Of a stretch of 64,000 bases of DNA, positions 1 to 64,000 are shown one piece after another; the stretch's first letter is position 1, and every line of letters starts with the position of its first letter. The position numbers were made by a program, and so were the translations under genes. Below the pieces are notes generated by a model, which saw nothing but the letters and a program-made list of their open reading frames with translations, did no database searches and was not told the DNA's origin. The stretch is taken from NCBI GenBank assembly GCA_031835245.2, contig JAVKOQ020000113.1:62001-126000 (forward strand), written 5' to 3'. This DNA is from Balamuthia mandrillaris (taxonomy: Eukaryota).

Positions 1-2420
1 GGGGTGATGACAGTAGTTGTTGAGTCTTTGTAAATTCCTCTATAGACATCACCTGCTGGATCCTCCAGACCATACAGTTGAAGGGTTTTGAAGATAGCTT
101 TTTGAGTCAAAGGCTTTTTGTATATCTACATATTGAGTATGCAATGGGTGATTGTGAGAGGCTGCATCCTCTATGATGCATCTCAGGGCTGTGATGTTGG
201 AGTGGGTAGAGTGGTTTTTCCTAAAGCCGGATTGATAGGTAGAGAGGATATTTGCCTTGTGGAGGGCTTCTTCTAAGCGTTGTTGGATGAGTTTGGTGTA
301 TACCTTGTAGATAATAGTACATAAGGCAATTGGTCTGTAGTTCATTGAAAGATCGGGGTTCCTTTAAAGATTAGGAATATTTTTGTAGTGTTCCACTCCT
401 GTGGAAGTTCTTTCTTCTTGTGTACTTCATTGAGGGAGTCAAGGAAAGAGGAGAGGTTATAGTCATCTGTGAGTTTGAGTAGCTCTGCTATGACGTTATC
501 ACTACCTAGGGCAGAGTCATTCTTGAGTGTTTTTATACACATTTTTAGTTCCTGCATAGAGAATAGAGCTATTATTTGGTTTGTTGCTTCTGGGTGCATT
601 TTCTTTTGGAGAGATTGCCAGTAGCAGTTGTTATCAATATCAGGTGGGAGGGGACGTTCTTTGTACATGTTTTCCTAGAAGCGGCCTACATTTTTAGTGA
701 TTTTTTCTGGGGTCACAGATGTTTTTGTAGTATTATCTTTTGCTAAGTAAGTGACACGATTTTGTTGACCTTCTTCCTTAAGTGAGGAGAGGTTCTTGAA
801 TTTTTTGAAAAAGAGTTTTGAGGCTTTGTTGCTTGCTTTTATTATGTGTTGGACATTTAGCTGTGTGATTTTTCCTTTTCTTTTGCTTCATGAGTTTTCT
901 GTATTCACTATTTAGTCTTTTGAGTTTTGAAAGGGCTTCTGTTATCCAGTTAGGGTCATCTAGATGGAGGGGCATTATTGCTCTATTTCTCTTGTAGTCT
1001 TTTTTCCTCCATTCCTTTTCTCCACAGAAGCTCTTGATGAGTTTGTGGAGGCGATTCTTTTGTTGAATTGTTTTTCCTAACTCTGGAATTGAGAGTGGGT
1101 GTTTTATTTGTTTGGGAGGTGGAAGGGCCTTTTTGGCAGCATTAACATATTTAAGCATAATATTATGAGGGTTTGTTGGAGTTATATCAAGTTCTATTCC
1201 AAGTAGTGTGTTAAAGTATTCTGTGTCTTCTGTGGAGGGTTTTCTTTGATAAGGAGGCGTTTCTTTGGGATGATTGGCTTAGTACATTGAAGGTTTATTG
1301 TGGCAGTGATAGGTTTATGGTCTGTTGAAATGTTTGTTTTACCATGTTTAGTGAAAATGAGTTTTTCAATTCTTTCTGTAAGAAAGTAGTCTATGCGAGT
1401 CCTTTGTGTGTATTTTCTGGTAGAGATGTATTGTTCACGGGTAGGTGTTCTAAGGTTGTCATTGAAATGTAAAAATGCGTCCTGTAGGTTATGGCGTTCT
1501 TTAAACTGGGAAAAGTTTTTATTAGGTTTGCCATTTCCATTGGAGTTATCATGAGGGAAATCATATGCATTGAGGTCTCCACATACTGTTATTGGATTTT
1601 TGTTTTCAAGACTGGTAAGGTAATTGTTGATGTCTCCATTCCAAAATAGTTTATTTTCTGTTCTGTTTGCTGGAGCATATATGTTGACCAAGATTAGCTT
1701 TTCAAGTTCTGAGTTACTTAGCTTTTTTGCTATCACCCTGTCTTTAATGTTGTCTGGTGGGGGTTGTAAGGGTTGGATCTATCCTGCTAGATAGGATGGA
1801 AAGATGAAAGCAACTCCTCTGTGGTTGTTTTTGTCTGTTGGAGTACTAGAGGTTATTGTAGTAAGGTTTTTTGGGACAGACCTAGTCCATTTTTGTGTTT
1901 AAGTTGCACATTCCTGTAGACAAAGGATATCAATACTATGTTTTTTTTGCATTTTTAAGAGTTCAGGGAGTTTATTGGAGATTCCTCCTCTAATATTGAG
2001 GGAGGTTATTTTGTTTGTCATGGAGAGAGGAGAAGAGGGAGAAGGAGTTAATGAGTTACTATTTGTCTCTATAGCTTTTAGGTCTGTCCTTTTTGAGTGA
2101 AATAAAGGCTGGTCTTTTCCTCTCTGGGTAGCTAAAGGAGACTAATATTGCAGAGGCCAGTGCTCGGGATTCAAAGGTAACATAGCCAAAGTCTCTACTC
2201 TGTTTTCTGGATCTCTTTTAATTTCCACCTGTGCAAAGTTGAGTCCTTTTGCTGTCATTTGCTCACTAAGGGTCTTTTTGTTCATGTATGGGAGAAGGAA
2301 GCCTATCCAACTGACCGTTTGTTGAGAAAGTACAACATGGAAGGACAGTGGAGAAAGATCTTCGGAATGGCTCAGTATCGACATAAAAGATCGATGATAG
2401 CTGACATCAGATTGTCGACA
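1..2420 (-). mobile_element. Decayed non-LTR retrotransposon (L1/Tx1-like, APE endonuclease + RT), runs off the left window edge
   Basis: ORF2 starts near 2021 (MTNKITSLNIRG). APE motifs LVNIYAP, CGDLN, RIDYFL, TDHKPI in 1194-1736. RT motifs NYRPIAL, QSGFR, VDIQKAFD in 49-345. Broken by stops and frameshifts; 5' limit uncertain. Confidence 0.88.
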
Positions 2421-4722
2421 AAAAAGAGAAAAGAATGAAGAAAGGAATGAAGAAAGAGTTGGTTATGTTGGAGTAAACGAATATAGAGATCATGGGCAGC
2501 AAGTTGGAAGTATGGAAGTTCTTCTACATTCCATCAACACCTTTCACTTGTGATAGTTAACAATTAGGAAGGCATCGAGGATGAGGGAATAAGAGAAGTA
2601 AATGTACACTGAGTATGTATAGTGCTTACTTTTTATGTAGTGTTTAGTGTTGCTCCTTGAGCAAATGAACTTTTTATTGTAATAAGGTTGATAGGGAACA
2701 ACCTAATAGACATTAACTTGATAGGTGTAAGGAAAAGACCTTTAATAGAGTGAAAGAAAGAAGTATATATACAAGGAGAGATAGGAATAGGTATTCTGGG
2801 AGAGTGGTATAACATTATTATTATTACTACCTTAGACAATAGAATATCTTTTGCTCAAGTATATTTAGAATTAAATAGATTGAAAAACAAAATCTGTACC
2901 AACAATCAGTTATTTATTACTTTATCAAATGTTCTTAGGTTCTAAGCTAAAGAAAGCTCCAGGGAAAGCAGGAAAAAGATCTTTAGAATGGCTTAGTGTC
3001 AATAAAAGATCAATGATGGCTAATGTTAAGTTCTCATAATTTCCAATGCTTTTGCCCTTCATCAAAAAGCTCCTTTGTAGCTTTTTTTGCTCTATTTCTT
3101 TATTTATTAATTTGCAAAAAATAGTACTAAGAAAAGAGGCAAGAGAGTGATTGTTTCTAATGCATTAAATTGGCTCAAAAAGAAAGAAACAACAAGAAAC
3201 AACATAAAAGAAAAAAATGACAAGAAAGAAAGAAACCTTATCTTATCAGGTTATGGCAGTTTGTACTACAAAGTTACTATCATCAAGTGAAAAGAAATGC
3301 TAGACAAAGTACAAAAAAAATAGAACTATGCAAGTGATGTTATGCATCTAATTGGATTGAACTTTCTATTACTCTTGAATATCAAGTATATCACTTGGTG
3401 ACAATTAATTCTGTGGTTGTAGCTCTTCTCACTGAGCAAGTGAGAATATTGTGGCTAGTTTTATCACATTTGCAACTTTATGTTTGCCACCTCATTCTCC
3501 TCCTTTTCCACCACTGTTATTGCCACTGTGCCTGTGAGTAAGAGCCCAAGCTTTGGTGGTTGACTTATGGATTTGCAAGGAAGGAACATAGCAATGGAAA
3601 TAGGTGTTAAAAAAACTCCAAAGTAATCACCTTCACCTGGGACACTTATAAGCTTTCTCATCAAAACAAAAACAGTGAGAAGGATATAGTCTGTGGCATG
3701 GATATTCAGCCCGTGGCACCTGTAGTTAGGATGTTCAGCCTGCTGGAAGGATATTGGCCTGGTAAAGATATGGCGTGTGAGAGAGATATTCAGCCTGCAA
3801 TAGAGAGTTTCGGCCTGTGACACAGATGTGTGGGGATAGGGCCTGCTGCATGGCTCTTCAGCCTGCAGCACAGATATAAGGCCTGTTGTATGGCTATTTG
3901 GCGCAAGAGGATATCAAGGGACAGCATCCTGTTAAGGAAGATTGACAGCATCCTGGGATTGGGTATCATTGAGGGGCAGTGTCTTGTCTTTGAGGAGGAG
4001 GAGCATCGTCCTGTGGAACTTGGTGAGGAGGAGTGGTAGCATCCTTGTTGAGGACAGCATGATGCTTAGGAGCATTCCATGGGAGGAGTATCATCCTGGC
4101 AACAAAGGGCGGCCTGTAAAAGAGGAGTGGTGGTGCTAGCACCCCTTTGAGAAAGAGGAGCAGCGTGATGTCCAAGAAGAGGAACATCCTGCCAGGGGCC
4201 GCCTCCTGTTGTGCACAGTTGTTTGAGAAGAAAGAATACATTGGTTGGCTCTTAACTTCAACTCCACTCAAGAAGGGAAAAGCACCAAGAAGAAGAAGTT
4301 TTTTGGACCACTAAAAGTGAAGGAAAGTGACTGGCCAAAATCACAGAAAGGACATACATCATCTCTAAGCACACAAATCCCAACCCCACTACTGCACTAT
4401 GGTAGCGAGCAGAGCTTGTGGGTTGTTTTTTTCAGGAGGCATTGAGGTTAGCATCCAAAAAAAAAAATCAAGCCATCCTTTCCACGTTGAGTGCCTTTCC
4501 TGATTTCAACACAAAAGAGGGGTCAACATTCTGGTATCTCAACCAAAGGAAACAAATAGGTCTTTTTTGTGCCCGTAGTAACACACAACAAAAGGACTTG
4601 GCGTGTGACTTTATAGAGTGGCCCACACCACCAGAGCAAAAATCTTGGAAACTTGAGTCACTAAAATAAAGCAAAATTAGTAAAAGGAAAACAAAAAAAC
4701 AGACACAAAAAATAACCCACCT

Positions 4723-4840
4723 CCGGCGTGCCTAATCACGGCTTATCTTACGACTCGCTATAAGCAACGGTGCCGGCACCAAAGCAACCTTACCGCCTAC
4801 CGCCCCCTCACAGAGGAGGAGGAGGAGGTGGTAAGTGCTT
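4723..4840 (-). ncRNA. Putative omega-RNA scaffold of Fanzor copy 1
   Basis: Same hairpins as 48876-48993; overlaps the ORF 3' end as in TnpB/Fanzor loci. Confidence 0.6.
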
Positions 4841-6548
4841 GTAAAGTGAAAAAGCGGATCAAGATGTTTCGGGCGGCGTTGGCATCTCGATCCGCCTGGT
4901 AGCCACACTCGGGTTGAGGGCACCGAAAGGTCTTGTTTCCCCCCAACTGGTGGTGGACTTGGCCGCACTTGCCGCAGGTCTTGGAGGTGTATTCCTCATC
5001 GCAGAGGCAGACCGTACAGGACGGAAATTGCTGGGCCTTGTTGAGGAGCCTCTGCCTGAAGCGATAGTGGGACCAGGTGAGCATGGCTCTGGCCGTTCGC
5101 GAGCCAATGCGGCGGTGGCCTCGCCGCACCATCTGCTGGCTCCTGAACTCTGGCAGAAGGATGAGGGAGAAGTTCCTGACCAACCAAGACACGAGCTTCT
5201 TGTGGAGGTCATCCACCAGGTTGCGGATCCTCTGGCGAAGCCGAGCAGCGGCCCTTCGGAGACGGCGCCGTTGTCTGTGGTTGACCTTGGTGCCCTTACT
5301 CTGCATGCGGTCCAGGCGGTGGCACAGCTTGCCTATCTCGTTGATGTCCGCTTTGCCCCACTCGGTGACCTCCCCGCAGCCGTTGTAGGTGGTCATGAAT
5401 GTGCGCACTCCTGGATCCAAGGCGATGATGCCTGCCTCTCTCCTTCGGTGCTCACGGGCTTGGCTCTCGCCCATGAGCTTCAAAGGCTGAGGCACGCAGA
5501 GGTAGTAATGGCCCAGTCGAGTGTCCTTCACCAGACGAACGGCATAGAGCACCTCTGACGGAACTTTGTAGTTCTTGTCCCTCGCTTTGATTCGCGCCTC
5601 CCCGAAGAAGAGTTGGCGGATAGAGCTGTTGTGGTTCCACTCCCTGGCTTGGATGCTGAGAGACTGGCTCTTGTCCTTCCTACCACGGAACTTCATCTGG
5701 AATCCAGTCGTGCCTCTGCCCGCCGCCAAGCTGCTTTTCACGCCGTTGAAGAAATCATCGACAGCGTCACTCCGAATGAATCGAGGAGTTTCCAACACCC
5801 ACGCAAGGCTCTTGTCCTCTCCCTTGAAATTGCTGTTATTTAGGAATTTCTTCCTGACTTGTTCCTTCATCTCATCACGAGGCATTCCTTGATGTTCACG
5901 ATGGAACTCCACGGCCTTGTTGTAGGTCCATCGTACTGTGCCGAACCACTTGGCCAACGTCTTCTTTTGTTCCGGGCGCGGATAAAGGCGGATCTTCTCC
6001 ACTCGCCCCACTACCGGTTTCTCCTCTCCGTTCTTGCCTTTTTTGGTAAGCTGTACGGCTGGGCGAGACGGAACGAGTCCCTCGATGAGGCCTAACAAGC
6101 CTTTCTGGTTTTTCTCCTCTTCTTCCTTCTCCTTCTCCTTCTCCTTCTCCTTCTCCTCTTCCTCTTCCTCCTTCTTCTCCTTCTCCTTCTTCTCCTCCTC
6201 CTCCTCCAACACCTTTTCTCCGTTAGGAATGTGCTTGCAGGCGGTGAACCATCCTGAACCACAGGCAAAGGGTTCTTCCAAGCACAAGGCTTCCGGGCGT
6301 ATTAATCTTCTCCCGATTAAGCTGGAAAACTGGTTCCAAAAGGGCTGGGCGGGTGCAGCCTGCGGCCTTCCACGCTTCTGTGCCCTTGCCTGAGGTGCCG
6401 CTGGGGCGTTTTCCGCTCTTCTTTTCCGAGTAGCAGTGGAAGTAGCAGAAGTAGTGGCGCGACCCCCTTCCTTGTGGACCCGACCGAAGTGGATGGCCAA
6501 CCCGTGAGAGGTAGCAAACTTTTTTCCGCACTGTGGGCAACTTGCCAT
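4797..6548 (-). CDS. Fanzor2 / TnpB-family RNA-guided endonuclease, 583 aa, intronless
   Basis: TnpB-type N-terminal KIRLYP..WFGTVRWTYN; RuvC-I ALDPGVRTF; RuvC-II LLPEF; MLTWSHYRFRQRL; Zn ribbon CGKC..CPQPEC; RuvC-III DRDANAARNI. Confidence 0.95.
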   Translation of the reverse strand: MASCPQCGKKFATSHGLAIHFGRVHKEGGRATTSATSTATRKRRAENAPAAPQARAQKRGRPQAAPAQPFWNQFSSLIGRRLIRPEALCLEEPFACGSGWFTACKHIPNGEKVLEEEEEKKEKEKKEEEEEEKEKEKEKEKEEEEKNQKGLLGLIEGLVPSRPAVQLTKKGKNGEEKPVVGRVEKIRLYPRPEQKKTLAKWFGTVRWTYNKAVEFHREHQGMPRDEMKEQVRKKFLNNSNFKGEDKSLAWVLETPRFIRSDAVDDFFNGVKSSLAAGRGTTGFQMKFRGRKDKSQSLSIQAREWNHNSSIRQLFFGEARIKARDKNYKVPSEVLYAVRLVKDTRLGHYYLCVPQPLKLMGESQAREHRRREAGIIALDPGVRTFMTTYNGCGEVTEWGKADINEIGKLCHRLDRMQSKGTKVNHRQRRRLRRAAARLRQRIRNLVDDLHKKLVSWLVRNFSLILLPEFRSQQMVRRGHRRIGSRTARAMLTWSHYRFRQRLLNKAQQFPSCTVCLCDEEYTSKTCGKCGQVHHQLGGNKTFRCPQPECGYQADRDANAARNILIRFFTLQALTTSSSSSVRGR

Positions 6549-7289
6549 TCAGGCCAGCTTCCAGCAGCGTTGTGGAAGAGGCGCACAGAGGTTCGTGATG
6601 CTGTTCTTTTTTAAACAAAAGAAATCATTAGTGAGTGGTTGGTAACAATTTTTTTTTCCATCATCAAAAAATGTAGTGAGCGAGCAGAGAAAAAAGAACG
6701 CTACCTTTTCAATCGGAGCAGTGCCCCTGCCTGCGGCTGAACCGCTTCGGTTTCCACCTCTGCCTCCTTCGGCTGGTTTCCTCCTTGTGTAGTAGAAGCG
6801 TAGCAATGAGAAATACGGTGGTGCGTGGAGCTTCGTGGATGTGTGTGTCTGTGTGTTTACTTTTGAAAAGAAAGAAATGAAAAGAAAAGAAGAAAAGAAA
6901 AGAAAAGAAGAGAAGAAAAGAAAACGAGTAGCAGAAAAGTGTCAAGGCGAATGACGAGTACCAAAAGTTTATTGGCGGCAGCAGCAGCATGAGCATCCAT
7001 TCCGTACACCCCAACCCACCACTTTGCCTTCAAAGGCGTGGGAGAAGGAAGGGTTGTTTTGGCGGGAAACATGCTCATTGGCCCAAAAGACTAATGTCGT
7101 GATTTCTTTTTTCGTTGTCCTTAGATCTTATGATCTTTGCGCCGCCTTATCATTGATATATGCACTGGGACTTTATCCAGGCTTTCCATTATACCTACGA
7201 GGTTGAGGGTCCAAGCTTGGCAATAATAGTTTTGGGTTTGCGACGCCAAAGAAAGAGAGAGAGCAAGAGAGCAAGAGAGCAAGAGGAAG

Positions 7290-9884
7290 ATGGCGGACCC
7301 TTTGACCCTCCTTAGAGAATTTACCATTGCCAAAAAGCCTGTTATCCTCTCCGGGGATGACCTGGTGTTCGATGGGGTGCGATTTCCTCGCTCGGTGGAC
7401 ACGAATTTCAACTCTCTGCGAGGGCGAGGACCACCCTATCCTTTGGATGCCTGTTGGTTCATGCTACTCAACCAGGACAAGAAACACGCTGACTACTTGA
7501 TGGAAGCCAACAAGCGTAAGTTCAGCAAGATCTCGCTGGTTGATAAAAAGGACCTGGTGGACTACTTGACGGGTCGCATCCAAACTTGCCCCTCCATCAA
7601 CACAGACCTTGCTTTTGGGCCAGCTGCAGTGGCGGCACCTTCCTCTGCCTCTGATGAGGCTGCTTCCAGCTCTTCTTTTTCAACGGCTAAAGGGGAACTG
7701 AAGAGAGACGCTTCGGTCCTCCTCCCCTCCACGGACGCTCCTCACGGCGCCCTCACTGCAAACAAAGCGGCAAAAAGAATGAAACTGGAGGTTCTGCCTC
7801 CTCAAGACCTTCAACTAGATGAAGAACTTCAAAGGTCCAAGCGTTTGGTGGCTCAACATCTGGAGCAGCCTAAAGTTAGGGCCAGTGCTATTTCTGCCAT
7901 TTCTGAACCTTCTCCGTACGACCTCACTGTCTTGCTCTTGCTCTTGCTCTTGCTCTTGCTCTTGCTCTTGCTCTTGCTCTTGCTCTTCTCGCTCTTGCTC
8001 TTGCTCTTGCTCTTGCTCTTGCTTGCTCTCTCGCTCTCTCTTGCTCTTGCTCTTGTCTTGCTCTTGCTCTTGCTCTTGCTCTTGCTCTTGCTCTTGCTCT
8101 TGCTCTTGCTCTTGCTCTTGCTCCACATCCTTCCTTCCAATGACAGGCACTGTTTTGGAGGTTCTGCTTATTGATGGTTCGTTCGTGCGCATTTTAACAT
8201 GATAAAACAGGGAACTGTTAGGGTCCGGCATGACTACCGACAAGCTTATGGAAATCAAGACCAAGCTGCTCAAAAACAGGCGCACAAAAATAGAAGGCGA
8301 TGAAGAGGACATTGAGGAAAAAATTAAACAGGTTCCTCTCCCTCTCCTTCCCACTCTTCTTCGTGTTCACTCTCATGCCTATCTTCTCCATTTTCCTTTG
8401 CAGGACAAACCAAGTTATGTGGAAGCAGATGCTTCTGTTACCCAGTCAATTGTGAACAGGGAGCGGATCATTCGCAATCGTTCCACTATTCTGCAGAGTG
8501 ACACCAAAGTTTGTATTGCTGCTTTTCTTATCACCGCTCGGCCACAAGCTAACAGCCATATCCTTGTTTAGCGTTTTACAGATCTTATTCAGTTCGCGAC
8601 CGAGTTTTTCCAGAAAGAACGAGAACGCAAGAAGGCAAAACAACACAGAAAGGTACAACAGATTAAGACCTCCACTCATGACCGCTACAATATCAACGAG
8701 TCACAGTTTTGGAAGGCTAAGCTTGGGCCTGAAAATGGTCCGTAGTCACTCAGCACAAACACTCCCTATTACTGATGCTCACACATTTTATTGCCTTATT
8801 TAGCAGCGGATTGGAACATCAACACAACTGGAAGCTTTGCAGGTCCTACAGGTGGACTTTCGATGGAAGCTCTTCGCCTTAAAGGAGCAGAGGAAATAGA
8901 AAAGGGTAAAGAAGCAGAGGGAAGCAAAGAAAAAGCAATCGAGCAAGAGAAACATAAAGGGATCGCTAAACCTGCGGAACACGAGCGTAGAGGAAAGCTA
9001 GTCGCTGCTCAAGATCAAGAAAGGGCTTCCGTGCCAAGCGGTACTGAAAGCGGGCTTACTACACACTCTACATCTACGTCCCACAAACGTGAGTATCAAG
9101 AATTTGGTCTCACAGACCGTCTGACATTACTAACCTTATTTTTTTAACACCAAAAGGAGCACCCATCATCATCATACCCTCTGCCCTTACTTCTCTCTTG
9201 ACTGTGTACAATGTGCGTGAGTTTTTGGAACAAGGTGTTTTCGTGCCCTCTGTGGATAAGAAGCAGCAAGGAGAATCTCGTGAATGCCCCAAGATTGTGC
9301 ACAGGCCAAAATCAGCAACAAGATACGACCTGCCAACAGTGTTTCACGTCACAGATAATCCCTCCAAGCTCTCCACCAGTGACTGGTACAATTTCCCAAC
9401 TTCTTTCTTTATTTATTTATTTATTTATCATGTCCTTGAATTTAACGGGATGTGCCCTTATAGGAATAGAGTAGTTGCTGTGTTTGCGCTTGGCCCTGCC
9501 TGGCAGTTCAAAAGCTGGAAGTGGTCGGATCCTGTGGAATTGTTTGCAAATGGTATTCTTGTAGCGCCCCTGTTCTTTCATTTCCTCCTCCCCGGATGGA
9601 CTACTCACATGCTGCTGCTTTACACTATGATTCCTCCTCGCAGTGCGTGGCTTTTACCTGGGCTTTGAGGATAGCCAAGTGCCTCCCAGTGTTAAGTCTT
9701 GGAATGTAAAAATCCTGAAAGTCTGTATTGTGTTTCCTATTGTCTCTCCTCCATGGCTGACCTCGCTTTTATTTGGCAGATATCCAAGCACAAAAGGCAC
9801 CTTGACAGCACTGCCTATCTATCCTTTTGGAACGAGCTTGAGACTTGGCTGCAAAGCAAAAAGGCCCGACAATTGTCCCATTAA
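7290..9884 (+). CDS. CDC73: Parafibromin / Paf1 complex subunit Cdc73 (multi-exon)
   Basis: N-terminus MADPLTLLREF; C-terminal Ras-like domain PIIIIPSA..TVYNVREFLE, RVVAVFALGPAWQFKSWKW, ISKHKRHLD. Confidence 0.93.
7930..8121. repeat. (CTCTTG)n microsatellite in a CDC73 intron
   Basis: About 30 hexamer units, read directly. Confidence 0.95.
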
Positions 9885-10068
9885 CTTTTCACCTTCTTAT
9901 GCAGAGAGGGAGAGAGAGAGTGAGAGAGAACGAATCTGGGAGGAATGTTCTAAACTCCGTGCATATTCAAATTTTTATTAAAAATTATAATAATACTAAT
10001 AAATAAAAATAAATAATCAACAAAGATCGCAGAGACAAAGGGGGAAAATGTTGTTATCTTGGTTTTGT

Positions 10069-11445
10069 CTACTCCTGCGGGCTTTCACTAGAAGTGCCGC
10101 TACTGTGGGTGGAGAAGGGAAAGGAGGAAGAGAAAGAGGGAGAGAAGCCTGATGGTGCACCATCACCAGTAGTAGAGGAGGTGTTGTACTCTAAAAATCC
10201 AAGGTCCGAAGCCACAAAGTCTTTGTAGAAGGCATCAATCCGCTGTAATTCCAGTCGATGGGGACAGTAGGAGCAAGAGCATCCACCGTCATTCCCACTG
10301 CTACCGGCAAGCAAACTTCCTTCTTTGCTGTGCTTGAGAGAGCGCTTAGCTCCACCGCAGCCACTTGTATGGTGAGACTTGGGGGTAGAGCAGAGGCCCC
10401 GGAAGAGCTCGGACAGTTGCTCCGTCTCCTTGGCGGAGCATGTTTTAGCAACCCGGTGTATCTTGGCGGGCTTGTCTTCGGGGTGTAAGCTTTGAAAGGC
10501 GGAGAGGAATTGGACAAAGGCAGAAAGGAATTGATCTTGCGGGGTGGGGCTGCTCCTTGCGGGGGGCCGCCGTTGAGTTGCTGTTGTGTCCAAACTCGAA
10601 CGGGCCGTTGTGGAGGAGGACGAAGAGGAGGATTGTATGAGCTCCATAGAAACGGGGCACTTGGCGAAAACTTTTTGTCGTTTGAGGGGGCGGTCCAAGG
10701 GAAGGCTTGGGATCTGTGCGGCAGCCAAGTCTCGTCGAGCAAGCAGGGCCTCTATTTGTTGGTGTTGTGCCTTCTGTTGGGCTTCAATTCTCTGTGCCGT
10801 TTCGACAAGGAGGTCGTTTAGGCTGCGCTTCTTCACGGGTTTTCGTTTTTTGAGCTGTTTGGGCTTGGAAATGACCTTAATGGGTTCGGAGAGAACCTCG
10901 AGCGGAGGAAGAAGAGGTCGCTTAGTCTTCGGATCTAGGACCCGCATGCGCACGCGGAAGAACATATCCTCGTGCTGACTGGTGAGCACTTTGATCTTGG
11001 TGTTCAACCAGAGCTGGTTGCCCTGCTCGTTGACAGTGGGCTTGCAGTCCACAGGCTTGGTCTTGATAAAACTTACTGGCTTGAACGTGTCGTTGTCATA
11101 GAGGAGAGTCACGTCCAAGGGAAGGTGGTGGAAGTCAAGGTACTGCCCGTTTACGGCCAGAGGGCTCGTCAGACCCAACTGCAGCACGAAAGGAGTGTTC
11201 TTGACGACCACATAGACGTTCTTGAGGAGACCGTTCTTTGAGATTTGCTCTTGGCTCTGCGAGGTTTGCCGTAGGAGGTTGAGCTGCAACGCAGCAGAGG
11301 CTGCGCCAGTTGTTGAGTGGCTGTGTAGGGGAGAGGAGGAGGTCTCCGCTGCCGTGGGAAGCACTGGGGAGAGCGGGAAAAATGTGCTCAGCTGTGCCAG
11401 GGGCATTTGTGTGGCGGTCATGCCAGCTGCTGCTAAGGGGTCCAT
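10069..11445 (-). CDS. CudA-family-like transcription factor, intronless
   Basis: Core KNVYVVVKNTPF..KIKVLTSQHEDMFFRVR..SEPIKVISKP followed by a basic stretch and coiled coil. Family recognised from memory. Confidence 0.6.
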   Translation of the reverse strand: MDPLAAAGMTATQMPLAQLSTFFPLSPVLPTAAETSSSPLHSHSTTGAASAALQLNLLRQTSQSQEQISKNGLLKNVYVVVKNTPFVLQLGLTSPLAVNGQYLDFHHLPLDVTLLYDNDTFKPVSFIKTKPVDCKPTVNEQGNQLWLNTKIKVLTSQHEDMFFRVRMRVLDPKTKRPLLPPLEVLSEPIKVISKPKQLKKRKPVKKRSLNDLLVETAQRIEAQQKAQHQQIEALLARRDLAAAQIPSLPLDRPLKRQKVFAKCPVSMELIQSSSSSSSTTARSSLDTTATQRRPPARSSPTPQDQFLSAFVQFLSAFQSLHPEDKPAKIHRVAKTCSAKETEQLSELFRGLCSTPKSHHTSGCGGAKRSLKHSKEGSLLAGSSGNDGGCSCSYCPHRLELQRIDAFYKDFVASDLGFLEYNTSSTTGDGAPSGFSPSFSSSFPFSTHSSGTSSESPQE

Positions 11446-12093
11446 GGTCTTAGTTGGGGCGTGTTAACTTGCTCGAGTCAAGGAGGGAAACCAGGAAGGA
11501 AGCGAAAATGCAAGGAAAGACCTCCCTGCTGCTGTTGCCGTGCCTGTTGTGAGGGGGAAATTTTGAGTGGTTGGTTTTTTGTGGCCCACCACCCAACGAA
11601 AAGAAAGAAAGAAAGAGAAAGAAAGGACACACTTGACACACAATAGAGCAGGCGAAACACCCTCCACAGAACCAATGGGGGGAATCTACGGGGAATTAAA
11701 AAGTGGAAAACGCTTGCGGCTTTTCTAAGTCGACAAAAATTTATCGCTTCGCGAGATGTTTTCCTTTCGTGCTGCCTCTGACGTCATATGCCGATCGCGA
11801 AAATTCGGGCATTTGCGAGAAGAGGAAAAGGAAAAGTAAGGGGCAGGCAGGCAGGCAGGCAGAGGGGGGCGGTTGACCGAAAACAGGCACGTGGTCTCCA
11901 TAGGCACAGAGGAAAAGGAGGAGGAAGAAGTTGCCAACAACAACTCTGCCCCCCTGTCAGCAAGCCCCTTGCCCTGCTATTTGCCCTATTCCCTCTTTTA
12001 TTATTTCCTCACCTTCGAAGAAGAAGTAGAAAAGCATTAAGAGAGAGAAAGAAGAACAAGAGGAGAAGGAGCAGCAGCAAAACAAAAAGATAA

Positions 12094-33668: not shown

Positions 33669-34670
33669 TGCTGGCTTTTTCTCCTTCTGTCATATAAAAC
33701 AGGCATTTGGACCTTTCGTTCAACCCATTGCGCTGCATCGAAAACCTGCAGCACGATCAGTTGCCATGCCTTAAAGAGCTGTACCTCATCAGCTGCAAGA
33801 TCAGCAAGATAGAGGGCCTCTCCTCCCTCACCACTCTCACCACCCTTGAGCTAGGTTCGAACAGAATCAGGGTGAGCCTTTACCCTCCCCTTTCTTCTGT
33901 TCTCGCTTCCTTTTCCTCTATCCTATCCCCATTCCCTTGTCGCTGACCATCAACCCTAGAAAATAGAGGGGCTGGATAGCTTGGTGCAACTGGAGAATTT
34001 GTGGTTAGGCTCCAACAAGATAACCCGTGTGGAGGTACCTCCAGCTGCACCTATGCTTGTTTTTCTTTGCTCCTCTTCCGTTTCTAGAAACTCATGCTCT
34101 CCCTTTCATTTATGGCTTTAGGGATTGCAACACCTCACCAGTTTAAAGAAGTTGAGTCTGCAGGTGAATTTTTTTTTAAAATGTTTGCTGTAAATCGTTT
34201 CACCTAACTCCGCGGTACCAATCTCAGAGCAATAGGCTTACAGAGCTTTCCGGTTTTGAAACGCTCATTAACCTAGAGGAGCTTTATCTCAGCCATAACG
34301 GTATCGCTACTATACAGGGCCTTGAAACTTTGGTGCCTATTCTATTTGATCTCTCCCTTTCTCCCTCTCTCTCGCCAGAAGATGCTCTCTTTAATCTTTG
34401 AGACCTGAGCTTTGCGTGCTGAAATACAAGCAACCCTGATGGCGACTTTCTCTTTTTTTTTTCTTCTTGTATTTTGGTTATTCTTTATCTGACTACTTCT
34501 TACTTTACTTGGCGGTGATTCCAATGTGTTATTCCACAGACCTCGTTGCAGATTTTAGATATTTCGTCGAACCGGATTGCTCGTCTTGAGAACGTGACTC
34601 ACCTCTCCTCACTCCAAGAGCTTTGGGTATGGTTTTATGAGCTTTTCCTCCTGGCGTCCCTAATTTGAGC

Positions 34671-34705
<35 letters not shown>

Positions 34706-34915
34706 GTCTCTTCGTTCTCCAAAAAGATGAACAACAACCAATTGGAGAGCTTTGAGGAAGTGGAATCGTTGGTATGCTTGAAGGAGCTGGAGACAGTCTA
34801 CTTGCATGGCAACCCGCTGGCCCAGGACACCCAATACAGGCCTAAAGTTATACGTGCACTTCCCTCCCTCACCCAACTTGATTCCAGTATGGTCATTCGT
34901 AACATTCCCAAATGA
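33058..34915 (+). CDS. PPP1R7: Protein phosphatase 1 regulatory subunit 7 (sds22), multi-exon
   Basis: SDS22-type LRRs (LGLRQNLIQKIENL, LELYDNQI, LELGSNRIR) and LRR cap ETVYLHGNP..YRPKVIRALPSLTQLD. Confidence 0.9.
33385..33667. repeat. Compound (TTC)n/(TTCTTG)n microsatellite, intronic
   Basis: Read directly; similar tracts at 41589-41680, 51660-51840 and 57390-57515. Confidence 0.95.
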
Positions 34916-35067
34916 TGTGCTTATCTCATTTACTCTCCTCTCTCTCCTCTTCTTCTTCCCTAAACTAAAAATAAGATAAGGCATTCAATGTATAAACGTT
35001 TTATTCATACGACAAAAACAAGGAGTTAAACGAACTCGTAGTTGAGTAGGAATGCATCCTTCCGTGG

Positions 35068-38000
35068 CTAAGGGAGTGTATAAGTGATGAGGTAGTCAGG
35101 GTAGGCGTGGTTAAGAGTGTAAATCATGAAGACCTTGCTACCGTTCGTGTGGCCAGAGACGCTGTCATAGTCCTCCACAAAGCCAAGCGAGTTAGAGGTA
35201 CTTTTTTGTGGCGGTTTGGTGAGAGCCCGGTTGCTCTGTAGCTCAACGTTGTCACCTACCAACACCTTGACGAGGAACATCTGTTTGAGATTATCGCTGG
35301 TGGTGTGGGCATAGTCGTGGGAGTAGCTTGCGTTGAGAGCAAAGTAATTGGCCAGACCCCATAAGCCCTGACGACCGGAAACGCGCATATCGAAGCCCTC
35401 CTGTCCGTTGTAAATGCAAGAGGGATGGGCAGTGCGTGTACCATGGAAGAGAAGGCACTCGTTGGCATCCCCTCCGTTCTTAAGAATAAGAACGGAGATG
35501 GCCTTGCAGTTGGCGTATTTCTCCCACAGCCATTTGTTTTGCACTCGCTCAACGCTGCGGATGGAGACCGTCGGCATCGTGATCTTCATTTGTTTCTCCA
35601 CTTGCTGCCACTCCTCACCAGTCGGCTGGATGGGGACCAGCACACAGGTTTGGGTTTGTGGCTCCCATTGTCGTGGGAATGCTACCCTGTGGGATCCGAT
35701 GGCCTTGTAGACCAGAGGGGTTATTTCGGATTTGGCCTGTTGGAGGGTGCTTTTGGGGCCTTCGAGCTGAAGCGCGGGAGAACCATCCAACTTCTTGCAA
35801 ACGCTTATTGTCACGAAGAATCTCTGGGCAGTTCTCTCAAGTTCCTCAAGGTGGGCGTTGGTGAGCTCTCCTGGCAGCTCGAGTTGAGTGGTCGAGCGTT
35901 GCTTTTGCAGCAATGTTTCGAATTTGCTTAGCCCTTTGGAGAGTTCCGTTTTGAGCCCAATGAGTTCCACCGGCACCATCTTTACCCGTTCTTCCGCCTG
36001 GAGGCGTGGCGTTTGAGTGCCATCGTCTTTAGCTCTATCACCACTGCTGGCCTCAATGTAATCCAGCAGTTCCTGTTCCAGGTTGCGTGCCCTCCGCCGC
36101 ATACGATAACGGGTGCCGCTGGCATCAATGATGTTATGAGCAAAGATGGCTTTACATTGCACCGCGTGCCAACTGAAAAGAACCTCAGTAAAGTTGCGAT
36201 TCACAGCAATCTCCAGCTGTTGCTGTTCCATGGGACCAAGCGCCTCCCACCCTGCTGAGGTTTCAACCTCCCACACGAACTGGCTGGCAACGTCCTTGGG
36301 GGTACGTTTGATGGGTCTTGGGTTGGCTCGGTACTTTGTGTTGATCTCGGGCATGGCGTCGAAGTCGATCTCATAGGTGAACCCGTTCTTTTGTTTGAGG
36401 AGGTCGCCTGTGACCTCCACCTTGCCTCTTCCCTGCTGCTTGTTGTAGGCCACTTCAATCTGGTAATTCTGGTCTGGATCAAAGTCGGTGAAGGTGCCAT
36501 CATTTTCTCGCCAAGACCACTGATAGGCCAGTTCTTCAGGAGCTTTCAGCTGGGACACAGTCCGCACCTTGCACGTCTGTCGCAAGTTTTTGGCTTCTTC
36601 GTGCAGGTTGGCTTGCCAGAGGGCCACCACGGACGGCTTTACGTCGCACAGCCTAATGGTCTGCAAGGTGGAAGCCGTATTACGTGTCAGGTATGTCAAT
36701 ACAGCCTTCACTATCGTTTCAGCGCAGAGAGCCTCCGGAATGCCATAGATCCCAGAGCCGTTAGCGGGGAGCGAAACAGATTGCCAACCCTGTCCATCCG
36801 CCTCTCTGAGTGAGGCCGTAACTGCCTTTTGCAACAGCAGCAGCTCCTTCTCGCCTCCATTTCCCCAAATTGGAGCAACGGCGTGGATCACCCCTTTGAT
36901 GGGAGATGGGAGATCCCCTGCAGTGGTTACCACCGCTTCTCCTGTCGCAACTTGGCTGCGTTGCTGAATGAGGCGCTCACATTCCTCCCTGAGAGCATTA
37001 CCGGCTTTATCTGCAATCTTCTTAGCAACGCCGCCTACATGGTTAAGCTTACTATTGGCAGCGTTGACGATGCACTCCACTTGCTCCTTCAGCAGATTGC
37101 CCTCCACGACTTGAACGGTGCAGGTGCGGTCAGAGAGAGCCCTATACGTCAGCTCAGCAATCACTCGATTCTTGTCATGCTCCGGGAAGTTGAGATAGAT
37201 GCCAGTTTCGTTGAAGAACTTGTGCGCCTTCCGCCAACCATTCTTCGTGAAATTCCTTGCCACAATTGTGAGAATCTATTTTGCAACCAAGAATGACAAA
37301 AGCAACCTCGTCAGAAAAAAGCTAGCTAGCTTTCAGAAGAAAATAGAGATAAATAACCTGTGTTGTCTTCGTGCCAACAGCGGCGCGCAAGTCTTGCAGC
37401 AGATCCTGAAGCGCGCGTCGTGCGGTTTTAACGTTGTCTGGAGTTCCACGCAAAAAGATCTCTCCACTTCTGAGCTTGTGTTGACGGGCAAAGGCCACAT
37501 GGCACTGCTTTTGTATGTCCATATAGCGTCGATTGAAAGTTGACACCTGTCTGTTCTCCAACAGGTTGTGAAGATAGGGGGGAGTGAAGCCAAAGGGCTC
37601 TGATATCACTCTTGTATTTGCCAGTAAAGCTTGTAACGCTTGAACAGCTTCGGTTGCATCATCTGGATTGCGTGACCTCAACTCGACAGCCTTGTTGTCG
37701 TCATCCAGTCTCAACCACGTGAGGTTCCATTCCTTTTTGAATTTGTAGAGATCGATCTTCTTTTCTTTCCATATTAACCTAGCAAGCTGGGTGTAGGTGG
37801 AGGGGTCTTCGGGCTTCCAAACCATAGGTCCTGCGCAGAGTTTTTTGATCTCGTCTTCTACTTCTGCTATCATTTTGTCGTTGGTACCAAGTATTGTGAT
37901 CTGCATAATAAGCTAAACCTATAAGTCGTACGTCCCTCAAAGTCATGGAGGAGGTGGAGGAGGAGGGGGTACCGTGAAGCCCTTTGTTCTGCTTTCCTCA

Positions 38001-41000
38001 ACATTGATGTACACGTCGTAATTGTCTTCCAGCTCACGTCTGGCTTCTTTAATGTCGTTCCTATCCACCTTTTTCTTGGGGTCGAAAGAGATAACTCTGG
38101 GAGAGCGAAGTTTCTCGCACATTCGCAAAATGTCTCTTTTAGCTTGCTCCACATTCGATCGAAAGCCTTTCATGGTGAACAACTCGCGTGACTTGTCCTC
38201 TTTTGGGCCGAAGAACAGGTTGTGTTGGCTTTTGAGGCTGCGAATCTCCTCCTTTCTCTTTGCGTTGAGGTACTGGAAGCGTTCTTTCGTCAGGGTGACC
38301 TCTTCTTCTACCACGGTGCCTTTGTCAATAAAAGTTCTTATCTCTCTCTCCACAGTCTCAACTGATTCCGCAGAGAAACCCCTTAAGTCGATGCGTCCCT
38401 TCAGATTTTTGTTGACCATAACAGCATGCCGCTTCACGCAAAGCGAGGTGTTGTATCGTTTGACAGCAGGATGTTCTCTAGAGGTGAACGAGATAGAGGA
38501 ACTGGTAACAGCTAAGCTCTCCAGCAACTGCTTCACGTGAGCCTGACTTCCCATTGGATGATAAACAAGCGCCGTCACTGTCGCTGAGCGAGCAGTTCCG
38601 AATCTGGAGTAGGTTATTGGCTGGCTGTTTCTATAACAGAAATCCTTTTTGGGCACCGTCGCATAGCGAATGTTTTGCAGTCCTTGTTCTGCTTCGTCGT
38701 CATCTTCTTCTTCTTCTTCGTAAATCTTTTCCTCTTCCTCCTCTTCATTTTTGTAGAAAATAGAGGGTGTGCTGTGTTCGGCAGATTTGTCACGGAAGAC
38801 GACTACCCTAGCGGGTACCTTTCCACGTAACTGTTGCACCAAGAATGCCTCGAGAACCGGCACAAGAGGGCCACTCACCCCGCTCACCTCTTTTCTCGTC
38901 TCAAGAATATCGTTGATGAGGTGCTGCAACGTTGGGTTTAGGTCCGTTAGGGCGTCGCGGGGACCTTTCAGGCAAACTTGGTCAGGTTTCGGAAACAGCA
39001 CCTTCAAGCCCTCTAGTTGCCCTCTTCGGACTAGCTCCGGCAAAGCATACTCCTTAAAGAACATGACCTTTCCTGGAGGCATCGAAAGCCTTAAAAACCC
39101 ATCCGTCGCGCCCAAGAGCTCGCGTATGCTCGCAAGGCAGGCAACCACAGCGTCTTGGGTCCCCGCCACGGCCAACTGCCCTGTTTCGCGGCAGTGTTGG
39201 AGGTTCACATCGAACTCTTTGGCCAGTTTCTGCAAGTCCTGGGAAAGGCGATAAAAGTCTTGCGGAGGAATGCACTCTGTCCGGTCCACTACCAACTCGT
39301 TACGTAGCTGGGTAGCGTAGCCTTGGATGGACTGCGCCTCCTCGGCTTCTCCTCGAAGAACGTAGGAGATCTTGTTGCCGTCTCGCCAGCTCACCAAGGC
39401 GGTCGTCTTGCTATCTACGAATGAGCGACCCGACCGCCTCTGGAGGAGCCTCGCTTACTCGAGGAATTTCTCTTCCTACCACCAAGATTTATGGTGCCAA
39501 GTTTGGATGCTCCATCGTTATCGAGTGGATAGGATGGTGATCGGGTCGGTGATTTTGGTGAGGAGGGCTTGGTAGGAGTGTTAAGGAGTATGGTTACGTT
39601 GTATTGCTCTTCGGTTGCTTTTATTTCAGCTCGCTTCTTCTTTAAGTAGTAGATCTGAATGGCCTCCAGCGTCTCTGTTTTTATCGCCCTCTTGTCCGAC
39701 AATCGTCTCCCTGCTTCAACAGTTACCTGTAAATGGAGAGTAAGCATTGAGTGGTTGCACTCTATAGAGAGCGGGATTGTTTATATTTACCTCAGTACCA
39801 AACAGAAAAAGCTTTCTCGCACGGCCCAAAGCAACGAATGCTTGCTCATTAGAAACAGGGACTCTAATACTGTCGGACCCTATTTCAATTTGTCCCACTC
39901 GAGATCCGGGACTAACAGTGGTAAATGCTTGTATGACGGCAGTGGATACTTGTCCTTTAGGCTTATCTGGAAAAGAAGGAACTAGCGTAACCACCCAGTG
40001 AGGCACTTCGCCTTCAAATGGAGAAATTGGGATCTGCAACGAAGAGAGATGCGTTTGAATATGAATGCTCGGGTGATAAGATGCATGTAGGTTCAAACCT
40101 TCATTCCTAGGACGTCAACATGCTTTTTGGTAAGGAGCTGTTGATAGAGATTGTGGTCACTTATTTCTACGTATACTTTCCCGTTGCGATGGGTTATGAA
40201 TGCTTTCTTGTCCGACGCAAGCAGGACGGCTTGGAGTGCACTGATTCCTTCCGAGTTCATTGTGGGAGGGAGAGCTGCCACAAGTTTTAGGCTTGCTCTT
40301 GTAAAAGGGTTGAGAGGTCGGGCAAGCGGCTCCTGTATTTGCAAAGGGTTAGTGACATAACCAAAAATAGGATAACCCAGCTTGTTACCTTCTGTTCTGG
40401 TGGGGGTGATTTCACTGTGGTTATTGAAGGGGCGCTCGAGGGGGATAACACACGTAGATGGAGCAACCTAGCTTTTGCTTCGGTAGTTCGCAGATGAAGA
40501 AACGCTTCGTTCCTTCTTTTACTATAATACAATTCCTCAATTGATTCTTGCTCGATGTGCTGCATGACCGCAGCAGAGAGCATTGCTTCAGTTAGGTTTA
40601 GGTGAGAGGGTATTTGTAGTTTTACTCTCAGAGAAGAGCGCTTTAGCACTTTGACCTAACGTAAAAGTGAGCAACGTATTTTGGATTACAAGGTTTGATG
40701 AAATAGCAATACCTGCTCCCCGCGCAACAAGAAGGTTTGACCTGTAATTTCGTTAAACTCTTTTGTGGACAGCTTTATGAAGGCCTCGGCGTTTTCGTTA
40801 GTCTCCACATCATCCTCTTTCAATTCAACTCCAAAGCAGTTCAACCACATGTCAACCATTGTTTTGGCATCCATAGGAACAGGGAGGTAGAGGCAAGCTT
40901 CCTGCTTAGTGGCTGACTCTAAGGAAATGGAAACCTGCAAAACGAACCGTAAAGCAGTGTCATTAAACCTCTGGTTGCGCACCAAATAGCAAGCGTTTAC

Positions 41001-41831
41001 CTTGTTCCCCCTGATTATTATTTCTTTCAACTGAAGCAACATTTTTTCTTCGTCAGGAGAAGAAGGAATGATGGCAACCTTGCCTGCTGCGAGATCCAGG
41101 CGGATCTGTTCGCACGAAAGGTTAACGTCCTGGTAATAAAAGACCTTAGCAATTCCTTCCACCGTTGTCATGGGAGGTACATTGCTTAGACACACATGTT
41201 TGGCATCAGGCCTGTTTTTGTTCGAAGGAGAGCTAGTGGGAGTCAAGCACCATGTCAGAATACATAATGAGCAGGTTCAACGACCAGTTTACCTGTGTTC
41301 CTCGATACCGAATGCTCTTCTTGGATAGAAGCATTTCCGCATGCTCTTGAGCTTCAAACATAAGCACAACCTTTGCGCCCTCCTTATTAGCGGTTACCTT
41401 CATACCAAACGTCACTTCCACAAAGTCAACTAGTTCTTGAACTGTTCCACCAGACCATCCACTGACACAAACTTCAGCTAAGGAGTTCCTTTGATCCTTC
41501 TCCAGAACATCGTGAACAAAAATCTGACAGTAAAAACAAATGGCGTAAGCGCCGATCAACTATTATAAGAAAGAAAAGAAAACTAGCAGAAGAAGAAGAA
41601 GAAGAAGAAGAACAAGAAGAAGAAGAAGAAGAACAAGAACAAGAAGAACAAGAACAAGAACAAGAAGAACAAGAACAAGAGGAAACTTGAAAGCATAACT
41701 AACCCAAATTGAGTTCCGTGCGACTTAGAGGATGGAATTGTCTTGAAAAAATAGTGCTAAGAAGCAGAACAACGCTGTTCTTCCTGGATTTTAAAAAAAA
41801 AGGAGTCGACATTAGTAAAGAGGCAAGAGAG

Positions 41832-41863
<32 letters not shown>

Positions 41864-41988
41864 AGCAACGGACCTGCCGCAAGTCCTGACTTGAGTGAAG
41901 CGCAGAAGATCTAGAAGGTCGTGCAACGCTCTATCTAGACCTCCTTTTACTGTAGTGCCGAAAGCAAGTTCGTGTACCAACGCTATAT

Positions 41989-42028
<40 letters not shown>

Positions 42029-42151
42029 CGAGAGAGAAAAAAGACAATCGTCTACGATACTGTCAGGTGTTCTCCAAAGATTGGATGCTGCCATGACGGG
42101 TATTTCGTTTGTATCCAACTCAGGTAAGGCGCTCGAAAGCAGATCTTCCAT
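35068..42151 (-). CDS. PARP14-like ADP-ribosyltransferase (RRM-like, KH-like, macrodomain, WWE, ART); start uncertain
   Basis: Macro IVNAANSKLNHVGGVA..GSGIYG; WWE WSWRENDGTF..IEVAY..YEIDF; ART LLFHGT, NYFA, AYPDYLITY. Upstream exons look RRM/KH-like. Confidence 0.8.
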
Positions 42152-42531
42152 TATCAACTCTCGTTTCCTTCGCTCGTTATTTCTTCTGCTTCTCCTGCTT
42201 TCCGTGCCTCCTCTTTCATCGTTCCATCTCCTCTCTCTTGAAACCTGGTCTAGCTAAGTTCATTTGTTCTCTTTGCCCAACTTCAACGAACATGTTTCCA
42301 CCACTTGTCGATCTCGCGCTTGAGAAAGTTTTACTCTTCCAAGTAACGATGGTTAATTTATAGATCCCTTTGGAAAGTGTGGAGTGAGTGAAATGAGATT
42401 TCAAAAGGAACAAGGCAAAGAAAAACTCATTTCGCAATAGTCGCTTTTTGGTTGATAGATATAACAAAGTAATGTCAGCTCGAGTGAGCCTCAACACAGA
42501 CAAGAAGGGAAAAGAGAAAGCAAGGTTATCT

Positions 42532-45500
42532 TCAATCATAGAGGATCTTCTTCCACCCCTCCTCCTTTTCCACAGCTTCAATGTCCTGCACCCATTTGTT
42601 TCTGTTGCTTTCAGTAGGTAAAAAGAATGTAAATGCAGAATGGGGTTGCCCTGCCTTCGCCAGTTTAAAGCTATTGCTTTCTGTTTATGGTTAAAAAAAG
42701 AGTTTTAGCGAAAAATCAAATGAAGGAAAGAAGAGAAAGAATAAGAGAGCTAACCTGAAGAAGGTTCGAGTTTATAGCCATCTTTGAAGCGAAGAGACTC
42801 TTTGTACTTGGTTTTCGGTCGTGCCTCCATAAAAGTGCCACCTTTGGCTTTGGTTTTCATTCTTGTGACGACTAGCATGTCACTGAAAAGATACAAATAC
42901 TCGCGGTCCTCTTTCTTCCTGTTCGGGAATAACACTTCTGCCACGCCCTCTCTTATGAATCTGCGATGCGCCACATAAAGGGCCTGAGAGAGAGAGAGAG
43001 AGAGAGAAGATGAGTTTCGAGTAAGTAGTTTTTATCAGTAGTAGTCTTACGCCAATGCCCGATATGCTCTTTTGTATGGATTGTATGCTGCGGCGATTGT
43101 CTTCATCCTTCTTCTTTTTGTCCACGTGAAGATTGAGTTCTTTCACTTTGTCCAATGCAGCTATAATGTTGCCATAATCGACATGTTCTTGGCATGTGTA
43201 CTTCAACAAGCTCTGAAATAATTGAAGAGAGATAATCAGTTAGTTGAGAAAGAGGAAAAGGAACAGAAGAGACAAAACAAACCTCAAGCAAAATCTCATA
43301 ACGTGGAAGTCTTTGCACAGGAAGAATAAGGTAGTTAGCAAGTGACATTTTAGATTTAACGCCCTATAAAAATTTTCAAACGTTAACGAGGTTTAGCCAA
43401 CGTTAGTTACTCAATCACCAATTATTCTGCTGCATCAGTGGCGATTCGCTGAAAGGTTACCTTTAGGAAAGCAACAAAAGCAGGTTTCTTCTCCAACTCA
43501 GTGAGTACTTGCACTTGACGTTCGTAATTGTTGAGATATTCGGTGTACAATCTGAGCACAGGGGCCTAGGTTTCATTACCGAATCGTTAGAACGAAAAAA
43601 CTGAGGGAAAGCAAGCACTAAGCAAAGCAGGAGAACAGTTGTTACTTTTTGTATGAAAATATCAGCAAACCGACAGTCGCTAGGCCAAGCGTCCATCCGT
43701 TCTTCCATCGCTTCCAAAATTTGTGTATTAAGACCGATAATGCTCTCAAGATTGGAAAATAGTTGTGTTATTTCTCTTTCCGTGATAAATGAGTGTGAAG
43801 ATCCTCGTAAAGGCGAGATAATGGCCTTTAAGATAGTGCAAAATCAGAAACAGAGTTTTAGAAGTTCGATTAAAGCCAGCATTTAAAAAATAAGCAACAG
43901 AGGGAGAAGGGGGAGAGGGAGGGAGGGGCAAATAGTCTTACCCTCTCCAAATCCTCGAGATTGGCCACGTACGACCTTTCTGTGGAGACTATCTCCCACA
44001 AGGCCATACTTCTCTTCCGCAATCTCTCCGATTCCGGTGCGATCAAAAAGTCAAGGGCTGCATTTAAAACACAAAAAGAGGAAAAGAAAAAGAGGAAAAG
44101 TTACAAATAGTTAATTTCGATTTGCTGAATGTGAGTAGAAAGAGAAACAAAAAGCAAAAGCAAAACTGAAAACAAAAAACAAAAAAAAACAAAAGTGAAG
44201 ACTAGAAAAATATAGAGTACACTGTACCTAAATTGCGGAACTTTTGGACTCGCAACCAAGACCGTATGTGTCGCTGGAGAATAACAATCTTACTGGTATC
44301 ATTTGCGTACCTCGACAAGTCAACGCTCTTTTGGGCTCGTGGCTGGGTGGTCTGCATGACCCTGCGTCGCATTGTATGGCCACTATTGAGAGGCCCTTGA
44401 TGCTGCAGATGCTGCTTTAGTTCTTGAAGCTGCTCCATTTGTTGGGCGGTTAACTTTTGCTTGTTTCTCAGCGTGCCTTTTCGCAGCGTGCCGATGGCAC
44501 TTGTTTGCTCGTCATTTTGGCTTGGAGCGGAGACAGCAGTGACAGTAGGTACGCCATTAGAGGAGTTGGAGAGTGATAATGGTTTCTGTAGCTGTGATGG
44601 TGGTGCTGGTGGTTGTGGACGAGAGCCCAAAGAGGGGGAACTGGCAAATACTCTCATAGAGCCTATACGAGATCCAGTGGAGGAAGATAAGGACAAAGGG
44701 CGTTGGGTGGGTAGGTTTGTAGTGGAAGCGGGCCTAGCGTTGCCTAAGGTAGGAGAAAGGCCTTGTTGGGCCTGAGCTCGCCGAGAAAGTGAGGGTGAAG
44801 CGGATTTGGCTGAGGGAGGAGATTGAGGCTGTGAGGTGTCTGGTTCTTCATCTGCCAGAAGACGAGCACGCACGATTTCTTCGGTGTTTGTGGAGCGAGC
44901 GGAGAGCACGAGATCATGGAGGACTTGAGCCACACGATCCCTCGCGCTTTCAACTTTCTGTCTGGCGGCAGCAGCACCGCTCAATTGGAAGCTTTCCTTA
45001 GCTGCGGAGAGTAGATTGTAGGTGGCTTCCTTGAGGTTCTCCTCTTCCTTAATGCGAAGGGCATGAGAAAAGTCGAGCAGCTGCTTCAGAGCGTTCCACG
45101 CGTTCTTGGCGATCTGCACAAAGGCGGTCTCATCTCCACCGGGCTGAATGGCGGCTGTGACCAGGTCCTTGACGGCAGTGGAACCTACTTTGGCGAGAGT
45201 TACAGTTTTGACTTGGATCGCTTTGGAGAGTTCCTCCGCCTCTGCCTCAATCCAACCTTCCTCTTCCTCTTCCTCCATTATCTTAAGCTCCTCCGAGGCA
45301 TCTATCACTTTTTTGATGGCGAGTGCCACTTCCTTGCAATGGGTCTCCAACAGCTGTTGAGTGCGAGAGGTTGTGGCAGCCGACTTTATCCGCCACACGG
45401 AGACGGTAGCCAATCGCACCAAAGGAAAGACAGAGTCCTTGACCGCCTTGGCGCTTGTTCTGAGGTCCTCAAAGAGGTCCAGGTAGTCCCGGTCGTTGAG

Positions 45501-45749
45501 GTAGAAACCCTTGTTCTCGTTGACAAAGGTGTGCACCATCACCGTCAGCTTGGCCGAGGTTTGCGGCACCCGCTTGGCGGCCTCCACGAAGGCATCCTTC
45601 ATAGCCTCGTTGTTGGTCTCATCTTCGGTGTTGATTCCGTTCACTGTCTCTACGATCTTTTTACAGTCCTCAATGATGCCCATGGCTACCTCTACTATAC
45701 TCTCGTAGAAGTAGTCATTGTCAGGGGGTAGTTCTAGCTCTTCTTCCAT
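42532..45749 (-). CDS. RhoGEF (DH-PH) with IQ motif and talin/vinculin-like helical N-terminus
   Basis: EIVSTERSYV, YLILPVQRLPRYEILL, RFIREG, YLYLFSDMLVV, IQ-like LQRHIRSWLRVQKF. Confidence 0.85.
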
Positions 45750-46432
45750 TTCGCGATTTTTGTTTTTTTTAAAAAAAATCTTTCGTTGTTTTAGTTCACC
45801 GGCACTATTCTTGTTGTCGCTTCCTTCGATCGACACCGTTTTATTGTCTTTGAAGAACTTGCGTGAGGCCTTGTGTAGAGGAGAAGGATGATCAGTACCG
45901 TTCAAGATGAGGAACCAAAAAGAAAGGAGTAGCGTAGAACAGAGGGATCATCACGAAAAGGGAGAGAGAAAAACCAAGCCTCCAGATGAAAAATAACACG
46001 GGAAGAAACAAAAATAAAGGCACAGATTGAGGAAGGAGGGACACAAACCTACCAACTCAGAGAACCATCAAAGAGAAAGAAGAAGCCTTTGGCAAGCACT
46101 CAATGCTCTCGTTTCTTTTTGTCTACGAACAAAAAAAAAACAAAAAGATATCCACCGCAAATACCTCCTCCTCCACCTCTCAGATAGTCGCAACTATCAG
46201 TCGGCCAGCGCGATTGTCTTTGGTTGTTTGCTGCTCTCTTTTCCCCAACACAACCACACAAACCCAAAAAAAAAAAAAATAATAAAAGCACGGAAAGGAA
46301 ATGTCCGTCCCTCCTCCTCGCTTTGTTGCAGGACAACAACAAGGGACAACCCAAAAATTGGACCGTAGAGGGGAAGACAGTTTTGACTGTAGACACAACG
46401 ACAACCCAATTTAGTTGGGATTTGTGCAACAA

Positions 46433-46516
46433 GCAAGAGTGCCCGAGCTGGTCAAAGGGGGTAGACTTAAGATCTACTGCGGTAACGCTTCGTGGGTTCG
46501 AACCCCACCTCTTGCA
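46433..46516 (+). tRNA. tRNA-Leu(TAA)
   Basis: Acceptor GCAAGAG/CTCTTGC, anticodon arm GTAGA-CTTAAGA-TCTAC, long variable arm, T arm GTGGG-TTCGAAC-CCCAC, T5 terminator just downstream. Confidence 0.95.
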
Positions 46517-47179
46517 ACATTCTTTTTATACTTTCTCAATTCAGGGATTTCGAGAATCGTGTCGTCCCAAGAGTTTTGCCTGGCAGGGTTGCCCCTAAGG
46601 CGGCGCAAAGATCATAAGATCTAAGGACAACGAAAAAAGAAATCACGACATTAGTCTTTTGGGCCAATGAGCATGTTTCCCGCCAAAACAACCCTTCCTT
46701 CTCCCACGTCTCTGAAGGCAAAGTGGTAGGGTGGGGTGTACGGAATGGATGCTCATGCTGCTGCTGCCGCCAATAAACTTTTGGTACTCGTCATTCGCCT
46801 TGACACTTTTCTGCTACTCGTTTTCTTTTCTTCTCTTCTTTTCTTTTCATTTCTTTCTTTTCAAAAGTAAACACACAGACACACACATCCACGAAGCTCC
46901 ACGCACCACCGTATTTCTCATTGCTACGCTTCTACTACACAAGGAGGAAACCAGCGGAAGGAGGCAGAGGTGGAAACCGAAGCGGTTCAGCCGCAGGCAG
47001 GGGCACTGCTCCGATTGAAAAGGTAGTGTTCTTTTTTCTCTGCTCGCTCACTACATTTTTTGATGATGGAAAAAAAAATGTGTTACCAACCTCTCGCTAA
47101 TGATTTCTTTTGTTTAAAAAAGAACAGCATCACGAACCTCTGTGCGCCTCTTCCACAACGCTGCTGGAAGCTGGCCTGA

Positions 47180-48919
47180 ATGGCAAGTTGCCCACAGTGC
47201 GGAAAAAAGTTTGCTACCTCTCACGGGTTGGCCATCCACTTCGGTCGGGTCCACAAGGAAGGGGGTCGCGCCACTACTTCTGCTACTTCCACTGCTACTC
47301 GGAAAAGAAGAGCGGAAAACGCCCCAGCGGCACCTCAGGCAAGGGCACAGAAGCGTGGAAGGCCGCAGGCTGCACCCGCCCAGCCCTTTTGGAACCAGTT
47401 TTCCAGCTTAATCGGGAGAAGATTAATACGCCCGGAAGCCTTGTGCTTGGAAGAACCCTTTGCCTGTGGTTCAGGATGGTTCACCGCCTGCAAGCACATT
47501 CCTAACGGAGAAAAGGTGTTGGAGGAGGAGGAGGAGAAGAAGGAGAAGGAGAAGAAGGAGGAAGAGGAAGAGGAGAAGGAGAAGGAGAAGGAAGAAGAGG
47601 AGAAAAACCAGAAAGGCTTGTTAGGCCTCATCGAGGGACTCGTTCCGTCTCGCCCAGCCGTACAGCTCACCAAAAAAGGCAAGAACGGAGAGGAGAAACC
47701 GGTAGTGGGGCGAGTGGAGAAGATCCGCCTTTATCCGCGCTCAGAACAAAAGAAGACGCTGGCCAAGTGGTTCGGCACAGTACGATGGACCTACAACAAG
47801 GCCGTGGAGTTCCATCGTGAACATAAAGGAATGCCTCTTAAGGAGATGAAGGAACAAGTCAGGGAGAAATTCCTGAATAACGGCAATTTCAACGGAGAGG
47901 ACAAGAGCCTTGCGTGGGTGTTGGAAACTCCTCGATACATTCGCAGTGACGCTGTCGATGATTTCTTCAACGGCGTGAAAAGCAGCTTGGCGGCGGGCAG
48001 AGGCACGACTGGATTCCAGATGAAGTTCCGTGGTAGGAAGGACAAGAGCCAGTCTCTCAGCATCCAAGCCAGGGAGTGGAACCACAACAACTCTATCCGC
48101 CAACTCTTCTTCGGGGAGGCGCGAATCAAAGCGAGGGACAAGAACTACAAAGTTCCGTCAGAGGTGCTCTATGCCGTTCGTCTGGTGAAGGACACTCGAC
48201 TGGGCCATTACTACCTCTGCGTGCCTCAGCCTTTGAAGCTCATGGGCGAGAGCCAAGCCCGTGAGCACCGAAGGAGAGAGGCAGGCATCATCGCCTTGGA
48301 TCCAGGAGTGCGCACATTCATGACCACCTACAACGGCTGCGGGGAGGTCACCGAGTGGGGCAAAGCGGACATCAACGAGATAGGCAAGCTGTGCCACCGC
48401 CTGGATCGCATGCAGAGTAAGGGCACCAAGGGCAACCACAGGCAACGGCGCCGTCTCCGAAGGGCCGCTGCTCGGCTTCGCCAGAGGATCCGCAACCTGG
48501 TGGATGACCTCCACAAGAAGCTCGTGTCTTGGTTGGTCAGGAACTTCTCCCTCATCCTTCTGCCAGAGTTCAGGAGCCAGCAGATGGTGCGGCGAGGCCA
48601 CCGCCGCATTGGCTCACGAACGGCCAGAGCCATGCTCACCTGGTCCCACTATCGCTTCAGGCAGAGGCTCCTCAACAAGGCCCAGCAATTTCCGTCCTGT
48701 ACGGTCTGCCTCTGCGATGAGGAATACACCTCCAAGACCTGCGGCAAGTGCGGCCAAGTCCACCACCAGTTGGGGGGAAACAAGACCTTTCGGTGCCCTC
48801 AACCCGAGTGTGGCTACCAGGCGGATCGAGATGCCAACGCCGCCCGAAACATCTTGATCCGCTTTTTCACTTTACAAGCACTTACCACCTCCTCCTCCTC
48901 CTCTGTGAGGGGGCGGTAG
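47180..48919 (+). CDS. Fanzor2 / TnpB-family RNA-guided endonuclease, 579 aa
   Basis: Same motifs as copy 1; RuvC D, E and D all present. Confidence 0.95.
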   Translation: MASCPQCGKKFATSHGLAIHFGRVHKEGGRATTSATSTATRKRRAENAPAAPQARAQKRGRPQAAPAQPFWNQFSSLIGRRLIRPEALCLEEPFACGSGWFTACKHIPNGEKVLEEEEEKKEKEKKEEEEEEKEKEKEEEEKNQKGLLGLIEGLVPSRPAVQLTKKGKNGEEKPVVGRVEKIRLYPRSEQKKTLAKWFGTVRWTYNKAVEFHREHKGMPLKEMKEQVREKFLNNGNFNGEDKSLAWVLETPRYIRSDAVDDFFNGVKSSLAAGRGTTGFQMKFRGRKDKSQSLSIQAREWNHNNSIRQLFFGEARIKARDKNYKVPSEVLYAVRLVKDTRLGHYYLCVPQPLKLMGESQAREHRRREAGIIALDPGVRTFMTTYNGCGEVTEWGKADINEIGKLCHRLDRMQSKGTKGNHRQRRRLRRAAARLRQRIRNLVDDLHKKLVSWLVRNFSLILLPEFRSQQMVRRGHRRIGSRTARAMLTWSHYRFRQRLLNKAQQFPSCTVCLCDEEYTSKTCGKCGQVHHQLGGNKTFRCPQPECGYQADRDANAARNILIRFFTLQALTTSSSSSVRGR

Positions 48920-48993
48920 GCGGTAAGGTTGCTTTGGTGCCGGCACCGTTGCTTATAGCGAGTCGTAAGACAAGCCGTGATTAGGCACGCCGG
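48876..48993 (+). ncRNA. Putative omega-RNA scaffold of Fanzor copy 2
   Basis: Long hairpin 48876-48934 across the stop codon, then ggtg-ccgg-cacc, gtc-GTAA-gac and cgtg-attagg-cacg. Confidence 0.62.
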
Positions 48994-49218
48994 AGGTGGG
49001 TTGTTTTTTGTGTCTGTTTTTTTGTTTTCCTTTTTACTAATTTTGCTTTATTTTCGTTGTCCCATTGATCGGCTTGATCTTTGCGCCGCCTTAGGGTTGC
49101 CCCACAAAAACCCTAACCCTTGCCGCTGAGCGAGTCGTAAGAAGGGATGGAATTTATTTTCTGAATCATTTTTTTTATTATTATTAACGTTAATAATAAT
49201 ATAAGTAATGTGTTACTA

Positions 49219-50440
49219 CTACGAGTTGTTGTTCTGTGCGCGAATGCTGCCAAGAAAAGCATCCACAGACTCAGTTGTAGTAGGCAGTGTTGCAGCTGGT
49301 GGCTGTGATTGCGAAGCATGGTTATAGTAGGCAGATTGTTGGGCATAGTAGTAGTTGAAGGAGGGAGCGGTTGGCGTTGAGGTAGCGGTAGCATAAGCAG
49401 AAGAGGCTGCCATGCTCGTGGCTGGTTGTGTGTATGGAAAGGAGGGCTGCTGTGACATTTGTCCAGAGTAGGAGGGAGGAGGATAATAAGGTGGTTGCGA
49501 AGATTGTGACGGAGGTTGTGTGGGATAAGGGGCATAATGGTACGAAGGATAAGGGTAAGGATAGCCATAAGAAGGATCATATGAATAGTGCATAGGATAG
49601 GCATTACTGGCATCGTAGTTTGTGATAGTAGGACCGGAAGAAGAGGAAGGAGACACCTGTGCTGCTGGCGTTGATTCAGGTTTGGGTGTAGAAGGTGCAA
49701 AGGAAGTGGTAGGTTGTGGTACAGTTGTGTTGACTTGAGGGCGTGCTTTGGTTGTTTCATTTTCGTAACTATAATGAAACTCTTCAGTGTCACTGTCCTC
49801 AGCCTTGTTTGCTTCCGCAGATAGCCGTTGTTGCTCCATTTTTGCTTTTTGCTCAGCCTCTTCTTTATGTCGTCTCTCTTTTTCTCGTGCTTCCGCCTCT
49901 TCTTGTTGCCTCCGCTTCCGCTCTTCCATCTTTCTCTTTTCTCGCTCCTCTCTTTCCAAACGAAGCTTTTCTTGCCGTTCTTCTTCCTCTTGTTGATGGG
50001 CCAGATCTTCCTGCAGCTCTTGCAGGTTCTTCTTTTCCTCACCTTTTTGTTCTGCTCGTTCTTTGATCTTTCTTAGCCTTTCAGCGTTTTTCATCTTGCG
50101 CTGCTCTTTCAACAGCATGTGTTGCTCTCTTCCTTCTTTTGTCTGCTGTATCAGCTGATCTAGTACTCTTAAGTCCTCCCGTTTCTTTGCTTCCTGCATT
50201 CCTTCCGTATCTATTTCCTTGAGTGCCGCACGTTCCCATTCTCTTCTTTCTTGTTCTCGTTGGAGGTCTTTTGAATAGAATTCTTTTGACTCCGTGACCT
50301 CCTTCTCTTCCCTATCCCAGCTTTTCTTTTCAAAGTCTACCAAGAAATTGGCTCCTTTCTTCTTGCTTCCATCGTCAGTAATGTCCTCTCCAGCCGCTAT
50401 TTTCTGATATAGTTAGAGTCACAAAGAAAGCGAGCGAGCG

Positions 50441-50489
<49 letters not shown>

Positions 50490-50970
50490 AGAATGAGCAA
50501 GGAGAGCGAAGGTGAGCAGGGTGAGGGAGAGAAGAAACTACAAACCCAAACGTTCATACAAACGACTTTTCTCCCTCATTCTGGCTTGACTGATGTCCAA
50601 CTTCTCCGCTTCGGAGGGCGTAGTGGATGCCAGCACGTCCCTTTTGGCTCTCTCCTCGATGCCTTTGTTCGACTTTTTCCAGGGATCCTTGGCAGCCTTT
50701 TTCGCCTAGTAGTGTGCGCGTTAGAAACAAAACCTTTGTCATTGGAGTGAGACAAACCTTGGCAGTAATGGGAGCTACGCCGGTGGCCTTGAACCGCTTT
50801 CGATCCTGTTGAGCCTGGAAGAGGACCGCCTTTAAGCCGACCATCTGTACGCGAAGAAACAAAAAACATTAGTTTGTGGTTCGCATAGAGTCATGGTTCT
50901 GTTTTTCAAAAAAAACCAAACGTACCGAAGACTGCGAAACGCCTTCAATCTCTTTTCTCTTCTTCCACAT
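49219..50970 (-). CDS. CCDC174: CCDC174-like coiled-coil protein (multi-exon)
   Basis: MWKKRKEIEGVSQSS..VGLKAVLF, WKKSNKGIEERAKRD, MREKSRLYE, FLVDFEKK. Confidence 0.7.
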
Positions 50971-51310
50971 GCTTTAGCCGTTCCGTAAGGGCTTCTCTTC
51001 GCTCTTCTCTTTCGCTCTTCTCCTTTCTTTTCTTTTCTAGAATGAAAGAGTTTCGCTCTTTCACCTATTAGGTCAACACCTATCTAATACCTTAATACAT
51101 GACGTCATCATAAGATCAAGATCGTATGACGTGTGCTCCGATCGCTAGAGGAAACGAGAGAGAAAGAAGCGGCAGAGAGGAAGAGCGCGAGGCAAAAAGA
51201 TAGAACCATCGTTCTCCCCACACTTGTTCCGTGGCTGTGTCGTTCGTTGGTTCCACGCGCGTCGCTTGCTAACCAAAGTTGCGTTGCTTGCTTGTTTGAG
51301 GAAAAAAAAA

Positions 51311-52731
51311 ATGGAGAACGGGCCAGAGCAATCACCGGCAAGCAGTAATGCCTCCCTCTCCAGCTCTCCTCCTGCCACTGCTGCCGCCCTTCATATCACG
51401 CGACCGACATTTCAACTTATGGTTCATTCCCCATCTTCTCTTTGGATTTATTTCTTCTCTCTTCTCATATTTGTTCTTTTCTTTTGTTTTTGTCAGGTGG
51501 TGTATGCGGAAGACGGAACACAGGAAAGCTTCACCCTGTCGACGAGAGCAACGGTGGACCATGTCAAGACGCACTTGATCAACCACTCTGTCAAACTCGC
51601 CAACCTGACTCCACAACAAAAGCAACTGCTCAAACTGCAGTTGCCTCATGTTCGTTGCTGCTTGCTGTTCTTGTTCTTGTTCTTGTTCTTGTTCTTCTTC
51701 TTGTTCTTCTTGTTCTTCTTCTTCTTCTTCTTGTTCTTCTTCTTCTTCTTCTTGTTCTTCTTCTTGTTCTTCTTCTTCTTCTTGTTCTTCTTCTTCTTCT
51801 TCTTCTTCTTCTTCTTCTTCTGCTTGTTCTTCTTCTTGTGGTTATCAATTCTTCTTGTTCTTGTTCGCTTCCTCCTTCTTCATTTCTTTGTTCTTATTCT
51901 TTGTTTACTCTGGATAGGGCGAAATATTGGCGGTGGAGTTTGCAAGGTTTGCCAACCACAAGACTCTCTATGAGTCCATATTGCTCAGCGGGCAAGCCAC
52001 TATACACTGCCTCCTGCAACACTCTTCTCCTGCGGACCGCTCCTCCTCCTCTTCCTCTAAGCCTCCTTTTCTTCGCTCTACCTCCACTAGCACTCCAATT
52101 TCAACGCCATCAGCAACTGCAAACACAACAGCAAAAGCAGCAACAGTAACAATATCACCGACAAAAGAAATTGCTATGGAGCAACAACAACAACTAGCGA
52201 ACAACAAGGTTGAACATCAAAGTGGCCAAAAGCGGATAGAAAGAGAGGCAACAGACCTTTCCGCAACAAGGTCTACTTCTGCTTATTTGTATTCCTTCTT
52301 GTCCTCATCTCCACGAAATTCATTGGGAGACGGAGAAACAGAGAAACGAGAAGTAGAAATAGAGTTAACTATTCCTCCTCGTTGCGGTGCCTCTTCCTCT
52401 TCTTCTCTATCCTCTTTGCAGCTCCGGTGCGATACTACCACTACCCTTAAAGAACTCAAGGTCTCCTGTCTCTTCCTATATTATTGTTCCTTGTTCTTTC
52501 TTTCTTTCGTTCTTGTTCTCTATTCTTCTCTAGCCCCTCTTCTTGCTTACGTTCTTTCCTTTTGTTTTGTTGGTTGGTAAATAAAGGAACTGGTGACCAG
52601 AACGGCACATGACTCAAACATTGAGTTTCAGTCTCCATTTGCCATCAAAGTTTCCCGAACGCATCAGTACCTCAATGGAGATACCACACCACTGTATCCT
52701 TAACATTATCACGCTTTTTTCAAAGTTCTGT

Positions 52732-52766
<35 letters not shown>

Positions 52767-55700
52767 CCTCCCTCCCTCTCCACATGATCTTTTTCTTTCA
52801 CCCTAAGGCTTATGACAGCCACGAGTTTCCTGTTTTTCAGTTTTGCCTGAAGAAAAATCGCACCGCACGACTTACCGTTGTGGAAAGAGGACAAAGCAAA
52901 CAGGTTTCATCTCCCTCCCTCTCTCTCCCTTCCTCTCTCCCTCTCTCTCTTGCTGCTTGGCATGCACGCATGAACATGGAACAAAACTATTGAACAAAAA
53001 CCAATACAGGAAAAGTTAGCATCTCTGCAAATAGGCTCGCTGATAGGCAGGCCTTTGTGTTGGGACAGCACTGACAACAATCAGACTACTTACTTTCGTA
53101 GTAGAATGCACGAAGCACTTTCTGTGCGACATTCTCGCAAAAAAACTCGAAAAAGCAAACCCAGCAACGAAGGAGAAGAAGAACACGAACAACTGGACGA
53201 AGAAACACGCATCCCTCCTCCTACTCAAACCAACGGTGTTTATGCCAAGCTGACATTTGCTCCGTTACCTCCCGACTTCCCTGAAAAGTTTCTCATTCGC
53301 GTCTACTTGCCCGATGGCAAAAGCTTCAAAACGTTGGACTGCATCGCACAGCAAAAGATTGAGGATGTGCTGTTACAAGTACGACGCAAAGCTCATCGCT
53401 ACGAATTAAATGCGGATGGAGAGTATTTACTCAAGATAAGTGGTTATAGACAGTACGTTCTTCCTCATGAGAACCTGAGGTTGCAACATCTCGAGTATGT
53501 TAGGGAGTGCTTGAAGCGGAGACAAAAGGTCACTCTGGTGGTAGTCTCTACCGATGGACTGGTTTTGGAAGAGGCACCCAGTTACTATTTGGAAGCACTC
53601 AACCAACAATATAACCAACTACCCGATTCTAACGATAAAAACAGTAACAACACCAAGCAATCAGCTCGAACGAGCTCAAAAGCGAGGAAATCGGGCCATG
53701 GACGGAGCAACGAAGAAGGAGAAAAGGGTTTTGCCAAAGTATATCGCTATCAGAGCGCGCTTCCATTGTTTGCATTAAAGAGACCCTTCGAAATCAAGGT
53801 TTGTAACGCTGACAACGTTTCGGTTACGACCAATGCAGAAGACTCCGCCATTATTTCCTATTACGTTGAAGCGGCACTGTAATTATCTCTTCTCCTTCCC
53901 TCTCCACTCTCTCTCTCTCTCTCTCTCGCTCTTCATTGAATTTTTAATGTCATATTTAGATACTTTGGTGATAAGGCTTTGTGCTCGGAACAATGCACCT
54001 TTAGTGCAACCCCCTCCACTGTGCAGAGCATTACTTGGAATCAGTGGCTTCGTTTCAGCATTCCAACTTGCGATCTACCATTGGTATCTCTATCTTTCTA
54101 CCTCTATTCTCTTCATCGTTCTTTTCTCTTCACCTTCTGCTCTGCTCTGTTCTCTCTCTATCGCGTATATTCCCCTGTCTCGTCCTATTCTCTCTTGTCT
54201 TGTTGCTGATACTATGAATGTACAGGGTACACGTCTTTGCTTTACATTGAATGGGAAAGACAGCAGAAACACGGTAACACCAATAGGTTGGGTCAACCAC
54301 TTACTCTTTGATTATGACAAAACGTTGTGTACTGGAGATGATTATGCTCGTCTCTGGCCAAACGCCGCCGCTAATCCTATTGGTAGCTTTTTTGATTCAT
54401 TGCTTTCCTTTCTTCCATTCCTTCAGAACCAATATCAACCATAACCCAAATAACAAACACCAAAAGGGACTTGTGTGGCCAATTCAACTTCAAGAACAGC
54501 CGCCGTTTTGCACTTCCACTTTACGGCATATCCGGAGCCGGTTGCCTTTCCTGACCTGCTGGCAAATGACCTGCCGCTCACCATGCCCCAGCAGCCTTCC
54601 CCCTCCAGCCATTCTTCTTTCAATAGCATACCAATTCCTTCTCAACAAGAACAACAGTTACTACAGAAACTTGCTTCTGGAGGTAAGTATCTAAGTTTGG
54701 CTTTAAGATCTTGTTGCATGTTGTGCTCATGAATGTGGAGTAGATCCATTACTGCAGCTGTCTTCCTCTGACAAAATGCTGCTGTGGAAGTATCGGGCGT
54801 TTTGTATGGAGTTAAACCCTTGCTCTTTGATTAAAATCATGCAAAGCGTGCCATGGACAGAGCCCACACAAGTCCGCTACGCCTATCGCATGCTGGAAGA
54901 ATGTCCTCTTTTGTCTCCGGTCGATGCTCTTGAGGTCTGCTTACATGATTTCCTTCTATTTTTCACCTTCCCTTCTCGCTCATGTTCTACCCTGACAGTT
55001 ACTGGATGCGAAGTTTGCTGATGAGAAAGTTCGCAAATACGCTGTTCGCTGCTTGCAAGAGCTACACGATGAACAGCTAGCTGCCTTTTTACCCCAACTT
55101 GTGCAGGTGAATTGCTGATCTCTTCTTATTCCTCCTTCCTCGTTCCTCTTTGTTAAACTCATCGCATTTGATGACTGGTAGGTGTTGAAATATGAACCTT
55201 ATCATTACTCTGAGTTGGCTCGTTTCTTGTTGGAACGTTCTCTCAAAAGTCTTATCGCTATTGGTCACCACTTCTTTTGGCATTTACAAGTATGTATTTC
55301 TAGTGTTCTTTCTTGTAGTTTCTTTCTTTCTTTTAGTTGTATTCATGAGTTTGGGTTTGTAATAGGGAGAAATGCATGTTCCTGAAATCAACGAGCGTTT
55401 TGGCCTGTTGCTTGAATTTTATTTGCGAGAATGTGGACCAACTCACCGGCAGCGATTGCTGGAACAAATGGATGTTATAAAGAAGATGCAAAGAGTTGCC
55501 ATCTCCATGAAGAGCGTGCCTCTTGCTCGACGGAATGCTGGCTTGAGAGAGGAGCTTGCAAAACTGGAACTTCCTTCTGTCTTCGCTCTGCCTTTAGATC
55601 CTACGTATGCCCTTCTCTTACATTATCGTTTCTTCAGCCACGATCATTGAGACGCTGCCTTGAAACCGGCTTACTCTTGTTTATCGTTTTTTGCCTCTCT

Positions 55701-57295
55701 TTTCTATGTGTTTTTACTCGGCTCAAAGGATCGAGGTGACTGGAATTCAGATGGATAGATGCAAGTGCATGGATTCTGCCAAAGTTCCGCTTTGGCTGGC
55801 CTTCAAAAACGCCGATGCAACAGCGGATGAACCTGTTTTCGTCATATTCAAGAGTGGAGATGACCTGCGGCAGGATCTCCTCACATTACAAATGCTACGC
55901 ATCATGGATCACGTACACTTTCTATCCGTTGCTCCACTTTATGTCTCTCATAAATTAACAAGGTCCATGTTATTGACAGGTCTGGAAAGTGGACAACTTG
56001 GATCTACACCTAACTCCTTATAAATGCATTGCAACTGGCGATTCGATGGGCATGATTGAAGGTTTGTTTTCCCTCTGTTACACTCCTCCTCTATCGAGTA
56101 AGCTAACAAGTCATTTTCCTTACTACCATTAATTAGTGGTGCTGAACTCCGATACGGTGGCAAACATTCAAAAGGCGGCCGGTGGAGCAACAGCTGCTTT
56201 CAAACAAACTCCACTTTCCGATTGGCTTCGCCAAAACAATCCAAATGGTACTTTCATTCTTTATGATTCTATCTATTTGGTTATGTTTGCTAAGAAAGTC
56301 TTATTGTTTACACAGAAAAAGACTACGATGAAGCCGTTAGGAATTTTGTTCGCTCCTGCGCTGGATATTGTGTACGTTGATTCTAACCAGTTAGTTCCAA
56401 ACCTTAACAACATTTTTCTCTCTATTCTTTTATGTAGGTTGCCACCTATGTGCTTGGAATAGGAGACAGGTTAATTATTTATATATGTCTTCTCTCTCTC
56501 TCTCTCCCTCTCTGACACATTTGTTTGTTGTACAGACACAATGACAACATCATGATCAAAAAGGATGGTCACCTCTTTCACATTGGTAACTTATCTACTC
56601 TCTCTCTCTCTCCTCTCTCTCTCTTCTCTTCTCTTCTCTTCTCTTCTCTTCTCTTCTCTTCTCTTCTCTTCTCTTCTCTTCTCTTCTCTTCTCTTCTCTT
56701 CTCTTCTCTCCTTCTCTTCTCTTCAATAGACTAACACCTCTCTCATTTTATATCAGATTTTGGCCATTTTCTTGGAAACTTCAAGTCATGGAAAGGTATT
56801 CGGCGGGAGAAAGCGCCTTTTGTATTAACACCAGAGTTTGCCTATGTGATGGGAGGCAAAGACCACAAAGACTTTGAGCAGTTCATCTCGCTTTCCTGTC
56901 AAGGATACAACATCCTCAGACGGCACGCCAACATCTTCATCAACCTGTTTGCTATGGTACCTCCATTACGGACCTTTGGTTTCTTGATACTTTCCGCTCG
57001 GTTTTAATACTTTGTTCTTCTTTCTCTTCCGTTCCGTTTTTGTTAGATGTTATCGACGGGCATTCCTGAACTTCAGAGTACGTCCTTCCACTTGTGTCTT
57101 CTCCTCTCTTTTCCATTTCTTTCCTAACACACGAAAATAGGTGAAAAGGACATAGAATACTTGAGAGATGCGTTTGCGATGGACTTGGGCACAGAGGAAG
57201 CAGCGCAGGCCTTCACCACTCTTATCTTCGAGAGTCTCAACACGATCGCCACGCAGCTCAACTTTGCCATTCACATCATGGCACACCGTAAGTGA
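51311..57295 (+). CDS. Class I-type phosphoinositide 3-kinase (RBD, C2, helical, kinase)
   Basis: LPQLVQVLKYEPY, MDSAKVPLWL, FKSGDDLRQDLLTLQ, LGIGDRHNDNIM, HIDFGHFLG, REKAPFVLT. Confidence 0.95.
56620..56705. repeat. (CTCTT)n microsatellite, intronic
   Basis: Read directly. Confidence 0.9.
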
Positions 57296-57344
57296 TGGAA
57301 AACTACAGTTTCTTCTTCGTTTTTGTTTGTTGTAGCTAGTTAAG

Positions 57345-58782
57345 TTATTTATTTTTGCTCAGGTCGATCCGTTCCATTTTTTCCTCCAAAGAAGAAGAAG
57401 AAGAAGAAGAAGAAGAAGAAGAAGAACAAGAAGAACAAGAAGAACAAGAAGAACAAGAAGAAGAAGAAGAAGAAGAAGAAGAAGAAGAAGAAGAAGAAGA
57501 ACAAGAACAAGAAGAATCGCCGCGCAATGCAACAGCCAATTCAGCAGCAGATTTTTGTATCATGGTCCTCACGATGTTGATCAGCTGTTGAGTCTTTGGA
57601 CGAGCCGCCAGAGAGGCATTGTCCTGCAGCACAGCCAGCAGCCCCTCCGTTGCAGCGTGCAAAGTGAGGACCGGCCCCTCAACGGAGGAAGGCTCGAAAG
57701 GAGGGTAGAGGGCTGCTCCAACGTCGTCCACGTTGCTGCTCACCCGATCAACAGCCTTCAGCAGTGCCTTTAGCCAGTCCCGCAAATTCTCGTCCTCTTC
57801 TTCTGTATCTTTAGGTTCGTTTTCTTGGTGTTTTGTTGGAGAGCCGAATGAAGAGAGTCCACTCAAGTAGTTGACGAGGCCATAGGCGCTCTTTATCGCT
57901 AACATGCACCCAGGCACTACTTTATGTTCTTCCGCACTCAACCTCTCTTCTTCTCCCTCATCCTCCTCTTCCTCCTCTTCTTCGTCATCATCTTCTCCTC
58001 CTTCCACCTCCTTCTTCTCTTTCTTCCTTCCCCTATCCTTCCGTTCTTCCTCTTCGGCAGGCGAGAGCGGCTTCTGTTTGACCAACAGAGTGACCTCATC
58101 CAGAGCGTCCTTCAGGGTGGACTTCCACAGGGCGAGCTCCTGCAGCGTGGCTGTCGTGTTATCATAGGGCAGGGCAGCGAAAGCATCGCAGGCCCTCCAC
58201 ACAAGGCCGCAGAGGCTGGCGCTCACGTCTTCCCCCTTTTGTTGTTGGAGGAAGGCCAGGAGGAGGCCGTCCACCGCGTCGATCAAAGTGGAGAGGGCTT
58301 GGTGGAGGCGCAACGGGATGCGGCTGCCAGGACCCCAGCAGGTGGGCGCCTTGAGGCGGATTAGCTCCGTGGCGGTGTAGACCAGCACTAGGACGGCCTT
58401 TTCCAGCATTTCGATGAGCGGAGCGGCCACTTCTGCCTTTGGACAGCCTTTCAAGAAGAGAGTGACTGTGCGGATTGGAGGGAATGTGTGAGTGAAAAAG
58501 AGCGGAACAGGGGGAAAGAGAGACACCCAGAGGGAGGTTTTGGGTGGCATTAAACGAACACTTTGTGGATAAGTCAGAGAGATGCTTGGCGGCGGCGCAC
58601 ACGCCCTCTTTGCTCACCGGCTGAGCGCCGGCGGAGGCCGCTTGCGGTCGTGGTCGTGATGACGATGATTGTTGCACTTGAAGGACGGTTGCCTGGACAT
58701 GCTGATTCAGCGCCGAAAGCACCAGAGACAAGTCGGTGAGCAGCTTCCGGGTGCCCGCCTGTTGCGCCGGCAGTTTTCCCAT
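57345..58782 (-). CDS. GCIP/CCNDBP1-like protein (one intron)
   Basis: CGLVWRACD..LPYDN..LKDALDEV, acidic insert, SSNVDDVGAALYPP. Confidence 0.75.
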
Positions 58783-58965
58783 TCCCTTTGTTCCTCGCTT
58801 TCGTCTCTCTTCTCTCTTTTTTTTTCTTCTCTGTCGACGGAAAAATCTAGTGCCCAGCAAAACCTTTGGAGCATTTGAGTACGGAAAAACGTGTCCGCAA
58901 AAATAAATGTCTACAGAAAAGCCACTATTTGCAGACAAACAAAAAACTGCGGCCCAGCTTACCGA

Positions 58966-59023
58966 AAGTTTCAAACCACCAATCAAAAATCAAAACATTG
59001 CCTTAAACTTACCATAAAAAGGC
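58966..59023 (+). promoter_or_regulatory. Shared promoter module, copy B
   Basis: Matches 32931-32987, including 19 identical bp. Confidence 0.55.
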
Positions 59024-59196
59024 CTTTTCTGTTGTTCTTTGTCTTATCTCTAGAAGTGATCTTTCATTTCATGTCGACAAAAATTTCGAGACCAACAAAG
59101 AACACGTACACCAAGTCGACACTTGTGGTAGCGGGGAGTACTGGTGGAGGAGTAGAACAAAAGGAAATAGGTAGGCTGTTTGCTGTTTGTTTGGGC

Positions 59197-60260
59197 ATGT
59201 GGCAGCCGTCTCTGATCAATCCGAACCCCGTGCTGTACCCGGCAAAGCATGAGAGGAAGGCAGGACCCTTGGGGCTGGCGTCTTCTTCTGCTTCCGAGCC
59301 ACAACGACAACAATCGAAATCATCTGCCGAGCTCTCATCGTCTTCCCCGTTGTTAGACGCTGTTGATGTCTACGGTAACCGCTTTTTTTTTCCCTACCTC
59401 CTCCTTGCTTCTTTTGTTTCCTAAAAACTAACGCGTTGCTTTACAAATGCTGACAGACATAATACGAGACATCAAAGGTTGGTTTTGCTTCTTCAAAAAG
59501 CTTTTCTGTCTGCGGCTTTCTCATTCTTTTCTCTCTTTCTCCTTCTCTTTTCTCCTCTTCTCTTTCACTCTCTTCTCTGCTTCTCTTTTGTTCTCTGTTG
59601 TTCCTTTCGCTCCATGCAATAGACCCAGAGCATCCCTACACATTAGAGCAGCTGAACGTGGTGGAGGAGGGCCTCATCAAAGTAACCCACTCCAACAACG
59701 GCGCCACCTGCACCATTCACATCGAGTTCACGCCAACGGTGCCGCATTGCAGTTTGGCGACGCTGATAGGGCTCTGCCTGCGGGTCAAACTGGAAAGAGA
59801 GCTGCCGTTTAAGTGTAAAGTCGACATATTTATAACTCCTGGCAAACACTCCACCGAAAAAGAAAGTTCGTTTTACAAGCAGCCAGCACCTCTTTATTTC
59901 TCTTTTCTTCTGCTATTCTCTCCTTTGCTCTTTCTGTGCTTTTTACGTTCTTATTCTTGTCGTTTCTTTATAACTCTCTATCTTTCTCCTTTCTTCTGTC
60001 GCTCTCTTCATGTTTGTCATTGTATCTTATGCTCTTTCTTGTTGGTTTTGTTCTATTGTCAGTCAACAAGCAGATAAATGACAAGGAGCGGATACAGGCC
60101 GCTCTTGAGAATCCCTACCTTAGACCTCTCGTGGAAGGTGACCTGTTATTGCCCATCTCTTTTTTTGTTCCTCTCCTCTTCTCTTTTGCTGACCACCATC
60201 CCAACGCTTTATTCGTTTCTCATCTCTGCAGCTTGCATAAAGGAAGCAGAGGACTTGTAA
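59197..60260 (+). CDS. CIAO2A: MIP18-family cytosolic Fe-S assembly protein (FAM96A-like)
   Basis: [56 protein letters not shown]. Confidence 0.88.
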
Positions 60261-60618
60261 ACTATTGTTTGTTATTATTGATGATAAGGCGAGGAGGCTC
60301 GCGAAGAGGAGGTCTGTAGGGACGGGCAGAGATGAGACAGCTCTTGCCCTTCTTGTGCTACGCCCTCCTTTCGAGCAAGGGCTGCCTGTATGCCTACCTG
60401 CCTGCTTCCCTATTCTCTTCTGTCTACCAAACGAGACTCAAGAAGGGCGGAGGAAGCAGAACTCAAGTGAAAGAAGGCATCCATCCATCCATTATCATCA
60501 TCGTCGTCGTCGTCTGTACAGTAACGTGTTAACGTATTATTATTTATCATTAACAACAGCGCCCATCGGAGGAGAACTCCTTTTTCTCTTCCTTTCTTTC
60601 TTTCTCTTTTTTTCTGTT

Positions 60619-61329
60619 TCACTTGAAGAGAGCCCAAGGGATGGAGCAGTACTCCTGGTGAGTGATGCCAGTGGCCTTCCCCAACAAGCCAACCAACCAA
60701 CTGTCGTAGCTCTCCCCAGCGCCCAGCACGTTGTCCACGTAGACCCTCTTGCCGAGAGCTGCCGCCATGCCGATCTCCGCGTAGGCAAAGGGGCACTCGC
60801 GCGGATCCCCAGGCAGCCGCGCGTAGACCACATCGCACTTGGCGATCTGGTGCCTGAGGTTGAGAAAGATCTGTTCCCGCTCGCGCTCCTCCACGTTGAA
60901 CTCCCGTTGCATGGGGGAGAGGGAGGCCACGGCGGCGGGGTCCTCCATGGCCGCCAGGTCATCCCCGCCGTAGAAAAAGTCGCAGACGTGCTCCTCCAGC
61001 TCTGGCTGGGAGGCCGGGTTGAAGAAGAAGGGTCCGCAGTAGACCCAGTTCTCGTCCAAGTCCAGCTCGAGGTCGTGAAAGTGCTGCAGCTTGGTCGCTC
61101 GGTCTTCGCCTGGCTCCAGCACCAGCTCCTTGAACCGCAGCAAGCCCCTCCAGTCCCTCGTTGGGTGTGTGTAAAACATCATTTTGCCACAAGCATAAAT
61201 CTTTTGTTTGTTTCTTCCGGAACCGCTGCTACCCGCATGCCCATCCCTTGTCGATGGTGGTGCGGAAGAGGAAGCAGACCATGTGCCTTCCTCCCCTCTT
61301 TCTCCACTTTCACTAGAACTTGGCTGCAT
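60619..61329 (-). CDS. Nucleoside 2-deoxyribosyltransferase / nucleotide N-hydrolase-like protein, intronless
   Basis: KIYACGKM, IAKCDVVYARL, AYAEIGMAAALGKRVYV. Confidence 0.65.
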   Translation of the reverse strand: MQPSSSESGERGEEGTWSASSSAPPSTRDGHAGSSGSGRNKQKIYACGKMMFYTHPTRDWRGLLRFKELVLEPGEDRATKLQHFHDLELDLDENWVYCGPFFFNPASQPELEEHVCDFFYGGDDLAAMEDPAAVASLSPMQREFNVEEREREQIFLNLRHQIAKCDVVYARLPGDPRECPFAYAEIGMAAALGKRVYVDNVLGAGESYDSWLVGLLGKATGITHQEYCSIPWALFK

Positions 61330-61374
61330 CTTTGGTTTTTGGCTTCTCTTTCCGCAGCTTCTTTGTTGGGGTTT

Positions 61375-61455
61375 TTTTGGCGGGAGATGATGTCATCGCC
61401 ATCACGTACGCGTGTCGACGCGACCAAGTCGACAAATAAAACATTCCCGCCAAAA
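61375..61455. promoter_or_regulatory. Pair of inverted E2F-type sites in a divergent promoter
   Basis: ttttggcggga (61375-61385) and ttcccgccaaaa (61444-61455). Confidence 0.5.
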
Positions 61456-61644
61456 AAAAAAAGGTTTTCCGTTGTTGCCGTTAACGCAGGAGAAACAGAA
61501 AATCATCTACAGCGTTTTCCAAAGTATTGCCTTCCCTCCGGGACAAAGAAGAAAGAGAGCCGAGCCCCCGAGTGGTGGAACGTTTGCAGGTAAGACAAAC
61601 GCGAGAAGTGGAGACGAAGACAGCAAGGCAAATTAGAACAGAGG

Positions 61645-64000
61645 ATGTACTCGCGAAGCGAACGTTTTCCAAAGCCAAAAAACGCGGACCTGCCGGGCGT
61701 CGGCACCTACAACCCCAAACTGGCCGACCATGTGCCGGCTCCTTACATTTCTCAAACACAACGCTTTCGACAGCGGAGAGGTTTGTTTCTTTTATCATTT
61801 ATAATAACGTTTTTGCCTCCCTGCTTACGGATAACGGTTATCCTCTGCAGAGACGGTGGCACCTGCTTCGCAAGCCGTCAACGAATCTATGCGTAAGGCT
61901 GATGAAGACAAACGCAGAACAACAGGTTTAAAACACTTTCGCTCTCGGCTTTTTGTTCTCTCTATGCTCATAGACTCTTTGCTAGTGGTCGCAAATGATC
62001 TTGAATTGACGCAAGCCCGTCTTGAACTTAACGAACTCCAGCAAAAACTCAAGTCTCAAACCCAACTGGTGAGCCCCGACTGTTCTTTTTAAAACATACA
62101 TGACGAACAAAAATAAACCTGACTCGAAAAATACACTATTACAGGTTCAACAATTGACCAAAGAAAAGGATAATGTGGAGGAAACGTTGGGCCAAGTCCA
62201 GAAGCAGTTGACGAGCCTGCAGGGCAAGGCCGCTTTGGTTCAACGAGAAAAGGCTTCTTTTATCTCTGAAAAGGCTTCTCTGGAGAAAGAACTGCGAGTA
62301 CGTTCTTCCTGTTCCCTTTCTCCTTTCTTCTATCTACGTTCTTCATACTTTCTATTTCCTCAACTATGTCTTTGCTCACACAAGTGATAACCATTCATAG
62401 GAGTTGAGTGTAAAGAATCAACATTTGGAAAAGGAGTTGGAGAAAGAACAAAAGAAAGCGGTCGTTAAGGCACCCCCCACTGTAACGCCCAGCGAGCTCA
62501 CTGTAAAGACTCTGAAGAAGACCATTAAAGAAGGTCGCCTAGCTCTCGACGCCACCAACACCAAACTTCAGAAAAAGCAAAAGCAGCTTCAAGACCTTCA
62601 AAAGGAGCTCGGCGAAAGAACCAAAACCGAGTCTCTTCTCAAGGAACAACTCGAACGAATCTCTCTTCAACTGAAACAAACAAAAGAGGAGAATGCCGCC
62701 CTATTGGAAGCGAAAGAGGGACAGTGGAAGGAGGCAAACGAACAGGTCGCCAAGTGGCGCTCTGAGACACAAGAGCTCAAACTCGTGGGTGAGAGTCTTG
62801 AGCATCGTTTGAAAGCGCTTAACGGCGAGAATCTTCAACTTAACAAACAACTGGAAGCTCAACGTTGTGAATTGGATGCTGAGAAAGAAGCCAAAGCGAC
62901 CACCTCGAAACGGTTGAAAGAGGAGCAACTGCGATGCAACGAGTTAACAGAAGAAGTGCAGACCTTGGAAGAACGTTTATCGCAACAGGAAGAGGAGGTG
63001 AAAAAATTGGAGAAAGATGTTGATAATAAGACCGAGGAATGTGTTCAGTTGGAAGAACGTGTGGCAGCTCTTAAGGCTGATCTCTCTTCCAAAGAAGACG
63101 CGTTGGAACAACAACGAGAGGAATGCAGTCGTTTAAAGGGAAGTTTGGAGACCGCTTTACTTCGTTCACGAGAGTTGGAGGAGCAACTCGCTGAAGAGAA
63201 GCAGATAGAGGAGCAGCTCCATTCTCGCCTTCAATCTCTGTCCGATTCTTTGACGGAGGCTCAACGGCATCACAAAGAACAATTGGAGCAACAAAGAGAA
63301 CACCTCGAAGAAAGCAAACGTTTGGTGGAACGCGAGTTGGAGTCTGTTCGGGAAGAGGCTACATTGAAGCAACGCTCCTTTGAAGAAGAGATGGAAAGAT
63401 TGGTTTCGGAGCAACAAATGCAACAAGCACAATACCAAAGCGAAATGTCTCTTTTGAAGGAAGAATGGAAGAAGAGGTTGAGCGATGCAGAGAGTGACCG
63501 AAAGCAACAGTTGAAGCAATTAGAAGAGGAACTTGCCCTGGAAGCTGCTCAGAAGGAGGAGGCAATGAAGAATGACTTTGCGGAAGAACGAAAGAAGATG
63601 GCGTGTGAAGCACTGGAAAGAATGAAGCAGCGAGAAGCTGAGTTAAGAGCTGAAAGCATCGAAGAGACGTCTCGCAAACAGAAAGCACTGTTGCTTCAAC
63701 ATGAAGAGCGACTGAATGAAGAGCTTCTCACACTCTCTCAACGCTTGAAAGAGGAACATGAGAAGAAGGTGAGGAAGTTGAAGGAAGAGCATGACGACAT
63801 TCTCTATACGCTCCGTCAAGATTTGGAGAGCAGCCTGCTCGCCAAGCAACAACACTATGAACAAATGTTAAGAGAGCAAGAAGAGAGCATCAACGCTCGT
63901 TGGCAACAAGCAAAGATCCAAATGAAAGCTCAACATGAAGCTCGATTGAAGGAGGTCGAAGAGGAACATGAACAAGCAATGAACCAACAGAGAGAAGAGC
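61645..64000 (+). CDS. Long coiled-coil protein with a PGxGxY N-terminal motif (HMMR-like), runs off the window
   Basis: MYSRSERFPKPKNADLPGVGTYNPK, followed by short introns and a long E/K/Q-rich exon from ~62401. Confidence 0.65.

What the first reader, a model, noticed from the sequence alone, without database searches (positions are those of the whole stretch)
46586..49103. Intact Fanzor2 nuclease inside a TIR transposon with a 10-bp target duplication
Seen: the only long ORF is a TnpB/Fanzor2-type nuclease with intact RuvC D-E-D. It is bounded by 19-bp perfect TIRs that extend imperfectly to about 40 bp (shared gatc and ggacaacgaaaa) and by gggttgcccc on both sides. Established: Fanzor2 derives from IS607 TnpB and is classically linked to a serine recombinase without TIRs or TSDs; 9-10 bp TSDs are typical of Mutator-type (also IS4-type) DDE transposases. 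Inference: a young non-autonomous cut-and-paste family that captured Fanzor2 and is mobilised in trans, so a candidate new eukaryotic RNA-guided system.
Basis: partly seen in the sequence, partly recalled or inferred. Interest (0 to 1): 0.88.

Follow-up and report, generated by a model that had tools for sequence, protein, structure and literature searches.

The report
Amoeba Fanzor2 riding a Mutator-like transposon
A small jumping element, likely from the amoeba Balamuthia, carries an intact gene for a Fanzor2-type nuclease (predicted to be RNA-guided) without the recombinase gene its relatives use to move; it has inverted-repeat ends and a 10-base insertion scar that likely point to a Mutator-type enzyme encoded elsewhere, which makes it a new variant of an already described kind of capture.

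Summary
The element spans 46596-49093 with 19-bp perfect TIRs (imperfect to about 40 bp) and a 10-bp direct repeat on both sides. Its 579-aa ORF is a Fanzor2: D374-E514-D551 intact, best structural match ApmFz2, far above Fanzor1. Twelve near-identical protein records named Balamuthia mandrillaris show a multicopy family. Close relatives are IS607 elements (15 of the top 20 loci carry TnpA); this element has no TnpA trace.

The concept is already published: Yoon 2023 named TIR/TSD-borne Fanzor2s 'Fanzor2*'. Not found in what I could read: an amoebozoan case, a 10-bp Mutator-range duplication, an N-terminal C2H2 finger, and two REC-domain haplotypes that differ at positions aligning with ApmFz2's TAM-reading residues.

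Unverified: the duplication length rests on one complete copy. No transposase, guide RNA or activity was shown, and the genome was unavailable. Verdict: new variant of a known kind, interest 0.45.

The parts
46586..46595 (.). left copy of the 10-bp target duplication
46596..46636 (+). left TIR (19 bp perfect, imperfect to about 40 bp)
   Evidence: same start base in copy 2
47180..48919 (+). Fanzor2 ORF, 579 aa, intact
47186..47254 (+). N-terminal C2H2 zinc-finger motif (residues 3-25), followed by basic, NLS-like stretches (NLS reading inferred)
   Evidence: Pfam zf-C2H2 E 7.7e-5, 23.4 bits against a cutoff of 25.2; motif only in this family among 135 proteins; no outside homologue among 55 candidates
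47825..47938 (+). REC stretch, residues 216-253, polymorphic between copies; N238 and Y253 align with ApmFz2 TAM-reading R194 and H215
   Evidence: alignment columns are low-confidence
48299..48832 (+). RuvC triad D374 (48299-48301), E514 (48719-48721), D551 (48830-48832) and C4 zinc finger
48885..49093 (+). inferred omegaRNA scaffold region, including the right TIR; structure not established
   Evidence: position by analogy; folding tests inconclusive
49055..49093 (-). right TIR (perfect part 49075-49093)
49094..49103 (.). right copy of the 10-bp target duplication; likely the start of the flank-derived guide
   Evidence: guide role inferred
4663..7149 (-). second copy, 97.5% identical, intact 583-aa ORF at 4797-6548, left TIR intact, last 39 bp missing

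Best explanation
This is a young, multicopy 2.5-kb element with terminal inverted repeats and a 10-bp duplication that carries an intact Fanzor2 gene and no transposase, and it is likely moved by cut-and-paste by a Mutator-type transposase encoded elsewhere, with the nuclease predicted to protect it by restorative homing. Shown: the ends, the duplication in one copy, the Fanzor2 identity, the loss of the IS607 recombinase that relatives carry, and a second copy. Inferred history: an IS607 Fanzor2 lost tnpA, came to lie between TIRs and gained a C2H2 finger. Inferred function: a transcript running through the right end gives a guide RNA whose guide comes from the flank. After excision the nuclease would cut the emptied site, and repair from the sister chromatid would copy the element back. 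With a long, probably variable duplication the guide most likely starts at or near the first duplicated base. Otherwise the motif (TAM) and the target would both be present at the element's own right junction.
For: Ends and duplication. Copy 2 fixes the left end. Family size: 12 protein records on contigs of 12 different lengths. Fanzor2 identity: PDB profile search gives ApmFz2 E 2.7e-47 and no Fanzor1 entry among 27 hits at E<=1; Foldseek gives ApmFz2 rank 1, E 1.2e-20, and SpuFz1 rank 34, E 6.9e-6. Tree: inside a 38-row clade (SH-aLRT 99) that includes TnpA-bearing loci. TnpA is present in 77 of 130 related loci with enough upstream DNA and in 15 of the top 20, and absent from all six frames of the window at E<=1. 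Mutator TSDs are 8-11 bp and TIRs 14-500 bp; one group has 10-bp TSD with 40-bp TIR, another a C2H2 finger (PMC6446971 passages). Both window ORFs are intact; outside the REC patch 5 of 8 differing codons are synonymous. Homing model: PMC13565253 section 6.2.
Against: Only one copy shows a duplication. No genome was held, so no transposase and no other flanks were seen. No guide RNA was shown: no Rfam hit; the 3' region folds no better than shuffles (z 0.11; z -2.2 for a chosen sub-stretch); pairing of the right TIR with the inner 3' region is not significant (237 of 1000 shuffles and 78 of 1062 control windows do as well). The CCTA hairpin seen in 5 of 17 close IS607 loci is absent. Most of the named records are truncated or frameshifted as annotated. 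The TIRs start with T, whereas Mutator ends usually start with G (recalled). The host is inferred from the element's protein only; two host-gene checks gave no named match.
Confidence: 0.6

Rival explanations
1. Passenger model: the TIR element is real and mobile, but the Fanzor2 has no working guide RNA and is intact only because the family is young.
For: The IS607-type hairpin is missing. Folding tests are not significant. Copies are 97.5% identical. Many named records are broken as annotated.
Against: Two of two window copies keep full ORFs with all catalytic and zinc residues. Outside REC, 5 of 8 differing codons are synonymous. The best identity to any outside protein in the tree is 48%, so the gene stayed open through long divergence.
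Confidence: 0.2
2. The mobiliser is another DDE family (hAT-, IS4- or Merlin-like, 8-bp duplication), and the true TIR is 20 bp.
For: Copy 1 alone fits TIR20/TSD8 exactly. Fanzors in IS4-type elements with 18-bp TIRs and 8-bp TSDs, and associations with hAT, are published.
Against: Copy 2 has A, not C, at the base that a 20-bp TIR needs. At about 2.5% divergence between the copies, a mutation at that one base is unlikely.
Confidence: 0.13
3. The element still moves by recombination (IS607 serine recombinase or a Crypton-like tyrosine recombinase in trans), and the direct repeat is a crossover site rather than a target duplication.
For: Relatives are IS607 elements. The repeat has GGG...CCC symmetry, and IS607 inserts at GG/GGG (PMC10711439).
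Against: IS607 elements lack TIRs and TSDs. Copy 2's left flank is unrelated to the repeat and has no GGG at the junction, so the site is not fixed.
Confidence: 0.05

Closest known systems
Fanzor2* elements of Chloropicon primus and molluscs (Yoon et al. 2023, PMC10711439)
   Same: Fanzor2 with DPG and shifted catalytic E inside a TIR/TSD cut-and-paste element, with no IS607 recombinase.
   Different: Host is likely amoebozoan ('Balamuthia' has 0 hits in that paper's supplement text). The duplication is 10 bp, but the lengths in that paper are in figures I could not see. N-terminal C2H2 finger. Those proteins were not in my tree, so independent capture is untested.
IS607-type Fanzor2 (ApmFz2/ISvMimi, ACa-1; Bao and Jurka 2013, PMC3627910; Schargel 2024, PMC11832414)
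   Same: Same protein architecture and catalytic triad; best sequence and structure match.
   Different: No TnpA, true TIRs and a duplication, and no IS607-type CCTA hairpin in the 3' region.
MuDR-type Fanzor1 elements ROr-4 and PBl-3 (Bao and Jurka 2013)
   Same: Transposase-free elements with about 40-bp TIRs (38 and 42 bp) and 9-bp TSDs that carry a Fanzor.

Membership tests
Fanzor2 | RuvC1 DPG motif and catalytic E next to the zinc finger | tested here: met
   D374-P-G and E514 in DEEYTSKTC; definition
Fanzor2 | closer to IS607 TnpB/ApmFz2 than to Fanzor1 | tested here: met
   the tree had no Fanzor1 rows, so this rests on the PDB searches
Fanzor2 | omegaRNA at the right end with a pseudoknot | tested here: inconclusive
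   one 5-mer at 48924 is complementary to the last 5 nt of the element, but the predicted fold buries it in a stem
Fanzor2 | RNA-guided, TAM-dependent DNA cleavage | not testable with these tools
   no assay possible
IS607 element | serine recombinase TnpA | tested here: not met
   TnpA HMM finds nothing in six frames of the window at E<=1
IS607 element | no TIRs, no TSD | tested here: not met
Fanzor2* (Fanzor2 in a eukaryotic cut-and-paste transposon) | Fanzor2 between TIRs with a target duplication, multicopy | tested here: met
   duplication seen in 1 of 2 copies, the other being truncated
Mutator/MULE | 8-11-bp TSD of variable sequence | tested here: inconclusive
   10 bp in one copy; range; copy 2 has a different flank but no readable right end
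Mutator/MULE | MULE DDE transposase in the element or in a TIR-sharing partner | not testable with these tools
   none in the element; genome not held; N-terminal search found only the family itself; TIR scan of viral contigs gave one isolated 18-mer match

The most novel reading that the evidence does not exclude
A Fanzor2 captured by a Mutator-type element that inserts without a fixed target is diversifying its TAM-reading surface. The two REC haplotypes, each in about half of the copies, would read different flanking motifs so that the family covers many insertion sites. The guide would begin inside the 10-bp duplication, unlike the published model in which the duplication is part of the scaffold. 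That would be a natural panel of TAM variants and a new solution to self-cleavage.
Probability: 0.2. Interest if true: 0.75.

Novelty: new variant of a known kind. Interest (0 to 1): 0.45.

Why it matters
Captures of Fanzor2 by eukaryotic cut-and-paste transposons are the proposed intermediates on the way to Fanzor1 (PMC10711439). This one likely adds an amoebozoan case with a long duplication. That length strains the current model: if the duplication sat in the RNA scaffold (PMC10711439, PMC13565253), a 3-nt TAM inside a 10-bp duplication would also lie at the element's own right junction. If instead the guide starts in the duplication, the left junction offers TAM plus a 10-nt match, just under the 11-13-nt guide lengths at which Fanzor activity plateaus (PMC10432273). 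The family's flanks, sorted by REC haplotype, make this question answerable from the genome sequence alone.

Tried and rejected
1) A piggyBac-like reading (22-bp TIR starting CCC, 4-bp TSD) was rejected because copy 2 lacks the CCC. 2) Whole-genome search was not possible, and sequencing reads were not available, so flanks of other copies and expression stay open. 3) Autonomous partner: residues 1-70 found only the family (2 hits among 55 candidates, 318-1014 aa only). The TIR scan of viral contigs gave one isolated match with no element context in the 221 bases read. 4) TIRs around relatives: 13 of 159 loci had an exact inverted match of 13 nt or more; by eye none was bounded by a direct repeat, and only L015 has long TIRs. 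5) The idea that the right TIR pairs with the inner 3' region: it pairs better than a left-TIR version would (-28.0 vs -19.4 kcal/mol) but is not significant against controls. 6) The idea that the insertion site is a guide-RNA 'ghost': the overall alignment is not significant (96 of 1000 shuffles, 445 of 2142 windows, whose pre-insertion model carried one extra base), and only the exact 14-mer stands out. 7) Positive selection in REC: amino-acid changes cluster there (p 2e-5 and 2e-4), but the nonsynonymous/synonymous contrast with the rest is not significant (Fisher p 0.15), so conversion from a diverged subfamily is not excluded. 8) Host confirmation by a host gene failed. 9) ESM Atlas gave only TnpB clusters at 0.81. 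10) Paper searches added nothing on this family; Repbase and Dfam could not be checked.

Full report
Observation. The element runs from 46596 to 49093. Its ends are 19-bp perfect inverted repeats, and the terminal 50 nt align at about 41 of 52 columns. The 10-mer GGGTTGCCCC flanks it on both sides. Because that 10-mer begins GGG and ends CCC, this copy alone also fits a 20-bp TIR with an 8-bp duplication, 21 with 6, or 22 with 4. A search with the TIR found a third match at 7131-7152. It is the left end of a second copy on the minus strand, 7149-4663, 97.5% identical, with an intact 583-aa ORF. It starts at the same T but in a different flank, which supports the 19/10 reading. It lacks the last 39 bp, essentially the whole right TIR, next to a decayed LINE (endonuclease and reverse transcriptase fragments). 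Neither its right TIR nor a second copy of its flank 10-mer is in the window. The duplication length therefore rests on one of two copies.

Protein. The 579-aa ORF has the TnpB HTH, OrfB and zinc-ribbon domains and the two Fanzor fingerprints defined by Yoon et al.: DPG at D374 and the shifted glutamate E514. D551 and the zinc cysteines are intact. ApmFz2 is the best PDB hit by sequence (E 4.6e-27; profile E 2.7e-47, with no Fanzor1 entry among 27 hits at E<=1). It is also the best hit by structure: the model (mean pLDDT 75) gives ApmFz2 at rank 1, E 1.2e-20, and SpuFz1 at rank 34, E 6.9e-6. In a quick IQ-TREE tree of 58 hand-picked rows (the query, 24 of the 120 listed homologues, 33 of 239 loci), the protein sits on a long branch in a 38-row clade (SH-aLRT 99). 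Cyanobacterial relatives lie outside that clade and five distant prokaryotic TnpBs served as outgroup. No Fanzor1, Chloropicon or mollusc row was available. Residues 3-25 form a C2H2 finger (E 7.7e-5, just under Pfam's cutoff). It occurs only in this family among 135 proteins; the two regex hits among 158 locus ORFs look like C-terminal zinc ribbons.

Host and family. The closest database proteins are 78-95% identical and named Balamuthia mandrillaris. Their clusters hold 12 records on contigs of 12 different lengths, most truncated or frameshifted as annotated. The exact window proteins are not on record. Two checks with host genes gave no named match, so the host is inferred from the element alone. 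No genome was held.

Origin. Among 159 related metagenomic and viral loci, 82 carry an IS607 TnpA by an HMM built here: 77 of the 130 with at least 500 bp upstream, and 15 of the top 20. The same HMM finds nothing in the six frames of the window at E<=1. None of these loci shows this element's TIR-plus-duplication layout (flanks judged by eye). The element thus derives from an IS607 Fanzor2 that lost its recombinase and now lies between TIRs; this step is inferred.

Mobiliser. Mutator elements have 8-11-bp TSDs and 14-500-bp TIRs; TvMULE has 9-11 bp with 20-38-bp TIRs, MULE-Mucorales 10 bp with 40-bp TIRs, and Spectre a C2H2 finger (PMC6446971). This fits, but no partner transposase was found and the decisive genome search was impossible.

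Guide RNA. By analogy it should span the 3' end and read into the flank. There is no Rfam hit. The region 48890-49110 folds like its shuffles (z 0.11), and a chosen sub-stretch gives z -2.2. A CCTA hairpin occurs in 5 of 17 close loci and a TAGGCG-like motif in 11 of 17 (patterns chosen by eye). The hairpin is absent here. One 5-mer at 48924, at the equivalent place, is complementary to the element's last five bases, which could be a rebuilt pseudoknot, but the predicted fold puts it in a stem and the TIR-pairing test was not significant. The RNA is therefore not established.

REC polymorphism. The two window ORFs differ at 17 codons, 10 nonsynonymous and 7 synonymous. Seven of the 10 amino-acid changes fall in residues 216-253 (binomial p 2e-5 for REC 206-271). 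Across 12 rows (the two copies and 10 named records), 10 of 17 shared polymorphic positions in residues 140-500 lie in REC (p 2e-4), forming two haplotypes of about equal frequency. ApmFz2 reads its TAM with R194, H215 and E260 (PMC11832414). Read by hand through the profile alignment, these fall on N238, Y253 and Q296; the first two are polymorphic and the third is not. Those columns have low posterior support, the N/S contrast is not significant (Fisher p 0.15), and gene conversion from a diverged subfamily such as P0004 could give the same pattern. This is a lead, not a result.

Mechanism. Most likely a transposase acting in trans excises the element, and the Fanzor2, guided by flank-derived RNA, cuts the emptied site so that repair restores the copy (model in PMC13565253 section 6.2). 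A 10-bp duplication forces a choice. If it belongs to the scaffold, as reported for short duplications, TAM and target both sit at the element's right junction. If it begins the guide, the left junction carries TAM plus a 10-nt match. I favour the second; it is inferred.

What is known. Fanzor2 in TIR/TSD elements is published as 'Fanzor2*' and repeated in a 2026 review. MuDR-type elements with Fanzor1 are published too. 'Fanzor' with 'Balamuthia' gave 0 papers. 'Balamuthia' gave 0 hits in the supplement text of four surveys. These are weak negatives: two files and one were not searched, the Jiang supplement text also lacks 'Acanthamoeba castellanii', and the figure with the Fanzor2* TSD lengths is not held. 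Repbase and Dfam were not checked.

Papers seen. PMC3627910: passages and supplement hits. PMC10711439: abstract, first third of Results, passages, supplement search and one supplement part. PMC10530073 and PMC10432273: passages and supplement search. PMC11832414: parts 1-2 of 5. PMC13565253: passages and section 6.2. PMC6446971: passages. The statement that Mutator ends usually start with G is recalled.

Verdict. Real and correctly described; a new variant of a known kind. Interest 0.45, rising to about 0.75 if the REC haplotypes prove to read different flanking motifs.

Noticed in passing
window 49129-49142 and 48957-48970: An exact 14-mer in the right flank, 36 bp past the element's end, also occurs in the element's inner 3' region. 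0 of 1429 random 97-bp windows reach 12 nt against that region, but 1 of 133 400-bp windows shares a 14-mer with the whole element. Possibly chance, possibly a relic of a related guide-RNA region.
   Followed up: partly
window 22750-23520 (+): Decayed, frameshifted relic of a different Fanzor2-like gene, with a 24-bp 96% inverted repeat (22715-22738 / 23444-23467) whose second arm lies in the zinc-finger coding part.
   Followed up: partly
window 1-4660 (-): Decayed LINE-type retrotransposon (endonuclease 1197-1778, RT 52-363) directly after the truncated right end of copy 2; whether it disrupted the TIR is unknown.
   Followed up: partly
window 46433-46516 (+): tRNA-Leu(TAA) gene about 70 bp upstream of the insertion; no tRNA near copy 2, so no sign of tRNA targeting.
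   Followed up: partly
window 46746-47180 (+): Public gene models of other copies splice GT-AG introns here and add an upstream reading that skips the C2H2 finger; an in-frame stop lies right before ATG 47180. The true transcript is unknown.
   Followed up: no
window 46580-46585 and 7160-7167: The bases just outside the putative duplication read GCA in copy 1, and GCA in copy 2 if its duplication were 11 bp; a weak hint at a TAM from two sites.
   Followed up: no
L015:1-1325: A decayed Fanzor2 fragment between inverted repeats of at least 188 bp (86%) in a metagenomic contig; perhaps another capture by a long-TIR element.
   Followed up: partly
window 35068-37275 (-): Macro/PARP-like host gene; best hit 42% to an unnamed record, then mammalian PARP15.
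   Followed up: no

What the first reader, a model, noticed from the sequence alone, without database searches (positions are those of the whole stretch)
48957..49142. 14 nt of the element's RNA region match the flank 35 bp outside the element
Seen: AGCGAGTCGTAAGA occurs inside the element (48957-48970, also in copy 1) and in host flank at 49129-49142, same strand. Upstream context is loosely similar too (aaggttgc..accgttgc versus agggttgc..acccttgc in the rebuilt empty site). A 14-mer this close is unlikely by chance. Inference, three options: an internally encoded guide directing insertion near its target (CAST-like); insertion into a relic of a related RNA; or a short templated repair patch. 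Caveat: an active nuclease would still see this target after insertion.
Basis: partly seen in the sequence, partly recalled or inferred. Interest (0 to 1): 0.72.

Follow-up and report, generated by a model that had tools for sequence, protein, structure and literature searches.

The report
Transposon snippet patched into flanking DNA
A 14-letter stretch from an amoeba transposon that carries an RNA-guided nuclease gene also appears just outside it, and it is likely a small DNA-repair copy of the RNA's predicted structural part (or chance), not a guide steering insertion.

Summary
The match is real: 48957-48970 = 49129-49142, also in copy 1. It is rare: 0 of 582 control stretches reach 12 nt against the RNA region; 0 of 95 related loci exceed 12 nt. 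The element is a multi-copy Fanzor2-type nuclease gene in a TIR transposon with a 10-bp target duplication; closest proteins are named Balamuthia mandrillaris. The guide reading is weak: the catalytic triad is intact, no transposase is carried, the element's own DNA would be the better target, and a 14-mer should occur under once per genome. The 14-mer probably lies in the omega-RNA scaffold, upstream of a conserved strand at 48984-48993; this boundary is inferred and a covariance model did not confirm it. An apparently element-free allele in another sample differs at 5 of the last 7 bases of the flank 14-mer, and two more samples carry another allele. The claimed upstream similarity is not significant. 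Best reading: an allele-specific templated repair patch (0.45); chance 0.33; guide 0.09. Interest is low to modest.

The parts
46596..49093 (+). TIR DNA transposon (copy 2), 2498 bp, carrying only a Fanzor2-type gene
   Evidence: Left end fixed by copy 1; loose ends at 49094 in 10, 5 and 1 contigs of X2, X12, X13
46596..46636 (+). Left terminal inverted repeat (about 41-43 bp, 84% to the right one)
   Evidence: blastn of element against window
49051..49093 (-). Right terminal inverted repeat
46586..46595 (+). 10-bp direct repeat, left copy (likely target site duplication)
   Evidence: sequence; one insertion only
49094..49103 (+). 10-bp direct repeat, right copy
   Evidence: sequence
47180..48919 (+). 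Fanzor2-type ORF, 579 aa: D374 (DPG), P462 at the usual RuvC-II glutamate (assignment inferred), E514 (ExxT), C4 zinc finger, D551
   Evidence: Pfam PF07282, PF12323, PF01385; motifs; invariant columns; best PDB hit 9b0l
48876..48934 (+). Long predicted hairpin across the stop codon (5' part of the putative omega-RNA)
   Evidence: fold of 48876-48995, z = -2.9
48928..48993 (+). Putative omega-RNA scaffold core; closing or pseudoknot pairing of 48937-48944 with 48984-48993; end inferred at about 48989
   Evidence: variant copy keeps the 3' strand (table 5c); not confirmed by model R1
48957..48970 (+). Internal 14-mer: 3' arm of one small predicted hairpin plus a GNRA-loop hairpin
   Evidence: copy 1 changes the closing pair from G-C to G-U at 48971
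49129..49142 (+). Flank copy of the 14-mer (likely repair patch; last 7 bases differ at 5 places in sample X12)
49136..49222 (.). Block that differs between alleles (17 substitutions against X12; another allele in X1 and X2)
49176..49201 (.). Perfect 26-nt AT-rich palindrome, the longest in the window (next 16)
   Evidence: the X1/X2 loose end shows one arm only
46433..46516 (+). tRNA-Leu(TAA), 69 bases upstream of the target duplication
4660..7149 (-). Copy 1 of the element, 98% identical, lacks the right TIR; holds the 14-mer at 4759-4746

Best explanation
The internal 14-mer is likely part of the folded scaffold of a Fanzor2 omega-RNA, and the copy 35 bases outside the transposon is likely a short templated repair patch, private to this allele, copied from the element 172 bases away. 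Shown: the match, the element's anatomy, and that other samples carry other sequence at this place. Inferred: a break near the right end (made by transposition or by the nuclease; not distinguishable here) was repaired by a strand that annealed through about 7 shared bases at 48957-48963, copied about 7 more from the element, and rejoined the flank. The patch would have no function.
For: (1) Match beyond local chance. (2) The X12 contig, read as element-free, has 0 substitutions in 49093-49135 (43 nt), 5 in 49136-49142 (7 nt), 8 in 49143-49175 and 2 in 49223-49500 (278 nt); 5 of 7 has p = 0.011 at the rate of the adjoining 33 nt. The bases that differ are those that extend the match from 7 to 14. 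(3) X1 and X2 contigs leave the window sequence before 49223 with 160 and 154 loose letters, so the place is not a conserved host RNA or target; no Rfam family reaches its cut-off there. (4) Scaffold placement: in 13 hand-picked relatives a 5-bp long-range helix ending just before the terminal CG covaries strongly (95% paired, 0 of 500 shuffles); the best site under my rule in this element ends at 48989, 19 bases past the 14-mer; duplex -6.9 against -2.2 kcal/mol for the 48960 alternative; a variant copy in X2 replaces 48960-48981 with another self-pairing segment but keeps the 11 bases after it. (5) Filler DNA of this size is common at transposon breaks: mean 13 bp in 58 of 94 rice excisions (PMC4423477, passages). 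(6) A 26-nt palindrome 34 bases further on may be a second template-switch mark.
Against: Direction is unknown: no outgroup shows which allele is ancestral. The block stays divergent beyond the 14-mer (8 of 33), which a 7-base patch does not explain. The rice study finds insertions generally precise and filler at excision junctions, whereas this patch is 25 bases beyond an intact target duplication. The scaffold end is uncertain: the rule was written after seeing the data and 42 of 300 shuffles reach the same score; a stricter rule found nothing in the window; model R1 gave no significant hit; the 48989 end reads ACG where relatives have GCG; the X2 variant starts to diverge exactly at 48960 and is one contig of depth 5.75.
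Confidence: 0.45

Rival explanations
1. Chance: a fast-changing intergenic stretch happens to share 14 bases with the element.
For: 4 of 582 control stretches share 14 nt or more with some part of the element; the element is multi-copy (12 annotated proteins on contigs of 12 different lengths) and the scan reads many windows; the place has at least three alleles; no similarity beyond the 14-mer.
Against: Donor only 172 bases away: 0 of 582 controls reach 12 nt against the RNA region, 0 of 95 related loci exceed 12 nt in the same geometry; the substitutions against X12 cluster in the match (p = 0.011).
Confidence: 0.33
2. Internal fixed guide: the scaffold ends at 48960, the next bases are a guide, and the flank is a TAM-like 4 nt plus a 10-nt seed match used to choose or cut the site.
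For: Related scaffolds end in AGCG/GGCG before variable sequence and the 14-mer splits as AGCG + 10 nt; a 6-bp pairing (2 G-U) with the loop at 48903-48908 is possible; the X2 variant diverges from 48960 on; Fanzor2 shows minimal activity with 7-9-nt guides (PMC10432273, passages).
Against: The element's own DNA has the same 4 upstream bases and the whole guide, so it would be the better target; triad intact, no transposase in the element; 0.39 exact 14-mer sites expected in 52 Mb against many dispersed copies with unlike flanks (agreement 0.45-0.54); weak pairing (-2.2 kcal/mol); known TIR-borne Fanzors take the guide from beyond the target duplication (PMC10711439 section 27); no such match near copy 1 (best 9 nt; its right flank is lost).
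Confidence: 0.09
3. Relic: the element landed in the remains of an older related omega-RNA or ghost copy.
For: Short look-alike words upstream; unanchored local alignment p = 0.039.
Against: Anchored extension not significant either way (123 of 400; 400 of 400); rebuilt empty site folds no better than shuffles (z = -0.27); blastn finds no other fragment of the element there; 14 of 14 identity beside no similarity does not look like decay.
Confidence: 0.07
4. Assembly or polishing error in this record at 49136-49222.
For: No contig of the five DNA-type or contig runs laid (X1, X2, X3, X12, X13) shows the window's letters across 49136-49170.
Against: The tool drops some contigs, so holes prove nothing; the other samples differ from each other too; the window allele keeps a stop codon at the same place as X1/X2.
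Confidence: 0.06

Closest known systems
Fanzor2* of Chloropicon primus and molluscs (Fanzor2 in cut-and-paste TIR transposons; PMC10711439, passages and sections 26-27 read)
   Same: Fanzor2-type nuclease inside a TIR element with a target duplication and no IS607 recombinase; pseudoknotted RNA at the gene's 3' end is predicted.
   Different: Amoebozoan host; 10-bp duplication; the predicted scaffold here seems to end about 100 bases inside the right TIR, before a T-rich tract, whereas the paper predicts TIR and duplication inside the scaffold. Not measured here.
ApmFNuc / mimivirus IS607 Fanzor2 (PDB 9b0l, 'TnpB-like protein L79'; the link of that name to ApmFNuc is recalled)
   Same: Best solved-structure match (E 3e-26); rearranged RuvC with an alternative glutamate (PMC10530073, passages).
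   Different: That element carries an IS607 TnpA; this one carries none.
Fanzor1 in non-autonomous MuDr-like elements with 9-bp duplications (PMC3627910, passages)
   Same: TIRs, long duplication, no transposase of its own.
   Different: Those are fungal Fanzor1; this protein looks like Fanzor2; no partner transposase was identified here.
Filler DNA / templated insertions at double-strand breaks (PMC4423477 passages; PMC11724301 abstract only)
   Same: Short exact copy of nearby sequence next to a transposon, size in the reported range.
   Different: Reported mostly at excision junctions or as inverted fold-backs; here direct orientation, 25 bases beyond an intact duplication.
CRISPR-associated transposons (recalled, no call)
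   Same: Only the idea of an element-encoded guide near an insertion.
   Different: They use a nuclease-dead effector with TnsB/TnsC/TniQ and insert at a fixed distance; none of this is seen.

Membership tests
Fanzor2 / TnpB | D-X(125,275)-[TS][TS]xx-C4 zinc finger-X(5,50)-RD motif (PMC3627910) | tested here: met
   D374, T517-S518, C4 finger, R550-D551 in P0001
Fanzor2 / TnpB | DPG motif and rearranged RuvC-II (proline at the usual glutamate, alternative glutamate about 45 residues on) | tested here: met
   DPG 374, PEF 462, E514 invariant in 35 of 35 aligned proteins; the placing of P462 is by motif, no structure was predicted
Fanzor2 / TnpB | Closer to IS607 TnpB/Fanzor2 than to Fanzor1 | tested here: inconclusive
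   Best PDB hit 9b0l, none of 14 hits is named Fanzor1; HTH_OrfB_IS605 present; no tree with labelled references was built
Fanzor2 / TnpB | 3' omega-RNA with a pseudoknot next to the guide | tested here: inconclusive
   Covarying in 13 relatives; candidate in this element at 48937-41 with 48984-88, null 42 of 300; model R1 no hit
Fanzor2 / TnpB | RNA-guided, TAM-dependent DNA cleavage | not testable with these tools
   needs a biochemical assay
Fanzor2* (TIR-borne) | TIRs plus target duplication, no IS607 TnpA | tested here: met
   no room or ORF for a recombinase; duplication seen at one insertion
Fanzor2* (TIR-borne) | TIR and duplication form part of the scaffold; guide lies beyond | tested here: inconclusive
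   A weaker candidate end at 49088 (score 4.9 against 5.5); no small-RNA data
CAST-like guided transposon | Nuclease-dead effector | tested here: not met
   D374, E514, D551 all present
CAST-like guided transposon | Transposase machinery in the element | tested here: not met
   one long ORF with TnpB domains only; a transposase in trans is not excluded
CAST-like guided transposon | Guide match at a fixed distance from many insertions | tested here: inconclusive
   Only copy 1 could be checked (best 9 nt; right flank lost); loose ends show 30 bases, short of the +36 position
Templated repair patch (filler DNA) | Short exact copy of nearby sequence | tested here: met
   14 nt, 172 bases apart
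Templated repair patch (filler DNA) | Absent from the pre-event allele, with microhomology at the junction | tested here: inconclusive
   5 of 7 bases differ in X12, first 7 show no substitution, gaps unplaced, direction unknown
Mutator-like element | 9-11-bp duplication (range recalled) and a MURA-type transposase acting on the TIRs | tested here: inconclusive
   10-bp repeat seen once; no transposase found; genome not held

The most novel reading that the evidence does not exclude
This amoeba transposon carries an omega-RNA whose scaffold ends inside the element at 48960, so that its guide is fixed and travels with it, and the Fanzor complex binds a 4+10-nt match to steer a transposase acting in trans: RNA-directed target choice by a eukaryotic transposon, with subfamilies swapping the internal guide.
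Probability: 0.06. Interest if true: 0.85.

Novelty: new member of a known kind. Interest (0 to 1): 0.24.

Why it matters
As a repair patch it is a minor trace of break repair beside a mobile nuclease. The element itself is of some use: a multi-copy, apparently intact Fanzor2 in a TIR transposon of an amoeba, with no paper holding both 'Fanzor' and 'Balamuthia' in the library searched. If its RNA scaffold really ends inside the element, the guide would not change on transposition, unlike the described TIR-borne Fanzors, and the homing model would not explain why the nuclease is kept. That is testable with one small-RNA experiment.

Tried and rejected
No genome is held for this window, so the genome-wide test of flanks could not be run. 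No RNA holder listed. RNA run X22 (about 3 in 100 of its reads): 68 reads laid, none on 49112-49500, no pile of starts or ends; uninformative, since its allele may differ and short RNAs are lost. Holes in contig cover of 49094-49170 in X1, X2, X3, X13 are not counted as absence. Contig depths (element far above flank) are not used as copy number. Telomerase-template idea for the 9-mer at 49111: one hit in 64 kb, about what chance gives (motif recalled). Host small RNA at the empty site: no Rfam hit on the flank (the joined site was not scanned), fold z = -0.27. Single-protein scan of viral contigs found no relative. Pattern scans gave two unrelated loci, L160 and L161. Strict architecture rule: 16 of 62 relatives, none in the window, script stopped there. 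In one search several candidate-end positions in the last table were off by one; I use only the rule hits. Model R1 (13 relatives chosen by eye from 137 anchored of 159 loci): best E = 1.1, not at the RNA region. Earlier scan notes: nothing. Supplementary figures of PMC10711439 (S3, S5: Fanzor2* ends) were not read and bear on the scaffold boundary.

Full report
Observation. The 14-mer stands at 48957-48970, at 49129-49142 and in copy 1 at 4759-4746 (minus strand); one further site with 2 mismatches is at 27203. Against 582 control stretches of 200 nt from the same window, the RNA region 48920-49093 shares at most 11 nt (0 of 582 at 12 or more), while the whole element shares 14 or more with 4 of 582. 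In 95 distinct related loci with enough flank (of 137 anchored, of 159 fetched) the longest match in the same geometry is 12 nt. So the match is unusual, though not out of reach for a multi-copy element in a large scan. The loose upstream likeness does not survive an anchored test (123 of 400 shuffles as good).

The element. It runs 46596-49093, with TIRs of about 42 bp and a 10-bp direct repeat on both sides. The right end is supported by loose ends at 49094 in three runs, with unlike flanks. It encodes one 579-aa protein with TnpB-family domains, an intact D374/E514/D551 triad and the rearranged RuvC of Fanzors (definition from PMC10530073 and PMC10711439, passages). The best solved relative is 9b0l. 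The closest proteins are named Balamuthia mandrillaris; 12 such proteins lie on contigs of 12 different lengths. No transposase is carried. This is the layout called Fanzor2* in PMC10711439. A search for 'Fanzor' with 'Balamuthia' gave 0 papers; the 10 listed papers do not name the organism; subscription papers are largely outside this library.

Guide or scaffold? Relatives show where this clade's RNA ends: a hairpin loop pairs with five bases just before a terminal CG, after which sequence is free. In 13 relatives picked by eye, RNAalifold chose this helix unaided and it covaries (95% of cells paired, 23 double changes, 0 of 500 shuffles; slid controls 22-42%); the set was chosen for having the helix, so this describes the clade and does not test the window. 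PMC10711439 (section 26) shows such a pseudoknot is needed in an IS607 TnpB. In the window three CG-ending candidates exist: 48922, 48960 and 48989. The rule hits 48989, pairing 48937-48941 with 48984-48988; the minimum-energy fold closes a three-hairpin junction with 48940-48944 and 48989-48993. Either puts the 14-mer inside the structure. Distance from the last catalytic motif to the end is 163 bases for 48989 against 151-251 in the 13 relatives; 48960 would give 134. A variant copy in X2 replaces 48960-48981 with a different segment that can pair with itself, and keeps the next 11 bases. Against this: the rule is post hoc and 42 of 300 shuffles match its score; a stricter rule missed the window; the covariance model did not find the region; 48960 reads GCG like the relatives while 48989 does not; and a weaker end at the TIR (49088) is possible. 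I put scaffold at about 0.75.

Even with a boundary at 48960 the guide reading has trouble. The four bases before the 10-nt seed match are the same in the flank and in the element, so each copy would be its own best target. A 14-mer is expected 0.39 times in 52 Mb (size taken from the contig totals of X1 and X3), too few to direct many insertions. The nuclease is not dead. Copy 1 has no match above 9 nt in 250 bases on either side, but it has lost its right end.

Other alleles. One X12 contig aligns to 49093-49500 and has 55 more letters that do not follow the element's end, so I read it as element-free (inference; those letters were not shown). All its 19 substitutions are listed: 0 in 49093-49135, 5 in 49136-49142, 8 in 49143-49175, 4 in 49176-49222, 2 in 49223-49500; 25 gap letters are unplaced. 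Thus the bases that lengthen the match from 7 to 14 are mostly those that differ (p = 0.011 at the adjoining rate). The place is fast-changing, and the flank 14-mer was seen in none of the other samples laid.

Mechanism. Most likely (0.45) a break near the right end was repaired by template switching: the flank's end annealed to the element at about 7 shared bases, copied a few more and returned. Filler of this size is frequent at transposon breaks (58 of 94 rice excisions, mean 13 bp; PMC4423477, passages), and short templated duplications via microhomology are documented in yeast (PMC11724301, abstract). The same rice paper finds insertions mostly precise, and the divergence goes on past the 14-mer, so chance stays a close rival (0.33). 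Guide or target 0.09, relic 0.07, assembly error 0.06. What made the break, and which allele is older, is not shown.

Verdict. A real, probably functionless match beside a new member of a known kind of element. Interest 0.24. The open point worth a test is where this omega-RNA ends. Papers seen: PMC10711439 (passages, sections 26 and 27), PMC10432273, PMC10530073, PMC4423477, PMC3627910 (passages), PMC11724301 (abstract and outline); others as search listings only.

Noticed in passing
window 47741-47938 against copy 1 (residues 188-253): 8 of the 10 amino-acid differences between the two copies fall in 66 of 579 residues, in and after the HTH region (likely REC/WED, near TAM recognition); 3 of 7 synonymous changes fall there. 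P0002, P0003 and P0072 show mixed states at these sites. Could be diversifying selection or recombination between copies.
   Followed up: partly
window 46433-46595: Copy 2 sits 69 bases downstream of a tRNA-Leu gene; copy 1 has no tRNA nearby, so tRNA targeting is not shown.
   Followed up: no
window 49176-49201: Perfect 26-nt palindrome, longest in the window; the X1/X2 allele shows one arm only in the 30 letters given. X12 may keep a degenerate form.
   Followed up: partly
window 48797-49045 (tables 5 and 5c): Internal deletion forms of the element's 3' part in X2 and X12 (48797 to 48925, 48872 to 49035 in both; 48966 to 49045 in X2): likely non-autonomous derivatives.
   Followed up: no
window 48992-48999: Loose ends or contig ends cluster just past the proposed scaffold end in X2, X12 and RNA run X22; may mark copies with another 3' sequence.
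   Followed up: no
window 4660-7149: Copy 1 stops abruptly at the equivalent of 49054, without right TIR; no copy of its left 8-12 flank bases lies downstream in the window.
   Followed up: partly
L081, L082, L085, L090, L098, L099, L105, L106, L111, L012, L119, L154, L084: A clear covarying pseudoknot helix and a GCG end define the omega-RNA boundary for this Fanzor2-like clade; useful for reprogramming them.
   Followed up: yes
L160, 2415-3379: An array of repeated tRNA-arm-like units in front of small ORFs in a viral contig, unrelated to this finding.
   Followed up: no
window 47180-47260: The protein starts with a C2H2-like zinc-finger motif (pattern recalled; not reported by Pfam) followed by an acidic/basic low-complexity tract.
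   Followed up: no
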